Positions 1 through 64,000 are shown, numbered from the stretch's first letter. The stretch is DNA of 64,000 nucleotides from Leptonemataceae bacterium (GCA_965227295.1 OZ245742.1:5408001-5472000), one strand, 5' to 3'. A program made the numbers and translations. The notes: a model not told the origin generated them from the sequence alone.

Positions 1-408
1 AACCGCCCCGCGATTCTCCTCGGCGGCCCGGACGACCGCCCCATGGCCGATGAAATCCTGGCTTCGCTACAAACTTCTGCTCGCGAGAAGTTACTGGACG
101 CCGTGGGCCGCACGGACCTGGGAACCTCGGCCGCCCTGCTCGAACACGGCGACGTCGTGCTCAGTCACGATACGGGGCTCATGCACATCGCCGCGGCGCT
201 ACAGAAAAAAACGGTCACGCTCTGGGGCAACACCATCCCCGGCTTCGGCATGACGCCTTATCGCGCGCCGCACCGCATTCTGGAAGTCAACGGCCTCGGC
301 TGCCGGCCGTGCAGCAAGATCGGCTACGACCGCTGTCCGCAAGGACACTTTCGGTGCATGCGCGAGATTACGCCGGAGATGGTGGCTACAGCCCTCGAGA
401 CGATCTGA
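1..408 (+). CDS. Glycosyltransferase family 9 (heptosyltransferase-like), 5' end outside window
   Basis: Frame open from base 1 ([12 protein letters not shown]...); GT9 C-terminal motifs [35 protein letters not shown]. Confidence 0.85.
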
Positions 409-1504
409 ACACGATCTTATCGTAACCGATGAAGTTCAGCACGATGGCCACGGCGATGCCGATCAGCTTGGCCAGCACGTACCACATGCCCGCCGTGGTC
501 AGCACGTAAAACAACACGAGCCGCGCCGCGAAGGAGAGGCCGGTGACCACGTTGAACAGCAGCAGCTTCCCGACCCACTCACCCGGGCTCCGAAATTTGT
601 AGCGCCAGGTGATGGCCGAGTGCAGTAAGAAACCGGTGATGATGGACACCTCGATCGAGATGGCGTTCGCAATGTTTTCAATGACGGGGTTACCGGTGAA
701 GCCGAGCAGTTCCACGAGCAGAATCATGGACACCAGCTCCGAGGCCGCCACGAGCAGACCATTCACGCCGTACTTCACGAGCCGCGCGAAACCGGACGAG
801 TTGTACTTGAAGATGCACCAGAAGGCGCGAATCGCATCCTTCCAGCCGATCTTTTTGCCTTCTTCGTAGGTGCGCCCGTAGTAAGAAATACCTACTTCGT
901 AGATGCGCACGCGCAGTTGCGGGTCCCGCGCCTGCCCGGCGATCTTCGCCGTAATTTCCGGCTCGAAGCCGAAGCGATTTTCCTCCACCTGCACGCGTTT
1001 GATCACGTCGCGCTTGAAGACCTTATAACATGTTTCCATATCAGTAAGATTGAGATCGGAAAACATGTTGCTCAAGAGCGTGAGGAACTGGTTGGCCAGC
1101 ATGTGCCAGAAGTACAGAATGCGATGCGGCTCCCCGCCCATGAAGCGCGAGCCGTAGACGACGTCCGCCTTGTCTTCGAGGATCGGCGTCAACAATTTCG
1201 GGTATTCGTTGGGATCATACTCCAGGTCCGCGTCCTGGATGAGGACCAGATCCCCGTCGGCGTGCTCGAAACCGGTTCGCAGAGCGGCGCCTTTGCCCTG
1301 GTTGACATCGTGCAGAATGATCCGGCGGCCCGGCCCTTCCAATTCCCGGAGGATGTCGCGCGTGCCGTCCCGGGAACCGTCATCTACGAGGACGATTTCC
1401 TTTGCGGTGATCCCCTTCGGCAGCGGTGCCTTCTCGACGACGTCGAGAATGGTACGCAACGTGGCCTGCTCGTTGTAAACAGGCATGACTATGGATAACT
1501 TCAT
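386..1504 (-). CDS. Glycosyltransferase family 2 (DPM1-like) fused to C-terminal GtrA-like membrane domain
   Basis: [42 protein letters not shown]; four hydrophobic C-terminal helices. Confidence 0.9.
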
Positions 1505-1661
1505 GCGACGTTCAACATTTTTGTTAACAGTTTACCGAACAACTAAAAAAGATTTGTCCGCCATCCCGGCGTGGTGAAGCTTGCAGACGTCGCCGCGCGG
1601 GAACGCGCCTGGCGCTTGCAGCGATTCTCTATATCACAAACTTTTTAAGATGTCCCGGCCG

Positions 1662-1976
1662 ATGAAACGTTACGCCCGAATTACGAAAAAAATCCATCCC
1701 ATACTCGGCACCGCCCTGCTGGCCGTGGCCCTGAGCGGCGCCGGTTGCAAAAACGTCGTGGAGGAGAAGTGCTTCCAGGTCTGCGACATGTTCGCCGAAT
1801 GCACGGCAAAGATCCAGAAGATGCCGGTGAGCGGCCCCCTGCGCGGCAAGCTGGTGGAAGATTGCATGACTCCCTGCACCAATTATCACCACGAAATGCT
1901 GGGCTGTTACGAGGAGTTCGAAGGCTCCTGTGAAAAAATGGCGCTGTGTATCACAAACAGTGGGGTGCTATTTTGA
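1662..1976 (+). CDS. Small Cys-rich lipoprotein (Leptospira-type 8-Cys protein)
   Basis: Basic N-terminus, hydrophobic stretch, lipobox-like GAG-C, then 8 further Cys including CxxxC pairs; stop overlaps the next start (TTGA). Confidence 0.7.
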   Translation: MKRYARITKKIHPILGTALLAVALSGAGCKNVVEEKCFQVCDMFAECTAKIQKMPVSGPLRGKLVEDCMTPCTNYHHEMLGCYEEFEGSCEKMALCITNSGVLF

Positions 1977-3811
1977 CCGCCGGCCGTCCCGTCTTACTCT
2001 ACATCGCCCTTGGCCTGAGCGCCCTGGCCCTGGCGAGCACCCTGCCCTTCGATCCGCTGGACATCGACAGTTCTTCGTACGCGTTGATCGCAAGGGAGAT
2101 GATCGAAGAATCCCGCACCGATGACGACGAGGGCTGTGTCATCGATTCCGCCGTGAGCGCGAGCGGCGAGTGCGCCTGGTGGGAATCCTACGTCTTCCTG
2201 CGCCAGGGCGGACGCCGCTACTTCGATAAGCCCATCCTCACGTTCTGGACCGTGGCCGCGTCGTTCTCCGTCTTCGGCTTCTCGAACTGGGCCTACCGCC
2301 TGCCGGCCTTACTCATCACACTCATCTCCGTTTATTCCATCTTTCGCATCACGGTGCTCATCAGCGGCGATCGGCGGCGCGGGCTCATCGCGGCGCTGCT
2401 CTACGCCACGGCCCCCGGCGTCTTCGCGATGCTGCTGGATACGAAAATCGACGTCTATCTCAACGCGTATCTCATCTTCCTGCATCACGCCTACTACCTG
2501 GGCGTCAAAGAAAACCGGCGCTGGTATTTGCTCATGTACCTCTTCGCCGGCCTGGGCTTCATCACGAAAGGTCCCATCGCCGTGGCGATTCCGTGCATCT
2601 CCATCGGCCTGGACATCCTGGTACGCCGGGACTGGCAGCGCCTGGGATCCATGTACCTCGTCCCGGGAATTCTGATCGCTCTTATTCCGCCGGCGGTCTG
2701 GACCTTCTTCCTGTACCTCGAGTACGAGAGCTACGGACCGTACTACTTCCTGTGGCTGCAATCGTTTGGAAGATTCATCAGCAAAGCCAACTACAGCTGG
2801 TCCAAGAAGTACGATCCCCTGTTCTTCTTAAGTAACTTTGCCTGGGCCTTTGCGCCGTTCCTGCTCGCGTTGTTTTATCATGTCATCCGCGAGATTGCGG
2901 CGTTCTTTCGTCGCGGCGAGTACCGAACCCTGCTCTCCGATCTGCGCGGCAATCGTTACAAGGACCGGGACTTCACCTTGCCGTTCTGGTTGTTCGTCTT
3001 CATGGCGGGCATCAGCTTCTCGCGCTTCCAGTTGCCTCAGTACGTCTACTGGGTGTTGCCCGCCGCCGCGATCCTCACCTCCGGCGTCCTCGCACGCTAT
3101 CTTTACGGAGCCTATGCCCGCGCCCCGGAAGCGCCGGCGGCCAGCATGGTCGCGGCGGTTACCGGTACCGGGCGAGCCGAGGAACGCCAGGCACCGAAGC
3201 TGTTTCGCTACTTGTTGTACGTCGTGCCCGTGTTGATCGCAATTGTGTTGATCGCCGCCGCGTTTGTCACGTTTACGCCCGGCGTCTTGTACTTCGTGAT
3301 ACTCGTCGGCGGGGCGGTCTTCGCCTGGAACCTGCGTCGCGAACCGGGTACCGGCGTGGCCGTAACCATCGCGGCGATCCTCGCCGCTTACTTCGTCGCG
3401 ACGGCCTACATCTATCCCGACATGATTCGTTATCAGCCCGGGTCGCGCATGGGTCCCATCTTACAAAAGCTGGAACCGGAAGAAGACAACATCTACACCT
3501 ATCGTCTGTCGTTTTCTTACAAGAGCATCCCGCTCTACTCGTACAAACGATACCGGGTCCTCTACGATAAAGACAAACTGCGGCAGGAACTGCGTGAAAA
3601 AGGCTCCCGCCTCGTGGCGACTCACGAACGTTTCTATCCGGAACTGCAGTTATTCCTGAGCGATTGCTGCGAGGTGGAACTGGTGGAAAACTTCGAATGG
3701 TATAAGGTATCCATGCCGAAACCGAGGTTCTTCATTCGTTCGGAACGTCCCGAACTGACGCAAGGCCAGGGCATCATCGTCGCAAAAATGACGTTGAAAG
3801 ATTCCGAATAA
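1973..3811 (+). CDS. ArnT/PMT-like membrane glycosyltransferase (GT-C)
   Basis: D..YA.IAREM, YFDKP.L.FW, WAYRLP, GFITKGP, LPQYV motifs; many TM helices; TTG start overlapping upstream stop (ORF extends to 1946). Confidence 0.85.
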   Translation: MTAGRPVLLYIALGLSALALASTLPFDPLDIDSSSYALIAREMIEESRTDDDEGCVIDSAVSASGECAWWESYVFLRQGGRRYFDKPILTFWTVAASFSVFGFSNWAYRLPALLITLISVYSIFRITVLISGDRRRGLIAALLYATAPGVFAMLLDTKIDVYLNAYLIFLHHAYYLGVKENRRWYLLMYLFAGLGFITKGPIAVAIPCISIGLDILVRRDWQRLGSMYLVPGILIALIPPAVWTFFLYLEYESYGPYYFLWLQSFGRFISKANYSWSKKYDPLFFLSNFAWAFAPFLLALFYHVIREIAAFFRRGEYRTLLSDLRGNRYKDRDFTLPFWLFVFMAGISFSRFQLPQYVYWVLPAAAILTSGVLARYLYGAYARAPEAPAASMVAAVTGTGRAEERQAPKLFRYLLYVVPVLIAIVLIAAAFVTFTPGVLYFVILVGGAVFAWNLRREPGTGVAVTIAAILAAYFVATAYIYPDMIRYQPGSRMGPILQKLEPEEDNIYTYRLSFSYKSIPLYSYKRYRVLYDKDKLRQELREKGSRLVATHERFYPELQLFLSDCCEVELVENFEWYKVSMPKPRFFIRSERPELTQGQGIIVAKMTLKDSE

Positions 3812-3829
3812 AGTTTACGATCTGGCCCG

Positions 3830-5752
3830 ATGAGGCCGTCGACCCGCGCAGCACAGCCGCAACAACGATACGCAATTGCACGAATCGCACGATCTCTGTG
3901 CGTCGGCGTCATCGTATTCTCCGCCGGCATTCTGCTTACCGGCGCAACGCACGCCGAACCATTGCAGGTGTCTTCCGACGCCGGCAACCTGGCCATCGGC
4001 CGTCACGTCGACTATCTCGAGGATCCGAACGGTGAGTACAACCTGGCCGACGTGCAAACGCCGCCGCTCTCGGAACAATTCAAGCGGTCCACGGAAGAAC
4101 GCATCAACTTCAGCTACACCCCGTCGACCTACTGGTTCCGCCTGCAGCTCACTACCGATGCAAGCCGCGAACTCCCGGTGCTCCTGGAACTCGTCTCGCT
4201 GATCGACGACGTCCGCATCTACGTCCCGGACGCGGACGGCGAATACCTGGAGCGACGCTACGGCCGCTGGCGTCCCCTCGAAGAACGGGACCTCAAGCAT
4301 CGCAACTTTCTGTTTCGATTCACGCTGCCGCCGAACGAGATCCGTACGATCTACATGCGTTTTCAGAGCGAGGGCGCCCTGCTCTTACCGCTGACCCTCT
4401 GGACCGTGGAAAGCTTTGCCGCGAAAGATCACGAGGAACAAATCGTCTTCGGCCTCTACTTCGGCGTCCTGCTGGTGATGGTCCTTTACAACTCGTTCCT
4501 GTTCGTGTGGCTCCGGGACACGGGATACTTCTACTATGTCGCCTACATCCTGAGCTTCGGCCTCATTCTCAGCGGGGTCTGGGGCTTCAGCCACGAGTAC
4601 GTCTTTTCCTGGAACATGTGGCTTGCGAACCGCAGCATTCCCATATTCATCGGTACGTCTTCGTTCTTCGCGCTGCAATTCACGCGTAAGTTTCTCGAAA
4701 CGAAAACCAGGCATCCGCGGTTGCATATCGTCATCCTCATCATCGCCGGCCTCGCCGCCGCGCAAACGATCTACGCCATCTTCGGGAACTACGGCCTCGC
4801 CGTCCGCGCCGGCACTTACATTGCACTCGGCGCCTGCCTCATGCTGTTCGCGGCTCCCGTCATCAGTCTCATCTCCGGCAACCGCGCGGCGCGCTACTTT
4901 CTACTCGCCTTCATCGCTCTCATAGTCGGTGTGGTGGTGATCCTGCTGCGCAACCTGGGCGTGTTGCCGTACAATTTTCTCACGAACTACTCGAGCCTCA
5001 TCGGATCGGCCATGGAAGTGGTACTGCTTTCCCTGGCGCTGGGAGATCGTTTTAATTTGATTCGCGCGGAAAAAGAACGCATTCAGTTGGAATCGCTGCA
5101 AAAAGAACGACGATTGAACGAGGCCTTCGCGCGTTTTGTGCCCACCACGTTTCTGGAGTTGCTGGAAAAACAGGGCATCGTCGACGTGCAACCGGGCGAT
5201 GCGGTCCGGCGCGATCTGGCCATCCTCTTCGCGGACATTCGTTCGTTTACGGATCTTTCCGAAAACATGTCCGCCGAGGATAACTTTCACTTCATCAACG
5301 CTTACCTGCGCCGCATGAATCCCGTCATCCGCGAGCACGGCGGCTTCATCGACAAATACATCGGCGACGCGGTGATGGCTCTGTTTCCCGGTTCGGCGGC
5401 GGGAGCGCTGCGCGCCGGCCTGGCCATGCGGCAAGCGCTGAACGAGTACAATGTGGAGCGGAGTTCGAAGGGCATGCAGGAAATCGACATCGGCATCGGC
5501 ATTCACTACGGCTCCACAATGCTCGGTACCGTCGGCGATGCGAAACGCATGGACGGCACGGTCATCTCGGACGCGGTGAACGTGGCTTCGCGCCTGGAAG
5601 GACTGACCAAGAAGTTCGCCACACCCATCATCGTCAGTGAGGCCGTGCTGAAAGAAAGCGGATTGCGGGACGAAATCCGGCATCGTTTCCTGGGCGAGGT
5701 GGAGATCCGCGGCAAAAAAGAGCGCACGGCCATCTATACCATCGACGCATGA
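3830..5752 (+). CDS. 7TM-DISM receptor adenylate/guanylate cyclase
   Basis: Signal peptide, DISMED2-like ectodomain (YWFRL), 7TM region (LYNSFLF, LSLALGDR), class III cyclase motifs LFADIRSFT, IDKYIGDAVMA, DAVNVASRLEGLTK. Confidence 0.92.
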   Translation: MRPSTRAAQPQQRYAIARIARSLCVGVIVFSAGILLTGATHAEPLQVSSDAGNLAIGRHVDYLEDPNGEYNLADVQTPPLSEQFKRSTEERINFSYTPSTYWFRLQLTTDASRELPVLLELVSLIDDVRIYVPDADGEYLERRYGRWRPLEERDLKHRNFLFRFTLPPNEIRTIYMRFQSEGALLLPLTLWTVESFAAKDHEEQIVFGLYFGVLLVMVLYNSFLFVWLRDTGYFYYVAYILSFGLILSGVWGFSHEYVFSWNMWLANRSIPIFIGTSSFFALQFTRKFLETKTRHPRLHIVILIIAGLAAAQTIYAIFGNYGLAVRAGTYIALGACLMLFAAPVISLISGNRAARYFLLAFIALIVGVVVILLRNLGVLPYNFLTNYSSLIGSAMEVVLLSLALGDRFNLIRAEKERIQLESLQKERRLNEAFARFVPTTFLELLEKQGIVDVQPGDAVRRDLAILFADIRSFTDLSENMSAEDNFHFINAYLRRMNPVIREHGGFIDKYIGDAVMALFPGSAAGALRAGLAMRQALNEYNVERSSKGMQEIDIGIGIHYGSTMLGTVGDAKRMDGTVISDAVNVASRLEGLTKKFATPIIVSEAVLKESGLRDEIRHRFLGEVEIRGKKERTAIYTIDA

Positions 5753-5762
5753 GCTGGTACGT

Positions 5763-5792
5763 AAAAAAGGCCCCGCTCGAATGAACGGGGCC
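5763..5792 (-). terminator. Intrinsic terminator after flaB
   Basis: Minus strand GGCCCCGTTC-ATTC-GAGCGGGGCC followed by TTTTTT. Confidence 0.75.
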
Positions 5793-5837
5793 TGGAAAGA
5801 AGGGAACGTCTCGGGTTTATCCCGAGCGCCGCTCCGA

Positions 5838-6683
5838 TTAACGGAGCAACTGCAGCACGGACTGCGGACGGAGGTTCGCCTGAGCGAGCATGGCCGTTCC
5901 GGATTGAACCAGAATCTGGTTCTTCGTAAAGGCCACGGATTCCTCCGCCATGTCCGTGTCACGGATGCGGGACTCGGACGCCTGCAAGTTTTCGTAGGCG
6001 ACCATCAGCCCCTGAGCGGCGTGTTCCAGACGATTGTAATAAGCGCCGAGATCAGCGCGCTGCTTGTTCACCCGATGCAGCGCTGCGTCCAGGACACCTA
6101 TCGCGTCATTCGCGAACTCCATGGTCGAAAGGGTGAGTAAGGTACCGTCATTGCGCGTCAAGTTCAGCGCCTGGGAAGTCATCGTGCCGATGTAGACACG
6201 CTCCCGCTGGTGCTGGTTGGCGCCCATGTGGAACCACATTGAAGACACACGCGATCCGCGTGCGAAATCGCCCTGCAGAAGATTCATTTTGTTGAACTCG
6301 GCCTGCGAAGCGATACGATCGACTTCGTCGATCAGCTGCGAGACCTCGACCTGAATCATCTGCCGGTCGTTAGCGGTATAGATGCCGTTAGAAGATTGTA
6401 CGGCGAGGACCCGAATTCTCTGAAGAATATCGGTGACTTCCCCGAGATAACCTTCCGTGGTTTGAATCATGGACATACCGTCTTCGGTATTCCGTTCTGC
6501 CTGACGCAAACCGCGGATTTGTGACCGCATTTTCTCGGAAACCGCGAGACCGGAAGCGTCATCTCCCGCGCGGTTGATCCGCATACCGGAAGACAGCTTC
6601 TCCATGTTTTTATTCACGTCGACGTGCTGAAACTTCAGGACGCGGTGCGAGTTGATCGCAGAGAGGTTATGGTTAATAATCAT
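5838..6683 (-). CDS. flaB: Periplasmic flagellar filament core protein FlaB
   Basis: [54 protein letters not shown]; 281 aa, spirochaete type. Confidence 0.97.
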
Positions 6684-6685
6684 TT

Positions 6686-6754
6686 AGTTTCCTCCGTGAA
6701 ACTGAACTCGTACCCGGGACTTTAAAATTACGCGCTCACCCCTCCCTGGGTAAG
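6686..6754 (-). promoter_or_regulatory. Two CsrA-type GGA-loop hairpins in the flaB leader
   Basis: Minus strand CTTACCC-AGGGAG-GGGTGAG and AGTTTC-ACGGAG-GAAACT; the second overlaps the Shine-Dalgarno. Confidence 0.6.
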
Positions 6755-6806
6755 ACACGCTGCCCGGTCCGCGGACCCTGGCGGTTCCGCGACTGCTACG
6801 GTTACA

Positions 6807-6834
6807 TCATCGTGGATTGGGCGGGCGAAGATTA
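6807..6834 (-). promoter_or_regulatory. Possible sigma-28 promoter of flaB
   Basis: Minus strand TAAT-N16-CACGATGA, imperfect match to TAAA-N15/16-GCCGATAA. Confidence 0.35.
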
Positions 6835-6981
6835 GGGGTGCGGTCGCAATTTTGGAAAAATCGCTCCGTTTTTGGGAAAACCCGGATTGTCCCGGGGAAT
6901 TACGTTTTTTTTCGCGGCCCGGAAAAAAGTTCCGCGAAAGTCTAAAGGTCAGTAACTTACACTGAAATAAAGTTAGGGGCG

Positions 6982-7575
6982 CTAAAGACTGCGGAACTGC
7001 GTGAGGGGGTCGAGGATGTGAGTGATCTGAACGCCGAAGTACTCTTCCAGGACGATAAGCCGCCCCCGCCCGAAGAGCCGATCGTTGATCAGAATATCCA
7101 CCTCGTCGCCGACCTGTTTGTCCAGTTCCACGATGGAACCCTCGCCGAGCATCAGAACGTCCTTAATGTACATCTGGGTGCGGCCGAGTTCCACGGTGAA
7201 CCGCAGAGTCACGTCCATCAGGAGCTCGACGTTTTCGGAGCGCTCGCCGCCGCCGCGTCGGCCGGAGGATGCCGGACGACCGCCGCCCCCACCACCGCCG
7301 CCTGCCGGGGGTCCGCCGCCCACGGCGCCGGCCAGGGCGTTCAGCGCCTCCTGGTCCAGGCCCATGCCTCCGGCATCACCGCCGGTATCGCCGGCCCCGC
7401 CGCCGAGCAGGGAGTCGAGGTTCAGATCGTCGCCGCCGCCATCTCCTCCACCTCCGCCGCCAAGAAGGTCACCGAGACCACCGTCATCGCCGCCGGCGTC
7501 TCCGCCGCCGCCGTCGCCCATATTCAGGAGGGCGTCAATCTCGTCCTGGGATAAGCTGCCGCTGTCGTCCGCCAT
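6982..7575 (-). CDS. fliN: FliN-family flagellar switch protein with N-terminal LSQDEIDALL peptide and Gly-rich linker
   Basis: C-terminal SpoA domain (LLMDVTLRFTVELGRT...GSIVELDK..G..VDILIN...FGVQIT). Confidence 0.85.
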   Translation of the reverse strand: MADDSGSLSQDEIDALLNMGDGGGGDAGGDDGGLGDLLGGGGGGDGGGDDLNLDSLLGGGAGDTGGDAGGMGLDQEALNALAGAVGGGPPAGGGGGGGGRPASSGRRGGGERSENVELLMDVTLRFTVELGRTQMYIKDVLMLGEGSIVELDKQVGDEVDILINDRLFGRGRLIVLEEYFGVQITHILDPLTQFRSL

Positions 7576-7628
7576 ATCTTTCTGATTATCGACCCGGAGC
7601 GAGAAAGTCGATACTAAAGAAGAGTCTC

Positions 7629-9065
7629 ATGCGCCCCACCGAAATCCTACAGCGACTCCTCGAACGCGCACGTACAATTCCCGCCTGGATCGAAAAAAAA
7701 CTCTCCAGGTGGCGCCGCTATCCGGCCCGCGTGCACTATTTCTTCCGCCGCAGACTACCGGCCTATTTCCGCGTCCCGCCCGAGACGATCCTGCACGCGG
7801 CCGATCTGCCCATCGAGTTTCACGACGCCATTCCCCTCATCGAGCGTCCGGGCTATCGGCTACGCCTGCGATTTCTCGTGCGCAGCATTCCGGTCCGCTC
7901 GACGGTGGAACACGGCGATCCCCGCTCCGTACGCTGGGTTTTCCGACTGGATTCTCACGGTCCCCTGACCGCCGTCATCCTGCGATTCTTTCGCACGGCC
8001 ATCCGGCGGCGCCTCGAAGCGGTGAGCCGTCGCATCTTGCTCTATGCCTGGGCCGGGCTGAGCGACGCGGACAACGACGCGCATGATCTGACGGCCGCGG
8101 AGTACATCAGCGGTTCCGCCCTCCGGCGGCGCTACGCGGTCCTCGACCCGCGGCGATTTCCACTCCCCCTTGCGATTCCCGATCGCTGGTTCAGTGGGCG
8201 GGCCGTATTTCCCGGCCTCATTCCGAATCACGTGGCCGCACGAGAACATCGGCTGCACGACCGCCGGGCTCGCCGCGTACTGGTACTCCCCTTCTACACG
8301 ACTGCGGAGCAGTTGGAAACGATCCTGCCGCCGCCCTTTCTGCTGCGGGATCCGCGACGCGGGCGCCAGCGACAACGGCTCATCCTCCGGGTCTATCTGG
8401 ACGGCGGGGACGTCACGGAACAGGGCAGCAGCGTCGCACCCGGCCACGAACGCTGGATCTACTTCGAGCTCCTGGCCCCGGTGCGCATCGAGGGCGATCA
8501 CCTGCGCGGCCGCGGCTGGATGCCGGTGGTCGCCGGCCGGGTCCCCGTGGATCGCCCACGGCTCCCGTACGATCCCTGCACCGCCAGCTATCGCATCGTC
8601 CGGAACGGTTTTCATTTTTGCATCGGCGACCGCCGGCGACGCGTCGTGGCCGAGGCGCTGTACTACCCTCGCCGCGGCCTGAAGAAGGGCGATCGTCAGG
8701 CGGTGGGCGCAGGAGTTCCTACCCGCATCTTTCTGTACGATCCATTCACTCTGAGAATCGCAGTGATCGAAGAATTCTGGGACACACCGGTCAATCGCCA
8801 GTATGCCGTAGAGAACGCCCGGCGTAAGAGTTCCTACAGTGCGGACGCCGACAGATTTCCCCCGCCGATGGCCGATTATCTGGCCGGGAAACTGGGCATT
8901 CCGTTGCGGCCCGGGCGGTGGGGCTGGTTCCTTTCCTATGCAAATGTAGGAACTCTTACAAAAGCGCGCATCGACCCCCTGGACTGCCACTACCGCCACC
9001 TCGAACCCGAGGCGCCGGAGCTGGCAGACTTCGCTCAGAATCGAGGTGACAGGGCCGCGCCCTGA
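7629..9065 (+). CDS. Hypothetical protein (weak acetoacetate-decarboxylase-like segment)
   Basis: Long ORF filling the gap between fliN and the ABC1 kinase; start chosen at first ATG clear of fliN; QLETILPPPF segment. Confidence 0.55.
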   Translation: MRPTEILQRLLERARTIPAWIEKKLSRWRRYPARVHYFFRRRLPAYFRVPPETILHAADLPIEFHDAIPLIERPGYRLRLRFLVRSIPVRSTVEHGDPRSVRWVFRLDSHGPLTAVILRFFRTAIRRRLEAVSRRILLYAWAGLSDADNDAHDLTAAEYISGSALRRRYAVLDPRRFPLPLAIPDRWFSGRAVFPGLIPNHVAAREHRLHDRRARRVLVLPFYTTAEQLETILPPPFLLRDPRRGRQRQRLILRVYLDGGDVTEQGSSVAPGHERWIYFELLAPVRIEGDHLRGRGWMPVVAGRVPVDRPRLPYDPCTASYRIVRNGFHFCIGDRRRRVVAEALYYPRRGLKKGDRQAVGAGVPTRIFLYDPFTLRIAVIEEFWDTPVNRQYAVENARRKSSYSADADRFPPPMADYLAGKLGIPLRPGRWGWFLSYANVGTLTKARIDPLDCHYRHLEPEAPELADFAQNRGDRAAP

Positions 9066-9116
9066 AAAAGTCTGGTCCCGCAGGTTCCGACGGCGGTTGG
9101 TGCCGGGAGGAATGCG

Positions 9117-10424
9117 ATGGCCGGACTCTTCGAAAACATCGAGAGCGCCGTTAAGGGCGCCATCCGCGTGGGCCAGACCACCGGCACGCTGGCGCGCACC
9201 GGTCTCGGCTGGCTCATGGGCGACCGTCCTCCGGTGCCGGCCTTACTCCGCCGCACCTTCGAAGAACTCGGTGCCACCTACATCAAGCTCGGCCAGTTCA
9301 TTGCCAGCAGCCCGTCCCTCTTTCCGGCGGAGTACGTCGAGGAATTCCAGAAGTGCCTGGATCAAACGGAGCCCCTGCCTTACAGCACCATCCGCGGCAT
9401 TCTGAAAAAAGAACTCGGGGATATCGACACCATCTTCGAGCACATTGAAGAAAGGCCTCTCGCGTCCGCGTCCATCGCCCAGGTGCACGCCGCGCGCCTG
9501 AAAACCGGCCAGGACGTCGTCCTGAAAGTACAAAAACCCGGCGTCTCGGATGTTCTGCTTACGGACCTTAACTTTCTCTACGTGCAGGCTAAGGTTCTCG
9601 AATTCTTCGCCCCGGGATTCGCGCGCACGTCACTCTCCGCCATCATCACCGACATCCAGAAGACCATGCTGGAAGAGTGCGACTTCCTGAACGAGGCGCG
9701 GAACATCAAGGCCTTCCAGGAATTTCTCGACCGCACCGGCATCACCGAGGCCGTGGCGCCGCGGGTCTACGAACAGTACACCACCCTGCGCGTGCTTACC
9801 ATGGAACGTTTCTACGGCGTCTCGCTCACGGACCTGGAAAGCATCCGCAAGTATACGAAACATCCGGAACGCACTCTGATCGCCGCGTTGAACACCTGGT
9901 TCGCCAGTCTCATGGACGGAGAATCCTTTCACGCGGACGTGCACGCCGGCAACCTCATGGTCCTGGAAGACGGCCGCGTGGGCTTCATCGACTTCGGCAT
10001 CGTCGGCCGCATTCGCAAAGAAACCTGGCTCGCCATGAATTCTCTGATGTCCGCCATGGGCACCGAAGACTACCGGCTTATGGCGGAGTCCCTGGTCGGC
10101 ATCGGCGCCACGGATGAAGAAGTGGACGTCGATCGCTTCGCGGCCGATTTAGGCGAGCTCTTCGAACGCCTGGAGAGCGCGAACCTGGGCCTGCCCGAGC
10201 CTGGCGCGCCGGAGTATACCCTGCCCGATCCTTCCGAGGTCAACGAACAGGAAATCAACCGCCTCATGATCGAGATGGTGGGAATCGGCGAGCGTCACGG
10301 CATTCGCTTTCCCCGGGAGTTCGCGTTGCTCATGAAGCAGTTCCTGTACTTCGATCGTTACATTCGCATTCTGGCTCCGGACATGAACATGTTCGAGGAT
10401 TCTCGCCTCAAGCGATTGAACTAA
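9117..10424 (+). CDS. ABC1/AarF/UbiB family atypical kinase
   Basis: LGATYIKLGQ, PLASASIAQVH, VLKVQKPG, FHADVHAGN, FIDFGIVG. Confidence 0.93.
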   Translation: MAGLFENIESAVKGAIRVGQTTGTLARTGLGWLMGDRPPVPALLRRTFEELGATYIKLGQFIASSPSLFPAEYVEEFQKCLDQTEPLPYSTIRGILKKELGDIDTIFEHIEERPLASASIAQVHAARLKTGQDVVLKVQKPGVSDVLLTDLNFLYVQAKVLEFFAPGFARTSLSAIITDIQKTMLEECDFLNEARNIKAFQEFLDRTGITEAVAPRVYEQYTTLRVLTMERFYGVSLTDLESIRKYTKHPERTLIAALNTWFASLMDGESFHADVHAGNLMVLEDGRVGFIDFGIVGRIRKETWLAMNSLMSAMGTEDYRLMAESLVGIGATDEEVDVDRFAADLGELFERLESANLGLPEPGAPEYTLPDPSEVNEQEINRLMIEMVGIGERHGIRFPREFALLMKQFLYFDRYIRILAPDMNMFEDSRLKRLN

Positions 10425-10468
10425 CGGCGACAAAAAGCCGGTGCGACCGTTCCCCGTTCCCGAGTCGG

Positions 10469-11707
10469 CTACTTGTGATTGCGGATCTCGTTTAGAATGA
10501 GGGCGAGCTTCGCCCAATCCTGGGGCGTGGGCTGAACCTGCACCGTAAGTTCGCGGCAGTGCTTCTTTAAGCGGCCGTCTTCGTCCAGGCAGTGCGGGAG
10601 TTCCTCGTTCGCAAAGCCGCCGCCGATGGCCGAGGGAGCGGCGTCCGCGGTGTTCCAACCACGCGCCCGCAGATGCGGAGCGAGGCGTCCGGCCCAGAGA
10701 GCGTAGCCGCGCGCATTGATGTGCAAACGATCGCGGTACAGCTCCGCCCGGCCCACGTAACACGCACCAAACCAGCAATCGTTTTCGTTAATGTAAAGAT
10801 CATATAACTTAAGAAAGTCCACGTTCTCCTTTTGCGTGAGCTTCTCCAGGGCCGGCTGCTCATCATGGAGAAGCTCACTGATCAAACTCAGGCCGGACTT
10901 GTCCCGGGCGGTGGAGTTAATCCATGCCGCGTACTCGCGCGCTTCCGCGTTCTCGCCGTCATACTCCAGAATCTCCGGCCGATCAGCGCCGGTCCAATGC
11001 CGCCAGACGTTCCGTACCTGCTCGCTGTAAGCCGGCCCCGCGTCGGCCGTGGAACGGCCGCGCAGACTGGCTTCCAGGTCACAGCGATTCAGCGCGCCGA
11101 CGAAACAGCCGTCCTCCGGCGCCCCGGACACCGGTCCGGCCGAAACCACGGGAAGATTGCCCATGAACAACAATCGTCCGTCCGGGTCCAGGCCGCGCCT
11201 GGCGAGGCCCTTCTGTAGCAGTCGAATCAGACTGCGCCGGTTTTCCAGGGCCTGGCGCCGAATCGACGGAATCTTCCAGGGCATGAAGGCCGCCAGCGGA
11301 GCGTTGCGTAAATAGTCGTTCGTTCCTATCTCTAACACATAGCGAGATGCAGTTACGAAGTTCGGATCTCCGGCGCAACGCAGCACGTAGGCATAAACGT
11401 CACCGGTGGTCCAGCCGCCCACGGCCAGGTTCTGCAAACGCCACGAATCGTCGCCCGTCGCTTCCAGGAACGCCGGCCAGCCCCGGGGATGACCGTACTC
11501 CGGCCGCGCGACGTACTCGCCCAGGCTGTCGCCGAAGAACGTCATAGACGTCGCCGCATCATACTGCCCGCGTAGATCACAAAGGCCCCGTGCTCGATAC
11601 TCACGCGAACCGCCGGCGTCGGCTTTGAGTGGCAACGCAGGAGGATGCAAGCCGATGCACAGAATCAGGAGCAGCGTCGCGCAAACCCGGGACGGCCTAG
11701 AGTGCAT
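10469..11707 (-). CDS. Secreted SGNH/GDSL hydrolase
   Basis: Signal-like N-terminus; blocks FFGDSL, LAVGGWTT, EIGTND, DRLHINARGY. Confidence 0.8.
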   Translation of the reverse strand: MHSRPSRVCATLLLILCIGLHPPALPLKADAGGSREYRARGLCDLRGQYDAATSMTFFGDSLGEYVARPEYGHPRGWPAFLEATGDDSWRLQNLAVGGWTTGDVYAYVLRCAGDPNFVTASRYVLEIGTNDYLRNAPLAAFMPWKIPSIRRQALENRRSLIRLLQKGLARRGLDPDGRLLFMGNLPVVSAGPVSGAPEDGCFVGALNRCDLEASLRGRSTADAGPAYSEQVRNVWRHWTGADRPEILEYDGENAEAREYAAWINSTARDKSGLSLISELLHDEQPALEKLTQKENVDFLKLYDLYINENDCWFGACYVGRAELYRDRLHINARGYALWAGRLAPHLRARGWNTADAAPSAIGGGFANEELPHCLDEDGRLKKHCRELTVQVQPTPQDWAKLALILNEIRNHK

Positions 11708-12335
11708 GCAGGAATCCCCGCACGGCCCGGCCGCGATGGCTGCGCGCGTCTTTGTCCGCGGCATTCAGCTCGGCAAAGGATGCGCCGACGTCTGCGTCAT
11801 AAAAGATAGGATCGTAGCCGAAACCGCCGCGGCCCCGCTCTTCGAAGAGGATGCGCCCTTCAGCCACGCCGTCGAACCACCAGAGCGTGGACAGACCCCG
11901 CAAATCCGGTAAATCATCCGGGAGGCGGAGGGCGAGTACGCAAACAAACCGTGCCGTGCGTTGTTCTTCCGGAACATGCCGCTCGTCCAGGTTCTTCAGC
12001 ACCAGGCGCCGGCGATCCGCGTCGTCCAGACCGGGCCCGCCGTATCTGGCGCTGCGCACGCCGGGTTCACCGCCCAGCGCGTCCACGACCAGACCGGAGT
12101 CGTCGGCCAGGGCCGGCATCTTCGCGGCACGACAGAAGGCCTCCGCTTTCAGCCTTGCGTTGCCGGAGAAGTCGTCGGCGGTTTCATCGACGTCGAGACT
12201 GAGGCCGAGATCCGCAGGAGCGCGCAGTGTAATGCCCTTGGGCTCCAGCAATCGCCGGAACTCGGCCAGCTTGTGCGCGTTGCCGGACGCCAGCAGCAAT
12301 TGATGTGTACGGAGGATATCGCCGAGTCGGCTCAT
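11697..12335 (-). CDS. rdgB: Non-canonical purine NTP pyrophosphatase (RdgB/HAM1)
   Basis: ASGNAHKLAE, ADDSGL.VDAL.GEPGV.SARY, GFGYDPIF, SHRGRA. Confidence 0.95.
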   Translation of the reverse strand: MSRLGDILRTHQLLLASGNAHKLAEFRRLLEPKGITLRAPADLGLSLDVDETADDFSGNARLKAEAFCRAAKMPALADDSGLVVDALGGEPGVRSARYGGPGLDDADRRRLVLKNLDERHVPEEQRTARFVCVLALRLPDDLPDLRGLSTLWWFDGVAEGRILFEERGRGGFGYDPIFYDADVGASFAELNAADKDARSHRGRAVRGFLHAL

Positions 12336-12359
12336 GAGATATGCGAGGCCGGGTTGTAC

Positions 12360-12707
12360 TCAATCGCCGAAGGCCGAGACCGCGTCGTCCACGCCGGCAT
12401 GGATCGGGAAAACCTTGTCGACCATCGTGAGGCGCAGCAGGTCCAGAACGTCGCCGGGGACGACAACCAGGCGAATCTCACCGTCCATCTTCAGGATCTG
12501 CCGCTTGAGGGCGATGAGGGCGCCGAGGGCGGAAGAGCAGATGTAGCTGACGTTGCTGAGATCCAGCACAAAGCGGCGCTCGTCTCCCCCGCTGCGAATG
12601 AGGTCCTGCAGGGCTCGCTCCAGACCTTCCGTGTCAGCCATGCGAATGCGGCCGCCGAGCGTAAGCACGATGGTCTGCTCCTGTTTAAACTTTTTGCCGA
12701 GCTCCAT
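12360..12707 (-). CDS. STAS domain anti-sigma factor antagonist
   Basis: VLDLSNVSYICSSALGAL, 115 aa. Confidence 0.88.
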   Translation of the reverse strand: MELGKKFKQEQTIVLTLGGRIRMADTEGLERALQDLIRSGGDERRFVLDLSNVSYICSSALGALIALKRQILKMDGEIRLVVVPGDVLDLLRLTMVDKVFPIHAGVDDAVSAFGD

Positions 12708-12733
12708 GGGTCCGTAAGGCTGGAGAGCCGCGT

Positions 12734-13438
12734 TCAGGCGGCTTCTTCCCTGATAAACAAACTCAGCAAAAATACCGCATGTGCGCCATTCTTTTTTAAC
12801 ATGCGGGATGCCTCGTTCGCCGTGGCCCCCGTGGTGAATACATCTTCCACGAGAAGCATCCGCCGGGGGATTTCCGGGAGGCCGCGGTACCGTAGACCGT
12901 TGTGGATCCCGAGAAAACGATCGTCGTGGCCGCGGCCGCTCTGTCGCAGGCTCCCATCGATTTTTACCAGATCCCCACCCCAGGGCAGGCCCAACCCGGC
13001 GCCGATGGATCGGGCGAGATCAGCGCAGGGTTGATAGTTCCGAAGATGGCGCGCCGAACGCCCCGAGGCGATGTAGACCACGCGCTCGGGGCCGAAATCC
13101 CGTAACTCAGGCGCAAGTGTGTCCAGAATCGTCGTGCGAAACATGCGAAACAGCCGACGATCGTTCTCGAACTTCCAGCAGTGGAGGACCTCCCGCCACT
13201 CTCGATTTAGCCGGAAGAGGCTTCGATGCGCGTCAAAATAGATGCGCCGCCCCGAGCAGATCATGCAGCAGTGATCGGCGGCCAGAATCGAAAAACACCT
13301 GCGGCAGCGGCCGTGACCGGAAAGCCGCGCGGCCTCCAGCGTACCACGGCACCCAGGGCAGCATCCGTTTTCTTCCGGAAAGACCTCCCGCTCACAGCAG
13401 GGGCAGGTTGCGGGACTCAGAAATCGTAGAACAGGCAT
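12734..13438 (-). CDS. comF: ComF family protein (zinc ribbon plus phosphoribosyltransferase)
   Basis: Four CxxC pairs; LLVEDVFTTGATANEA PRT motif. Confidence 0.85.
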   Translation of the reverse strand: MPVLRFLSPATCPCCEREVFPEENGCCPGCRGTLEAARLSGHGRCRRCFSILAADHCCMICSGRRIYFDAHRSLFRLNREWREVLHCWKFENDRRLFRMFRTTILDTLAPELRDFGPERVVYIASGRSARHLRNYQPCADLARSIGAGLGLPWGGDLVKIDGSLRQSGRGHDDRFLGIHNGLRYRGLPEIPRRMLLVEDVFTTGATANEASRMLKKNGAHAVFLLSLFIREEAA

Positions 13439-13474
13439 ATCCGAAGAGGTAGGCCGATGCCACGGTCGTTGCAC

Positions 13475-13509
13475 AAAAAAACCGGCAGGGAAAACGCCTG
13501 CCGGTTTTT
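13475..13509. terminator. Intrinsic terminator-like hairpin downstream of the OmpL47-type gene
   Basis: AAAAAAACCGGCAGG-GAAAACG-CCTGCCGGTTTTT. Confidence 0.7.
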
Positions 13510-13555
13510 GCCTCCAGTCACCACGAGGGGACCTGAGAAATCTGTTGCCGTTCGA

Positions 13556-14593
13556 TTACTCGACCGAGGTCTTAAGTTCGGTGATCGGCGGGTTGTCGTC
13601 CACAATGAACGAGGCTTTAACGATTTCGCTCTCGTTGCCCACGGCGTCGATCGCCTTCGCTTCGATGGAATGCTCTTGCTCCGTGTCGAAGAAAATGGTG
13701 TCGCTGTAGGTCTGCCACTCTTCGTTGCCATCGATGCGAACCATGATCATGGTGATGCCGGATCCCTGATCCTGAGCGTCCACCTTGAAGCCGGTGTTCC
13801 GACGGGCGTAGAGCTTGTCGTCGACTTTGATCAGCGGCTGAGTGGGCTTCACTTCTACAGTGGGCTTGTCCGCGTCCACTTCGACCAGCATGCTGCCTAC
13901 CGTGCGGTTTTCGAGGTTATCGATGGCGCGGTATTGAATGAGCTGGCTGCCTTCGTCCGTAAGCTGAACGCTCTCGTTCTGGCCGTAGCCGCCCAGAGCG
14001 GAGGTGTTCACGCCGTACTCTACTTTCTTGATGCCTGAAAGTTCGTCTACCGTGCGAATGGTGAACGTGTTTCCCGGAGCGGTAAAGAGCTTGCCGTCGA
14101 CATTCACGAACGGTTTGCCCGGCAGAACCCGAACCGACGGCCCGGTGTTGTCGATCGTCACGTTGTATACGCGCTCGACCTCGCGGTTTCCGGCACGGTC
14201 CACCGAACGATAGACGATGGTGTGCGGCCCCTCTTCCGAAATGCTGAACGGGCCTTTGTACTTCAGAAAGTCCCGGGCATCGTCCATCTTGTATTCGATG
14301 AACTCCACGTCCGAAAGGTCGTCCCGGGCTTCCAGGATGAACTTCACGCGAGAGTTTGCGTAGATGTTCCCGTTTTTATCTTTCCAGATAACACCGGTGC
14401 CCTCGTCTTCCGACATCGTTTCGGCCGGCTCTTCGTCCGTGCCCATCTCTTCAGCACCGGGCTCTTCACCGGGGGAAAGGGACTCTTCCTCCGCTCCCGA
14501 GTCTCCCGTGGTAGCCTCTTCTTCTTGCGCCAGCGCGGGGTTGAGCAGAGATACGAATAGTATAATAGTACCAAAAATCCAGAGTCGCTTCAT
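13556..14593 (-). CDS. OmpL47-type Ig-like repeat exported protein
   Basis: Signal peptide, acidic linker, three repeats of D..SG...I.Y ... G.H.I.Y.A.D..GN.E. Confidence 0.8.
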   Translation of the reverse strand: MKRLWIFGTIILFVSLLNPALAQEEEATTGDSGAEEESLSPGEEPGAEEMGTDEEPAETMSEDEGTGVIWKDKNGNIYANSRVKFILEARDDLSDVEFIEYKMDDARDFLKYKGPFSISEEGPHTIVYRSVDRAGNREVERVYNVTIDNTGPSVRVLPGKPFVNVDGKLFTAPGNTFTIRTVDELSGIKKVEYGVNTSALGGYGQNESVQLTDEGSQLIQYRAIDNLENRTVGSMLVEVDADKPTVEVKPTQPLIKVDDKLYARRNTGFKVDAQDQGSGITMIMVRIDGNEEWQTYSDTIFFDTEQEHSIEAKAIDAVGNESEIVKASFIVDDNPPITELKTSVE

Positions 14594-14679
14594 CCAATCC
14601 TCCTGTTTCCCCCACATCTACCGGTAAGAACAACCGTGTCAAGTCTGTAAGAAAAATATTTTTGGCCGATAGATAATGT

Positions 14680-15348
14680 ATGCGATTCGCCGGAAAAAAA
14701 ACGGCTTTGGTCATGATTGCCTGTTGCTGCTTCGGCACCCCGGCCTCAAGCTTTGGTCAGGCCCCGGAGGCCCCCCGTGTCGAGCGGTCCATCGTCCTCG
14801 AACAATTTGAACGTGTCGACGATTCGGTGGGCCCGGGTTCCGAATCCCACGGCTGGCACGTGCGCAGCCGGCAATTGGACGGCGGTACCGCCATCGTACG
14901 CACGGATGACCTGGAGCCGCCGCCCCTGGCAGACAACGATCGCTACCTGAGCGTACGCTTTCGTGCGCCGGTCCCCGCCGGCTTTCGCATCGATGCGCGC
15001 GAGGCAGTCCGCATCCCGGGATACCTGCGGCGTCTTGAGGTATGGGTGCAGGGCCAGGGCCAGGGCGATGAATTTTATGCGGACCTCATCGATGCCGACG
15101 GCCGACACCATCGGTTGTTTGCGGCGACACTGAGCTTCGCCGGATGGCGGCGCCTGGAAATCGTTCCGCCACCCGAGTTTGCCCGCCGCTCGAGCGACGG
15201 CAGAGTCGGCGTGTTTTTTCGTGGCTTTTCCATTCGCCCTCGCCAGTCTGGCGGCGACAGCTATGCGATTCGCCTCGGCCTGGATCAGGTAACGGCAATC
15301 GTACGCGATTATGATCGCCGGCCCGCATCACCCCCATGGGAGATCTGA
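14680..15348 (+). CDS. FlaA-like flagellar sheath domain protein
   Basis: LEVWVQGQG...LIDADG......LSFAGWRRL pattern typical of spirochaete FlaA domains; signal-like N-terminus; GCCGATAG just upstream. Confidence 0.65.
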   Translation: MRFAGKKTALVMIACCCFGTPASSFGQAPEAPRVERSIVLEQFERVDDSVGPGSESHGWHVRSRQLDGGTAIVRTDDLEPPPLADNDRYLSVRFRAPVPAGFRIDAREAVRIPGYLRRLEVWVQGQGQGDEFYADLIDADGRHHRLFAATLSFAGWRRLEIVPPPEFARRSSDGRVGVFFRGFSIRPRQSGGDSYAIRLGLDQVTAIVRDYDRRPASPPWEI

Positions 15349-15353
15349 ACTCT

Positions 15354-16088
15354 ATGCAACATTGCTACTTTCGCGCGGCGTTCCTGACAACGCTCCTCGT
15401 ACTCCACACGGCTTGCGGCCCGGGCGGTCGTCCGTTTGCAGTCTTCCAGTTCGTGACGGGTGAGGTCTACGTGCTCCCCGGCGGATCAGAAGAGAATCAA
15501 CGCCGGGCAAAGATCGGGAGCGGGGCTGACGCCGTAGATTCGGTGAAGACCCTGGCGGCCTCAGCTGCGGAACTGGACGTCCTCGGCATCGGCACGGTCC
15601 GGGTCGGCGAAGAGTCCCTGCTCCGCCTCGCGGAACTGGACGGCGGGCGCACGATTCAGATTCGCGTCGAATCCGGCAAGGCGGGTTTTGTTATTAAGAA
15701 GATGCAGCGCAACTCCGAGTTTCGCGTCTCTACGCCGACAACCACGGCCAGCGTCCGGGGCACCAAGTTTCTCGCGGGCATCTACGAAGGCGATGAGACC
15801 GGCGGCGCCGAACGATCAAAGATCGCCATGTTCGACGGCGCGCTGGAGCTGAGTGATGCGGCCGGCCACACACTGTATCTGGACGGTCCGGGTGAAGTCA
15901 GCCTGCGCGCCAACCAGCAACTTGACGAAGTCACAGTGGAACCGCTGAGCGAGGAGTCCATCGCCGAAATGAAAGCACTGGAGGAGATGACCTCCCCGGG
16001 AGGCGTCTCCGTTCCGGAGCCGGACATGATCCCGCGCTCCGATTCCGGCGTGGCTCCCTCCGGCGATCAGCTCAAGCTTCCGGAGTAA
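15354..16088 (+). CDS. FecR-domain lipoprotein (LipL45-like)
   Basis: Lipobox-like [24 protein letters not shown]. Confidence 0.8.
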
Positions 16089-16090
16089 AT

Positions 16091-18226
16091 GTGGCCTTCT
16101 TCCGCACTCTGCGCGTCATGATCGGCCGGGAACTCCGCCAGGCCCCGGTAGCCTACGCCATCCTGCTGGGCTGCCTGGCGATTTCCCTGGCGGTATGGCA
16201 GGTCTGGCTGGACCTCGAAATGCGCGAAGCCCGCGGACGTTTTTCGGCACGCATTCAAATCGAGCGCGAAACGGTGCAGCTTCGCCTGCGCTCCTTTCTC
16301 GAAAACCTGCGCGCCCTGCGTAGCTTCGTAGCCGAGGCTTCCAATCTCAACGAACGGCGCTGGCGTTCCTTCATTGAGGACCTGGAGCTCTTCTCTCGTT
16401 TTACCGGCGTCGACGCCGTCTACTACGCCGTCCCCCACGAAAACAACGTAAGCATTCGCTGGCTGGACGGTGGCGTTACCCCGGCTGTCGCCCGTGCGGA
16501 ACCACTCTCCCCGAAATGTGAGGCGGCGCGTCGCAAAGCCTTCGAGCGGTCGGCGCGATTGAATCTGCCCTCCGTCTACTGTGCCGATTCCACGATGACC
16601 GATGCGGATGAGGAGCGGCGAGGTTCCGATCTGCTCGAGGCCGCGTTGCCGCACTTCAACCGTAGCGGCAACGTCCGCGGCTTCGTGGTCGTCCGCTTTC
16701 ATTTCGCAGGTTTGCTGGAGGGCCTCTTCGAAGAGCAGATCCGTCACTCGGTCACGTCCACGAACTTTGAACGGGACGGCTACGTCGAGGTCGTAAGCGT
16801 GGATCTGGGCGGGGAAATGCGAAACGTCTACTTTTCGGTACCGGCGGACTCCGCGTACGCCGTTCCGGTGGCGAGCAACGCGAATCTCTTTCTGGCGAGC
16901 GGAGTGATCATCAGCCTGCTGCTCTTCGGCGTGGTGCGTTCCCTGTCCGTGGCGCGGGAGCGCGCCGTCTCCATCGCCCGGGGGATGACCGCCGAACTTC
17001 GCGAGGCCCGGGACAACGCCGACCGCGCGAACCTGGCAAAGAGTGAGTTTCTCGCGCGCATGAGCCATGAGATTCGCACGCCACTGAACGCCATCATCGG
17101 CATGTCCGATCTCATGAGCGATACGCCGCTCACCGAGGAACAGCAGAAGTACGTGCGCACATTCCGCCACTCCGGAGAAACCCTGCTGCACATCATCAAC
17201 GACATCCTGGATCTTTCAAAGATTGAGTCGGGACGGCTGGTTCTGGAGAACCTGCCGTTTGATCCACGCGAGTCAGTGGAGGCTACCGTGGACGTCTTCC
17301 GGGCTTCCGCGGAACAGCGGGGCATCGAACTGCTGGCCGAGTTCGATGGGGAAATCCCGGCCGCGGTGAGCGGCGATCCGGTCCGGCTGAAGCAGGTCCT
17401 GTGGAACCTGACGGGCAATGCCCTGAAGTTCACGCGGGAGGGGCGCGTCATTGTGCGGCTGCGCAGGCTGCCGTCCGGAGGCGACGGCTCTGCGATCCCG
17501 GATGAGCAGGCGAATCAAACCGCCCTGCTGGACCTGGAGGTGGAGGACACCGGCATCGGCATCCCGGCGGATCGATTGCAGTCCGTATTCGAAGACTTCT
17601 CCCAGGTGGACTCGTCCATCTCCCGGCGCTTCGGCGGAACCGGCCTCGGCCTGGCGATCTGCCGGCGCCTCGCCGAACTCATGGGCGGCAGCATCACCGT
17701 GGAGAGCGAACCCGGTGTGGGCAGCCTGTTTCGTGTGCGCGCTCCCTTTGCCGTCGCGGAACATATCGCGGCCGAGGGGCCGGCCGAATCCACGCCCGCG
17801 GCCAATGCGGTCGCCACGCCGGAGGGCGGACGCCCGGGGCGCATCCTGGTCGTCGAAGATACCGAGGCAAACCGCATGCTGGTGGAGGCCTTCCTGAAAC
17901 GCCGACCGGTGCAGTTGGACTTCGCCGCTGACGGTGAGATCGGCGTCCGCCTCTTTCGGGATGTCCGCTACGATCTGGTCCTGATGGACCTGGAAATGCC
18001 CCATCTGGATGGGTACGGGGCCACACGCAAGATGCGTGAGTGGGAACAATCCCAGGGCCTGCAGCCGATTCCCATCATCGCACTGACGGCCCACGCCATG
18101 CAGGAGTACGTGGAACGCAGCCGGGAAGCCGGCTGTAGCGATTACTTAACGAAGCCTCTGCGTAAACAGACGCTCATCGAAACCTTAGAGAGTTACGGAT
18201 TGTTACCGACAGGCGGGAATGTTTAG
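16091..18226 (+). CDS. Hybrid sensor histidine kinase (CHASE-like sensor, HisKA, HATPase, receiver)
   Basis: [54 protein letters not shown]. Confidence 0.95.
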
Positions 18227-19467
18227 TTCGACGGTGCTTTTCCGCTGTCGTCTGGCGGCTCTTCGTCCCGTTTTACAAGTTTGCCGTCTTTGAATTCACC
18301 GCGGGTCACCGAGCCGTTCGCCCGGGTGAGCACGCCGGGGCCGTTGAACTTGCCGGCCCGGAAGCGGCCCTCGTAAACCGTCCCGCTCTTGAAATGATAC
18401 TCGCCTTCGCCGTGGGGCTGGCCGTTCTTCAGTTCGCCTTTGTACTCCGTACCGTCGTCGAACTTAAGATGCCCGCGACCCTGGTACTCTCCGGCGACGA
18501 ACTCACCACTGTAGACGAACTTGCCGGGAGATTCCAGTTCGCCCTCGCCGTGAAACGAACCGTTGCGAAAGGAACCGGAGTACTTGCGACCATCGGCCCA
18601 GGTCAGTTCACCGGAACCGTGAAAGCGGCCGTTGCGAAAGGAGCCGGCGTAGACGGCGCCGTCTTTCCAGCGGTACCGGCCCTCGCCGGAAAACCGGCCG
18701 TCGTTGAAGCCACCCTCATAACGATTCCCGGAAGCGTAGCGCACCTGGCCCTGGCCGTCAGGCCGGCCGTTGCGATAGTCGCCGGTGTATTGTAGACCGC
18801 GGCGCTCAAACCGGCCGCGACCTTCGGGACGACCGTCGCGAACCGGCCCGCGATACGTTCCGCCCCGCGCGTAACGAATAACGGCCGGACCGTTCAGGCG
18901 GCCGGCCTGCCACGTGCCTTCGAAGACATCGCCGGCATTGTTGCGCGCTTTGCCGCGGCCCTCGGCTTCGCCCTCCACGAATGTTCCTTCGAAGAAAGCA
19001 CGCCCCGGAAAGTTGATGCGGCCGCGACCGTGGAACCGGCCGTTTTCCCAGTTGCCGCGATAGGTGGTGCCGTTGGCCCAACGACGTTCCCCGTTGCCGT
19101 GCATGCGTCCACTGGAGAAGCCACCTTTGTACGAGCCGCCGTCCGCCAGTTGCAGCGATCCTTTGCCGTGCATGAGGCCGTTCTGCCATCCGCCGCGGTA
19201 CTCGGTGCCGCCAGGGAAACGCATGGTGCCTTCCCCGCTCTCACAATCGCCGGCGATGCAGCCGATCTCCGGCTCCGGCTCGGTTTGCGACGATGAGGAA
19301 GATTCCGCCTGGGCAGAGAGCGGACCGCGGCCGACATGCGGCGACGCCAGGACGAGCCCCAGCCCCAGAAGAAAGATCGCAGCCCGCAAGCCGTAACCGG
19401 GAATCAAGGCCGCCGCGCTAAAAGTCGCCGAGGATTTCTTTGCGGCGTGTCTCGTATTCCTCTTCAT
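18223..19467 (-). CDS. MORN repeat exported protein
   Basis: [10 protein letters not shown] then many Y.G.F/W..G..HG.G 23-residue repeats; start uncertain (TTG at 19407 possible). Confidence 0.9.
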
Positions 19468-20284
19468 TGATGAGACCTTCGTCGAAAGCACGTTTGAGTT
19501 CTCTCAGCCGCTCGGTGGGCGACGCCGGTTCGTCCTTCCTCGCATCGCCCTCGTTTTCGTCAACGACGGTAGCCGCTCCGTCTACGTCTTTCGGCTCCTC
19601 TTCTTCTTTCACCGGATGAAAACGCACGGTATCAAAGTTATCTCGTGGAATGACGGCCCAGGTGAGATGAGTATAACCGCGAATTTTTTTGAGATGATAC
19701 TGTTCTCCCGGAATGATCTCCAGGTTCGGATAGGCCTCGCGCATGTTGAGCGGGGGGACATCGGTCCAATCGTCCTCAATGAGGAACTCGTTGCGCGGTA
19801 CCTGCGTGCGAATCTCACCGAAGACTGCGTGCAGTCCCTCGTCGTCCACCCAGAGGAGGGCCGTATTGCGCTCCATGCGACTCAGCACGGAACGATCCAC
19901 GTCGTAGCGCGAGACAATGAACAGACGGTAGCCTTCTTTGAGATTGGCCGCGGCCTCCGCGATGGCCGGCGCAATCAGCCGGATCTCTTCTTCGTAGAAG
20001 ACCCGGCCGCGGGTTTCCCCCCACGCACTCATGCGGCGGTACTCCAGATTTCCGAGTAGATCCACGATGCGATCGGCGTCCCAATCCGGGAAGGACTGCA
20101 CGAGACCAAGCTCCCCCCGCACCGGTTCTTCCGGGAATTCCTGCGCGGAGATGCGATAGATGGCCACGTTCTGACGGTAGAGGACGGGCTCGCGAGTATA
20201 AAAGGCCGAACAGCCACCGAGCATTACGGTGAGGAGCGCCAGGACGATCGCCCGGCGAAAGAGCGACGGAATACGGTTCATCAT
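19418..20284 (-). CDS. Lipoprotein with C-terminal SHOCT domain
   Basis: Lipobox [32 protein letters not shown]. Confidence 0.8.
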   Translation of the reverse strand: MMNRIPSLFRRAIVLALLTVMLGGCSAFYTREPVLYRQNVAIYRISAQEFPEEPVRGELGLVQSFPDWDADRIVDLLGNLEYRRMSAWGETRGRVFYEEEIRLIAPAIAEAAANLKEGYRLFIVSRYDVDRSVLSRMERNTALLWVDDEGLHAVFGEIRTQVPRNEFLIEDDWTDVPPLNMREAYPNLEIIPGEQYHLKKIRGYTHLTWAVIPRDNFDTVRFHPVKEEEEPKDVDGAATVVDENEGDARKDEPASPTERLRELKRAFDEGLINEEEYETRRKEILGDF

Positions 20285-20328
20285 TAGAAAATCGGTCCGC
20301 GCTGGAAGCAATCTTGAGCCCCCGCCGA

Positions 20329-20673
20329 TCAGGAAAAGATTTCCGGGAAACTCGATCGGGCCTCGTCCTCTTCGAGGAGGACGAAGATCTTCAGCAGGCC
20401 GGCCAGCTTAAATACGGAGAGTAATGATTTGCTAAGCCCGAAGATGTAGAACGAGCCTTCGCGCTGTTTGAGGATGTGGGCGCACTTCAGAAGCATGCCG
20501 ACCCCGGAACTGTCCACGAATCGAATGTTACTGAAATCGACGACGACCGTGGTGTGGTCGTCCCGCAGCGTTTCCTGAAATACTTCGTAGAACTCCGGCG
20601 CGTTCTCCATTTTCAGATCCGCGCTGAGCCGGAGGACGAGCGTACCTTTTTGCGAACTTATGACTTTGAACAT
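20329..20673 (-). CDS. STAS domain anti-sigma factor antagonist
   Basis: VVDFSNIRFVDSSGVGML. Confidence 0.9.
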   Translation of the reverse strand: MFKVISSQKGTLVLRLSADLKMENAPEFYEVFQETLRDDHTTVVVDFSNIRFVDSSGVGMLLKCAHILKQREGSFYIFGLSKSLLSVFKLAGLLKIFVLLEEDEARSSFPEIFS

Positions 20674-20737
20674 CGTCCGCCCATGCCTGCCGCACCGTTG
20701 TAATCGACATTGCGGGCAAGGTCAATAGCAAAATACG

Positions 20738-20938
20738 CTACGGTTCAACGAGTTCGTCGGGCTGGACGCCGGTCAGAAGATGCGGGTTCCCCTCACGATC
20801 GATGTACTGAACCGTAACGCCCCCGGCGCCCAGTTCCTTGATCTCCACCGATTGTCCCTGAAACACGAAGATACCGTTGTGCAGAAAGGTCGGCCGGTTG
20901 AGTGACTTGCGATCGCCGATCTTGAGGTCCGCGCTCAC
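20738..20938 (-). CDS. Small hypothetical protein (66 aa)
   Basis: GTGA overlap with upstream stop; protein-like beta-rich composition. Confidence 0.65.
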   Translation of the reverse strand: MSADLKIGDRKSLNRPTFLHNGIFVFQGQSVEIKELGAGGVTVQYIDREGNPHLLTGVQPDELVEP

Positions 20939-21759
20939 GCCTGGGCCCCCGAAGGGCCGGCCACGGCGTCCGCCTGCACCTCGCCTTTTTCGATGTAGGC
21001 GTCCTTGCCGGCCTGCTGCATCACATCGAAGAGATGCACATGCCGCGGGTCGAGGCGCGTGCCGATGTCGTAGTAGGCGCCGTCGAACTTCGCGCCGTCC
21101 ACGTGCGTACCGGTAAGCTTCGCCCAGCGCAAGTCGGAGCCGCGAAAATCGGCGTCCCGAAGGTCGCTGTTATTCAAAAAAGCTCCGCGCAGACGCGCGT
21201 TGCTGAGATTCGCACCGACAAACTTGCAGTTGATGAGATAGGCGTGGCTGAGGTCTGCGCCCTCGAAATCGACGTTGCTGAAGTCCTCGCCTTCGAGGAT
21301 GACCTGTTTGAGTTTTTCGTTCCGAAGATGGCCCTGCTCTTTCAATTTTTCCAGGGCGTAGGCGCGGGAGACCTGGTCGTCCGGCTGGATGCCGGTGCCG
21401 TTGCGATAGTCGGCCATGGCTTTTTGAAGGGCCTCGACCGCGGAGTCCGGGTAGTTCTTGCGGCGCTCCGGAAACTCGAACATATCTTCGATTTTTTCGG
21501 CGCTGATGGCCTCGGCCTCGGTGACGCTCTTGCCCTTCACCCACTCGGTGGCCATGGCCAGGGCGACCAGACCGAAGCCGCAGCCCGTGGTGGTGTAGCT
21601 CGCGTCGGTGACGACATCGTCTTCGATTTTGAGATACAGGCGGTATCCGTCTCCACAGCCCGTGTTCCGGTACGAGGAGACGACGCTCGCTCCTTCCATC
21701 TCACGATAGTTGAGACGCTCGTCGTTGATCTGCTTAAATCTTTCGAAGTCCATCGCCAT
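20935..21759 (-). CDS. IscU/NifU-N scaffold-like domain fused to pentapeptide repeats
   Basis: NTGCGD, TTTGCG; C-terminal A(D/N)L/F repeats (ADLSHA, ANLSNA, SDLRDADF). Confidence 0.85.
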   Translation of the reverse strand: MAMDFERFKQINDERLNYREMEGASVVSSYRNTGCGDGYRLYLKIEDDVVTDASYTTTGCGFGLVALAMATEWVKGKSVTEAEAISAEKIEDMFEFPERRKNYPDSAVEALQKAMADYRNGTGIQPDDQVSRAYALEKLKEQGHLRNEKLKQVILEGEDFSNVDFEGADLSHAYLINCKFVGANLSNARLRGAFLNNSDLRDADFRGSDLRWAKLTGTHVDGAKFDGAYYDIGTRLDPRHVHLFDVMQQAGKDAYIEKGEVQADAVAGPSGAQA

Positions 21760-21832
21760 AGCTGCTAAGGTAAGCCCGCCGGGGAACGGCGTCAAGCCTG
21801 CCTTGGCCCGTTCGACTCCGACTTTCCGAACT

Positions 21833-23434
21833 TCACTGAGACGTAATCGTCGGTGCGCTGAAGCTGTGCAGGCCGTGGACGGAGCCCTGGGCCTGGGCGC
21901 TCACCGTGCGTTTCTCAAAGCGCAGGCGTCCCGTGGCCAGGCGTTCGTGCAGTTCCGGAATGGAGCGGATGCCCATGTCCTGAAAGCTGAGCCGCAGGCC
22001 CTGCATGAGGTATGGGACGTAGCTGAACATCGAGCCCTTGTCAACGACGGCCCCGCTCACGCCCTGGGCCACCTTGACGTCCAGGTCCTCGGAGAAGTAG
22101 CGCTTCTTACCGCCGGCCTCCATGGCCTCCAGAGACGCCATGCCGCGGTAACGCTTGAGGCGGACGCCGTTTTCGTAGAAGTACTCGCCCGGGGCTTCGT
22201 GGGTGCCGGCGAACATGGAACCCATCATGGTGGAGGATGCGCCGATGGCGAGAGCGTTCGCAATGTCGCCGATGTTCGAGATGCCGCCGTCGGCCATGAC
22301 GGGGACGCCTTCCTGACGGGCATACTTCGCCGTGTGATAGACCGCCGTGGCCTGGGCCCGGCCCACGGCCATGGTATCCTGGGTGATGCAGATGGAACCC
22401 GGGCCCATGCCGATGCGCAGCGCGTCGGCGCCGGCGCGAATGAGGTTCCGCGACTGGTCCTTGGTTACGACGTTGCCGGCGATGACTTCGACTTGCGGGT
22501 GGTTCTTCTTTAACCAGCGAATCATTTCGATTTGGTAGTGCGAGTTGCCCTGGGCCGAGTCGATGACCACGGCGTCCACTCCGACGCGGGCGAGCTCGTC
22601 CACGCGATCCCGGGCTTCCAGTTGCGTGGATACCGCGGCACCGCAGCGCAGACGCTTCTTGTCGTCTTTCGATGCGTCCGGAAACTCTTTGTGCTTCTTG
22701 AGATCCGAACGGCAGATGAGTGCGACGAGCTGGCCGCGGTCGTTGATGATGGGCAGCTTGCCCTTCTTGGATTGTTTGAGAATGGAGTTCGCTTCTTTGA
22801 GGTTCAGGCCCTCGTGCGCGGTAATGAGCCGTTCGAGCGGCGTCATGACCTGACGCAACAGAATGCTGTCGTCGGATTCGAAGTCCACGTCCCGGTTCGT
22901 AACGATGCCCACGAGTTTCGAATCCCGCGTGCCGTCCTCGGTGATGGGGATGCCGGAGAAACCGTACTTCTGTTTGATGCGATAGATGTGCTCGATGGTG
23001 TGCTCGGGACTGAGGACGATGGGATCGATGATGAAACCGTTCTTGTAACGCTTCACCTTTTCGACCAGGCGCACCTGTTCTTCCAGGCTGTTGTTGTAGT
23101 GGATGATGCCGATGCCGCCCAGAGACGCCATGGCGATGGCCATCTTATCCTCGGTGACCGTGTCCATGGGGGAGGAGACGATGGGTCGCTTGAGCGTGAT
23201 GTGGCGGGTGAGTCGGGTGCTGAGATCGGCCTCGCTGCTGTGGAAGTCGATGTAGCCCGGCAGAACCAGGTAGTCCCGGTACGTGATGCCGGTGCTGCTC
23301 AGTTCGAAGAGCTGTTCGCCGCTGATTCCGTCGAGGGCGTCGTACTCTTCTTCAGGGATCGGATCTTCTGCGTTGCCATCGGTACGCAGCCCCTCCCGGA
23401 ATTGTTGCTCCTGCTGCTCCGTTGTAATCGCCAT
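21833..23434 (-). CDS. guaB: IMP dehydrogenase with CBS domains
   Basis: [20 protein letters not shown] (catalytic Cys), ADGGI, YRGMAS. Confidence 0.96.
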
Positions 23435-23528
23435 TTGATCTATCTCCCTACACTTTTTGTCAGTTTTTTCGGCCCGCGTACCCCGGCAAATACTACTCTG
23501 TTGGATGCAGTGTACTCTGATTTGCTTC

Positions 23529-24770
23529 TCAGATCGCGCGTTTTTTGCGCAGTTCCGTCGTTTGTTCGGGGCTGAATCCCAATTCACTTAAGATTTCATC
23601 GGTATGCTCGCCGTGCTCCGGAGGCGCCAGCGGGTAATCACACGGCGTGTCCGAAAATGCGAAGGGCGCGCCGATCTGGAGAATCTCGCCGAGACGCGGG
23701 TGTTGCATTCTGCGGACCATGCCGCGCTCATTCAGTTGGGGGTCCGCGAAAGCCTCCTCGATGCTGTTCACCGGGGCGAGGCAGGTCTCCGGATTCGCGA
23801 AGAGCTCCGACCATTCATCACGGTTGCGTTCGCGAAAGATCTGCTCCAGTTGCGGCTTGATCTTCGCGAGAGCGGCCGCCGTGAGCTCCACTCCGTCCAG
23901 GATTTCCTCGCGGCCGATCTGCCGCAAGAATCCGCGAAAGAAGCGCTCTTCGAGAGCGCCGAGCATGACGTAGCGCCCGTCCTTGCACTCGTAGACATTG
24001 TAGTTCGGCAGGCCGCCGCTCAGGTCCATCTCACCCCGGCGCGGGTTCTCACCGGACGCCATGTACTCGCCGGCGTGGAGGGAAAGAAAACTGAAGGCCC
24101 CGTCCATCATGCTGATGTCGACGAACTGGCCGCGGCCGGTTTTCTCGCGGGCGTAAAGTGCCGCGAGAATGGAAGACAGGGCGATGAGCGTGCCGCCGCC
24201 GATGTCGGCGACCTGGAAGCCCGGAAGCACCGGGGCCCCACCGGCATGGCCCGTGATGTCGAGCAGGCCGGAGTAAGCGATGTAGTTGCCGTCGTGTCCG
24301 GCCAGGCGTTCGTACGGGCCGCTCGCCCCGTACCCGGAGATGGCGCAGTAGATGAGGCGCGGATACTTTTCTTTGAGCTGCGGGTAACCGATGCCCATGG
24401 CTTCCAGCGTGCCCGGCCGAAATCCTTCGAGGAGGATGTCCGCGTCCTCCAGGAGTTTGTGCAACACCTCGCGTCCCTCCGGGCGTTTGATGTTGATGGT
24501 CATAGCGCGCTTGTTGCGGTTCACCATGAGATACAGGCCGCTCTCGTTGTCGTCGTTGCGCTCGCCGGCATTCTTTTGCCCGTCCTTGCCGAGGCGCGCG
24601 CCCATGAGCCGCGTCATGTCCGGCATGCGTGGGTTTTCGATTTTGATGACGTCGGCGCCCATGTCGCCCAGGTGCATGGAACACAGCGGGCCGGGCAATA
24701 GCAGCGAAAGATCGACGACGCGCACGCCGGCCAGCGGGCCGCTGCGCGAGGGGGTTCCGGTATGCGACAT
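23529..24770 (-). CDS. CaiB/BaiF family CoA-transferase
   Basis: [36 protein letters not shown]. Confidence 0.93.
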
Positions 24771-24916
24771 AACGAATGGCCAGCCTGGCACGGCGGCGCG
24801 CGGTACGTCAAGCCAGTGGGCGCAGGGAAAATGCTTTGATCTCAAAAAACCGTGGAGAACTACGACGATTGGAACTGGAAGTCGGCGCTGGTTTTCGACT
24901 CTTGCGTTAGCGATCT

Positions 24917-26464
24917 TTATTTCGCCGCGCGCTTCTTCGCATTGCGCTTACGAACCACTTTCCCGATCATACTTTGCGGCATCATCTTGCGCAGCGACGG
25001 GTCCTCGAACTTACTGCGCAGGAGCCAGTCTTTCTTAACGTACTTGCGTTGAAACTCTTCGGCGATGGCGATGATTTGATCGAGGTCGCTGGAAATGCGA
25101 ACGTCCTGTTGCAGCGGCTCCTTGCGATGAGCGGAGTAATCGGTGTAACTGAATACATAGGCGGGGTAGTCCGGATCGACTTCGTCTTTGTTCGTCTGCC
25201 ACACCACGAACTTACGCACGGCCTGTCGACCGCGGCTGTACACGAGGCGCAGTAGAATCTGTGACGGCGGATACTCAATGCGCGGGACGGTCGGCTGAAA
25301 ACCGTCGATGAACACAAGGTCCGTGATCTGGGTGATGCGGACGTCCGGATAAACGGCGGACTTATCCTCGCGCATCCGAATGAACGTATTGCGCTGCATG
25401 CTGACGAACGGCACGTTTCGCACGACGCGGTAGGTTTTGTAGGTTTCGTGCTCGTACTCCAGCAACATGCGCAGATACGGCCGGCCGCCGCTGCGTTTCG
25501 TGAGAATGTCATCGCTGTTGAACTCAATGACGATGCGCGGCTCCACCATGTGATAGGCCGACTGCTGCGAATCCACGTGCACGTACCCGGAATTGATCTC
25601 CAGCTTTCGTAGCCGGTCGTAAAGTTCGCGGCGTTCGTCGTCACTGAATCCGTCGGAGACGCGCGTTAGAATCTGGAACGTGCCGTCTTCGCGCATGAGC
25701 GCGGTGAGTACCGAAGCGACGCGGCCCTGCCCCCGCGCGTCCGTGAACGCTTTGTAACCGACGATCACCGCATCCACACGATGCTCCGCCTTGAACTTGT
25801 AGCGGAACGGCAGATCGCTGCGAATCATTACGCCTTCGGCGCCGAATTCGCGGACCTGGCGCTCGTAGTACTGTAAGATGTCGCCGCGATCTTCGCTGAC
25901 GATCGTTTCCACGGGCGGCACCGGAGTTCCGGCAAAGAGAGTCTGCAGGCGTTCGTAAACCTGATCGTAGTCGTCGAAGTACTCGCCGTCCAGTTCAATG
26001 ATATCGAACGGAGCAAACCAGAGTTGCTCCAGATCTTTCGCGGTCTCCGGCCGGGACGTCAGTCGAATCACGTCGAAGATGCGCGTACGGTTGCCGTCCT
26101 CGCGCAGGACGATGAGTTCGCCCGGGATCAGGGCCGTGCGCACGCCGGCACGTTTCAAGATTTCCGCGGCCGTGTCGATGACAGGCAGGCCAATGTAAAC
26201 CGCGCCGCTCGGTCGAATCAAACAAGCGTTGCCGCGCTCGTAATACAATATGCTGTGCTCGCCGTCCATCTTGCGCGAGACGTAGAAGCGCGAGCCCGGC
26301 AGCCGGGGGACATCGCCCGCGTTGATCGAAGTGAATCGTGCGGCGACCTTTTCTTTATAGTCGCGCACCATGCGCAGCAGGTTCGGCTCAATGCTCTCCC
26401 GCGGGAGAATGTGAAAGTCTCCCAGGATGCGTCGCGCGATGGATGGATCGAGGTGAATCCTCAC
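24917..26464 (-). CDS. ATP-dependent DNA ligase-like protein (NTase + OB + WGR-like C-terminus)
   Basis: Motifs I RKMDGEH, III GEL, IIIa FAPFDII, IV AEGVMIR, V YKFK; OB DAVIVGY, DGFSDDER; VI FIRMREDK. Confidence 0.85.
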   Translation of the reverse strand: MRIHLDPSIARRILGDFHILPRESIEPNLLRMVRDYKEKVAARFTSINAGDVPRLPGSRFYVSRKMDGEHSILYYERGNACLIRPSGAVYIGLPVIDTAAEILKRAGVRTALIPGELIVLREDGNRTRIFDVIRLTSRPETAKDLEQLWFAPFDIIELDGEYFDDYDQVYERLQTLFAGTPVPPVETIVSEDRGDILQYYERQVREFGAEGVMIRSDLPFRYKFKAEHRVDAVIVGYKAFTDARGQGRVASVLTALMREDGTFQILTRVSDGFSDDERRELYDRLRKLEINSGYVHVDSQQSAYHMVEPRIVIEFNSDDILTKRSGGRPYLRMLLEYEHETYKTYRVVRNVPFVSMQRNTFIRMREDKSAVYPDVRITQITDLVFIDGFQPTVPRIEYPPSQILLRLVYSRGRQAVRKFVVWQTNKDEVDPDYPAYVFSYTDYSAHRKEPLQQDVRISSDLDQIIAIAEEFQRKYVKKDWLLRSKFEDPSLRKMMPQSMIGKVVRKRNAKKRAAK

Positions 26465-27162
26465 GTTAGATCTTTCAACTCCAGGTTCGAAAGATGCAGC
26501 GCGAGGCGATAGGCGCGCCCGCGAACGCGTCCTTCAAGGAACGCACGGTACGGCAGGCCGCCGCGACTGAGCACCAGCGGCTCGTCTCCGCCGGGACCGC
26601 CGCCCAGAACCATGAAGGCGTTGCGTTGCTGAAGGTCCCGGGCCATGCCGTAGAGAAAGTCGTAGGTCAGGCCGTTGACGTGGCTTAACTGATACACACG
26701 AGAACTTACGAACATCGTGACGGCCTGGTCTTTCGAAAGATAACGTCCCGTCCACAGCACGGGGATTTCCGCGGAGATGTTGGCTTCGAGGGGCAGCCAC
26801 TCCCGGCGGCCCTGCTCGTTGCCGTCCGGGCCGTACTCGACTTCCTGCCAGCGGACCTGGTAAGCGATGTCCCCACCGGACTTGAGAAAGATGCGCCGGG
26901 TGTTCCGTACGATGCGGCCCGTGATCTCGAAATCGATCTCCGGGTCCTCGCGAATCAGAGCTTCGGCGACGTGTTCGGGACCGCCGGCTTCCGCGACGAT
27001 GCGTTCGTAACCGGTGGTCGCCGTGCTCTTCACGTAACGTACGGCTTGCGCCTGGTTTCCGGAGGCGTCCTGAAACGACGGGGCTTCCGCCTCAACCGGG
27101 GCGCGCTCCAGACCGACCAGTGCGTCACGGCGCTGATGATCGCTAAGATTGATTGATCGCAT
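26461..27162 (-). CDS. Hypothetical protein, possible divergent Ku-like core
   Basis: Coupled to both neighbours; C-terminal half (VYQL...YDFLYGMARDL...LVLSRGG...AFLEG...YRLALHL) resembles the Ku barrel pattern by eye. Confidence 0.6.
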   Translation of the reverse strand: MRSINLSDHQRRDALVGLERAPVEAEAPSFQDASGNQAQAVRYVKSTATTGYERIVAEAGGPEHVAEALIREDPEIDFEITGRIVRNTRRIFLKSGGDIAYQVRWQEVEYGPDGNEQGRREWLPLEANISAEIPVLWTGRYLSKDQAVTMFVSSRVYQLSHVNGLTYDFLYGMARDLQQRNAFMVLGGGPGGDEPLVLSRGGLPYRAFLEGRVRGRAYRLALHLSNLELKDLT

Positions 27163-27163
27163 A

Positions 27164-27802
27164 TTAAGAATCGTCTCCGGTTCCGCGCGAATGTCTTCCG
27201 GAACGTTGCATGGAAAAATCGAGGTCTTGCTCGCCCGGATCTTCGAATTCGTCGATGCGGCCGGTGTCCGCCCGTTCGAGGAAGTCCAGTTGTACGCGTC
27301 GACCGGTGACGAGAAAGAGTCGGCCCCGCGCGGGAATCAAGAATCCGGTCTCCGGCGAATGTCCCCCGCGGTACGAGAAGGGAAAACCGTAGAGTTCCTC
27401 ATGATCGCCGAGGGCCTCTGTTAATTCCGGAAGCGCCTCGCCGCGCAGAACATACACGGACGAAATCTCGTGATCATAATACTCATCGAGACCGAAGCGT
27501 TCCTGCAACACGATGGGTGCGTGAAACGCAGACGGCACTTCCGGTAACGGCCGGCCTGCGGCATCGACGGCGCTGAGCTCCGTGGGAGACAGCCACTGTC
27601 CGGCCTCGTTCAGATAACCGCTGCCCGTAGAACGAATCACGGTGGAGCCGTGATCATCGACGGCGGCCGGCTGTAGTTCACTACCGTAGTTGTCGACGGG
27701 CAGCCGTTCGCTGCGACCATAGAGCCGCGGCCGATCGATCTTCGCCGGCTGCAACGCAAACTCGCGGCCGTCGTGCAACTGGAATGTGAGAGTGCGGGGC
27801 AT
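27164..27802 (-). CDS. Hypothetical protein, possible divergent Ku-like core with acidic tail
   Basis: GSGYLNEAGQWLSPTEL, IVLQERF, VYVL...LTEAL, FSYRGG...GFLIPARGRLFLVT; ORF extends to 27841. Confidence 0.6.
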   Translation of the reverse strand: MPRTLTFQLHDGREFALQPAKIDRPRLYGRSERLPVDNYGSELQPAAVDDHGSTVIRSTGSGYLNEAGQWLSPTELSAVDAAGRPLPEVPSAFHAPIVLQERFGLDEYYDHEISSVYVLRGEALPELTEALGDHEELYGFPFSYRGGHSPETGFLIPARGRLFLVTGRRVQLDFLERADTGRIDEFEDPGEQDLDFSMQRSGRHSRGTGDDS

Positions 27803-27988
27803 CGCAGGGGAACTCTCGCGCAAGAACGCGATTTCTTCCATTAATAAACTACAAAAATGATCGGCACGGCGACCGTCCCGGGCAAGCCTGGAAGCGTGGG
27901 TCTCTCGATTTTTCTCGGCGACCGCATTACCGAGGGCCGGCTGCGTCCCGCGGATCGCGGGACGTTACCGAAGCGAATCTGCGCACAC

Positions 27989-28999
27989 TTACGGAACGAA
28001 TCGGCCGAGGACGCGCCGTAAGAATTCCTCGCCGCGTCCGTGACGAATGCGCAGCTCCATTTCGAGGACGTGCAACCGGGAGCGCCAGTCCGGGTTCTCG
28101 TCGCGGCGCAAAAGATCGTCGATACGCACGAAGTCCTTCGCCGTCGTAATCCAGGGCAGCTCCGGCGGATCGGCAAAGAGCCGGTCCAGGTCTCGCCGCG
28201 CATAGAAATGATGATCGGGAAAACTGCGGCGCTCTGTTAATATGATTCCATATGTACTTAAAGAATTAAAAAAGGCCTCCGGATTGCCGATGCCGCAGAA
28301 GGCTCCGGCCGGAGTCCCGGCGGTGAGCGGCGGTTCAATGGAACGCGGGGCGTGTTCGGCCTCGTAGATTGTTGCATGGGCATGCGCAGCCAGGGCTTCG
28401 TGCCAGGCCTTCAGCAACTCATCGCCGGCCAGGTTCGCCCTCGTCAGTAAGATCGTATCCGCGCGAGTTAAGGCATCGAGGCGTTCCCTGAAGCGGCCCG
28501 CGGGAAAGACCCGCACGCGCTCCGGCGGCACCGTAGCGTCGATCAACACGAGTTCGTGATCGCGATACACCAGGGGATTCTGAAAGGCGTCGTCCAGTAA
28601 AACGCAGTCCGCCGAAGTACCAAAACGTTCGATCAACACGGCCCGCTTCGGACCGGCCGCCACACGCAGCCCCGGCGAACGTGCGAGTAACAACGCTTCG
28701 TCTCCGGCCGTGCGGACATCCGCAAACAGCCGCTCGCCGTCGGAGACCAGGACACCCTCCGGATTCTTTGACGCCGTGGCCCCGTAACCGCGCAGAGCAG
28801 CCAGGGTCGGAATGCCCAGGCGTTCCAGTTCGGCGGCCAACAGTAACGTCGCCGGAGTCTTGCCGGTGCCGCCGGCGGAGATGTTACCGACGGAGACGAC
28901 GTACTTGTGTTCGTAACGCCGCTGATCCCGGAGACGACGGGCGTAGGTACGCCGGTGCAAGAACAGATAGAGTTCCTCAAGCAGGCGCAGAGGATTCAT
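27989..28999 (-). CDS. lpxK: Tetraacyldisaccharide 4'-kinase
   Basis: VSVGNISAGGTGKTP, RGYG, GDEALLL, LDDAFQ, AFCGIGNP, FPDHH, ITTAKD. Confidence 0.93.
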   Translation of the reverse strand: MNPLRLLEELYLFLHRRTYARRLRDQRRYEHKYVVSVGNISAGGTGKTPATLLLAAELERLGIPTLAALRGYGATASKNPEGVLVSDGERLFADVRTAGDEALLLARSPGLRVAAGPKRAVLIERFGTSADCVLLDDAFQNPLVYRDHELVLIDATVPPERVRVFPAGRFRERLDALTRADTILLTRANLAGDELLKAWHEALAAHAHATIYEAEHAPRSIEPPLTAGTPAGAFCGIGNPEAFFNSLSTYGIILTERRSFPDHHFYARRDLDRLFADPPELPWITTAKDFVRIDDLLRRDENPDWRSRLHVLEMELRIRHGRGEEFLRRVLGRFVP

Positions 29000-29000
29000 C

Positions 29001-30953
29001 TCAGCCTTCCGGGCGGCCGTCGGCGAACTGCATCTCGTAGAGCTTGCGGTAAATTTTACCGTTATCAAGCAATTCTTGATGCGTGCCGCGTTCCACGATG
29101 CGGCCCTGGTCGAGGACGAGGATCTGATCCGAGCGATAGATCGTCGAAAGGCGGTGCGCGATGATGAAGACCGTGCGCCCCTGGAGCAGGCGTTCCACGG
29201 CCTGCTGGACCAACAGCTCGCTCTCGTTGTCCAGGTTCGAGGTGGCCTCGTCGAAAATCAAAACGGGAGGATCCAACAAGAGTGCCCGCGCGATGGCGAG
29301 ACGCTGGCGCTGACCGCCGCTCAACATCACACCACGTTCTCCGATGGGAGTATCGTAGCCTTCGGGAAGTTTTTCGATGAATTCGTGGGCGTTCGCCGCG
29401 CGGGATACTTCCTCGACACGTTCGTTGGAAACATCCGGCCGCGCGTAAGCGATGTTCTCGCGCACGGTGGCGTTGAACATGAACACGTCCTGGCTGACGA
29501 TGCCCACGGCCTTGCGCAAATCGGTGAGTTCGATTTCCCGAATATCGACGCCGTCGATGCTGATGCTGCCGGCGTTTACATCATAGAGACGCGGCAGGAG
29601 GTCCACCAGGGTACTCTTGCCGGCACCGGACGAACCGACAAGGGCGACGCTCCGCCCGCGTTCCACGGAAAAGCTGATGCCTTCGAGAGCCGGGCGCTCG
29701 CTGCCGGGGTATCCAAACGTAACATTATCGTAAGTTACGGACTTACGCACGTCTTTCAGCGGCTTCGGGTTCGGCGCGTTCTCCACGCCCGCCGGCAGGT
29801 CCATCATCTCGAAGATCCGCAGCGCCGCCGCATGGGTCGCGCTGAGCAGGTTGATCATGATCGAAACATGTTTGATAGGCCGCATCACAAACAGCAGCGT
29901 CAGAAAAAAACCGAAGAACTCGCCGCGGTTCAGCGGATTCTCCCGACCGATGGCCATGGTGATTTCGTAAGCGCCCCAGACCAGGAAAGCCGCCACCACG
30001 GCCGTGCCCGTGAACTCGGTGAGCGCCGGACCCACCTGGTGAAAGTAATGTCCCTTAAACGTATGGCTGTAGAGGCGTTCGTTGATTTCGCCGAAGCGAC
30101 GGCGTTCGAAACCTTCCATGGAAAACGCGCGAATCACGCGGATGCCGCCGATGACTTCCTGAATGTGCCCGCTCAGATCGGCCAGCTTCTCCTGTTGTCC
30201 CGTGTAAGCCCGGCGAATGCGCGTGGCGAAGTTGCTCACCGGCACAACGACGATGGGCACGATGAACACCGAGATGAACAGCATCTGCGGTGAAATGTAT
30301 GCGAGCAGGCCCAGGTGCGTAAGGATGTAGAAGATGTTGATCAGCGCCTCGTTGAATTCAACGGAGATGGACTTCGCCACCACCTCGACATCGTTGACGA
30401 TGCGCGACATGACGATGCCCGTGCGTTCTTTCTGAAAGTAATCGATGCCGAGCCGGTTGAGCTGGCGATAGAGGCGCATGCGAATGTCCCGCACGGCGTA
30501 TAAACCGGCGGTGCCGACGAAATAGACCGTGCCGGTGATGCAGACGATCTTCAATAGATAGACAGGAAAAATCGCCAGGCACAACCAGATGATGGCCTCG
30601 CCCGCCGTACTTCCTTCCACCTGGCGATTCAACCAGACTTTTGCGGCGGTGAACTGAGCGCGTAAGACCTCGGTGGATTGGTCCTGCCGGCCCTCGAGAT
30701 AGATCTCGTACTGCTTTTGTTCGTCGTCGCCGATCTCAAAGAGAACCACGGTGCCCTCTTTGCCCATGAGATTGAATATGGGAATGAACGCCGTGAGGGA
30801 AACCAGGTTCGTCAGGGAAACGACGAGCGCCAGCACGAGACCGGCGACGATGCGCAGACGATAATGAAATACGTAAGCGAAGAGCCGGCCGAGGACCCGC
30901 AGCCGGCCCGGATCGTTCTGATCGGCGTCTTTCTTAACATCTTTCTGTGACAT
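29001..30953 (-). CDS. msbA: MsbA-like ABC exporter (lipid A flippase candidate)
   Basis: TM domain + GSSGAGKST, LSGGQRQR, DEATS; lies between bamA and lpxK. Confidence 0.85.
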   Translation of the reverse strand: MSQKDVKKDADQNDPGRLRVLGRLFAYVFHYRLRIVAGLVLALVVSLTNLVSLTAFIPIFNLMGKEGTVVLFEIGDDEQKQYEIYLEGRQDQSTEVLRAQFTAAKVWLNRQVEGSTAGEAIIWLCLAIFPVYLLKIVCITGTVYFVGTAGLYAVRDIRMRLYRQLNRLGIDYFQKERTGIVMSRIVNDVEVVAKSISVEFNEALINIFYILTHLGLLAYISPQMLFISVFIVPIVVVPVSNFATRIRRAYTGQQEKLADLSGHIQEVIGGIRVIRAFSMEGFERRRFGEINERLYSHTFKGHYFHQVGPALTEFTGTAVVAAFLVWGAYEITMAIGRENPLNRGEFFGFFLTLLFVMRPIKHVSIMINLLSATHAAALRIFEMMDLPAGVENAPNPKPLKDVRKSVTYDNVTFGYPGSERPALEGISFSVERGRSVALVGSSGAGKSTLVDLLPRLYDVNAGSISIDGVDIREIELTDLRKAVGIVSQDVFMFNATVRENIAYARPDVSNERVEEVSRAANAHEFIEKLPEGYDTPIGERGVMLSGGQRQRLAIARALLLDPPVLIFDEATSNLDNESELLVQQAVERLLQGRTVFIIAHRLSTIYRSDQILVLDQGRIVERGTHQELLDNGKIYRKLYEMQFADGRPEG

Positions 30954-30954
30954 C

Positions 30955-33900
30955 TTAGAATCGCACGTCACCGATACCGAAGACGAACTCAAAGTCTTCG
31001 TCACCCGGGATGGGCTTGAGAGTCCCACCCCGGTAGTAGAGCTTCTGCGCCAGGAACAAGCGCAACGGGAGCACCGGAATTTGAATGCGCAGACCGAAGC
31101 CCCAGGAGTAGAGCGCCCGATCCAGGGCTACGTTGCGCGAAGACAGCACGGCTCGCTTCGGATTGTTCCAGTCGTAGAGAGACTCGAAGTGATACTCCTG
31201 AGCAAAAAACGTCAGCGGATCCGCGCGGTCAATCTGAAGGGCAATGATCGGGTCGGTGCGGGCCCGGGCCAGGTTCTGGATTTCTTCGTAGTTTTCGGCG
31301 TCATCTTTTAAGTCACCGGTGTACTCGCCCAGGTTGTCGAAAAGCGCGCCGCTATCCAGGAAGGCGACGAGCCAGAGGATCGACGGTTCCACCGGAATCC
31401 GCAGTTCCGTCGAGCCGAGAAGCATGTGATTGCCGCCGTCGCGCCATACGGCAGGATACAGGTTGTCCTGCGGATCGAAACCGCGCAACGTATTGAAGCC
31501 GCCGAGGTACAGGCGGTCTTCCGGTTCAATGAACGGGTTTTTCTCTTTGTCCTGATTGCTGTTAAACGGCGCGGTCTCGTGGGTGAACGTACCTTTGAGG
31601 CGAACTTCCTGTACGACGCGCCAGCGCTTGAGCGTATTAGAACGCAAGAGGCCGAAGAACGTGTAGTCGAACCACCACCAGTAATAGTTGTACGAAGCCG
31701 TGTAGCGGTTGTAATGATCTTCTCCGCCCAGGGCCTGACCGACGATCTCCACGGAGTGATTCGCGCGAAAGCCCTGCGTGGGATTGAAGACGTTGTCGAT
31801 GGTGTTGTAGATGACACCGTTCGTAAGACTGGACTTGAACTGCCAGCCCAGTTCCACTTCCTGCAAGACGGCGTTGTTCGCGAGCGAAGTCGGGCGCGAC
31901 GCCACCGACCAGGACGGGCTGTAAGAATGATAGTGGGCCCAGTTCACCAGGAACGAGTGCGAGGTGCCGATCTCCAGACCGAAACGGTTCCGTTCGAACG
32001 AGGCTTCTTCGAAAAGATCGTTCGGGTCGAAGCTGACCTGCAGCGGGCTCACGTCTTCGAAGATGATCGACTGATAAAACGCTCCCAATCTCAACGACCA
32101 CGGCCGCGGGAAGCTGCGATAACAATCGGTCTCTTCTTCGACGTACGGCCGGATGATGTTCCGCACGCGCACCTTGATGCGATCCAGGGATTCCACGGAC
32201 TGACCGTCTTCGATGGCCGTGTTTACCAGGCGGATGATTTCCTGACCGGTGCCGCGATACTGGTTCTGCAGGGTGTCCGCGATCTTCACGATCGTGGCGA
32301 GGTCTTCGGCTTCGTCGAATTCCTCCTGCTTGTTGCGCCAGAACGAACCGGTGGAGTCCTGACAGGCCTCATAAAACCAGGGATCCGTCCACTCGATGCC
32401 CACGGAGCGGCGCAGCGGCCCGTATTCGAGGCGGCCGGAAACGTTTTGGCCGGTACCGTTGAGGTTGCGCTCGCCGAGTTCGGTGAAGATCGAAAAACCG
32501 GACTGCGTTCCGTAACCACCGCCCACGGAGATCGTTCCCGTGGGTTGCTCGACGACGTCGAGAATCAGGTTCATCTGATCCTCCGCGGAGCCGGGGCGAA
32601 TTTGCAGGTTCACTTCTTTGAAGTAACCCAGGTTGATTAACTTCTCACGACTACGATTTACCAGGGCAGAGTTAAAGAGCTGCCCCTCTTTCACCAGAAG
32701 TTCGCGTCGGATCACGTTTTCCTGGGTCTTCACGTAACCCTTGATGATGATGTTTTCGATGTAGGCCAGGCCGTTTTCGCGAACGACGAAGTGCACGTGC
32801 CGGAGCGTGCGGCCTTCTTCTTCCGGATTCTCCACCAGGTATTCGCGCATGCCCTCAAGATCCAGCCACTCCGCCTCGGCCTGGCAACGAATGTCGCCGG
32901 GATCGGTGGGATCTTCATAGGCGAGGCATGCCTCGTACTTTTCAATGTTCTCCGAGGTAAGCGGAACGTTGACGTAGACCGGAGAAATCTGGGCGAAGAC
33001 GTAACCCTGGGTCGAATAAAGTTCCTGCAGCGTGCCACGATCGCGAAAGAAACGCCCTTCATCGAAGACCGCACCCACGTCGTCGTCCACGAACTCCATG
33101 GCGTTAAGGAGTGTGTCCGGTTTGTAGATCGGCCGGAGTTGCTCTTTACTTGTGATGTTGCGTTCCGGCGGGTTGAGTTCTTCGTTGATGCCCCGCGGAT
33201 CGTGTTCCAGGGAGTAACCGCCGAAATAGCTGATTTCGCCCTCGTTGAGTTTGTAGGTGACGATGACCACGCGTCCCTCTTCGGGTCGGCGCGGGCTCAC
33301 GTAGCGAATCTCGTACCCCGTGGCCCGGGGATCGATCTCGGCGTCGAGGAAACCGTTGCTCTTGGCGTAGGCCAGAATTTTGAACTTGTCTTCTTCGAAG
33401 GTGCCTTCCTGGAAGATACCCTCGTCGAGCAGGCCGGACTCCTGCTGGTCCATCACGTTCAGGATGTCTTCCGGATCCAGGCGCTTCGTGCCCAGGATGT
33501 TGATGCGGGAGATGGGGATGTTCTCGCCCTCGTCCACGACGTAGGAGACCACCACCCGATTCGTATTGGGATTTACATCGCCGATGCGAAACCAGGCCTC
33601 CGCAAGGAAGAAACCTTCTTCGCGGTACTTGTTTTCGAGGAGTTGCACGCCGTGCTTCACTTTCTGAACGGAGAGCACGTCCCCTTCGCGAAAGTCCAGG
33701 GAGGACTTCACATCCGGAATGGCCAACTCCTCGACCCCCAGAAACTTGATATCGCTGATGCGCGGGAGCTCTTTCACCTCATAGGTGATGATCACGGTAT
33801 CTGCGGCGCTGAGGCGGACCCGCATGACGACATTCGCGAAGTTGCCGGTATTAAAGAGGGCCTTCAGGTCCTGGTTGAAGGCCTCTTCGCTCAGCGGCTG

Positions 33901-34131
33901 GCCGATCTGCGTGAGGAGCAGGGGGTAGAGGTCATCGGCGGTGACGTTCCGCAGCCCGACGAACTGCACGTCTTCCACGGTCTTGCCGACGTAACCGCCC
34001 GGCTGAGAACCGAGAGGCAGCAGGTACACCGCGACCGCGATCAACGTACACAGGGCCGCAACCCCGAGAACCGGGCCCTTTTGCAGAGAGATTCGGGGAG
34101 AGCGGCGGATTGTCGGAAATCCGTCTTTCAA
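30955..34131 (-). CDS. bamA: Outer membrane protein assembly factor BamA
   Basis: POTRA repeats (KT.ENVIRREL), TGTISVGGGYG, LGGFNTLRGF, C-terminal FVFGIGDVRF. Confidence 0.92.
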   Translation of the reverse strand: MKDGFPTIRRSPRISLQKGPVLGVAALCTLIAVAVYLLPLGSQPGGYVGKTVEDVQFVGLRNVTADDLYPLLLTQIGQPLSEEAFNQDLKALFNTGNFANVVMRVRLSAADTVIITYEVKELPRISDIKFLGVEELAIPDVKSSLDFREGDVLSVQKVKHGVQLLENKYREEGFFLAEAWFRIGDVNPNTNRVVVSYVVDEGENIPISRINILGTKRLDPEDILNVMDQQESGLLDEGIFQEGTFEEDKFKILAYAKSNGFLDAEIDPRATGYEIRYVSPRRPEEGRVVIVTYKLNEGEISYFGGYSLEHDPRGINEELNPPERNITSKEQLRPIYKPDTLLNAMEFVDDDVGAVFDEGRFFRDRGTLQELYSTQGYVFAQISPVYVNVPLTSENIEKYEACLAYEDPTDPGDIRCQAEAEWLDLEGMREYLVENPEEEGRTLRHVHFVVRENGLAYIENIIIKGYVKTQENVIRRELLVKEGQLFNSALVNRSREKLINLGYFKEVNLQIRPGSAEDQMNLILDVVEQPTGTISVGGGYGTQSGFSIFTELGERNLNGTGQNVSGRLEYGPLRRSVGIEWTDPWFYEACQDSTGSFWRNKQEEFDEAEDLATIVKIADTLQNQYRGTGQEIIRLVNTAIEDGQSVESLDRIKVRVRNIIRPYVEEETDCYRSFPRPWSLRLGAFYQSIIFEDVSPLQVSFDPNDLFEEASFERNRFGLEIGTSHSFLVNWAHYHSYSPSWSVASRPTSLANNAVLQEVELGWQFKSSLTNGVIYNTIDNVFNPTQGFRANHSVEIVGQALGGEDHYNRYTASYNYYWWWFDYTFFGLLRSNTLKRWRVVQEVRLKGTFTHETAPFNSNQDKEKNPFIEPEDRLYLGGFNTLRGFDPQDNLYPAVWRDGGNHMLLGSTELRIPVEPSILWLVAFLDSGALFDNLGEYTGDLKDDAENYEEIQNLARARTDPIIALQIDRADPLTFFAQEYHFESLYDWNNPKRAVLSSRNVALDRALYSWGFGLRIQIPVLPLRLFLAQKLYYRGGTLKPIPGDEDFEFVFGIGDVRF

Positions 34132-34310
34132 AGGAGGATAGCCATCCGGAAATTCACCGGGCGTCCCGGTGTATCCAGAAAATAATTTACCGGATGTCCG
34201 TCATCCTTAATTCACTGACAATCAAACGAGACCCCGCGCGGATTTTTCGGGGAGCCGGCAATTTTTTCGTGAACTCCGGAGCTGTGGCTCGCGTCCGCCG
34301 CGGCGGGGAT

Positions 34311-34387
34311 AAAAAAAATCCGGCGGGCTTTCCGTGTAAGCATGGTACGCATTGCGCGTGAGGAGGGTTTCGGGGAAAGCCCGCCGG
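34311..34387 (-). terminator. Large-loop stem followed by T-run downstream of recN
   Basis: 14-bp inverted repeat CCGGCGGGCTTTCC / GGAAAGCCCGCCGG with about 40-nt loop, then 8 T on the minus strand. Confidence 0.55.
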
Positions 34388-34413
34388 GACTGTGCTTCCT
34401 GCGGGATGTAGAA

Positions 34414-36141
34414 TTAAGAAGCCATACTGCGATCGTTCTTCTCGCTTTTTTTCTCCAGGAGGCGCCGCGCGTGCTCGTAGACGACAGAGCCCGTGGCATC
34501 GCCGCCGAGCATCCGCGCCATTTCGCGGAGGCGTTCTTCTCCCTGGAGCCGCCGCACACGTGTGGTGGTCCGGCCTTCGCGCTGCTCTTTGCGAATGCGA
34601 AAATGCTGATCCGCCAGGCTGGCGATCTGGTGCAGGTGGGTGACCACCAGGACCTGGCTCTGGCCGGCAAGACGCTGGAGACGATTGCCGATGGTGTGGG
34701 CGACTTCGCCGCCGACACCGGCGTCCACCTCGTCGAAGACCACGGTCGGCGTGGGCCGATGTGCAAAAAAGATGCTCTTTAAGGCGAGGGTGATTCGGGA
34801 AAGCTCGCCGCCACTGGCCACTTTTCGCAGCGGCTGCAGGGGCTCGCCGGCGTTGGCAGCGAGCAAGAATTCCACGCGGTCCAGGCCCTTTTCGTGAATG
34901 AGATGGCGATGCGGCCCCTCCCCGCGCGTGTCCGGGTCCACTTCCCGGCGGACGCTGACCTGAATGCGAGCACCCGGCATGCCCAGATGCCCGAGTTCCG
35001 CGGCGATCTGCTCCTCCAGATGCGAGACAACGGAACGACGGCGACGGGAAAGATCCTCCGCGCGATCGTAGAGTTCCCCGGCCGTAATCTGTAACCGGGA
35101 GCGCAGTTCTTCCAGTTCCTCCTCGCTCATTTCAATAGACGACAGCTCACGCAGGTAGCGATCCCGGGCCAGGAGCACGCTTTTCGTGCTTCCGCCGTAT
35201 TTCTTGTGGAGGCGCTGATAGCCGGAGAGTCGTTCTTCGATGTCTTCGAGGCGCTCCGGAGAAAACTGCAGCCGGTCCTTTTGTTCACGGAGCCAGTCCG
35301 CCGTAGCTTCCAGGGCATACAGGCTTTCGCTGAGATTCCCGAGATGTTCATCGATGCCGCCGATGAGGTCCTGGTGGCGGACAAGCAGGTTGTGCACGGT
35401 ATCCAGGCGGTCCAGAACGGAGTGGTCCTCCTCCCGGAGGGCGCTGTATGCCGCGCAGAGATCCGAAAACAAACGACCGCTGTTCTGAATGAGCGCCTTT
35501 TCCTGCTGGAGTTCTTCGTACTCTTTTTCCCGCGGCTCGAAACCTTCAATGTCGTCCAGGGCAAACTTGAGAAAGTCGAGGCGCTGTTCGCGCTCGTCCG
35601 CCTCCAGCGTGACCGAACGGAGCCGGTTCTTTAAGTGTTGAAAGCGATGATAGAGTTCCGCCGTTTCGTGGCGGAGCTCCGTGGTACCCGCGAAAAGATC
35701 CAGGCTGTCCAGATGGTTCTCCGGATCCAGGATGCGCTGGTGTTCGTGCTGGCCGTGGATTTCCAGGAGGTGCGCGGCAAGGCTGCGAATGACACCGAGC
35801 GTCGTGGGGCTGCCGTTCACGTAGGCCTTACCGCGACCGTCCGCGCTGATTTCCCGCCGCAGTTCCAGGTAGGCATCCTGCGCGGAGATCTTCTTCTCTT
35901 CTAAAATAGAACGGACCACCCCGGCGGCGCCGATTTCGAAGAGGGCTTCCACCACCGCCCGATGGGAACCCGAACGCACCAGGCCCGCGCCGGCCCGGGC
36001 GCCCAGCACCACGTCCAGCGCGGTCAGCAAGAGGCTTTTGCCCGACCCGGTTTCACCGGTGACGGCGTTGAGGCCCGGGCCGGGGCGGATGCGTAGTTCG
36101 TCGATGATCCCGAAATTTTCGATTTTGAGTTCGAGCAGCAT
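34414..36141 (-). CDS. recN: DNA repair protein RecN
   Basis: TGETGSGKS, EIHGQHEHQ, KVASGGELSR, FDEVDAGVGG, VTHLHQIA. Confidence 0.96.
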   Translation of the reverse strand: MLLELKIENFGIIDELRIRPGPGLNAVTGETGSGKSLLLTALDVVLGARAGAGLVRSGSHRAVVEALFEIGAAGVVRSILEEKKISAQDAYLELRREISADGRGKAYVNGSPTTLGVIRSLAAHLLEIHGQHEHQRILDPENHLDSLDLFAGTTELRHETAELYHRFQHLKNRLRSVTLEADEREQRLDFLKFALDDIEGFEPREKEYEELQQEKALIQNSGRLFSDLCAAYSALREEDHSVLDRLDTVHNLLVRHQDLIGGIDEHLGNLSESLYALEATADWLREQKDRLQFSPERLEDIEERLSGYQRLHKKYGGSTKSVLLARDRYLRELSSIEMSEEELEELRSRLQITAGELYDRAEDLSRRRRSVVSHLEEQIAAELGHLGMPGARIQVSVRREVDPDTRGEGPHRHLIHEKGLDRVEFLLAANAGEPLQPLRKVASGGELSRITLALKSIFFAHRPTPTVVFDEVDAGVGGEVAHTIGNRLQRLAGQSQVLVVTHLHQIASLADQHFRIRKEQREGRTTTRVRRLQGEERLREMARMLGGDATGSVVYEHARRLLEKKSEKNDRSMAS

Positions 36142-36304
36142 GCGGACATAATACAACACTACTCAAAAGTTATGCAATCAAAATTTTATGTCACCCAGGG
36201 GATTTCTCCTCCGGCGGGACACTTTTGCAAAACCTGCTGTAACCCGGGAAGGAACGGAAATTCTAAACATAGTACAAATTATCTTATAACTCGGAGGAAT
36301 GATC

Positions 36305-36694
36305 ATGTATATCGCAACTTTGATCGCCCGCGTCCTGCTGGGCCTGGGCTTCCTGGTCTTCGGACTGAACTACTGGCTGAACTTCATCGCCCCGCCACCG
36401 ATGGGCGAGCAGGCGGGAGCCTTCATGGGCGCCGTCTACGGCTCCGGCATGCTCGGCGTCGTCAAGGTCATCGAGGTAACCGGCGGGGCTCTGGTGCTGG
36501 CAAGCATCGCGCTGAAGAAGTACGCCCCTCTGGGCGTCAGCCTCCTCACACCGGTCACGGTGACGATCGTGCTGTTTCACATTTTTATGGATCCGGCCAA
36601 CCTGGTCGTACCGGCGGTCTTCTTGATCCTGGAAGGCTTCTTAATCGTCGCCTACTGGGACAACTTCCGCGGCATTTTCGAAGGCCACGCATAA
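36305..36694 (+). CDS. DoxX family membrane protein
   Basis: ARVLLGL.FLVFGLN, EVTGG; GGAGG RBS. Confidence 0.8.
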   Translation: MYIATLIARVLLGLGFLVFGLNYWLNFIAPPPMGEQAGAFMGAVYGSGMLGVVKVIEVTGGALVLASIALKKYAPLGVSLLTPVTVTIVLFHIFMDPANLVVPAVFLILEGFLIVAYWDNFRGIFEGHA

Positions 36695-36727
36695 ACGAAC
36701 GCCTTTCGTACGCGACCGGGCCACATC

Positions 36728-39526
36728 TTACGTGGTCCGGTCTTCCGAATCTTCCAGCAACCGCAGCATTTCAGCCTTCTTCGGCACGCCCCCGGCACCA
36801 TCGCCCTCCCCGGCGGCAAACATTCGATCAAACAACACACGTTTGCGCCGCTGCAATTCCAGGACCTTTTCTTCTATTGTATGTTCCGCGATCAAACGGT
36901 AGACGAACACCGGCCGCTGCTGGCCCATCCGGTGCACCCGATCCGTAGCCTGGCGCTCCGCCGCGGGATTCCACCAGGGATCCAGATGAATAACCGTATC
37001 GGCGCGATGCAACGTGAACGCCGTGCCCCCGGCCTTCAGGCTGATCAGTAACACGAAGTACCGGCCGGCCTGAAACTCCCGAACGATCTTCTCACGCCGC
37101 CGCGCCGGGGTCTGCCCGTCGATGCGCGCAAATTCCAGTCCCAGGGATTTCAGCAGCGTTTCGGCGATATCCAGGGCGTCGGTGAACTGACTGAAGATCA
37201 GGATCCCCGCCGCGGAGTTACGCAGTTCGGTGAGCATGTTCGTAAGATGCAGAAACTTTCCGGACAATGCCGGGTCCGCCGCGCGCCCGCGATCGAGTTG
37301 CGGGTGGCAGGCCAGCCGGCGCAACCGCATGAGTTGCGGCAGGATCTTCGCGACATAGTCGGAGCCGTCGTTGTTCATGCGACGGACCTCGCGCACTGCC
37401 GCCCGCCGGGCGTTTTCATAAAGGACACGCTGGCGTTTTTCCAGAGCGATGACGATGCCGGCCTCCGACAACGGCGGCAGTTCTTTAAGAACGTCACCGC
37501 GATGGCGTCGTAAGAGAAACGGCCGAATGCGCGCGCGCAGATCGCCAAGGTCCGCATCGTCTCGACGATAACGACGCAAGTAGGCCGCGCGCTTTTCCAG
37601 TAAACCGGGCAACACCAGATCAAACAACGACCACAGCTCGGCCAGATCGTTTTCGATGGGTGTGCCCGTGAGCGCGATGATCGAACGCGCGCGTACCTGG
37701 CGCAGTGCGCGCGCGGATTTGGAACGATGATTGCGAACGTGCTGGGCCTCGTCTACGAGTACGGCGGCGAAGGGCTGCGTCAGCGGAGAGGATGATTCCG
37801 CGGATTCCGTGAGATCGCGGCTCAGTGTGGTGAACGTGGTCAGGATGATTCCTCCGCCCCGTGTTTTCTGCGCCTGTCGCCGCTCCGGACCGTGATGCAC
37901 ATGCAAGGGCAGATCCGGTACGAACTGCTCCGCCGCGGATCGCCAGACGCCAAGGGCAGCCGGCGGGCCGACGACCAGGAACTTCGACTTCGTTTCGCGC
38001 GCATACAACTCGGCCAGAAACGCGAGGCCCTGGATCGTTTTGCCGAGGCCCATGTCGTCCGCCAGGATTCCGCCGGCTCCGCATTCGTAGAGATCCAGGA
38101 GAAAACCGAGGCCGTCTTTCTGGTACGGGCGCAGCTTCCCTCGAAAACCGCGGGGCTTCGGGCGACGACGGCCGGCCCGCGCGGGAACATCGTCCGAGCG
38201 CAGCCGGGCAATGAGATCGGGGATCCGTGACTGCTTCGGTAGTTCCAGGTCTGCGGCATCCAGGGCCGCCCCCAGGCGCGCCACCTCCGCGGGCAACATC
38301 CGACCGATCTTTTCGTCCAGCTTCCGGTCGATTTCGCGGAGTGCCGCACGCAGCCGTTGCAGGCTCGCATCATTCACACGCAGCCACTCACCGTTCGTGA
38401 GCCGCGCAAACTCCCGCCGCTCCCGAATCGCCGCCATCACCGCGGCCCGATCTTCCGCGCTCAGCCCCGTGATCCGTAGATGGCCTTCGAGCCAGGCGCT
38501 GACCGCGCCGTGCTTCGTTACAGTCGATTCGAATCGCAATCCCGGACGATAGCGCGACTCACCGCCGGGACGCAAGCCGGCGAGATCGCGATGCAACCGC
38601 ACCCGAACACCGGTCGCTTCGAGTTCCGGCAGGCGATCCAGAAACTCCGCCGTCCGGCCGGCGGCGGGCCGGTATTCGCCGGAGGGCAACCGTACCGGCA
38701 AGGGCAGGTCCCCTTTCAGAAGCCGGCCTTCAGCTTCCGGGCTGCGCCGGGCAAGCCGGCCGTGCTCATCGCTTTCATAAAAGTCGCGGGCCGGCGAGAG
38801 CGGAAACACGGCGACCTCCTCGCTATCCGCCGCTCCCGTGTAAGCGAACTGGAGGCGTGCCAGCAACTGCAGGCGCCGCGATGAAGCCAGCGGCTCCAGC
38901 GAAAGCAAGTACAACGGGCCGATCGTGTGGGGTTCCGGGAGCAGATCGCCGTAGTCCAGGCCTTCGACTCCCGCCTGCAGCCAGCGCTCCCGGGACGCAA
39001 GGACGTCCGCGAGACGCAGCTCGCGGAGGAAAGCGGTTCGCACGGCCTCAAGCTCCGGTGGCCAATTGAGGGCGTAGATCTCCTCGGTCTTGTAGGAACT
39101 CCTACGGGAATGGCCCCAAAATACCGCGGCCCCGGCCGGAATTACCTCGTACTGATCCTGGTTTTTGTTCGCGGGTACCAATGGGAGGATGGCATAGCCC
39201 GTGGCTGTCTCCCGGAGCTCGGCGCTGACCGTTCGCGGCGGGCCGGGTCGCAGCCGTTGATCGTTCGGGGCGCCCCGGATCTCCACGCCCTGTAGGAACT
39301 TCGACACCGCAGAGCGGCGCAGGAGTCCGGCCAGTTCCCGGGCCGGCACCCGGCCGCCACGGGATCGCGCAAGCCAGGCGCGCACCGTCTCCCGAAACAC
39401 CGGGGCCAGACGATGAGCTTCCCCGGCCCGGGCGAGGGACGGCGACAGCGTTCCGTTCGGATCGCGTGTATGGCAGGTAAAATGGGTTCCGTCGCCGGCA
39501 ATGCGGAGGACGAGAGGCGCGCTCAC
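36728..39526 (-). CDS. SNF2-family (DEAD/DEAH-like) helicase/ATPase
   Basis: LRPYQ, LADDMGLGKT, DEAQ, LTGTPIEN, FSQF, DPWWNPA.E.QATDR.HR.GQ. Confidence 0.92.
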   Translation of the reverse strand: MSAPLVLRIAGDGTHFTCHTRDPNGTLSPSLARAGEAHRLAPVFRETVRAWLARSRGGRVPARELAGLLRRSAVSKFLQGVEIRGAPNDQRLRPGPPRTVSAELRETATGYAILPLVPANKNQDQYEVIPAGAAVFWGHSRRSSYKTEEIYALNWPPELEAVRTAFLRELRLADVLASRERWLQAGVEGLDYGDLLPEPHTIGPLYLLSLEPLASSRRLQLLARLQFAYTGAADSEEVAVFPLSPARDFYESDEHGRLARRSPEAEGRLLKGDLPLPVRLPSGEYRPAAGRTAEFLDRLPELEATGVRVRLHRDLAGLRPGGESRYRPGLRFESTVTKHGAVSAWLEGHLRITGLSAEDRAAVMAAIRERREFARLTNGEWLRVNDASLQRLRAALREIDRKLDEKIGRMLPAEVARLGAALDAADLELPKQSRIPDLIARLRSDDVPARAGRRRPKPRGFRGKLRPYQKDGLGFLLDLYECGAGGILADDMGLGKTIQGLAFLAELYARETKSKFLVVGPPAALGVWRSAAEQFVPDLPLHVHHGPERRQAQKTRGGGIILTTFTTLSRDLTESAESSSPLTQPFAAVLVDEAQHVRNHRSKSARALRQVRARSIIALTGTPIENDLAELWSLFDLVLPGLLEKRAAYLRRYRRDDADLGDLRARIRPFLLRRHRGDVLKELPPLSEAGIVIALEKRQRVLYENARRAAVREVRRMNNDGSDYVAKILPQLMRLRRLACHPQLDRGRAADPALSGKFLHLTNMLTELRNSAAGILIFSQFTDALDIAETLLKSLGLEFARIDGQTPARRREKIVREFQAGRYFVLLISLKAGGTAFTLHRADTVIHLDPWWNPAAERQATDRVHRMGQQRPVFVYRLIAEHTIEEKVLELQRRKRVLFDRMFAAGEGDGAGGVPKKAEMLRLLEDSEDRTT

Positions 39527-39537
39527 GGGCGCGGGAC

Positions 39538-39876
39538 CTAGACCGAGAAGCTCGCGACGGCTTCGTCGACGGTGTCGTAAATCTGGAAGAGGGTGTCGAG
39601 TTTCGTGATAGCCATTACTTCCCGGCCGCTCTGATGCATGGATGCGAGCACGAGTCGACCCTTCAGTTTTTTCAGTTCCTGGGAGAAGCCGATGAGGGCG
39701 CCCAGGCCGCTGGAAGAAATGAGCGTCACATCCTGCATGTTAAAGACCAGGTGCAGGAGGCCTTCCTTTGCCCAGCCTTCAAAGTGCGCGTTCAGGCCGC
39801 GCAACGAGTGGAGGTTCATGGGTCCTTCCAGGTCAACGACGAGAACGTTGCCGACCTGGCGCGAGTTGACTGCCAT
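39538..39876 (-). CDS. STAS domain anti-sigma factor antagonist
   Basis: VFNMQDVTLISSSGLGAL. Confidence 0.88.
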   Translation of the reverse strand: MAVNSRQVGNVLVVDLEGPMNLHSLRGLNAHFEGWAKEGLLHLVFNMQDVTLISSSGLGALIGFSQELKKLKGRLVLASMHQSGREVMAITKLDTLFQIYDTVDEAVASFSV

Positions 39877-40040
39877 GCCTTTTCTGGGGAGATTCTGTTC
39901 CGGCGTTGCCACGGGTCTACCTGATCTATCAAGATATGCCGAAGGTCCCCTGCCTGTCAAAGGGGAATTGCGCCGACCGACGCGTTCCGGGCAGTAACGA
40001 TTTACACGACAGAGGGAACTGATTTTCTGTCAGCGTTCGC

Positions 40041-41072
40041 ATGTCCGAAACGAATCTCATCCTGGAAGAGGCCAACCCGTACGGCACCCGCATTGCCGTC
40101 GTCGAAAACGACGGCCGCACCGTGTATTTGTACCTGAGTCCGCCGGAAGATCTCCCCGGTGACGTGCACGCCGTATGGCTGCGTAACCTGACGGCTGCAC
40201 CGGAAGACACCGATCGCGAGGCAATGCAGGCCGGACGCGCTCCCTTGCTACGACGGTCGGCCTGCCGACATCCGGACGGCCGCGTGCCTCCGGAGGCGAA
40301 GGATCTGGATCTGGTCTGGTTCAGTGAAGGCAGCGGTGTGGCACTCTATCTGAACGGCGAACTGGAAGCGCTGATCCCACCCTGGGCCGGCGTGGACGGC
40401 TTCCAGGGCTACGCCCGCGAAGCGAAGGAATCTGACGCGGGGACTCTACCGCTACCGGATCGCAAAGACAACGCGGCACTCTTTGATCGCGTGGAAGAGA
40501 ACCTGCGCTTCTGGACCGAACGTTCGGCGAAAGAACACTGGCCGAACTTTCGCGATCGTCTGCTTGCGGCCTACGAAAAAGCCTACGGCCCGCATAAGAA
40601 CTACTACGCCTTGCAGGACCGCAAGTATCCGCCCCTGGCCGTGGCCGAGTTTGAAATCGAAGACGGCCTGCTCTACGCCACCGTGGGTATGTCGAATCAA
40701 AACATGCCGGGCGTGGAACGGCGCCAGGTCCGCGATCCTTACTCCGTTGTGCGCACGGAGATTCTTTCGTACACCGCGGAGCGCCGGGAATGGTTGCCGG
40801 GGCTGCTCGGGCGCATGGCGATTCTCCCCTGGCTCACCGGCGACTTCATGGCCCACGGCCACACCTACGAATCCGGACTGGAACAGGCGGACGCGGACTT
40901 CGTTTTGACGAACGAATTCGATCGCCTGGGTCTGCGCGCTCCGGAACAGATGGTCCTCGACGAGCTGTACCCGATCAACTGGCTGCTCGCGATTCCGATC
41001 CCCCAGGAGTTCCTCATGGTCGCGAAAGTAAAGGGCGCGCAGCACGTCCTCGAAAAACTCTACGTTAAGTGA
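40041..41072 (+). CDS. Suppressor-of-fused (SUFU) domain protein
   Basis: VENDGRTVYLYL N-terminus; YATVGMSNQNMP, P..TG....GHT. Confidence 0.75.
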   Translation: MSETNLILEEANPYGTRIAVVENDGRTVYLYLSPPEDLPGDVHAVWLRNLTAAPEDTDREAMQAGRAPLLRRSACRHPDGRVPPEAKDLDLVWFSEGSGVALYLNGELEALIPPWAGVDGFQGYAREAKESDAGTLPLPDRKDNAALFDRVEENLRFWTERSAKEHWPNFRDRLLAAYEKAYGPHKNYYALQDRKYPPLAVAEFEIEDGLLYATVGMSNQNMPGVERRQVRDPYSVVRTEILSYTAERREWLPGLLGRMAILPWLTGDFMAHGHTYESGLEQADADFVLTNEFDRLGLRAPEQMVLDELYPINWLLAIPIPQEFLMVAKVKGAQHVLEKLYVK

Positions 41073-41097
41073 ATATTCGAACAAGTTAGTAAGTAAT

Positions 41098-42705
41098 ATG
41101 GATGGATCTCCCGAACTCCTGGAATTCGCGATCAACTTTCGTGTGACCCCTTTGATGGTAACGTTTTTGATCGCCGCGTTGGGCCTGGCCTTCGGCGAAC
41201 TGAAAGTCTTCGGCGTCGGCTTCGGCAGTTCCGGCGTGTTGATCATCGCAATGTTCGCCGGTTACTTCTACGAACTGCCGTCTCTGCCGGAACTCCAGGA
41301 CCTGGGCATTGTGTTGTTTCTGTGGGCCGTGGGCATCGAGGCCGGGCCGCATTTCTTTCGGGCCTTTCGCCAGTCCGGGCGGCAGTTCATTGCCCTGGCG
41401 ATGTTCCTGCTCAGCGTGGCGGGTCTCACGGCGTACGTCGGCATGTGGTTCGGCTACAGCCCGTCATTGACCCTGGGCCTGCTCGCCGGGGCCATGACGA
41501 GTACGCCGGCATTGGTGAGCGCCACGCAGGTGGCCGAGCGCGCCCAGGTGATGCTGGGCTACGGCGTGGCGTATCCCTTCGGCCTGCTGGGTGTGATTTT
41601 GTTTATTCAGATTACCCTGAAAATTCTCCGCGGCCGCATGCGCGACGAAACGCCGGCCACCGCGATCGTGAACGGCATCTATCGCCTGGATAACCGTAAG
41701 TTCGACAAAAAGATGATTAAGGAACTGGACGTTTTCCGTCAGCACGAGGTCGTCGTGGCGTCGATTCTGCGCGACGGCACGATCCTGGCGGCCGGCGGTA
41801 AGACGGTCCTCGTGAAGGGGGACGTGCTGCGCATCGAAGGCAAGGCGGAGGACATCGAGGCCGCCGGAAAAATTCTCGGCAGCCCGGTCAGCACGGACAC
41901 TTCGGACGGAGACACCGGAGAACTGGATACGCGACTCATCGCCGTGGAGAACGTCGACAATGTGAACCGCTCGCTCTCGGAACTGGGCATTCGCCTGCGC
42001 TACAATGCGACGATCACGAAAGTGATTCGCGCGAGCTTTGAGATGTACCCGGACTCGAACCTGGTCCTGCACTTCGGTGACATCGTGGAGGTGGTCGGTT
42101 CCCCGCATCATCTCGACCAGATCGAACTCTTTCTCGGGCACAAACACAAGATGGTCCAGCCCCGGGTGGATATTCTGTCGTTCGTGGTGATGCTGGGTTT
42201 GTCGTTTCTGGCGGGCAACATCGTCATTCCGGCGCCGTTCATCGGCGAGCTCTCGCCGGGCATCGCCGGCGGGGCGTTGCTCATCGGCCTGCTCTTCGGT
42301 CACTTCGGGCGCATCGGCAACTTCATCGGCAGATTCCCCACGCACGCCGTCAAAGTAATGAAGGAGTTCGGCCTGGCCATGTTCTTCGTGCAACTCGGCA
42401 TCACGGCCGGCGCGGCGATCATCGGCAAACTGGGATACCACGTGCTCTACGACGTCGGCTTCGCCATGATCATGCTCACCACGCCCATGGCCGCAGCCCT
42501 GGTGTTCGGCTTCTTCGTACTTAAACTTTCACTGAGTCAATGTTACGGAGTGATCTGCGGCGGCATGACGTTTACGCCGGGCCTGGAGATCATCCGCACC
42601 GTGGACAAAAGCGAGAAACCCGTCGTCGCCTACTCCGCGGCCTACCCCGTGGCGCTGATCGCCATCATCGTGTTGATCCAGGTGCTGTATCGCATTGCGC
42701 CGTGA
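41098..42705 (+). CDS. AspT/YidE/YbjL family transporter with two TrkA-C domains
   Basis: G.SGVL, LFLWAVGIEAGP.FF, AGAMTSTPAL, YPFG; duplicated in C-half (CGGMTFTPGL, YSAAYP). Confidence 0.9.
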   Translation: MDGSPELLEFAINFRVTPLMVTFLIAALGLAFGELKVFGVGFGSSGVLIIAMFAGYFYELPSLPELQDLGIVLFLWAVGIEAGPHFFRAFRQSGRQFIALAMFLLSVAGLTAYVGMWFGYSPSLTLGLLAGAMTSTPALVSATQVAERAQVMLGYGVAYPFGLLGVILFIQITLKILRGRMRDETPATAIVNGIYRLDNRKFDKKMIKELDVFRQHEVVVASILRDGTILAAGGKTVLVKGDVLRIEGKAEDIEAAGKILGSPVSTDTSDGDTGELDTRLIAVENVDNVNRSLSELGIRLRYNATITKVIRASFEMYPDSNLVLHFGDIVEVVGSPHHLDQIELFLGHKHKMVQPRVDILSFVVMLGLSFLAGNIVIPAPFIGELSPGIAGGALLIGLLFGHFGRIGNFIGRFPTHAVKVMKEFGLAMFFVQLGITAGAAIIGKLGYHVLYDVGFAMIMLTTPMAAALVFGFFVLKLSLSQCYGVICGGMTFTPGLEIIRTVDKSEKPVVAYSAAYPVALIAIIVLIQVLYRIAP

Positions 42706-42724
42706 GCCGGGCGGGGCAACGCCC

Positions 42725-43642
42725 TCAGTCCACACAGAAATTTCGCCGATTCATCAAAAATTCACGCACCGAGGCATCCCGGGTCAGGCCGACGGCGCGA
42801 TCGTAGGCCGCGCGGGCTTCTTCGTATCGTTCGCAGCGGCGCAGGAGATCGGCCCGCACGGCCCAGGCGGCCTGGTACTGGCGCGCCCATTTTTCGGGAA
42901 CCTCGTCGAGCAGGCCCAGGGCGTAGCCGGGGCCGCGCAGTTCCGCCATCGCTGCCGCCCTTCCGACCAACGCGCCCACCGTCGGCGCGAATCGAATCAG
43001 TCCCTCATATAGCTGCGCGACGAGCGCCCAGTCCGTCCGCCCCGTGAGGCGACGCGCGGCGTGCACGGACTGGATGGCGGCTTCGAGCTGAAAACGTCCC
43101 GGCTGAGCGGCTCCCGTAACACCGGCCCGCCGGAGCAGGGCCTCGGCTTCCTCGATGCAATCGCCGCGCCACTGCCGCGGGTCCTGATCCCGGAGCGGGA
43201 CATAGGTGTCGCCGCCTTCCCGGCGGGCGTCCCGGCGCGCCTCGCAGTGCAGCAGGAGCGCCAGGAGCCCCAGGAGCCCCAGGGCCTCGGGTTCTTCCGG
43301 CAGGCGTTCGGCGACCAACCGTGCCAGGTACACGGCTTCGCCCGCTAACTTTGATTTACTGACATCTACGCTTGCGGCGTGCGTATGCCGGCATCGATAG
43401 ACGGGTGGGCGCAAACGAACATCAGGTTCAGGCGCTCGTCCGGGAAGACGGCATCGTCGGGCGCCGCGGCGGCGGTTTCGGCGGCGGGAAGGTCCTGCGC
43501 CAGACGCTCCATTTCACCGGACGCCTCCTCGCGATACGCGCCGCGACGCAGGCCGCCCACTAACTTTCGTCGTGCTACGGTTAGCAGCCAGGCCTCCGCC
43601 TGCTCCGGAACGCCGACGACAGGCCAGCGCTCGAGAGCAAAG
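42725..43642 (-). pseudogene. Decayed ECF sigma factor with DUF6596/TPR C-terminal extension
   Basis: Fragment 1 ALERWP..GVP....AWLLTVARRK...DERLNLMFVCAHPSI then stop; fragment 2 in another frame EAVYLARL..PEALGL...GRFQLEAAIQ..TDW; N-terminus and region 4 absent. Confidence 0.8.
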
Positions 43643-43714
43643 GAGGCGATTTGGACATCCGGAGAATAAAATCGCGTTCGAAACCGAAAAAAATCCGGCC
43701 CATCTTACAAATAC

Positions 43715-43739
43715 AAAAAGCCCGGTCGTTCGACCGGGC
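43715..43739 (-). terminator. Intrinsic terminator after the DUF962 gene
   Basis: Minus strand GCCCGGTC-GAAC-GACCGGGC-TTTTT. Confidence 0.75.
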
Positions 43740-43804
43740 CGTGCGGATCGCAATGAGCGGCGATGTTTTCCGTGAATGTAAGGCGAATCTTACAGCGCAA
43801 TGAC

Positions 43805-44347
43805 TCAGGCGTGAGCAGTTTCGAAGGTTTTGTATTTGCCCTGCTCTTTGAGGATCGACTTCACCTCTTCTTCGAGATGATTGCGGAAGCCCAGCATAAA
43901 GAAGACGTCCGCGACCACGAACATCGGAGCTGAGACCAACGCCTGGAACAGGTTGTCGAACAACGCCGGGCGTGATTTTTCGAAGGCGAAGTGACCGTAG
44001 AACTGGGTGCCCCAGCCGGTCAATTGGGCGATGACGAAGATGCTCCAGCCTACCGTCGCGCCGAAAAACGAAACGTAGTGGGCCGCGGCGAGCAGGCCGC
44101 CGAAGACGACGGTGGACGCCAGGGCGAAAACGAAGTCCAGCGTGAAGTAGTACAGCAACACGGCGGCGGTAAAGACCATGGCGGCCGTGATGTCGAACGG
44201 GATACCCGGCACGCTGAAGCTCAGCCAGCTCAGTACGACGAGCAGCGAAAACGAAATCATGGGCACGCCGACGACGTGGATCATGACGTTGCGGTGCTCC
44301 TGATGGTATGCGGAATAAAAGGCCATTTGTTGTGCGAATCGGCTCAT
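43805..44347 (-). CDS. DUF962/Mpo1-like membrane protein
   Basis: FYSAYHQ..RN..IH.VGVP, W..QF.GH..FEK.RPA; AGGAGG RBS. Confidence 0.9.
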   Translation of the reverse strand: MSRFAQQMAFYSAYHQEHRNVMIHVVGVPMISFSLLVVLSWLSFSVPGIPFDITAAMVFTAAVLLYYFTLDFVFALASTVVFGGLLAAAHYVSFFGATVGWSIFVIAQLTGWGTQFYGHFAFEKSRPALFDNLFQALVSAPMFVVADVFFMLGFRNHLEEEVKSILKEQGKYKTFETAHA

Positions 44348-44470
44348 GGGGTTCCTCCTGTATGCTGAGAATGTACCACAGGTTGCGCGCGGCTGCTTGA
44401 AAGATTCTGCCGGACGGAAAAAAATCGCGAGCGTGGTGCGGTGCACCGGGGCAGTGCGGAAGAATTCTTC

Positions 44471-44585
44471 GCGCCAGGGATACGCAGGATGCCGACGCAG
44501 TCGGCAGTCCGGAGCGCAAAGCGCGCAGGACCGAAGCGATAGCGGAGTCCGGAGTAGCCCGGTCGCCGCGCAGCGGCGAGGCGCC
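44471..44585 (-). repeat. Structured repeat copy A (Flavo-1-like motif)
   Basis: Minus strand GGCGCC...CCGGGCT...CTCCGCT...CGGTC...ATCCCTGGCGC; related to copies at 44661 and 58484. Confidence 0.7.
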
Positions 44586-44660
44586 AAAAAATGTATTTTG
44601 AACCCCTGTATTTTCAGTCAAGATTCAAAATGCTAGCTTATGATCAGATAAGATTAGTTT

Positions 44661-44774
44661 GGGCGTTCCCCTCGCTGCGCTCGGGTCGCGCTTTCCGGGG
44701 CTCCGCTTCGCTGCGGTCTCAGCCGCTTCACGTCTGAGACTGGCCCTTCGGGCCACCCCTCCAATCGCTAACGC
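44661..44774 (+). repeat. Structured repeat copy B (Flavo-1-like motif)
   Basis: GGGCGTTCCCC...GGGTCGCGCTTTCC...CTCCGCTTCGCTGCGGTC...CCAATCGCTAACGC. Confidence 0.7.
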
Positions 44775-44799
44775 GAAGAGACCGCCCACAGACATCGCC

Positions 44800-45399
44800 T
44801 CAGGAGAAGCCAATATCACTCATTGTTTCCCACCCTGACGTGCGTACATCCGGCACATATGCTATATACGGAAAAAGATTTATAGTTTGGAAATTGTGAA
44901 TCCAGCAATAAAGGAAAACGGGCTTCGTCGTGCCTCCGTTGTAAAGATCGTGAAGCCACGCCGGATACGGATGCTGCTCATGAAGAGGTTGCCCCGTAAT
45001 CTCTCCGGCAATGCTGTAAACACTCAAAAAGAGCCCCGCGAGACCCCGAACAATGGCGCCGGGATTCCAGACCATAGTGAAGGGTTTCGGAAGCAAAACT
45101 CCAATTGCTTCCGATCTTATCTTAGTGCGCACGCCAGATGATATGTCTCCCAGGTGCTTATCATATAGACTTAGATCGCTATTGCACTTCCGACAAATTG
45201 ATCTGAATTTCAGACCATTGCGTGTGGTCAGGATTCTTTGCCGAGGATCTACAGACAGCAGGTCATACACATCATATCTACCGATATTGGAGCAGATCCT
45301 CGGAGGCACATGATCCCAACTTAAGTGTGCTTTTTGACTGCAAAGTCTACAAACGCCGCTCTTGGGCCAACTAAATCGATCAAAAAATAAATTCCCCAT
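44800..45399 (-). CDS. AT-rich HNH-like Zn-binding protein, possibly truncated
   Basis: CRLC, WDHVPP, ICRKCN; visibly lower GC than flanks. Confidence 0.65.
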   Translation of the reverse strand: MGNLFFDRFSWPKSGVCRLCSQKAHLSWDHVPPRICSNIGRYDVYDLLSVDPRQRILTTRNGLKFRSICRKCNSDLSLYDKHLGDISSGVRTKIRSEAIGVLLPKPFTMVWNPGAIVRGLAGLFLSVYSIAGEITGQPLHEQHPYPAWLHDLYNGGTTKPVFLYCWIHNFQTINLFPYIAYVPDVRTSGWETMSDIGFS

Positions 45400-45435
45400 C
45401 CTTAACCCCGCCTTCCAGAGATTATGACACAGATC

Positions 45436-46626
45436 CTACTCCTCGAACAAGTCCGGCGTCGTCCCGTTCGCCGCGAGCACTTCGTCGATGAACGCCTTCA
45501 CGCTCATCAGTTCACCGCGGTCTTCCTTCTTACAGAAACTGTGATACTCGGCGGGGATCACCGGCACGACCTGTGCGGCGCGCATTTCCCGGAGCTGCGC
45601 GCTGGTGATGCCCTGCTGCAACGTGCACAGATGTTTCACCGGAATGCGATTCGCCTCGTTGAGAACCTGGCGCCAGCGATCCTTGCACGTGGTCTTCGCG
45701 CCCAGGAAATAAAGATTATCTGAACTAAAGTTAGCGTCCCGATACTCCATCGAGCCGGGAAAGATGAAGTCCGGCTTCTTGCCGTCTTCGGTGGCCTCCC
45801 CGAAGGCGTGGGGAATGCGCAACCGCGCGAACAAAAAACGCAGATGATTTTCCAGGGCCAGGCCCGCCCGGGACTTGCGGCGATTGTTGATTTCGAGGGA
45901 GATCGACAACAGCGATTCCAGATCGTCGAAGGGGCGTTCGAGCAGCGGTTCGTAAATCTTGCGCTCGATGCTGCGAAAGAGCGCGTATTCGATGTCGATG
46001 AGCCGCAGCAACGCCGCGTCGGGATTCGCCAGGCTCTGCGCATCGGCGCCGTGTAATTTTTGAAAGATGCGCTGGGCCCGCCGGGAGATGTCGTTGGTAT
46101 CCGGAAAGACCTCGCCGATTTCGCGCAGGTACTCTTCGCATTCGGGACGCAGGCGCTCTTCCAGATCGAAGCGCAACGTGCGCCCGCATTCCGCCGGAGT
46201 TACGCCGAGAAAGTTCAACACCGCCTCGATGTCCTCGTCACGATCCAGCACCCGCGCCTGGATATAGCCGCCGCTGTTGTCCTTCGGCGGAGCCATCAGC
46301 AAGAACAACGCGCCGAGGTACCGCTCTTCCTGGCCGTGAAAGTAATCGCGCACGCGCGTGAGCCGGTACTCGCTGCGCGATTCCTGGCCGTACCAGTGAA
46401 AGACGGACATGGTCCGCCGGCTGTCCCCCCACTCGATCGTCGTCGGATCGCTGGAGTAGTTCTCGCCGTCTTTGCCCGGCTCGCTCAAGAAAAACGGCCA
46501 GCAATCTTTTGTCAGATAAATGCCCGCCTGGTTCGCACCGGTGAGCCCGAGATCGTTGGCGGAGAGAAACTTTACGTAAGTGTGTTTCGCCGCGGAAATC
46601 GTACGCAGGACGTCCTGAATATCCAC
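45436..46626 (-). CDS. EcoRII-like type II restriction endonuclease
   Basis: N-domain KFLSANDLG.TG.NQAGIY; C-domain NRRKSRAG..LE.H, KPDF.FP, AKTTCKDRWRQ.LNEA.RI; ORF extends to 46704. Confidence 0.9.
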   Translation of the reverse strand: MDIQDVLRTISAAKHTYVKFLSANDLGLTGANQAGIYLTKDCWPFFLSEPGKDGENYSSDPTTIEWGDSRRTMSVFHWYGQESRSEYRLTRVRDYFHGQEERYLGALFLLMAPPKDNSGGYIQARVLDRDEDIEAVLNFLGVTPAECGRTLRFDLEERLRPECEEYLREIGEVFPDTNDISRRAQRIFQKLHGADAQSLANPDAALLRLIDIEYALFRSIERKIYEPLLERPFDDLESLLSISLEINNRRKSRAGLALENHLRFLFARLRIPHAFGEATEDGKKPDFIFPGSMEYRDANFSSDNLYFLGAKTTCKDRWRQVLNEANRIPVKHLCTLQQGITSAQLREMRAAQVVPVIPAEYHSFCKKEDRGELMSVKAFIDEVLAANGTTPDLFEE

Positions 46627-46767
46627 GGGGCTGTCGATGAGGAGGATCTGCACGGGACGATTCTTTTCACACCGGGGCTCCGGGGCACTGAGTTTTTTGC
46701 GCAACGATCGCAGAGTTTCGGACCATATGTCATTGACTCGTTAGCACCGTTCCGGCAGGATTTGATC

Positions 46768-47364
46768 ATGCAGGTCTATAGCTACATGCGCACCGCCGAC
46801 GCAAGGCCGCAACATGACGGCCTGCGGATGACCGCTCAGGAATACCTCCACCTACCGGACGACGGCTTCGGGTACGAATTGATCCGGGGGCTACTGGGAG
46901 TGAGTCCGAGCCAGTTTTTTCCACAGGGCAATAGTGCCGCACAGTTCGCGCGATTTCTTTTGAACTTTCTGGACGAGCATCCCATCGGCCAGGTCACACA
47001 GGAAGTGGACATCCACTTTGACGACGCCAACGTCCTGCGGCCGGACGTCTGTTACGTCGGCAACGATCAGCGGCAAATTATCAAAGGACACATCTACGGT
47101 GTGCCGCATCTCGTATGCGAAGTGCTCTCGGACGGCACGAAACGTCGGGACCTCGGGAGCAAGTCCGAGATCTATCTGCAATTCGGCGTGCGCGAGTACT
47201 GGATCGTCGATCCCATGGAACGTTTCGTCGAGAAGCGAAGTCATGTGCCGGCGAAGGATGATGCGCCGGCGCGGTGGGAGATCGTGCGCGGCGACGAAAT
47301 CGAGAGCGCGGTGCTGCCTGGATTGGTGATCGTCGGTGCGAAACTGTTTCCCGCACAGGACTGA
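46768..47364 (+). CDS. Uma2 family endonuclease-like protein
   Basis: MT..EYL.LPDD...YELI.G, PDV, P.LV.EVLS, K..IY...GVREYWIVDP. Confidence 0.9.
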   Translation: MQVYSYMRTADARPQHDGLRMTAQEYLHLPDDGFGYELIRGLLGVSPSQFFPQGNSAAQFARFLLNFLDEHPIGQVTQEVDIHFDDANVLRPDVCYVGNDQRQIIKGHIYGVPHLVCEVLSDGTKRRDLGSKSEIYLQFGVREYWIVDPMERFVEKRSHVPAKDDAPARWEIVRGDEIESAVLPGLVIVGAKLFPAQD

Positions 47365-47373
47365 GTGCATTTA

Positions 47374-47970
47374 ATGCCGGACGTGAGCGATTTCGAAAAA
47401 CTCCGCTCCGCCATGGAAGCTTATGCGCCGCTCTCGTCGCGGACCCGGGAAAGCCTGTTCTCCTTCTGCATCTCGAAAGATGTACGGACGAAGGAGCATC
47501 TCGTCACCGTGGGCAGCATTCCTAACAGTCTATACTTCGTAGTACGCGGTCTCTTTCGAATCTACACCACCGGCGAAAACGGTAAGGAGTTTAACAAAAA
47601 CTTCTTTGCCGAAAATATGTTCCCGGGTTCCATCGTGGCGCTCTTGCGAGGCGAACCGTCCGACTTCGGCATCCAGGCCCTGGAGCACTCCCGGATCATC
47701 GTCATCAACTTTGCCGCGTACCGAAAACTCCTGCAATCCAGTGATGATCTCAAGTGGTGGCACATTCAATATCTGGAAAAAAACTGGATCATCGAGCGCG
47801 AGGCGCAGGAGGTTTCTCTGGTTCTCAACTCCGCGTCGGAACGCTACCGGAACTTCCGCGAAAAACATCCCGGCCTGGTCGACCGCATTCCGCTGCATCA
47901 CATCGCGTCGCGTCTGGGAATTACTCCGACTCAGCTCAGCCGGTTGCGGCGCGGCGCGACCGAAAAATAA
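47374..47970 (+). CDS. Crp/Fnr family regulator
   Basis: cNMP-binding domain (LYFVVRGL.R.Y, IQALE); ERY..F...P.L..RIP..HIAS.LGITP.QLSR. Confidence 0.9.
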   Translation: MPDVSDFEKLRSAMEAYAPLSSRTRESLFSFCISKDVRTKEHLVTVGSIPNSLYFVVRGLFRIYTTGENGKEFNKNFFAENMFPGSIVALLRGEPSDFGIQALEHSRIIVINFAAYRKLLQSSDDLKWWHIQYLEKNWIIEREAQEVSLVLNSASERYRNFREKHPGLVDRIPLHHIASRLGITPTQLSRLRRGATEK

Positions 47971-48053
47971 TTTTCACGCTCTCAACCTATGTAAAGGACC
48001 GGGTGGCCGAGTTCGAGTAAGCTTCCGTTCGAATATCAAAAGACGGAGGCAAT

Positions 48054-48506
48054 ATGCACATACTCCTTATGATTCTGGTCGTACTGGCGGGTTCCGCCAT
48101 CGCGTTGCAGAGCGGCATGAGCGGGCAGTTGGGAAAACTCCTGAATCAACCGCTCTACGGAAGCCTGGTCGTCTACGCGACGAGCTTCATGTTTACGCTT
48201 CTCTTCCTGCTCATTCCCGGGCGAGGTCGCCTGCCCTGGCCGGGCGAAAACGCGGTGGCCGCGGTGCCCCTGCACCTCTGGTTCGCGGGCGGATTCCTCA
48301 GCGCCGTCGGCCTCGGCTGCGTCTACTGGATGTTGCCACGCCTGGGGGCCGCCCGGGTCATCGCCCTGGTTCTGATCGGGCAGGTAATCACCGGAATGAT
48401 CGCCGGACACTTCGGCTGGTTCGGGTTGCCGGAAAACCGCATCACCCTCGCCAGGTTCAGCGGATCACTGATGATGGCGGCGGGCGTAATATTAATCAAC
48501 CGGTGA
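48054..48506 (+). CDS. DMT family (YdcZ-like) inner membrane protein
   Basis: AG..IALQ, GG.L.A, PRLGAA, GQ, HFG.FG. Confidence 0.85.
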   Translation: MHILLMILVVLAGSAIALQSGMSGQLGKLLNQPLYGSLVVYATSFMFTLLFLLIPGRGRLPWPGENAVAAVPLHLWFAGGFLSAVGLGCVYWMLPRLGAARVIALVLIGQVITGMIAGHFGWFGLPENRITLARFSGSLMMAAGVILINR

Positions 48507-48522
48507 ACGAACATGGATTCTG

Positions 48523-49464
48523 CTACGGCGCGCCGGTTCCGAACACGGTCGAAAATCTGACACTGACGCCGTACTCCGGAGCGTCCGCGAATCCCAGGGG
48601 CACCGCCACCTGCAGGCTCACATCTTTCGCGAAATGCCAGGCGAAACCAGGGGCCGCGAAAGCCCAGGCCTCGTCGTGGTAACGTCCGAAACTCCCGCCG
48701 CCGCCGGACAGATAGGCGGCTTCAAACAGCAGGTCCCACTCTTCGGCCAGGGGATACAACAACTGCCCTCCGAATTCAAGGCCGGCCTCCTCTCCCAGAG
48801 CGAAGCCGAGCCACGGGACAATACGCAAATCCCCCGCGAAGAACGTCGCCGTCAGTCGGGGAATGAAAGCCGGACCGTCGCCGTACTGCCGCAGCGAATA
48901 CACCAAACGGCCGCCGAGGCTTAACTGTAGCTGACTATCGGTTAACGGCAAGCGCCAATCGGCGCCCAACGAAAACCGGCTCGCCGCTTCGGCCTGCCGG
49001 CAGGGCGGGCGCGCATCTGCGACCCCGCTGAAGTCCTGCAGCAGTTCTTCCAGCGCGCAGGCCGGTTCGTCGAAAAACTCCCGCGGGGGGGCCGATGCCA
49101 GGGCGTAGTCGAACTCGCCGGCGAAGAGCAAGTCGTCCGTGTAACCGTAGTTCGCGCGCAGGTACGTGGCCAGGATCGTGCGCTCTCCACCGAAGAACGA
49201 AACGGACGGCGCGAGTTCCACGGCCTCCGGCGCCGTGAAGGCATCGGGGGCGGCCTGGGGGACGAAGAACAATCCGCCGAAGCCGGCCGGGCGCCCCGGG
49301 GACGACTGCGAATCCTCTCCGAAGAGATCGTCGCCGTCGTCCGGTTCACTCTCCGTGAAGTAATCGTCCTGATTGCCGTCGTCGAAGTCGCCGCCCTGAG
49401 CGTAGAGTACTCCGGCAAACATGTAGCAAAAGAAGATTAAAAATGCGAGCGGAAGTCGAATCAT
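48523..49464 (-). CDS. Exported protein, probable outer membrane beta-barrel
   Basis: Signal peptide, acidic linker, alternating amphipathic strands with terminal aromatics. Confidence 0.6.
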   Translation of the reverse strand: MIRLPLAFLIFFCYMFAGVLYAQGGDFDDGNQDDYFTESEPDDGDDLFGEDSQSSPGRPAGFGGLFFVPQAAPDAFTAPEAVELAPSVSFFGGERTILATYLRANYGYTDDLLFAGEFDYALASAPPREFFDEPACALEELLQDFSGVADARPPCRQAEAASRFSLGADWRLPLTDSQLQLSLGGRLVYSLRQYGDGPAFIPRLTATFFAGDLRIVPWLGFALGEEAGLEFGGQLLYPLAEEWDLLFEAAYLSGGGGSFGRYHDEAWAFAAPGFAWHFAKDVSLQVAVPLGFADAPEYGVSVRFSTVFGTGAP

Positions 49465-50430
49465 TCAATAACTGAGCGGGGCCGGAAATACGAAGTTGAT
49501 GCCGAAGATGTAACCGAACCTCTCGACGACCTCCGGCGGCGGCGGTCCGAAGTTCTGGTTCTTGAGCGTATTCACGCAGGCCTCATCCACGCGGCTCTGG
49601 CCGATGCTCTCCACGATCTTCACATCGATGACCCGGCCGTCGGGATCGAGGAGAAACTGTACGCGGACGATCTGGGGTTTCACCTGTTCGTTGACCACGA
49701 CGCCGTAGGGATCGCGGTAGGCCCAGTTCCCGAGCAACGGAAAACCTTCCCGGATCTGGCGGATCATGCGACGAAAGTACGGGGCGCCGACGAGCTCTTC
49801 GCGAGCGATCGAAAACATTTCGCGCCCGTCGTAACGCAGCGCGAAGTCCTGCTGAAAACGATAGTTCGCCGGAATGCGCGTGAGGCGGCCGGTGCCCTTC
49901 TGGCCGCTGTTGCCTGGATTGTTCGAAGCCGTGCTCTTGCGTTCCGGATCGGGGCGCGCCTCGTTTTGCGGATCGATGTTGTCGCCCTCGCCGGTGGGAC
50001 GGCGGCGTTGATCCTGACTGCGTTCCTCTTGTTGCGGCTGCGCGGCCGGCACCGCGGGACTGCCGCCGAGTTCCATGGTGTCGTCGGCGGTGAGCGTGTG
50101 AAAGCCCGGCGCGACGGTAATGGCTCCCTGACCCTCGGCACTGACGTCGGAAAGCGCGCGGATTTGATTGCTCTGTGCCTTCGGGGCGAACTCCTGTTCG
50201 ACCAGCACCGGATAGACGCGCTGCATGCGCTCGCGATTCTGCGCGACAAGCTGCGGTTCGTTTAACGTGGAAAGGATGGGCGCAATGTGACGCGCGTAGA
50301 TTTGTCCGAAGACCAGGCTGAACACCAGGAGCACGGGCACGCCGGCCGCGATGAGGCGGTGGTCGTCGTCGTTCGCTCGCGGGAGCGGCCGGTGAAAACT
50401 AAAAAGGAAGGTCTTGATCGCCGAAAGCAT
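49465..50430 (-). CDS. TonB C-terminal domain protein
   Basis: Single TM, low-complexity linker, VRVQFLLDPDGRVIDVKIVES.G...VDEA...FGPPP. Confidence 0.8.
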   Translation of the reverse strand: MLSAIKTFLFSFHRPLPRANDDDHRLIAAGVPVLLVFSLVFGQIYARHIAPILSTLNEPQLVAQNRERMQRVYPVLVEQEFAPKAQSNQIRALSDVSAEGQGAITVAPGFHTLTADDTMELGGSPAVPAAQPQQEERSQDQRRRPTGEGDNIDPQNEARPDPERKSTASNNPGNSGQKGTGRLTRIPANYRFQQDFALRYDGREMFSIAREELVGAPYFRRMIRQIREGFPLLGNWAYRDPYGVVVNEQVKPQIVRVQFLLDPDGRVIDVKIVESIGQSRVDEACVNTLKNQNFGPPPPEVVERFGYIFGINFVFPAPLSY

Positions 50431-51496
50431 GTTTGCGATGAGCGCGGTCCGCGTCGGTGGGAAGTGCAATGCCGAGATGCCGGTAAGCGAGATCCGTGGC
50501 GACGCGGCCCTGCGGCGTTTTTTCCAGTAAAGCGACACGCAGCATATACGGCTCGTGGTCTTCTTCGATGGTCCGCTCTTCCTCGTCAACGAGAGCCGCG
50601 AGGGTCTTCAATCCCACCGGCCCGCCGCCGTAGCGCTCGATCATGAGACGCAGGAGCCGGCGATCCAGTTCGACCAGACCCAGGGCGTCCACGCCGAGTT
50701 TCTCCAGGCAGTCTTCGGCGAAGGCGCGGCTCACGGAAGCGGCACGACTCACGGTGACATAGTCGCGAACCCGGCGGACCAGACGATTGGCCACCCGGGG
50801 CGTCATGCGCGCGCGGCTCGCGATGGCCGTGGCCGCCTCGGCCTCCATGCCCAGCTCCAGGAGACCGGCCGAGCGACGAACGATTTCCGCCAGGCGCTCC
50901 TCGTCGTAGAACTCCAGCTTCAGCTCAATGCCGAAGCGCGTCTTGAGCGGCGACGAGAGCATGCCCGATCGTGTCGTCGCCCCGACCAGCGTAAACGGCT
51001 TCAGGTGCAACTTTACGCTCTGCGCGGTCACACCCTCCCCGATGATGAAGTCGATGTAACCATCCTCCATGGCGGGATAGAGGATTTCTTCGCAGGCGGT
51101 GCTGAGCCGATGAAGTTCGTCGATGAACAGGACGTCCCCGGCTTCGAGGATGGTCAGCAGCTTCGCCAGGTCCCGGGGTTTGCTGATGGCCGGGGCCGAG
51201 GTTGTATGGAAGGCCGAGCCCATTTCGGCGGCGATGATGGCCGCCAGGGTGGTTTTGCCCAGGCCGGGCGGGCCGGAGAAGAGGACGTGATCTAACGGCT
51301 CGCCACGGTGCTTCGCCGCCTCGATGGAGACCTGGAGCTTTTCTTTGATGGGCGCCTGGCCGACGAAATCGGCGAAACGCAGGGGCCGCAGCGCCCGATC
51401 GGCGTCCTCGACGAACTTAGCGGCGCGCTCCCGTTTCCCGGCGGTCTTCACGTCCTGCACGGGTGTTAAGTTCGACCGGGAGGCCGCGGAAGGCAA
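50399..51496 (-). CDS. ruvB: Holliday junction branch migration ATPase RuvB
   Basis: LRP...DFVGQ, GPPGLGKTTLA, LFIDELHRL, FTLVGATTR, TPRVANRL. Confidence 0.97.
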   Translation of the reverse strand: MPSAASRSNLTPVQDVKTAGKRERAAKFVEDADRALRPLRFADFVGQAPIKEKLQVSIEAAKHRGEPLDHVLFSGPPGLGKTTLAAIIAAEMGSAFHTTSAPAISKPRDLAKLLTILEAGDVLFIDELHRLSTACEEILYPAMEDGYIDFIIGEGVTAQSVKLHLKPFTLVGATTRSGMLSSPLKTRFGIELKLEFYDEERLAEIVRRSAGLLELGMEAEAATAIASRARMTPRVANRLVRRVRDYVTVSRAASVSRAFAEDCLEKLGVDALGLVELDRRLLRLMIERYGGGPVGLKTLAALVDEEERTIEEDHEPYMLRVALLEKTPQGRVATDLAYRHLGIALPTDADRAHRKHAFGDQDLPF

Positions 51497-51598
51497 GTAA
51501 GTTATGTCGCGGTAGGAAGCAAGATCGACTCCTCGGTCCCTCGGTCCTCGGAGTGAACATTCCTAACAGATTTTTAACCGGCACAAACTGTTAATATC

Positions 51599-51625
51599 AC
51601 AAGTTTTGTTCGTCAGATCCGACAT
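51599..51625 (+). promoter_or_regulatory. Possible sigma-28 promoter
   Basis: ACAAGTTT-N11-TCCGACAT vs consensus TAAAGTTT-N11-GCCGATAA. Confidence 0.35.
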
Positions 51626-51657
51626 AGTCCTTAAGGATTACAGCCGAGGTAAAGTAC

Positions 51658-53100
51658 ATGTCCGCCGCCGCCGCCGAAGTCGCCACAGATCTCCAGAAGT
51701 TCGAAATGTCCGACGAGATCATCGACTCCTTCCGGGAAAATCAGGAAATCCCCGTTCATTTCTACAATAATACAGGCCAGATCCTGATCTATCGCAAAGA
51801 AGGAATCAGCGAGAACGAGATCAACCGCCTCATGAAGTTCATTGAGCAGGGCATCTACTTCCGCGAGTCCGACCGCGAAAAACTGGGCCTCGATAAACGC
51901 GACATCCCCGACGGCCTCTCCGACACCATCGTCATCGACGAGTCCATGGTGGACGGCCTCGCCGCAGACACTCAGGAAATCTACGATCAAATCAAAGAAT
52001 CATCGCTTACGTCGCTGCACATGAAGAAGATGCGCTCCCGGGTCGGCGAACTCTTCTCGGCCTTCGAGTCCAACCCCGAGGCCATGGTCGGACTGATCGA
52101 GGTCCTGGACCTCATGAAGAACGTGCCCGGCTACGAGGTGGAGATCGCCGTCAAACGCACCGTGGTGGCCATGGCCATGAAAACCCGCGGCATGCAGGCT
52201 CAGCAGTACAAAGAACCGAAACTCCTGGAAGAGATGACCCACGTGCTGATGATGTCCTCCCTCTTTTGCGACATCGGTCTCGCGAAACTACAGGTGCCCC
52301 GGGGCCAGGGCATCGACCTCAAACAACTCGCCCATCTGCGCCAGCATCCGCTGGTATCGTACCTCATGCTCGCCCATTTGCAAATGGACGCGCGCATTAA
52401 ACGCAACATCCTGTGCCAGCACCGTCCGCTGCGCGAAGGTGTGGCCGGGAACAACTTTCCGAAACTGAACTGGCTCATCGAACGCCTCCAGGAGTACGCT
52501 GTGCGTTTCACTAAACTCACCGGCAAAGAACGCATCGCCCTGGACATTCAGGAACAACTGCGCATGCTGCGCGCGGAGATGCCCTACGACGAGGACGCCA
52601 ACATTCTGTCCGTGGCCTCGGAGTTCGCCTCGCTCACCACCGACGTTCCCTGGCGCAAAGCCATGAGCCCGCGCCAGGCCGTACGCACGATCATCGGCAA
52701 TTCGTTCTTCACGCATACGGATCGCATCATGCGCGAGTTCCTCGACTACGTCGCCATTTCCTTATGTGACAATGAGTTGATCTTAGAGGGCGGCGACTTC
52801 GTCATTGTCGCCGTACGCCCGGCCAATCAGCGGACTTACTTCGAGGCCTGCCGCATCAACTACGTGGATCGTTTTCAGAGCACGCCCACGGTGCAACGCG
52901 TCGCCTCGGTCACACCGAAGATCGACAAAATCCCGCATCTACGCCTGGCCGGCTTTCCGCTGGAAGGCGTCAAACCGGCGCGGCCGGCTCACTACGACCT
53001 CGCTCGCGACAACACGCGGACGGTGGCCTTCGTGGTGGACTATGATTTGCATCCGGAATTGCACGAGAAGTTGTATAGAATGGCGGGGCCCTGGCCGTAG
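51658..53100 (+). CDS. Degenerate HD-GYP-like protein
   Basis: SLFCDIG, QHPLVSY, ILCQHRP, ILSVASEFASLTTDVPWRKAMSP occur in HD-GYP block order. Confidence 0.7.
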   Translation: MSAAAAEVATDLQKFEMSDEIIDSFRENQEIPVHFYNNTGQILIYRKEGISENEINRLMKFIEQGIYFRESDREKLGLDKRDIPDGLSDTIVIDESMVDGLAADTQEIYDQIKESSLTSLHMKKMRSRVGELFSAFESNPEAMVGLIEVLDLMKNVPGYEVEIAVKRTVVAMAMKTRGMQAQQYKEPKLLEEMTHVLMMSSLFCDIGLAKLQVPRGQGIDLKQLAHLRQHPLVSYLMLAHLQMDARIKRNILCQHRPLREGVAGNNFPKLNWLIERLQEYAVRFTKLTGKERIALDIQEQLRMLRAEMPYDEDANILSVASEFASLTTDVPWRKAMSPRQAVRTIIGNSFFTHTDRIMREFLDYVAISLCDNELILEGGDFVIVAVRPANQRTYFEACRINYVDRFQSTPTVQRVASVTPKIDKIPHLRLAGFPLEGVKPARPAHYDLARDNTRTVAFVVDYDLHPELHEKLYRMAGPWP

Positions 53101-53219
53101 CGCTCCGTGTAAAAAAATCCTCTCCCTGACGTTTTTCGACTACTTTCAGCAAGAACCGGTTAGCGCGGTGATTCTCGTGTGTGCTACTCTGCGTGCATCT
53201 AACACACAGGAGTCACCCC

Positions 53220-53646
53220 ATGAAAATCAAGAACAGCATCGTTGTACGGTAAACTGCTTATGAGCCGCGCTTTCGTGCCGGTAATAGAGAAAAACGGCGG
53301 CGGGGCCGTAGCCAACATCCTCACGTTGGTCGCCCTTGCCAGCATGCCGGGCCTGGCCGTCTACAACGCCTCGAAGGCCGCGGCCTGGTCGGCTTCGCTT
53401 TCATTGCGGGCCAGCCTCGCAAACAAACCCGTCACCGTGCACAACGTCTTTCCCGGCGCCGTGGATACGGACATGCTGGCAGGCGTGGAGATGCCGAAGA
53501 CGAGCCCGCAAGATGTGGCGGAGGCTGTCGTGGCCGGCATCGTCGCCGGACATGAGGACATCTTTCCGGATCCCATGGCGGAGTCGATGTATGCGGAGTG
53601 GCGGAAGGATCACAAGGCCGTCGAGAAACAGTTCGCGGCCATGTAA
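53220..53646 (+). pseudogene. SDR oxidoreductase with internal deletion and frameshift
   Basis: CAGGAG RBS + MKIKNSIVV then stop; other frame carries YNASKAA and PGAVDTDM; TGxxxGxG cofactor motif missing. Confidence 0.8.
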
Positions 53647-53709
53647 GATTGGCCCGTCGGCGCAGAACAACGCTGCGCCGACGGGCCTCGCTGCATTGTC
53701 GCCGTTGCC

Positions 53710-54468
53710 TCAGCGCACGGCGCGAATTTCGCGATCGTTGCGGGGTTGCAACGGACGCGCGGTGTTCGGATACAGCTTCGTATACGCTTCGATTTGCTCT
53801 TTCGAAAGCGTTACCGGAGATTGCATCACGAACCAGTTTACGCCCTCGCTGCACGGAGGCGTCGTCAGCGAACCGTCATAGTTCCAGTACGACTTGCGGG
53901 CCGGCAACAACGTCGACGGGTCGATGCTGCCGGCCGCCTGAGAGCCGCCGACCTGCTGCGGAAGGTTTTCGATGATGGGAGCGTACGCGCTGCTGGCCGT
54001 GCCGGCATCGATCAACACACCGATGACCGCGAGTTCGCCCGCGTCGGTGGCATGTACAAAGTGGACGTCCATGGGATAGCGCTTGCCCTTCACCGCTTCC
54101 TCGCTCGGCGCATGAAAGTGGAACTGCAGTAGTTTGTAGGTTTTGCCGCCCGTGGTAATGCTGTTGTTTCCGCCGACGTTGACCTGAATGGTCTTGCCGA
54201 TGTTTGCCACGGTGATGGGCGATGCCCCGTAGTTGATCGTAAGATCACCCTTCGCCGCGGTGAACGGCGCTTTGATGTCGATGGGGGACTGTACTTTGCC
54301 TTCAGCGCAGGCCGCATACTTCGCGTCCAGGGAACCCCATTGTTCCGGGCCGGCCGAACCGCCGTAGCTCCATTTGGCGGCGCTGGCACAGGCGACGCCG
54401 CCCGCCAGCACGGCGACCGCAAGCATGAGCCGACCGACTAAGTGTGATTGAATAAACTTTAACGTCAT
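53710..54468 (-). CDS. Alpha-class carbonic anhydrase, exported
   Basis: WSY.G..GP.QWG, QSPIDI, QFHFHAPSE, HFVH, GSLTTPPCSEGV.W, RPLQP.N.R. Confidence 0.95.
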   Translation of the reverse strand: MTLKFIQSHLVGRLMLAVAVLAGGVACASAAKWSYGGSAGPEQWGSLDAKYAACAEGKVQSPIDIKAPFTAAKGDLTINYGASPITVANIGKTIQVNVGGNNSITTGGKTYKLLQFHFHAPSEEAVKGKRYPMDVHFVHATDAGELAVIGVLIDAGTASSAYAPIIENLPQQVGGSQAAGSIDPSTLLPARKSYWNYDGSLTTPPCSEGVNWFVMQSPVTLSKEQIEAYTKLYPNTARPLQPRNDREIRAVR

Positions 54469-54635
54469 CGAAAAACTCCTCCGTGTACGTTCGATTAAAT
54501 TCACATAGATATACCCGGAACACCCGGAATCGACCGCCGTTTTTTTGCAATAACGGCAAAAATCCCGGACAGCCGGCACCGCGAATCACGCCGATTCCTT
54601 TTTATATACAGTGAAAATTCCCGCGCCCTCTATAA

Positions 54636-56513
54636 TTAAGAAGAAACCACCGGTGTTCTTGAGCCGGCCCCCGTCCGCTCAGATTCCAGCAGGGGAATGC
54701 GCAGCACAAAGACGCTGCCGCCGCGGATCTTCGTACTGCGCAGGCGGGCCTTAATATTCGCCGACCTCCGCTTAATGCTCGCGAGGCCGCTGCCGGTCGT
54801 ACGGTCCGCGGCGCGAAACGAAAAACCGGGACCGTCGTCCCGGATGACCAGGACACAGGCATTGCGGCGACGGGCCCACTTCACGTGAATCTCGTTCGGC
54901 CGGGCGTGACGCAAAACGTTCGTAATCCATTCCTGAAAAATACGCAACGTATGCAGGCTCTTGCGCCAGCCCAGGCGCTGTCCGAGGCCGCTCTCCAGGT
55001 CGTGGCGGATGTCGATGCGACCGGCGCGCTTCAGCCAGTTTAGATGATTGATCATCTCCTGTTCCAGCATGCCGGCCGGGCTTTCCTCGAGCTTCAGCAA
55101 ATACACCAGGTCACGCATGCGATCGAGGATGTCCCGCAGGCGATCCACCACGGGCTTAAAGACCTGCGCCGTTTCCTGCTCGCCGTCGCCGCGATGGTTG
55201 CTCTCCAGATAAAACAGCAGCGCCGTAAGATCCGACCCGATGGAATCGTGAATGTCCCCGGCAATGCGTTCGCGTTCTTCCGTGAGGCGATGTCGATAGG
55301 CCTGGGCCCGGGCTATGGACGTCTTCATCATGTGACTGTGCAGGACGAGCACGCCCACGACATACAGCGGCGCCGCGTACAGAAACATCTGCGTGCCCTC
55401 GACGACGTGCAGGCGAATCAGGTAGTCCCAGAAGTTGCCGGCTGCCGAAAGCACGGCGGCGGGAAGCATAAAGTGCAGGATGCGACGGTACTCCGGCCGA
55501 CGGCGATACAGATCGGCGAAGATCAACACGACCACGAAGACCACCGCGAAAACAAAGACGTGCACGTAGCGCGCGAGGGTCCAGAGTGCGGCAAAGTCGG
55601 CGACCACAAAGTGCAGCACGGCCGGAATCATACCGGGGCCGAGGAGCAACAGTTCCACGCGAGCGTTGCGTCCCACGAAGAGTCGATAGAAAAACAGCAG
55701 GTTCAGGATGGCCGCGAGATAACCGGCGGCCAGCGTAAGGCGCAATACGCTCAGTCGCGAAAACGGAAGATAGAGTGGAACGTACTGGCCACAGAAAATC
55801 AAAAAGGCCGCCACCGCGAGGGCCACGTAGAAGTACTCGTAACGCAGGATCCCGAGCAATTGCGTCGCGAGAAAGAAGATCAGGACGTAGGCGAGAAAGA
55901 TAGTGGCCCCCGCCGGCAAAAATTCGTATAACAAGCGCTGCCGGTTGTACTCCCGGCTGAGATCTGCATAGTCGCCGAGTAACAGCGGCCCGCGATGTAC
56001 ACCGGCCTTTTCGTCGAGGGACGTAAGGGAAATGTGAATCGTGTTGCGTCCAATGCGCAGCGCGTCGCGCGGGACGGCGTACAATCGCGGCGAGTTCCAG
56101 TACGAAATCGAAACGTCGCCGTTCCATACCGTGCCCGTCCGGCCGACCACCGTGCCGTTCAACCGAAGGACATCCGCGGTCCCGGCGGCCCCGATCAACA
56201 CGGCCGGACGCTCCGGCACGCTGCGTAACTCGAACTCCCGCTCGAACTGCAACTCACCGGCAAAGTCCTGTACGTAGACGTGGAAGTTTTCCGGCAGAGT
56301 ATAAACTTTATCTAAATGATTGTTAGTGCTCGTCCCGTCCCGACGCTCGTCCGCGGAACGCAGAGCCGTGAGCCGCCACGGCCCCGCGAGATCGAGCGCA
56401 TCCGCGGAATCGACGGGCGCACACTGCGCTGCAAAAGCCGAGGCCAGGAAAATCAACACGGCACGTATCCATGCAGAACGCCCGACCCGGGTTTGTCCGC
56501 GCACATCGCTCAT
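54636..56513 (-). CDS. Membrane sensor histidine kinase (jelly-roll ectodomain, 7TM, HisKA_3, HATPase)
   Basis: ERERIAGDIHDSIG, QEWITNVLRHA, DDGPGF, GSGL. Confidence 0.9.
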   Translation of the reverse strand: MSDVRGQTRVGRSAWIRAVLIFLASAFAAQCAPVDSADALDLAGPWRLTALRSADERRDGTSTNNHLDKVYTLPENFHVYVQDFAGELQFEREFELRSVPERPAVLIGAAGTADVLRLNGTVVGRTGTVWNGDVSISYWNSPRLYAVPRDALRIGRNTIHISLTSLDEKAGVHRGPLLLGDYADLSREYNRQRLLYEFLPAGATIFLAYVLIFFLATQLLGILRYEYFYVALAVAAFLIFCGQYVPLYLPFSRLSVLRLTLAAGYLAAILNLLFFYRLFVGRNARVELLLLGPGMIPAVLHFVVADFAALWTLARYVHVFVFAVVFVVVLIFADLYRRRPEYRRILHFMLPAAVLSAAGNFWDYLIRLHVVEGTQMFLYAAPLYVVGVLVLHSHMMKTSIARAQAYRHRLTEERERIAGDIHDSIGSDLTALLFYLESNHRGDGEQETAQVFKPVVDRLRDILDRMRDLVYLLKLEESPAGMLEQEMINHLNWLKRAGRIDIRHDLESGLGQRLGWRKSLHTLRIFQEWITNVLRHARPNEIHVKWARRRNACVLVIRDDGPGFSFRAADRTTGSGLASIKRRSANIKARLRSTKIRGGSVFVLRIPLLESERTGAGSRTPVVSS

Positions 56514-57154
56514 AGATCGATCAGGCCGCTCCGATGCCCCTCGCGAATCGCCTGGGAACGCGAGTGCACGTCGAGTTTCTTGTAAATGTTTTCGATGTGC
56601 CGGCGCACGGTATGCACGCTGATCTTGAGTTCTTCGGCGATCTCCGGCGCGGAGAATCCCATGGCGGTTAGATTCAGAATCTCACGTTCACGATTCGTGA
56701 GCGCCGGGGAAACCCGGGCGGTGTCCGCGGTATCGTGGCCGGCAATCTTGCGGGCGACTCGCGGAGTCAGCGACGCCCCGCCCAGATGGATGACCCGAAG
56801 CTCCGCCAGAAAGAGGTCCGGCGGCGTGTCTTTGAGCATGTACCCGTCCGCCCCGGCCCGCAGCGCGGCGAGGATCATTTCTTCGTCTTCGTACACGGTA
56901 AACGCGGCGATCTTACGTTCCGGTTGCTGCTGCTTCAGTAAACGAATGCACTCCGCCCCCGGCCGATCCGGCAGGTTCAGGTCCATTAAGACGAGATCGA
57001 CGGCGAGTCCCGGAATACTTTCCAGGGCCCGGCCACCGTCCCGAAAGTGGCCGGCAAAGTGAAAGCCCGGAGCGCGTTCGAGCAGATCACGCACCTGCTC
57101 GGCCATCGCTTCATTGTCCTCCACGAAGACGACGCTGATGCCGGGATCGGACAT
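56510..57154 (-). CDS. NarL/LuxR family response regulator
   Basis: VEDN, LVLMDLNLP, GADGYMLK, LT.RE.EIL...G....IA..L.IS..TV..H. Confidence 0.95.
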   Translation of the reverse strand: MSDPGISVVFVEDNEAMAEQVRDLLERAPGFHFAGHFRDGGRALESIPGLAVDLVLMDLNLPDRPGAECIRLLKQQQPERKIAAFTVYEDEEMILAALRAGADGYMLKDTPPDLFLAELRVIHLGGASLTPRVARKIAGHDTADTARVSPALTNREREILNLTAMGFSAPEIAEELKISVHTVRRHIENIYKKLDVHSRSQAIREGHRSGLIDL

Positions 57155-57260
57155 GGTCTAAGGAAGCCGGTCGTGCCGGTACAGAGCAACGCAAAAACGC
57201 CGGCTTGCTCCGGTATAATTCCGCTTGTCGCCGGACACGGGCAGGATCTTCTTAGAGATC

Positions 57261-58436
57261 ATGCAAGCCATCATGTCGCGCGTCCTCGCAACCAGTCTCG
57301 TTTTTTCACTGATCCTCCTGCTTCCGCACTGCAATAACGTGGAAGAATCCCAGCCCCTCCAGCGCATCTACTCCGACGCCGTCGATCGTTCCGTGGAAAA
57401 CGCCCTGCGCACGCTCATCGTGGACGCGGCCGCCATCGCGGATCCGTACTACTTCAATCGCTGTCCGGTCAGCGCCGCCCCGTACACCGGTCCGGTATCA
57501 CCGATCTCTTTCGGCTACGGTTCTTTGAATACCGGCTTCCGCGTGGCCTCGTACTCCGTAACCAACCCGACGACCTCGCTGCCCACCTGCGTCTACGTAT
57601 CCACGAACACGACGGAATCCTCGCCGGTCATCGTACTCATTCACGGCTTCGGCTCACCGTCCGCGGAACCCTACTTCGAACTCATTCAGTTCATGACGTC
57701 CCTGGGATACGTCGTGGTGTTTCCGATCTATCCCGACAACGCCACTTCGGTTTCGGCGGGGTACATCATCATGGAGGCCGGCATTGACGCCGCCATCAGC
57801 GCGGTGGGCAGCCTGGCGGATACCTCCCGCGTCGGATTCATGGGCCACTCCCTGGGTGCCGGCGCGCTCCCGGCCATCGCTTACAACAAACTCGTGGAAC
57901 AGGGCTGGGGCACCAACGGCAACTTCATCTACATGATGGCTCCGTGGTACAGCTACGACATCAGCAATGCGGAGCTGGCATCCTTCCCGACGAACACCAA
58001 TTTACTGATGCAGGTCTACCAGCACGACACCGTCACCGACCATCGCATGGCCATCGACATCTTTAACAACATCAACGTGCCCGCCGAAGACAAAGACTAC
58101 GTCACCATCTTCTCCGACGCGTCCTCCGGCTACAATTACAACGCCGATCACTACGTGCCCATCAAGTACGTGCCCACGGGCATCGGCAACTACGACGCCC
58201 ACGATTTCTACGGCGTCTTCCGGCTCACCGAAGCCCTGGCCGATTATACCTTCACCGGCAACGGCGCCGGTTACAACATCGCTCTCGGCAACGGCAACAG
58301 CGAGCAAACCTTCATGGGCACCTACGCCGACGGCTCCGAGGTCACGCGCATGGGCGTCACCGATTCTCCGTCTCCGCTGTTCGATGAGAGCTTTTATTCG
58401 CAGCCGTTCAGCGGGTCTTTGAATCCGCGAAGATAA
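57261..58436 (+). CDS. Alpha/beta hydrolase, probable lipoprotein
   Basis: Signal with Cys (LPH-C); IHGFG, GHSLG nucleophile elbow, candidate Asp (HDTV) and His (ADHYVP). Confidence 0.85.
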   Translation: MQAIMSRVLATSLVFSLILLLPHCNNVEESQPLQRIYSDAVDRSVENALRTLIVDAAAIADPYYFNRCPVSAAPYTGPVSPISFGYGSLNTGFRVASYSVTNPTTSLPTCVYVSTNTTESSPVIVLIHGFGSPSAEPYFELIQFMTSLGYVVVFPIYPDNATSVSAGYIIMEAGIDAAISAVGSLADTSRVGFMGHSLGAGALPAIAYNKLVEQGWGTNGNFIYMMAPWYSYDISNAELASFPTNTNLLMQVYQHDTVTDHRMAIDIFNNINVPAEDKDYVTIFSDASSGYNYNADHYVPIKYVPTGIGNYDAHDFYGVFRLTEALADYTFTGNGAGYNIALGNGNSEQTFMGTYADGSEVTRMGVTDSPSPLFDESFYSQPFSGSLNPRR

Positions 58437-58483
58437 TATTTCAGAGAACAAAAATTACACGTTAGATCATTCACGATCTATTC

Positions 58484-58591
58484 GGGCGCCTCGCCGCGGA
58501 GCGGCGACCGGGCTTTCCAGGGCTCCGCTTCGCTGCGGTCCCCGCTGCGCGGCGACTTGCGCTGACGCGCAACCCTTCCAATCCCTGGCGC
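58484..58591 (+). repeat. Structured repeat copy C (Flavo-1-like motif)
   Basis: GGGCGCC...CCGGGCTTTCC...CTCCGCTTCGCTGCGGTC...CCAATCCCTGGCGC. Confidence 0.7.
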
Positions 58592-58638
58592 AAAAAGACG
58601 CCCCGTGCACAAGCTTACGCACCCGGCTCTTCCGTTGA

Positions 58639-58663
58639 TTAATCTTACATAACATAAGATTAA
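58639..58663. promoter_or_regulatory. Perfect inverted repeat, candidate operator
   Basis: TTAATCTTA-N7-TAAGATTAA about 100 nt upstream of the giant ORF. Confidence 0.5.
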
Positions 58664-58760
58664 CAATTCTGCTTGCAGAAATCCTCGCCTTCCACTAAAC
58701 GTCCGCGGTTCCGCGTGCGCCGTGCGCATGCTTCACAATCCTCAAGGGCCCGGTAACATA

Positions 58761-61700
58761 ATGAAAACCGACATTAGCCGCGAAAATTTTCGCGCCGATC
58801 GCAACTACGATTCCGTGCGCCTTCAGCAGGGGCGCATCATCACCGATGCCGACTGGAACGAGCAGGCGGACATCCACAACCATCTCCGCGAGAATATAAG
58901 CCGCAGTGTCGTCGGCCCCACGGGAGCCCCGCGCGAAAACGCGGGTTTTGCCGTCAGTGCCGGCAGCGGTGACTTGAACATCGGCGCCGGCCGCATGTAC
59001 GTAAACGGCGTACCGTGCGAACTCGGTGCGCCGGAAAACTATCTCGGGCAGAGCGACCTGCCCGGCGCGCCGGCGCCCGCGGCGGACGGCCCGTACCTCG
59101 TTTACCTCGACGTCTGGAAACGCGCGGTCACGCCCCTGGACGCGCCCGACATCCGCGAACCGGCCCTGGGCGGACCGAACGCGTCGTTTCGATCGCGCAT
59201 TCTGCATCAGGTAAAACTCCTATCCCTCGCCGGCGACACCTACGACGCCCGCAGCATCCCGCCGGAATGGACCGCACTCTTAACATCATCTCACGGAAGA
59301 TTAAACGCACGCACCGCGGCCGACGGCCTTACCGCCGACCCGTGTACCATCGGCGCACGCGGGGGCTACAACGGCGCGGACAATCGCCTGTATCGCGTGG
59401 AGATTCATCGCGGCGGACCGGCCGGCACCGCCACATTCAAGTGGTCCCGGGACAACGCGGCCTTTGCCGCGGAATGGTCGGCCCTGGACGGCGGCAGCGT
59501 TCTCACGATCAGCAATGCCGGGCGGGACGCGGACCAGGCGTTTGCGGCCGGCGACTGGATCGAGATTACGGACGAAGGCCTGGAACTCGAAGAAAGCCCC
59601 GGCACCCTCGCCCGCCTCACGGCCGTGCAGGGAAATTCCCTAACAATCGATCCGGATACATTAAGGCACTTCGACGGAGCCGGCGGGCCGAACTCCCCCG
59701 GCGGTCGCGCCCTGGATCCGGCCGAGTTTCAACGCGGCGTACGACGCGTTCGGCGCTGGGATATGGTCGGCGCCGCGGGGGACATTGTTACACCGGCGGC
59801 CGACGTGGATCCCGACGCGGCCTGGGTGGAACTGGAAAGCGGCGTGCAGATTCGTTTCGATGACGACGCCGGGCGCACCTATCGCAGCGGCGAGTACTGG
59901 TTGATTCCCGCGCGGGTACAAAACCGTAACATCGAATGGCCGCACGACGAAACCGGCGCCGGACTGTTCACCGAGGCCTTCGGCCCGCGCCACCAGTACG
60001 CCCGCCTCGCCTTCGCGAATTCCACCGCCGGCACCTGGAGCATCATTGCCGACGCGCGGCGCATCTTTCCGTCACTAACTGACGCAAAGATGCAGTTTGC
60101 CGGCGGCGACGGCCAGTCCATCCTGCCGAACGCGGAACTCGATCAACCCCTCTGCGTCCGGATAAGCTCCGGCGAGCAACCCGTGCCCGCCGCCCGGGTG
60201 AGCTTTCGTATCGCCAGCGGCGGCGGTGATCTCGTCGATGCAACGGATGCGGGCAACAGCGGCAGCACGGTCCTCGTACGCGCGGACGCGAGCGGCCTCG
60301 CCGCCGTACGCTGGACCACGGGTAGCGATCGCAACGATCAGTCCGTCGACGCGCAGTTGCTCGACGAGGATGGTTCTCCCGTCTCCGGGGCGGTGCTGAA
60401 ATTTTTTGCGCACAAGGGCGCCGCCGGCGTCGTAGAGTACACGCCGCCGATCCTCACATCGCCGGGTGGTGACGATCTCATGCTGGGTGTGGAGACCGTG
60501 CAGGACGGACTGGATCGCCTGGCGGACATCAAGGTCAACAAGGCCGGCGACACTATGACCGGCCCGCTCACGATTTCGAGCGACCTCGAGGTCACCGGCA
60601 ACTTCACCGTCCGCGGCGACGTCATCGCCCGCGACACGGACCACATGCCCGGCGACGTCCTGCTCGGCGATCAGGACGAAGACACGATCACCATCCACGG
60701 CACGCTGCAATCCGAACACAGCAGCGGTGCGCTGGTGATCGACGACGCCCTGCGCGTGCATACCACCGACGGCAGCGACGTCCCCTTCGAGGTCCGTGCG
60801 CCGGTCTCCGGACTCGCCGGCCGCACGTATCGCCGGCCCATCGGCATCGACAACGGCTCCGGCGGCGCCTTAAATGATTATCAGTTATTATTAACGATCG
60901 ACACCGCCGCAATCATCGCCGCGGGCAAGATGCGCGCGGATTGCGGCGACGTGTTGTTTACCGACGCCGCGGGTGTGCCGCTTTCGTACTGGCTGGAATC
61001 CGGGGCGAATACGAATGCCACGCGCTTCTGGGTGCGTGTACCGAGCATCGGCGCCGCGGCCTCCGAAACGATCTACATCTACTACGGCAATCCGAACGCC
61101 ACGTCGCAAAGTTCCGCTCAGAATACCTTTATCCGTGAAATCGGCGGCGTGCAGGGGGCCTGGAAGTTCGAGGAGGGTGTGGGACCGAACATCGTCGACT
61201 ACTCCGGCAACGGCCGCAACGGCACGGTCCAGGGCATGGCTCCGTTTTGGGTGAGCGGCGGCGGGCCGTTCTACGACGCAATGAACTTCAACGGCACGAA
61301 TCATGCCGTCGCCCTGCCCGCGGGGAACCTCATCGGCACCGGCAACGATCCGTTCACGACGTCGTTCTGGTTTTATCCGACACAGACCGTGGCCGGCCAC
61401 GGCCAGTACGGATTCACCCGCTGGAGCCAGGACAGTCAGTTTTTAATTGGAGCATTCAATCTCACGGGGCCGACACAGTTGTTCTGGGGCTTTCGCGGCG
61501 CGAGTCACATCACCCTGGACTGGGATGATTCCGCGGTACTGAACACCTGGATGCACTTCGCGTTGATCTATAACGGCGGCAGCAAAGGATCCCCCGGCTC
61601 GTACGAGCTCTACCTGAACGGCGTCGCGCAGGGCGGAATTTCCACTTACAGCATCGTCGGCGGTTCGTGCAACAACAACGGCATCGGCAGCGACGGCCCG

Positions 61701-64000
61701 GACGCCGCCTGCAATCCGCAGTACTTTTTCCCGGGCCGTCTGTCCCAGGTGCGCGCCTACAATCGCGCGCTCAGTCCGGCGGAAATCACCGACATCGTAG
61801 CGAACTACCCGTACGTCACCCTCGCGCGGCCCGGCGCCGAACTCGTACGCAAGTTCAGCGCAAACGAACCGGCCATCAACCTCCAGGCCGAACAGAACGT
61901 CGCCGGCACCGAGCAGAGCATCGTGTTCGTCGAAAGCGGTTCCGGCAACGTGGGCATCGGCACTAATACTCCTTCAGAGAAACTTACCGTAGACGGCCTC
62001 GTCGAATCGCGCAGCGGCGGCTTTAAGTTTCCGGACGGCAGCGTGCAGGTCACGGCCGGCGGCGGCTCCGGTCCCGGCGCCGGTTACGATACCATGCCCC
62101 TGGGTACGATCCTGGCCTGGCACCGCGACTTCGACGGCACGCCGAATCTTCCCGAGGGCTGGGTGGAATGCAACGGTCAGTCCATCGAAGACGTGCTGTC
62201 GCCCTACAACGGACTCAACGCGCCGGACCTCAACAACGCGCGGCAGTCCTGGAACTCGAGGGGCAGTTTCTTACGCGGCGGGACGACGTCCGGTGAGTAT
62301 GAGGACGATCAGATTCAGGGGCACTGGCACAGTGAGAGCGCGCCCGGTCATAATCACCGGGAAGCCGGCGGTATCCGCGCTGATTTTCAAAGAAACGGCA
62401 CAGTCGAGGGACAGGACGTGCCTCGACCGGACCTCCCGGCCATAAATACGAGTCAAACCCAGGTCACCGTTACCGATCCCGTCGACGACGGCACCAACGG
62501 CAACCCGCGAACCGGCGACGAAACGCGTCCGGTAAACATGAGCGTCGTATGGATCATCAAGATCCGCCCGGCCGGCGTCGGCAGCGGAAACACCGTGTTC
62601 GTGCAGTCGAACTTTCAGTTCATTCACTGGCAACCACAGGTTCCGAACAATTCCCAGACGATCACCGAAACCCTGACGGCTTCGAACAACTGGCAGAACC
62701 ACGACGCTCCCGCGCAGACGTTCACCATGCCGACGACGGGCCGCTGTTTTTTCAAGGCGGACATCAGTTACCACAATCACACCGGCGGTGCGATCTTCAT
62801 CCGCGCCGTGATTGACGGTTCCCTCATCGGCACGATCACCGCTTACATTCCGTACGAACAACCCGGCGACACGGGCAACACGCATACGACCAATCATCCG
62901 GTCATGATCGGTCTCGGCACGGAGCAAGATGCCGTCAGCGCCGGTGAGCATACGGTAGAGTTTCAGATCTATCTCTCCGCGCCGGGGGATATCTTCTTCG
63001 ATCGCAGCGGCGCCGGGCACGGCCTTAACAACTTCCAGATCTACGCCTACGATCTTAGCGCGCAGAACGCCGGCCTGTGGGATGCGAACGGCAACGACGT
63101 CAGCCGCAGTTCGGGCAACGTCGGCATCGGCACGGACAACCCCCAGGCGAAGCTGCACATCGACGGCACACCGGGCATCGACGGCATTCTCTTTCCGGAC
63201 GGCTCGTTGCAAACCACGGCCGGCGGCGCGGCCGGCGCGAACCTGCCCCTGGGCACGATCCTCGCCTGGCATAAATCCTTAACCGGTACTCCGCCGCAGT
63301 TACCGGACGGCTGGGTCGAATGCAACGGGCAGACGTTGAGTGATCCAGCCTCGCCGTACGACGGCCAGGCAATTCCGGATCTGAACAATCCCAAAGAAAC
63401 CTGGAATACGAAGGGCGCGTTTTTGCGCGGCCACACGACGTCGGGTGAGTTTGAGGATGATCAATACCAGGGCCACCATCATCGCGTGTATCCCGGCGGC
63501 GGCAGCGACAGCGGCAATACGGCGAACACCCTGGCGCATGATTCGAATCAGGGACACTACTTCGGCAGCACGGCGTCTTACGCAACCGGCAACGGTACGA
63601 TCGGCTGGGCGGTGACTCAGGAAAACGACGGCAGCAACGGCACGCCGCGCACCGGCGCAGAAACTCTGCCCGCAAACATGAGCGTCGTGTGGATCATGAA
63701 GGTCCGCGAACCGGCGCAGTTGAACGTCGGCGGGTACGCGCTGATCGAAGATCGGCGCCCCCAGGGCACGAATCACGGCGCCGGCACGCCGCTTGCCTGG
63801 AACCAGCGCATCCTGAACACGCTGAGCACTAACATTAACGGACTGACACTTAATTCAAATCGTTTCACGCTTCCCGAGGGAACATACCTTATCGAAGGAG
63901 AATTCCCGGTACATCGTACCGGTCGAAACAAAGTAAAACTTCACGACGAGAGCAATGGCCTGGACGTGGCTTACGGGACCAGCACCTATGCCGGAGGCGG
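58761..64000 (+). CDS. Giant DUF6519 / tail-fibre-like protein (DUF6519, DUF2341, LamG, two tail-collar modules), 3' end outside window; absent from ORF track
   Basis: Hand translation: MKTDISR...QQGRIITDADWNEQ, YLDVW, NRLYRVEIH, FKWSRDN, KVNKAGDTMTG, SYWLE..FWVRVP..IYIYYGNP, WKFEEG..DYSGNG, GNVGIGT, PLGTILAW..P.GWVECNGQ twice; no stop seen in the segments translated. Confidence 0.88.
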   Translation, partial: MKTDISRENFRADRNYDSVRLQQGRIITDADWNEQADIHNHLRENISRSVVGPTGAPRENAGFAVSAGSGDLNIGAGRMYVNGVPCELGAPENYLGQSDLPGAPAPAADGPYLVYLDVWKRAVTPLDAPDIREPALGGPNASFRSRILHQVKLLSLAGDTYDARSIPPEWTALLTSSHGRLNARTAADGLTADPCTIGARGGYNGADNRLYRVEIHRGGPAGTATFKWSRDNAAFAAEWSALDGGSVLTISNAGRDADQAFAAGDWIEITDEGLELEESPGTLARLTAVQGNSLTIDPDTLRHFDGAGGPNSPGGRALDPAEFQRGVRRVRRWDMVGAAGDIVTPAADVDPDAAWVELESGVQIRFDDDAGRTYRSGEYWLIPARVQNRNIEWPHDETGAGLFTEAFGPRHQYARLAFANSTAGTWSIIADARRIFPSLTDAKMQFAGGDGQSILPNAELDQPLCVRISSGEQPVPAARVSFRIASGGGDLVDATDAGNSGSTVLVRADASGLAAVRWTTGSDRNDQSVDAQLLDEDGSPVSGAVLKFFAHKGAAGVVEYTPPILTSPGGDDLMLGVETVQDGLDRLADIKVNKAGDTMTGPLTISSDLEVTGNFTVRGDVIARDTDHMPGDVLLGDQDEDTITIHGTLQSEHSSGALVIDDALRVHTTDGSDVPFEVRAPVSGLAGRTYRRPIGIDNGSGGALNDYQLLLTIDTAAIIAAGKMRADCGDVLFTDAAGVPLSYWLESGANTNATRFWVRVPSIGAAASETIYIYYGNPNATSQSSAQNTFIREIGGVQGAWKFEEGVGPNIVDYSGNGRNGTVQGMAPFWVSGGGPFYDAMNFNGTNHAVALPAGNLIGTGNDPFTTSFWFYPTQTVAGHGQYGFTRWSQDSQFLIGAFNLTGPTQLFWGFRGASHITLDWDDSAVLNTWMHFALIYNGGSKGSPGSYELYLNGVAQGGISTYSIVGGSCNNNGIGSDGPDAACNPQYFFPGRLSQVRAYNRALSPAEITDIVANYPYVTLARPGAELVRKFSANEPAINLQAEQNVAGTEQSIVFVESGSGNVGIGTNTPSEKLTVDGLVESRSGGFKFPDGSVQVTAGGGSGPGAGYDTMPLGTILAWHRDFDGTPNLPEGWVECNGQSIEDVLSPYNGLNAPDLNNARQSWNSRGSFLRGGTTSGEYEDDQIQGHWHSESAPGHNHREAGGIRADFQRNGTVEGQDVPRPDLPAINTSQTQVTVTDPVDDGTNGNPRTGDETRPVNMSVVWIIKIRPAGVGSGNTVFVQSNFQFIHWQPQVPNNSQTITETLTASNNWQNHDAPAQTFTMPTTGRCFFKADISYHNHTGGAIFIRAVIDGSLIGTITAYIPYEQPGDTGNTHTTNHPVMIGLGTEQDAVSAGEHTVEFQIYLSAPGDIFFDRSGAGHGLNNFQIYAYDLSAQNAGLWDANGNDVSRSSGNVGIGTDNPQAKLHIDGTPGIDGILFPDGSLQTTAGGAAGANLPLGTILAWHKSLTGTPPQLPDGWVECNGQTLSDPASPYDGQAIPDLNNPKETWNTKGAFLRGHTTSGEFEDDQYQGHHHRVYPGGGSDSGNTANTLAHDSNQGHYFGSTASYATGNGTIGWAVTQENDGSNGTPRTGAETLPANMSVVWIMKVREPAQLNVGGYALIEDRRPQGTNHGAGTPLAWNQRILNTLSTNINGLTLNSNRFTLPEGTYLIEGEFPVHRTGRNKVKLHDESNGLDVAYGTSTYAGG

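What the first reader, a model, noticed from the sequence alone, without database searches (positions are those of the whole stretch)
24917..27802. Candidate undescribed DNA end-joining operon: two divergent Ku-like genes coupled to an ATP-dependent ligase
Seen: three minus-strand genes are tightly coupled (TAA, 1 nt, ATG at 27166-27160; GTGA overlap at 26464-26461). The third has all ATP-dependent ligase motifs and the first two are about 210-230 aa. Established: bacterial NHEJ typically uses a homodimeric Ku with LigD (ligase + POL + PE domains); eukaryotic Ku is a Ku70/Ku80 heterodimer. Inference: both small proteins are about the size of the Ku core and follow its residue pattern, but differ strongly from each other. 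This suggests a heterodimeric Ku-like ring with a stripped-down ligase, i.e. a non-LigD end-joining or end-protection system. The Ku assignment is by eye only.
Basis: partly seen in the sequence, partly recalled or inferred. Interest (0 to 1): 0.88.

Follow-up and report, generated by a model that had tools for sequence, protein, structure and literature searches.

The report
Cryptic Ku-like pair plus DNA ligase
Three tightly linked genes encode two proteins whose predicted shapes match the DNA-end-binding protein Ku, although their sequences do not, plus a small DNA ligase; the trio recurs in many bacterial phyla and looks like an unrecognised DNA break-joining system.

Summary
Three coupled minus-strand genes are present: A 27164-27802, B 26461-27162, and a ligase 24917-26464 with motifs I-VI.

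A and B match no Pfam, NCBIfam, PADLOC or PHROGs family, and RefSeq calls their relatives "hypothetical protein". Their AlphaFold2 models (pLDDT 84 and 76) nevertheless hit only Ku structures in the PDB (best E 7.6e-6 and 1.2e-5). These include bacterial Ku homodimers and human Ku70/80. In the viral library, B's only hits below E 0.05 are two phage Ku proteins. Profile comparisons find no sequence link to canonical Ku, or between A and B.

The order A-B-ligase is kept in 59 of 70 fully flanked loci, drawn from 13 phyla. No fourth conserved gene was found, and there were no phage or plasmid copies.

The ligase is closest to the LigD ligase domain. It lacks the polymerase and phosphoesterase domains and carries a conserved C-terminal domain of unknown family.

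Best reading: a sequence-cryptic variant of bacterial end joining, made of a Ku-fold pair and a ligase-only enzyme. The heterodimer itself is inferred, because the complex predictor was unavailable. I found no published description in the searched library.

Verdict: a new variant of a known kind, of high interest.

The parts
27164..27802 (-). Gene A: 212-aa acidic Ku-fold protein. The longest ORF starts at an upstream ATG at 27841; 27802 is the likely true start.
   Evidence: ORF. The 212-aa form is in the protein collection, and homologue N-termini agree. AF2 model pLDDT 84.3, pTM 0.69. Foldseek against PDB gives 50 hits at E<=1e-3; the best is B. subtilis Ku core 9vnq_A at 7.6e-6, and every printed row is Ku or a Ku-containing assembly. 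No Pfam, NCBIfam, PADLOC or PHROGs family. Median pI of the family is 4.2.
27209..27295 (-). Acidic, low-confidence tail of A (aa 170-198). It ends in the conserved hydrophobic tip DLDFSM (27209-27226). In the window, 14 further residues follow the tip.
   Evidence: pLDDT is 57-69 after residue 170. Median net charge of the last 40 residues is -11. The F-x-[M/L] tip lies one residue from the C-terminus in 35 of 44 aligned A proteins. Coordinates. Its proposed role as a docking peptide for the ligase is inference.
26461..27162 (-). Gene B: 233-aa basic Ku-fold protein.
   Evidence: ORF. 1245 relatives, all unnamed or 'hypothetical'. AF2 model pLDDT 76.2, pTM 0.57. Foldseek against PDB gives 52 hits at E<=1e-3; the best are bacterial Ku 8v53_B at 1.2e-5 and M. 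tuberculosis Ku 9i91_A at 1.6e-5. In BFVD the only hits below E 0.05 are two phage Ku proteins. Median pI of the family is 8.8.
27160..27166 (-). A-B junction TAATATG: stop of A, one base, start of B.
   Evidence: Across loci the median distance from the A stop to the B ORF start is 13.5 nt.
26461..26464 (-). B-ligase junction GTGA: the ligase GTG start overlaps the B TGA stop.
   Evidence: Across loci the median distance from the B stop to the ligase start is -4 nt, so the overlap is conserved.
24917..26464 (-). ATP-dependent DNA ligase, 515 aa. It consists of the NTase and OB catalytic core, a conserved C-terminal domain and a basic tail.
   Evidence: PF04679 at 1.3e-9, 38.7 bits, above the 27.5 cut-off. 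The best NCBIfam hit is TIGR02779 NHEJ_ligase_lig at 1.7e-18, 66.9 bits, below the 227.75 cut-off. phrog_114 ATP-dependent DNA ligase at 6.7e-12. The best PDB sequence hit is 2hiv at 1.1e-5. Motifs I-VI are present.
26270..26272 (-). Codon of Lys65, the motif I (KMDG) lysine, the expected adenylation site.
   Evidence: The column is identical in at least 95% of 62 aligned family members. The adenylation role follows from established knowledge of nucleotidyltransferase motif I.
25361..25729 (-). OB domain of the ligase (aa 246-368), ending in motif VI RMREDK.
   Evidence: PF04679 match covers residues 246-368. Motif VI is at 363-368.
25025..25282 (-). Conserved C-terminal domain of the ligase (aa ~395-480). 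Its family is unknown.
   Evidence: Conserved across the 62-sequence alignment. No Pfam family at a meaningful E-value. Atlas feature hits are all unnamed clusters scoring below 0.9.
24920..24982 (-). Basic C-terminal tail of the ligase (aa 495-515, ending KVVRKRNAKKRAAK). Most relatives lack it.
   Evidence: Net charge of the last 30 residues is +8, against a family median of +1.

Best explanation
The three genes form a self-contained DNA double-strand-break end-joining module. It is a sequence-cryptic counterpart of bacterial Ku-LigD.

Proposed mechanism:
1. A (acidic) and B (basic) each adopt the Ku core fold. Most likely they assemble into one asymmetric A-B ring that threads onto a DNA end and protects it.
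2. Basic surfaces bind the DNA. In some lineages these are supplemented by Lys/Ala-rich tails on B or on the ligase.
3. The acidic tail of A, with its hydrophobic tip, recruits the ligase, probably through the ligase's family-specific C-terminal domain.
4. The ligase is adenylated on Lys65 and seals compatible 5'-phosphate/3'-OH ends.

The module has no dedicated polymerase or phosphoesterase. It should therefore join clean or cohesive breaks, or borrow end-processing enzymes from elsewhere in the cell.

What is shown and what is inferred:
- Shown: gene coupling, conservation of the trio, the ligase motifs, and the predicted Ku-like fold of A and of B.
- Inferred: ring formation, the A-B pairing, DNA-end binding, tail-mediated recruitment, and the cellular role.
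For: **Fold**
- A model: pLDDT 84.3. B model: pLDDT 76.2.
- Foldseek against PDB gives 50 hits (A) and 52 hits (B) at E<=1e-3.
- Every printed row (36 for A, 35 for B) is a bacterial Ku homodimer (9vnq, 8v53, 9i91, 9ig8), human Ku70/80, or an NHEJ/DNA-PK assembly containing Ku.
- Alignments span 192-254 columns, close to the full length of a bacterial Ku.
- The bacterial Ku structures were released in 2025-26.
- In the viral library, B's only hits below E 0.05 are the Ku of Mycobacterium phage Dylan (3.8e-4) and a COG1273 Ku homologue (1.7e-2).

**Context**
- A and the ligase each occur in 70 of 80 loci.
- 59 of 70 fully flanked loci carry the trio A-B-ligase.
- No other gene cluster is shared by more than 7 loci apart from antisense shadow ORFs.
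- Start/stop coupling is conserved.
- Pairwise-distance matrices correlate at Spearman 0.74-0.75. For A-B and B-ligase, the two pairs tested, 0 of 500 permutations reach that value. Shared phylogeny alone could produce this.

**Ligase**
- Motifs I-VI are present.
- The best NCBIfam model is the LigD-type NHEJ ligase domain, TIGR02779, at 1.7e-18.

**Ku-like accessory features**
- Seven B relatives carry Lys/Ala-rich tails of 79-153 aa with 17-40 K+R (P0040, P0045, P0080, P0094, L028, L068, L067). One contains AVKKAAVKKAAVKK. This is the same kind of tail as the KKAPAKK repeats on the canonical mycobacterial Ku proteins collected here.
- The title and abstract opening of PMC9638933 (search listing) describe the bacterial Ku C-terminus as an arm that binds DNA and LigD.

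**Pairing**
- Charges are complementary: A pI 4.2, B pI 8.8.
- A bacterial Ku heterodimer has a genetic precedent in S. meliloti Ku3-Ku4 (abstract of PMC6379672).

**Chromosomal location**
- No tblastn match for B in 72,556 plasmid or 50,697 phage records.
Against: - **No sequence link to Ku.** PF02735 is absent at E<=1. Profile searches of PDB sequences at E<=10 give no Ku. hhalign against a 24-sequence canonical Ku alignment gives probability 0.07% for B and 0.15% for A.
- **No sequence link between A and B.** hhalign probability is 0.67%.
- **Moderate structural scores.** TM-scores are only 0.34-0.50 with rmsd 6-12 A. The match rests on predicted monomers, and I could not inspect their coordinates.
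- **A is strongly acidic, even in its core.** Median net charge is -10.5. That is unusual for a DNA-encircling subunit.
- **The trio is incomplete in 11 of 70 fully flanked loci.** 5 have A-B only, 3 have B-ligase only and 3 have B alone. A six-frame profile search finds no remnants of the missing genes. Neither A nor an adjacent ligase is therefore always required.
- **No processing enzymes.** No polymerase or phosphoesterase domain lies in or next to the module.
- **Ku-fold heterodimers can have other roles.** Human INTS13-INTS14 is an example (passages of PMC11377751).
Confidence: 0.6

Rival explanations
1. B alone is the Ku equivalent and forms a homodimeric ring as canonical bacterial Ku does. 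A is not a ring subunit. Instead it is an acidic Ku-fold adaptor or regulator: a ligase recruiter through its tail, or a DNA-mimicking brake on B.
For: A is acidic throughout: pI 4.2, core charge -10.5, tail charge -11. Three of 70 fully flanked loci keep B and the ligase without A, and three keep B alone. B is the better conserved of the two, with mean pairwise identity 48% against 38% for A. Only B relatives acquire Lys-rich DNA-binding-type tails.
Against: A's model matches full-length bacterial Ku chains at least as well as B's does: 9vnq_A at 7.6e-6 over 200 columns. A is adjacent to B in 64 of 70 fully flanked loci. The one-base A-B junction and the near-equal sizes fit stoichiometric partners.
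Confidence: 0.2
2. The module serves DNA-end protection or genetic conflict rather than chromosome repair. In this reading it blocks RecBCD/AddAB-type nucleases in a Gam-like way, or reseals breaks made by restriction-type or CRISPR-type nucleases, and it moves between lineages.
For: The trio is found in 13 phyla with some mixing on the B tree: 20 label changes against a minimum of 12. Neighbourhoods are heterogeneous, with no conserved flanking gene. Helicase genes lie next to the module in some loci (L002, and L014 with three others).
Against: No PADLOC family matches any of the three proteins. No PHROGs family matches A or B. B has no match in phage or plasmid records. The B tree is largely grouped by phylum (shuffled mean 44.6 changes, as low as observed in 0 of 200 shuffles). 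In the window the genes sit among housekeeping genes (lpxK, msbA-like, bamA, guaB) with unremarkable G+C.
Confidence: 0.12
3. The Ku resemblance is a modelling or search artefact, or convergence. A and B would then be ligase accessory proteins of another kind, for example trans-acting nucleic-acid-binding subunits for nick sealing or RNA repair.
For: No sequence-profile support for Ku. TM-scores are below 0.5. The ligase lacks the N-terminal DNA-binding domain of Lig1-type enzymes and might need a binding partner. There is a weak sub-threshold hit to the mRNA capping enzyme domain at E 0.012.
Against: Two models with no detectable sequence similarity to each other converge on the same single fold family. 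No non-Ku structure appears among the printed hits. The viral library returns Ku and nothing else above noise. The ligase's best family models are DNA ligases, led by the NHEJ ligase domain.
Confidence: 0.08

Closest known systems
Bacterial two-component NHEJ: Ku homodimer (PF02735, COG1273) with LigD (M. tuberculosis, B. subtilis YkoV/YkoU)
   Same: A Ku-fold protein of about 200-290 aa is encoded next to an ATP-dependent ligase. The ligase's best family model is the LigD ligase domain. The best structural matches are the bacterial Ku homodimers 9vnq, 8v53 and 9i91. Some B relatives carry Lys/Ala-rich C-terminal tails like those of mycobacterial Ku.
   Different: There are two different Ku-fold genes instead of one. 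Neither matches PF02735, nor a canonical Ku profile. The ligase has no polymerase or phosphoesterase domain, scores far below the LigD cut-offs (66.9 against 227.75 bits), and carries its own conserved C-terminal domain. One subunit is strongly acidic with an SSB-like acidic tail and hydrophobic tip; the comparison with SSB is recalled, not tested.
Eukaryotic Ku70/Ku80 with DNA ligase IV
   Same: Two diverged Ku-fold subunits are paired with a dedicated ATP-dependent ligase. Human Ku80 and Ku70 chains are among the fold hits for both proteins.
   Different: A and B consist of the core alone, at 212 and 233 aa. They are too short for the vWA and C-terminal arm domains of chains of about 500-700 residues. 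No XRCC4-like partner was detected. Heterodimerisation is untested here.
Sinorhizobium meliloti Ku3-Ku4-LigD4 pathway
   Same: It is a bacterial precedent for two Ku genes acting together with one ligase. [quoted passage not shown]
   Different: Those proteins are described as Ku orthologues working with full LigD enzymes. A and B here are outside the recognisable Ku sequence family.
Phage Mu Gam (a Ku-related end-binding protein that blocks exonucleases; recalled knowledge, not from a call)
   Same: A small Ku-related protein that binds and protects DNA ends.
   Different: Gam is phage-borne and works without a ligase. B has no match in phage records, and no Gam entry appears among the printed fold hits.
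Human INTS13-INTS14 and M1AP (Ku-fold paralogues with non-NHEJ roles)
   Same: They show that Ku-fold proteins, including heterodimers, can diverge beyond easy sequence recognition (passages of PMC11377751).
   Different: They are eukaryotic, carry vWA domains and are not linked to a ligase. They matter here as a warning that fold alone does not prove end joining.

Membership tests
Ku (Pfam PF02735, COG1273) | Significant sequence match to the Ku beta-barrel profile | tested here: not met
   No PF02735 hit for A or B at E<=1. Positive control: Corndog gp87 scores 1.4e-28. hhalign against a 24-sequence canonical Ku alignment gives probability 0.07% for B and 0.15% for A. Profile searches against PDB sequences find no Ku at E<=10.
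Ku (Pfam PF02735, COG1273) | Ku core fold (barrel with extended arms) | tested here: met
   Foldseek probability is 1.00. Best E is 7.6e-6 for A and 1.2e-5 for B, with only Ku entries printed. BFVD returns only phage Ku. Caveats: TM 0.34-0.50, predicted monomers, and coordinates not inspected. The presence of the bridge is inferred from a 70-85-residue extended segment with few intramolecular strands.
Ku (Pfam PF02735, COG1273) | Dimeric ring that encircles duplex DNA | not testable with these tools
Ku (Pfam PF02735, COG1273) | Preferential binding to DNA ends | not testable with these tools
   Needs EMSA or an exonuclease-protection assay.
Ku (Pfam PF02735, COG1273) | Genomic linkage to an ATP-dependent DNA ligase | tested here: met
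   59 of 70 fully flanked loci carry A-B-ligase, and 3 more carry B-ligase.
LigD (TIGR02776, TIGR02779) | Ligase domain with nucleotidyltransferase motifs I-VI and an OB domain | tested here: met
   Motifs are located and conserved. PF04679 scores above its cut-off.
LigD (TIGR02776, TIGR02779) | Score above the curated family cut-off | tested here: not met
   TIGR02779: 66.9 bits against 227.75. TIGR02776: 49.8 bits against 373.2.
LigD (TIGR02776, TIGR02779) | Primase-polymerase and/or phosphoesterase domains fused to the ligase | tested here: not met
   No such Pfam or NCBIfam hit on the 515-aa protein. The C-terminal 136 aa match no family meaningfully. No conserved neighbouring gene supplies these domains.
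Eukaryotic Ku70/Ku80 | Obligate heterodimer of two diverged paralogues with vWA and C-terminal domains | tested here: inconclusive
   Two different Ku-fold genes are adjacent in 64 of 70 fully flanked loci, but pairing is untested. At 212 and 233 aa there is no room for vWA or C-terminal arm domains. A and B show no detectable common sequence ancestry.
Known anti-phage defence systems (PADLOC-DB v2) | Match to a defence-system protein model | tested here: not met
   No family at E<=1 for any of the three proteins.

The most novel reading that the evidence does not exclude
This is a second, ancient lineage of Ku, invisible to sequence profiles. It works as an obligate asymmetric A-B heterodimeric ring, a prokaryotic parallel to Ku70/Ku80. 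A peptide-tail handshake between the acidic tip of A and a ligase-specific C-terminal domain recruits the ligase. If so, end joining extends to phyla that Ku censuses based on PF02735 would miss, including Planctomycetota, gut Bacteroidota, Spirochaetota and Clostridia.
Probability: 0.4. Interest if true: 0.9.

Novelty: new variant of a known kind. Interest (0 to 1): 0.8.

Why it matters
- **Distribution of end joining.** Censuses of bacterial end joining rest on the Ku sequence domain. The Ku evolution study I looked at trimmed its eukaryotic sequences to pfam02735 (passages of PMC11936186). A Ku-fold pair that this profile cannot see would change the picture of which bacteria can rejoin broken chromosomes without a template. 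It is present in at least 544 stretches of species-representative genomes, and the best 80 loci span 13 phyla.
- **A compact bacterial model.** It would offer a small model of a two-subunit Ku ring for comparison with Ku70/Ku80.
- **A possible new recruitment mode.** The proposed mode is an acidic tail with a hydrophobic tip docking on a new ligase domain.
- **Practical relevance.** Carriers include gut Bacteroidota, Prevotella and cellulolytic Clostridia. In these organisms the outcome of nuclease-based genome editing depends on whether end joining exists.

Tried and rejected
- **Complex prediction of A with B.** The queue was full each time and the tool was then withdrawn. No fold was run, so there is no verdict on pairing.
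- **Sequence routes to Ku all gave nothing.** Pfam at E<=1; profile against PDB sequences; hhalign against a canonical Ku alignment built from Corndog gp87 relatives; hhalign of A against B.
- **ESM Atlas.** For the ligase C-terminal part, only unnamed clusters scoring below 0.9. For a B relative, no usable hit and no model.
- **Pfam on the ligase C-terminal 136 aa.** Only a chance-level hit at E 0.038.
- **PADLOC and PHROGs.** Nothing for A or B.
- **Plasmid and phage tblastn with B.** No match.
- **Search for a fourth conserved gene.** None. The other clusters found in many loci are antisense shadow ORFs.
- **Promoter and terminator scan of 24600-28200.** 0 promoter-like sites (1.1 expected) and 3 terminator-like sites (3.5 expected), which is uninformative.
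- **Rfam and tRNA scans of the window.** Nothing found.
- **Literature.** Eight full-text searches and look-ups in six papers found no description of this trio.
  - The ligase review PMC7470946 (passages) mentions uncharacterised ligase diversity but not this clade.
  - PMC12510874 and bioRxiv 10.1101/2023.09.30.560322 held none of my search terms.
  - Subscription journals and supplements were not searched.
- **Rejected idea: recent horizontal arrival in this genome.** G+C is 0.60-0.61, the same as the flanks.


Full report
**1. What is in the sequence**

One search lists three minus-strand ORFs:
- A: 27164-27841 (225 aa as the longest ORF)
- B: 26461-27162 (233 aa)
- a ligase: 24917-26464 (515 aa)

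It gives the 212-aa form that the protein collection holds (P0121). It also lines up with the N-termini of relatives, consensus MAKxLxF.

The ligase carries motifs I (KMDG 65-68), III (GELI 115-118), IIIa (FAPFD 150-154), IV (EGVM 210-213), V (KFK 223-225) and VI (RMREDK 363-368). Most of the key residues of these motifs are identical in at least 95% of a 62-sequence family alignment; the second motif V lysine reaches 80-95%.

G+C is 0.60-0.61, the same as the flanks.

The genes sit between lpxK (27989-29068) and a family III CoA-transferase (23529-24845). An msbA-like ABC transporter and bamA lie on one side and guaB on the other. The window looks spirochaete-like, with FlaA and flagellin genes.

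**2. The trio is a conserved module**

- B has 1245 relatives at E<=1e-3 among 2029 candidates. All are unnamed or "hypothetical protein".
- A's word-based search found only 8 relatives among 903 candidates. A profile of A finds 929 representatives at E<=1e-3 and 616 at E<=1e-10 among 1.84 billion proteins. Nearly all are free-standing proteins of about 200 aa.
Of these, 544 encode a B relative, and the best 80 loci were kept.
- In those 80 loci, phmmer finds B in 80, A in 70 and the ligase in 70.
- Ten loci are cut by contig ends. The other 70 divide as follows:

| Content of locus | Loci (of 70) |
|---|---|
| A-B-ligase, same strand and order | 59 |
| A-B only | 5 |
| B-ligase only | 3 |
| B alone | 3 |

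- In one of the 59 (L031), two ORFs separate B from the ligase.
- A six-frame profile search finds no remnants of the missing genes within the fetched flanks.
- The median gap from the B stop to the ligase start is -4 nt.
- All-against-all clustering of locus ORFs finds no further gene shared by more than 7 loci. The only exceptions are antisense shadows of the three genes.
- The sampled neighbours are heterogeneous.
- The 80 loci come from 13 phyla: Planctomycetota 32, Bacteroidota 16, Bacillota 9, Spirochaetota 4, Actinomycetota 4, Acidobacteriota 3, and seven others with 1-2 each.
- The B tree is mostly grouped by phylum: 20 label changes against a minimum of 12, with a shuffled mean of 44.6.
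- B has no tblastn match in the plasmid or phage collections.

**3. What A and B are**

No family library names them.
- Pfam and NCBIfam at E<=1: none.
- PADLOC: none.
- PHROGs: only chance-level rows.
- RefSeq names for relatives are "hypothetical protein" (WP_010249818.1, WP_163211192.1, WP_051697788.1).

AlphaFold2 models were built from alignments of 38 sequences (B) and 44 sequences (A).
- B: mean pLDDT 76.2, pTM 0.57.
- A: mean pLDDT 84.3, pTM 0.69.

Foldseek against the PDB:
- B: 52 matches at E<=1e-3. All 35 printed rows are Ku. They include the bacterial Ku homodimer 8v53_B (1.2e-5, TM 0.46), M. tuberculosis Ku 9i91 and 9ig8, human Ku in 1jey and 1jeq, and NHEJ/DNA-PK assemblies that contain Ku.
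- A: 50 matches at E<=1e-3. All 36 printed rows are of the same kind, led by the B. subtilis Ku core 9vnq_A (7.6e-6).
- For the large assemblies, the tool does not state which molecule the matched chain is.

Foldseek of B against the viral library gives one match at E<=1e-3, the Ku of Mycobacterium phage Dylan (3.8e-4, TM 0.48). Next comes a COG1273 Ku homologue (1.7e-2). Everything below has probability 0.20 or less.

Both models share a layout: two N-terminal strands, then a 70-85-residue extended stretch with few intramolecular strands, then an alpha/beta core. I read the extended stretch as the arms that would form Ku's bridge.

**4. Limits of the Ku assignment**

- Sequence methods see nothing. 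There is no PF02735 hit, whereas the control, Corndog gp87, scores 1.4e-28.
- No Ku appears in profile searches of PDB sequences at E<=10.
- hhalign against 24 canonical Ku sequences gives probability 0.07% for B and 0.15% for A.
- A and B are not detectably related to each other, at 0.67%.
- The one stretch that hhalign pairs between A and Ku (A 87-122 with Ku 80-115) lies at a comparable distance from the N-terminus in both. It is not significant.
- TM-scores are 0.34-0.50.
- Ku-fold proteins can have roles other than end joining, as with human INTS13/INTS14 (passages of PMC11377751).

**5. The ligase**

- PF04679 (the OB domain) scores above its cut-off.
- The best NCBIfam model is TIGR02779, the LigD-type NHEJ ligase domain, at 1.7e-18. 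Its 66.9 bits fall far below the 227.75 cut-off.
- phrog_114, ATP-dependent DNA ligase, scores 6.7e-12.
- The best solved relatives by sequence are an archaeal ligase (2hiv, 1.1e-5) and human LIG1.
- There is no polymerase or phosphoesterase domain.
- After the OB domain comes a segment conserved across the family, aa ~395-480. It has no recognisable family.
- The window's enzyme ends in a basic tail with charge +8 over the last 30 residues, against a family median of +1.

**6. Features that bear on mechanism**

- A is acidic: median pI 4.2, core charge -10.5 and last-40-residue charge -11. B is basic: pI 8.8.
- A ends in a low-confidence acidic tail. Its tip is a hydrophobic D-F-x-M motif, placed one residue from the C-terminus in 35 of 44 sequences. 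In the window, 14 more residues follow the tip.
- Seven B relatives carry Lys/Ala-rich tails of 79-153 aa. These resemble the KKAPAKK tails on the mycobacterial Ku proteins collected.
- The title and abstract opening of PMC9638933 (search listing) describe the Ku C-terminus as binding DNA and LigD.
- Distance matrices of A, B and the ligase correlate at Spearman 0.74-0.75 over 60 loci. For A-B and B-ligase, 0 of 500 permutations reach that value. Common descent alone could produce this.

**7. Most likely mechanism**

A Ku-fold ring, most likely an A-B heterodimer, binds a broken DNA end. The tail of A recruits the ligase. The ligase, adenylated on Lys65, seals the ends.

- Shown: coupling, conservation, ligase motifs, predicted fold.
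- Inferred: ring formation, pairing, end binding, recruitment, cellular role.

The heterodimer could not be tested, because the complex predictor never accepted the job and was then withdrawn. The loci lacking A or the ligase (11 of 70) argue that the pairing may not be obligatory everywhere. They keep alive the rival reading in which B homodimerises and A is an adaptor.

**8. Comparison with known systems, and novelty**

The module works like bacterial Ku-LigD. It fails that family's sequence tests on both the Ku side and the LigD side, and it lacks LigD's accessory domains.

A bacterial Ku heterodimer has a genetic precedent in S. meliloti Ku3-Ku4 (abstract of PMC6379672), but that pair consists of recognisable Ku proteins.

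I found no description of the present trio in eight full-text searches or in the papers I opened. Subscription journals and supplementary files were not covered, so prior description cannot be excluded.

I rate it a new variant of a known kind, of high interest.

Noticed in passing
L020:6001-6711, L021:6001-6711, L054:305-1021, L038:5385-6720: One Pirellulaceae subclade of the B tree holds the reduced forms. B is alone in L020, L021 and L054. L038 has A-B without a ligase. No remnants of the missing genes were found within the flanks. This looks like lineage-specific loss, or relocation of the partner genes.
   Followed up: partly
L054 (contig titled Glaciecola sp.): This B protein sits inside the Pirellulaceae clade on a very short branch (0.076), although the record is labelled Pseudomonadota. 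A mis-binned contig is more likely than gene transfer.
   Followed up: no
L001:1883-3461 and L045:6699-8137: The ligase is split into two ORFs in these loci (L001: 1883-2599 and 2436-3461; L045: 6699-7115 and 7121-8137). This is either a frameshift or stop codon, or an assembly error. L001 is the closest genomic relative of the window's B (53% identity).
   Followed up: no
P0040, P0045, P0080, P0094; L028:6001-7167, L068:6001-7113, L067:6001-6945: Some B relatives are 314-388 aa because of Lys/Ala/Pro/Thr-rich basic C-terminal tails, for example AVKKAAVKK repeats. In other lineages, including the window, the ligase carries the basic tail instead.
   Followed up: partly
L024:8401-9549 and three other Planctomycetota loci: A gene encoding a BRCT, MerR-HTH and TPR protein directly follows the ligase in 4 loci. 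It could be a damage-linked regulator.
   Followed up: partly
L014:8102-11701 and L014:11720-12691 (with 3-4 other loci): A Strawberry-notch-like helicase of about 1200 aa (AAA_34 and Helicase_C_4) lies directly downstream of the ligase in 4 loci, and a protein kinase gene recurs in 5. In L014 the kinase gene follows the helicase gene. L002 has a 1097-aa DEAD/ResIII helicase just upstream of A.
   Followed up: partly
window 34414-36159, 36728-39526, 50399-51496: Other DNA-transaction genes lie within about 25 kb on the same strand: a RecN-like SMC_N/AAA_23 protein, a 932-aa SNF2-family helicase, and RuvB. No PF02735 Ku was found among the 52 window ORFs scanned.
   Followed up: partly
window 27803-27988: A 186-nt gap separates the lpxK stop from the likely start of A. 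It holds no sigma-70-like promoter by the simple scan. An upstream in-frame ATG at 27841 would add 13 residues that relatives lack.
   Followed up: partly
window 53242-53646: A 134-aa ORF matches only the C-terminal part of short-chain dehydrogenase profiles (adh_short positions 111-189 of 195). It may be a truncated gene or a mis-set start.
   Followed up: no
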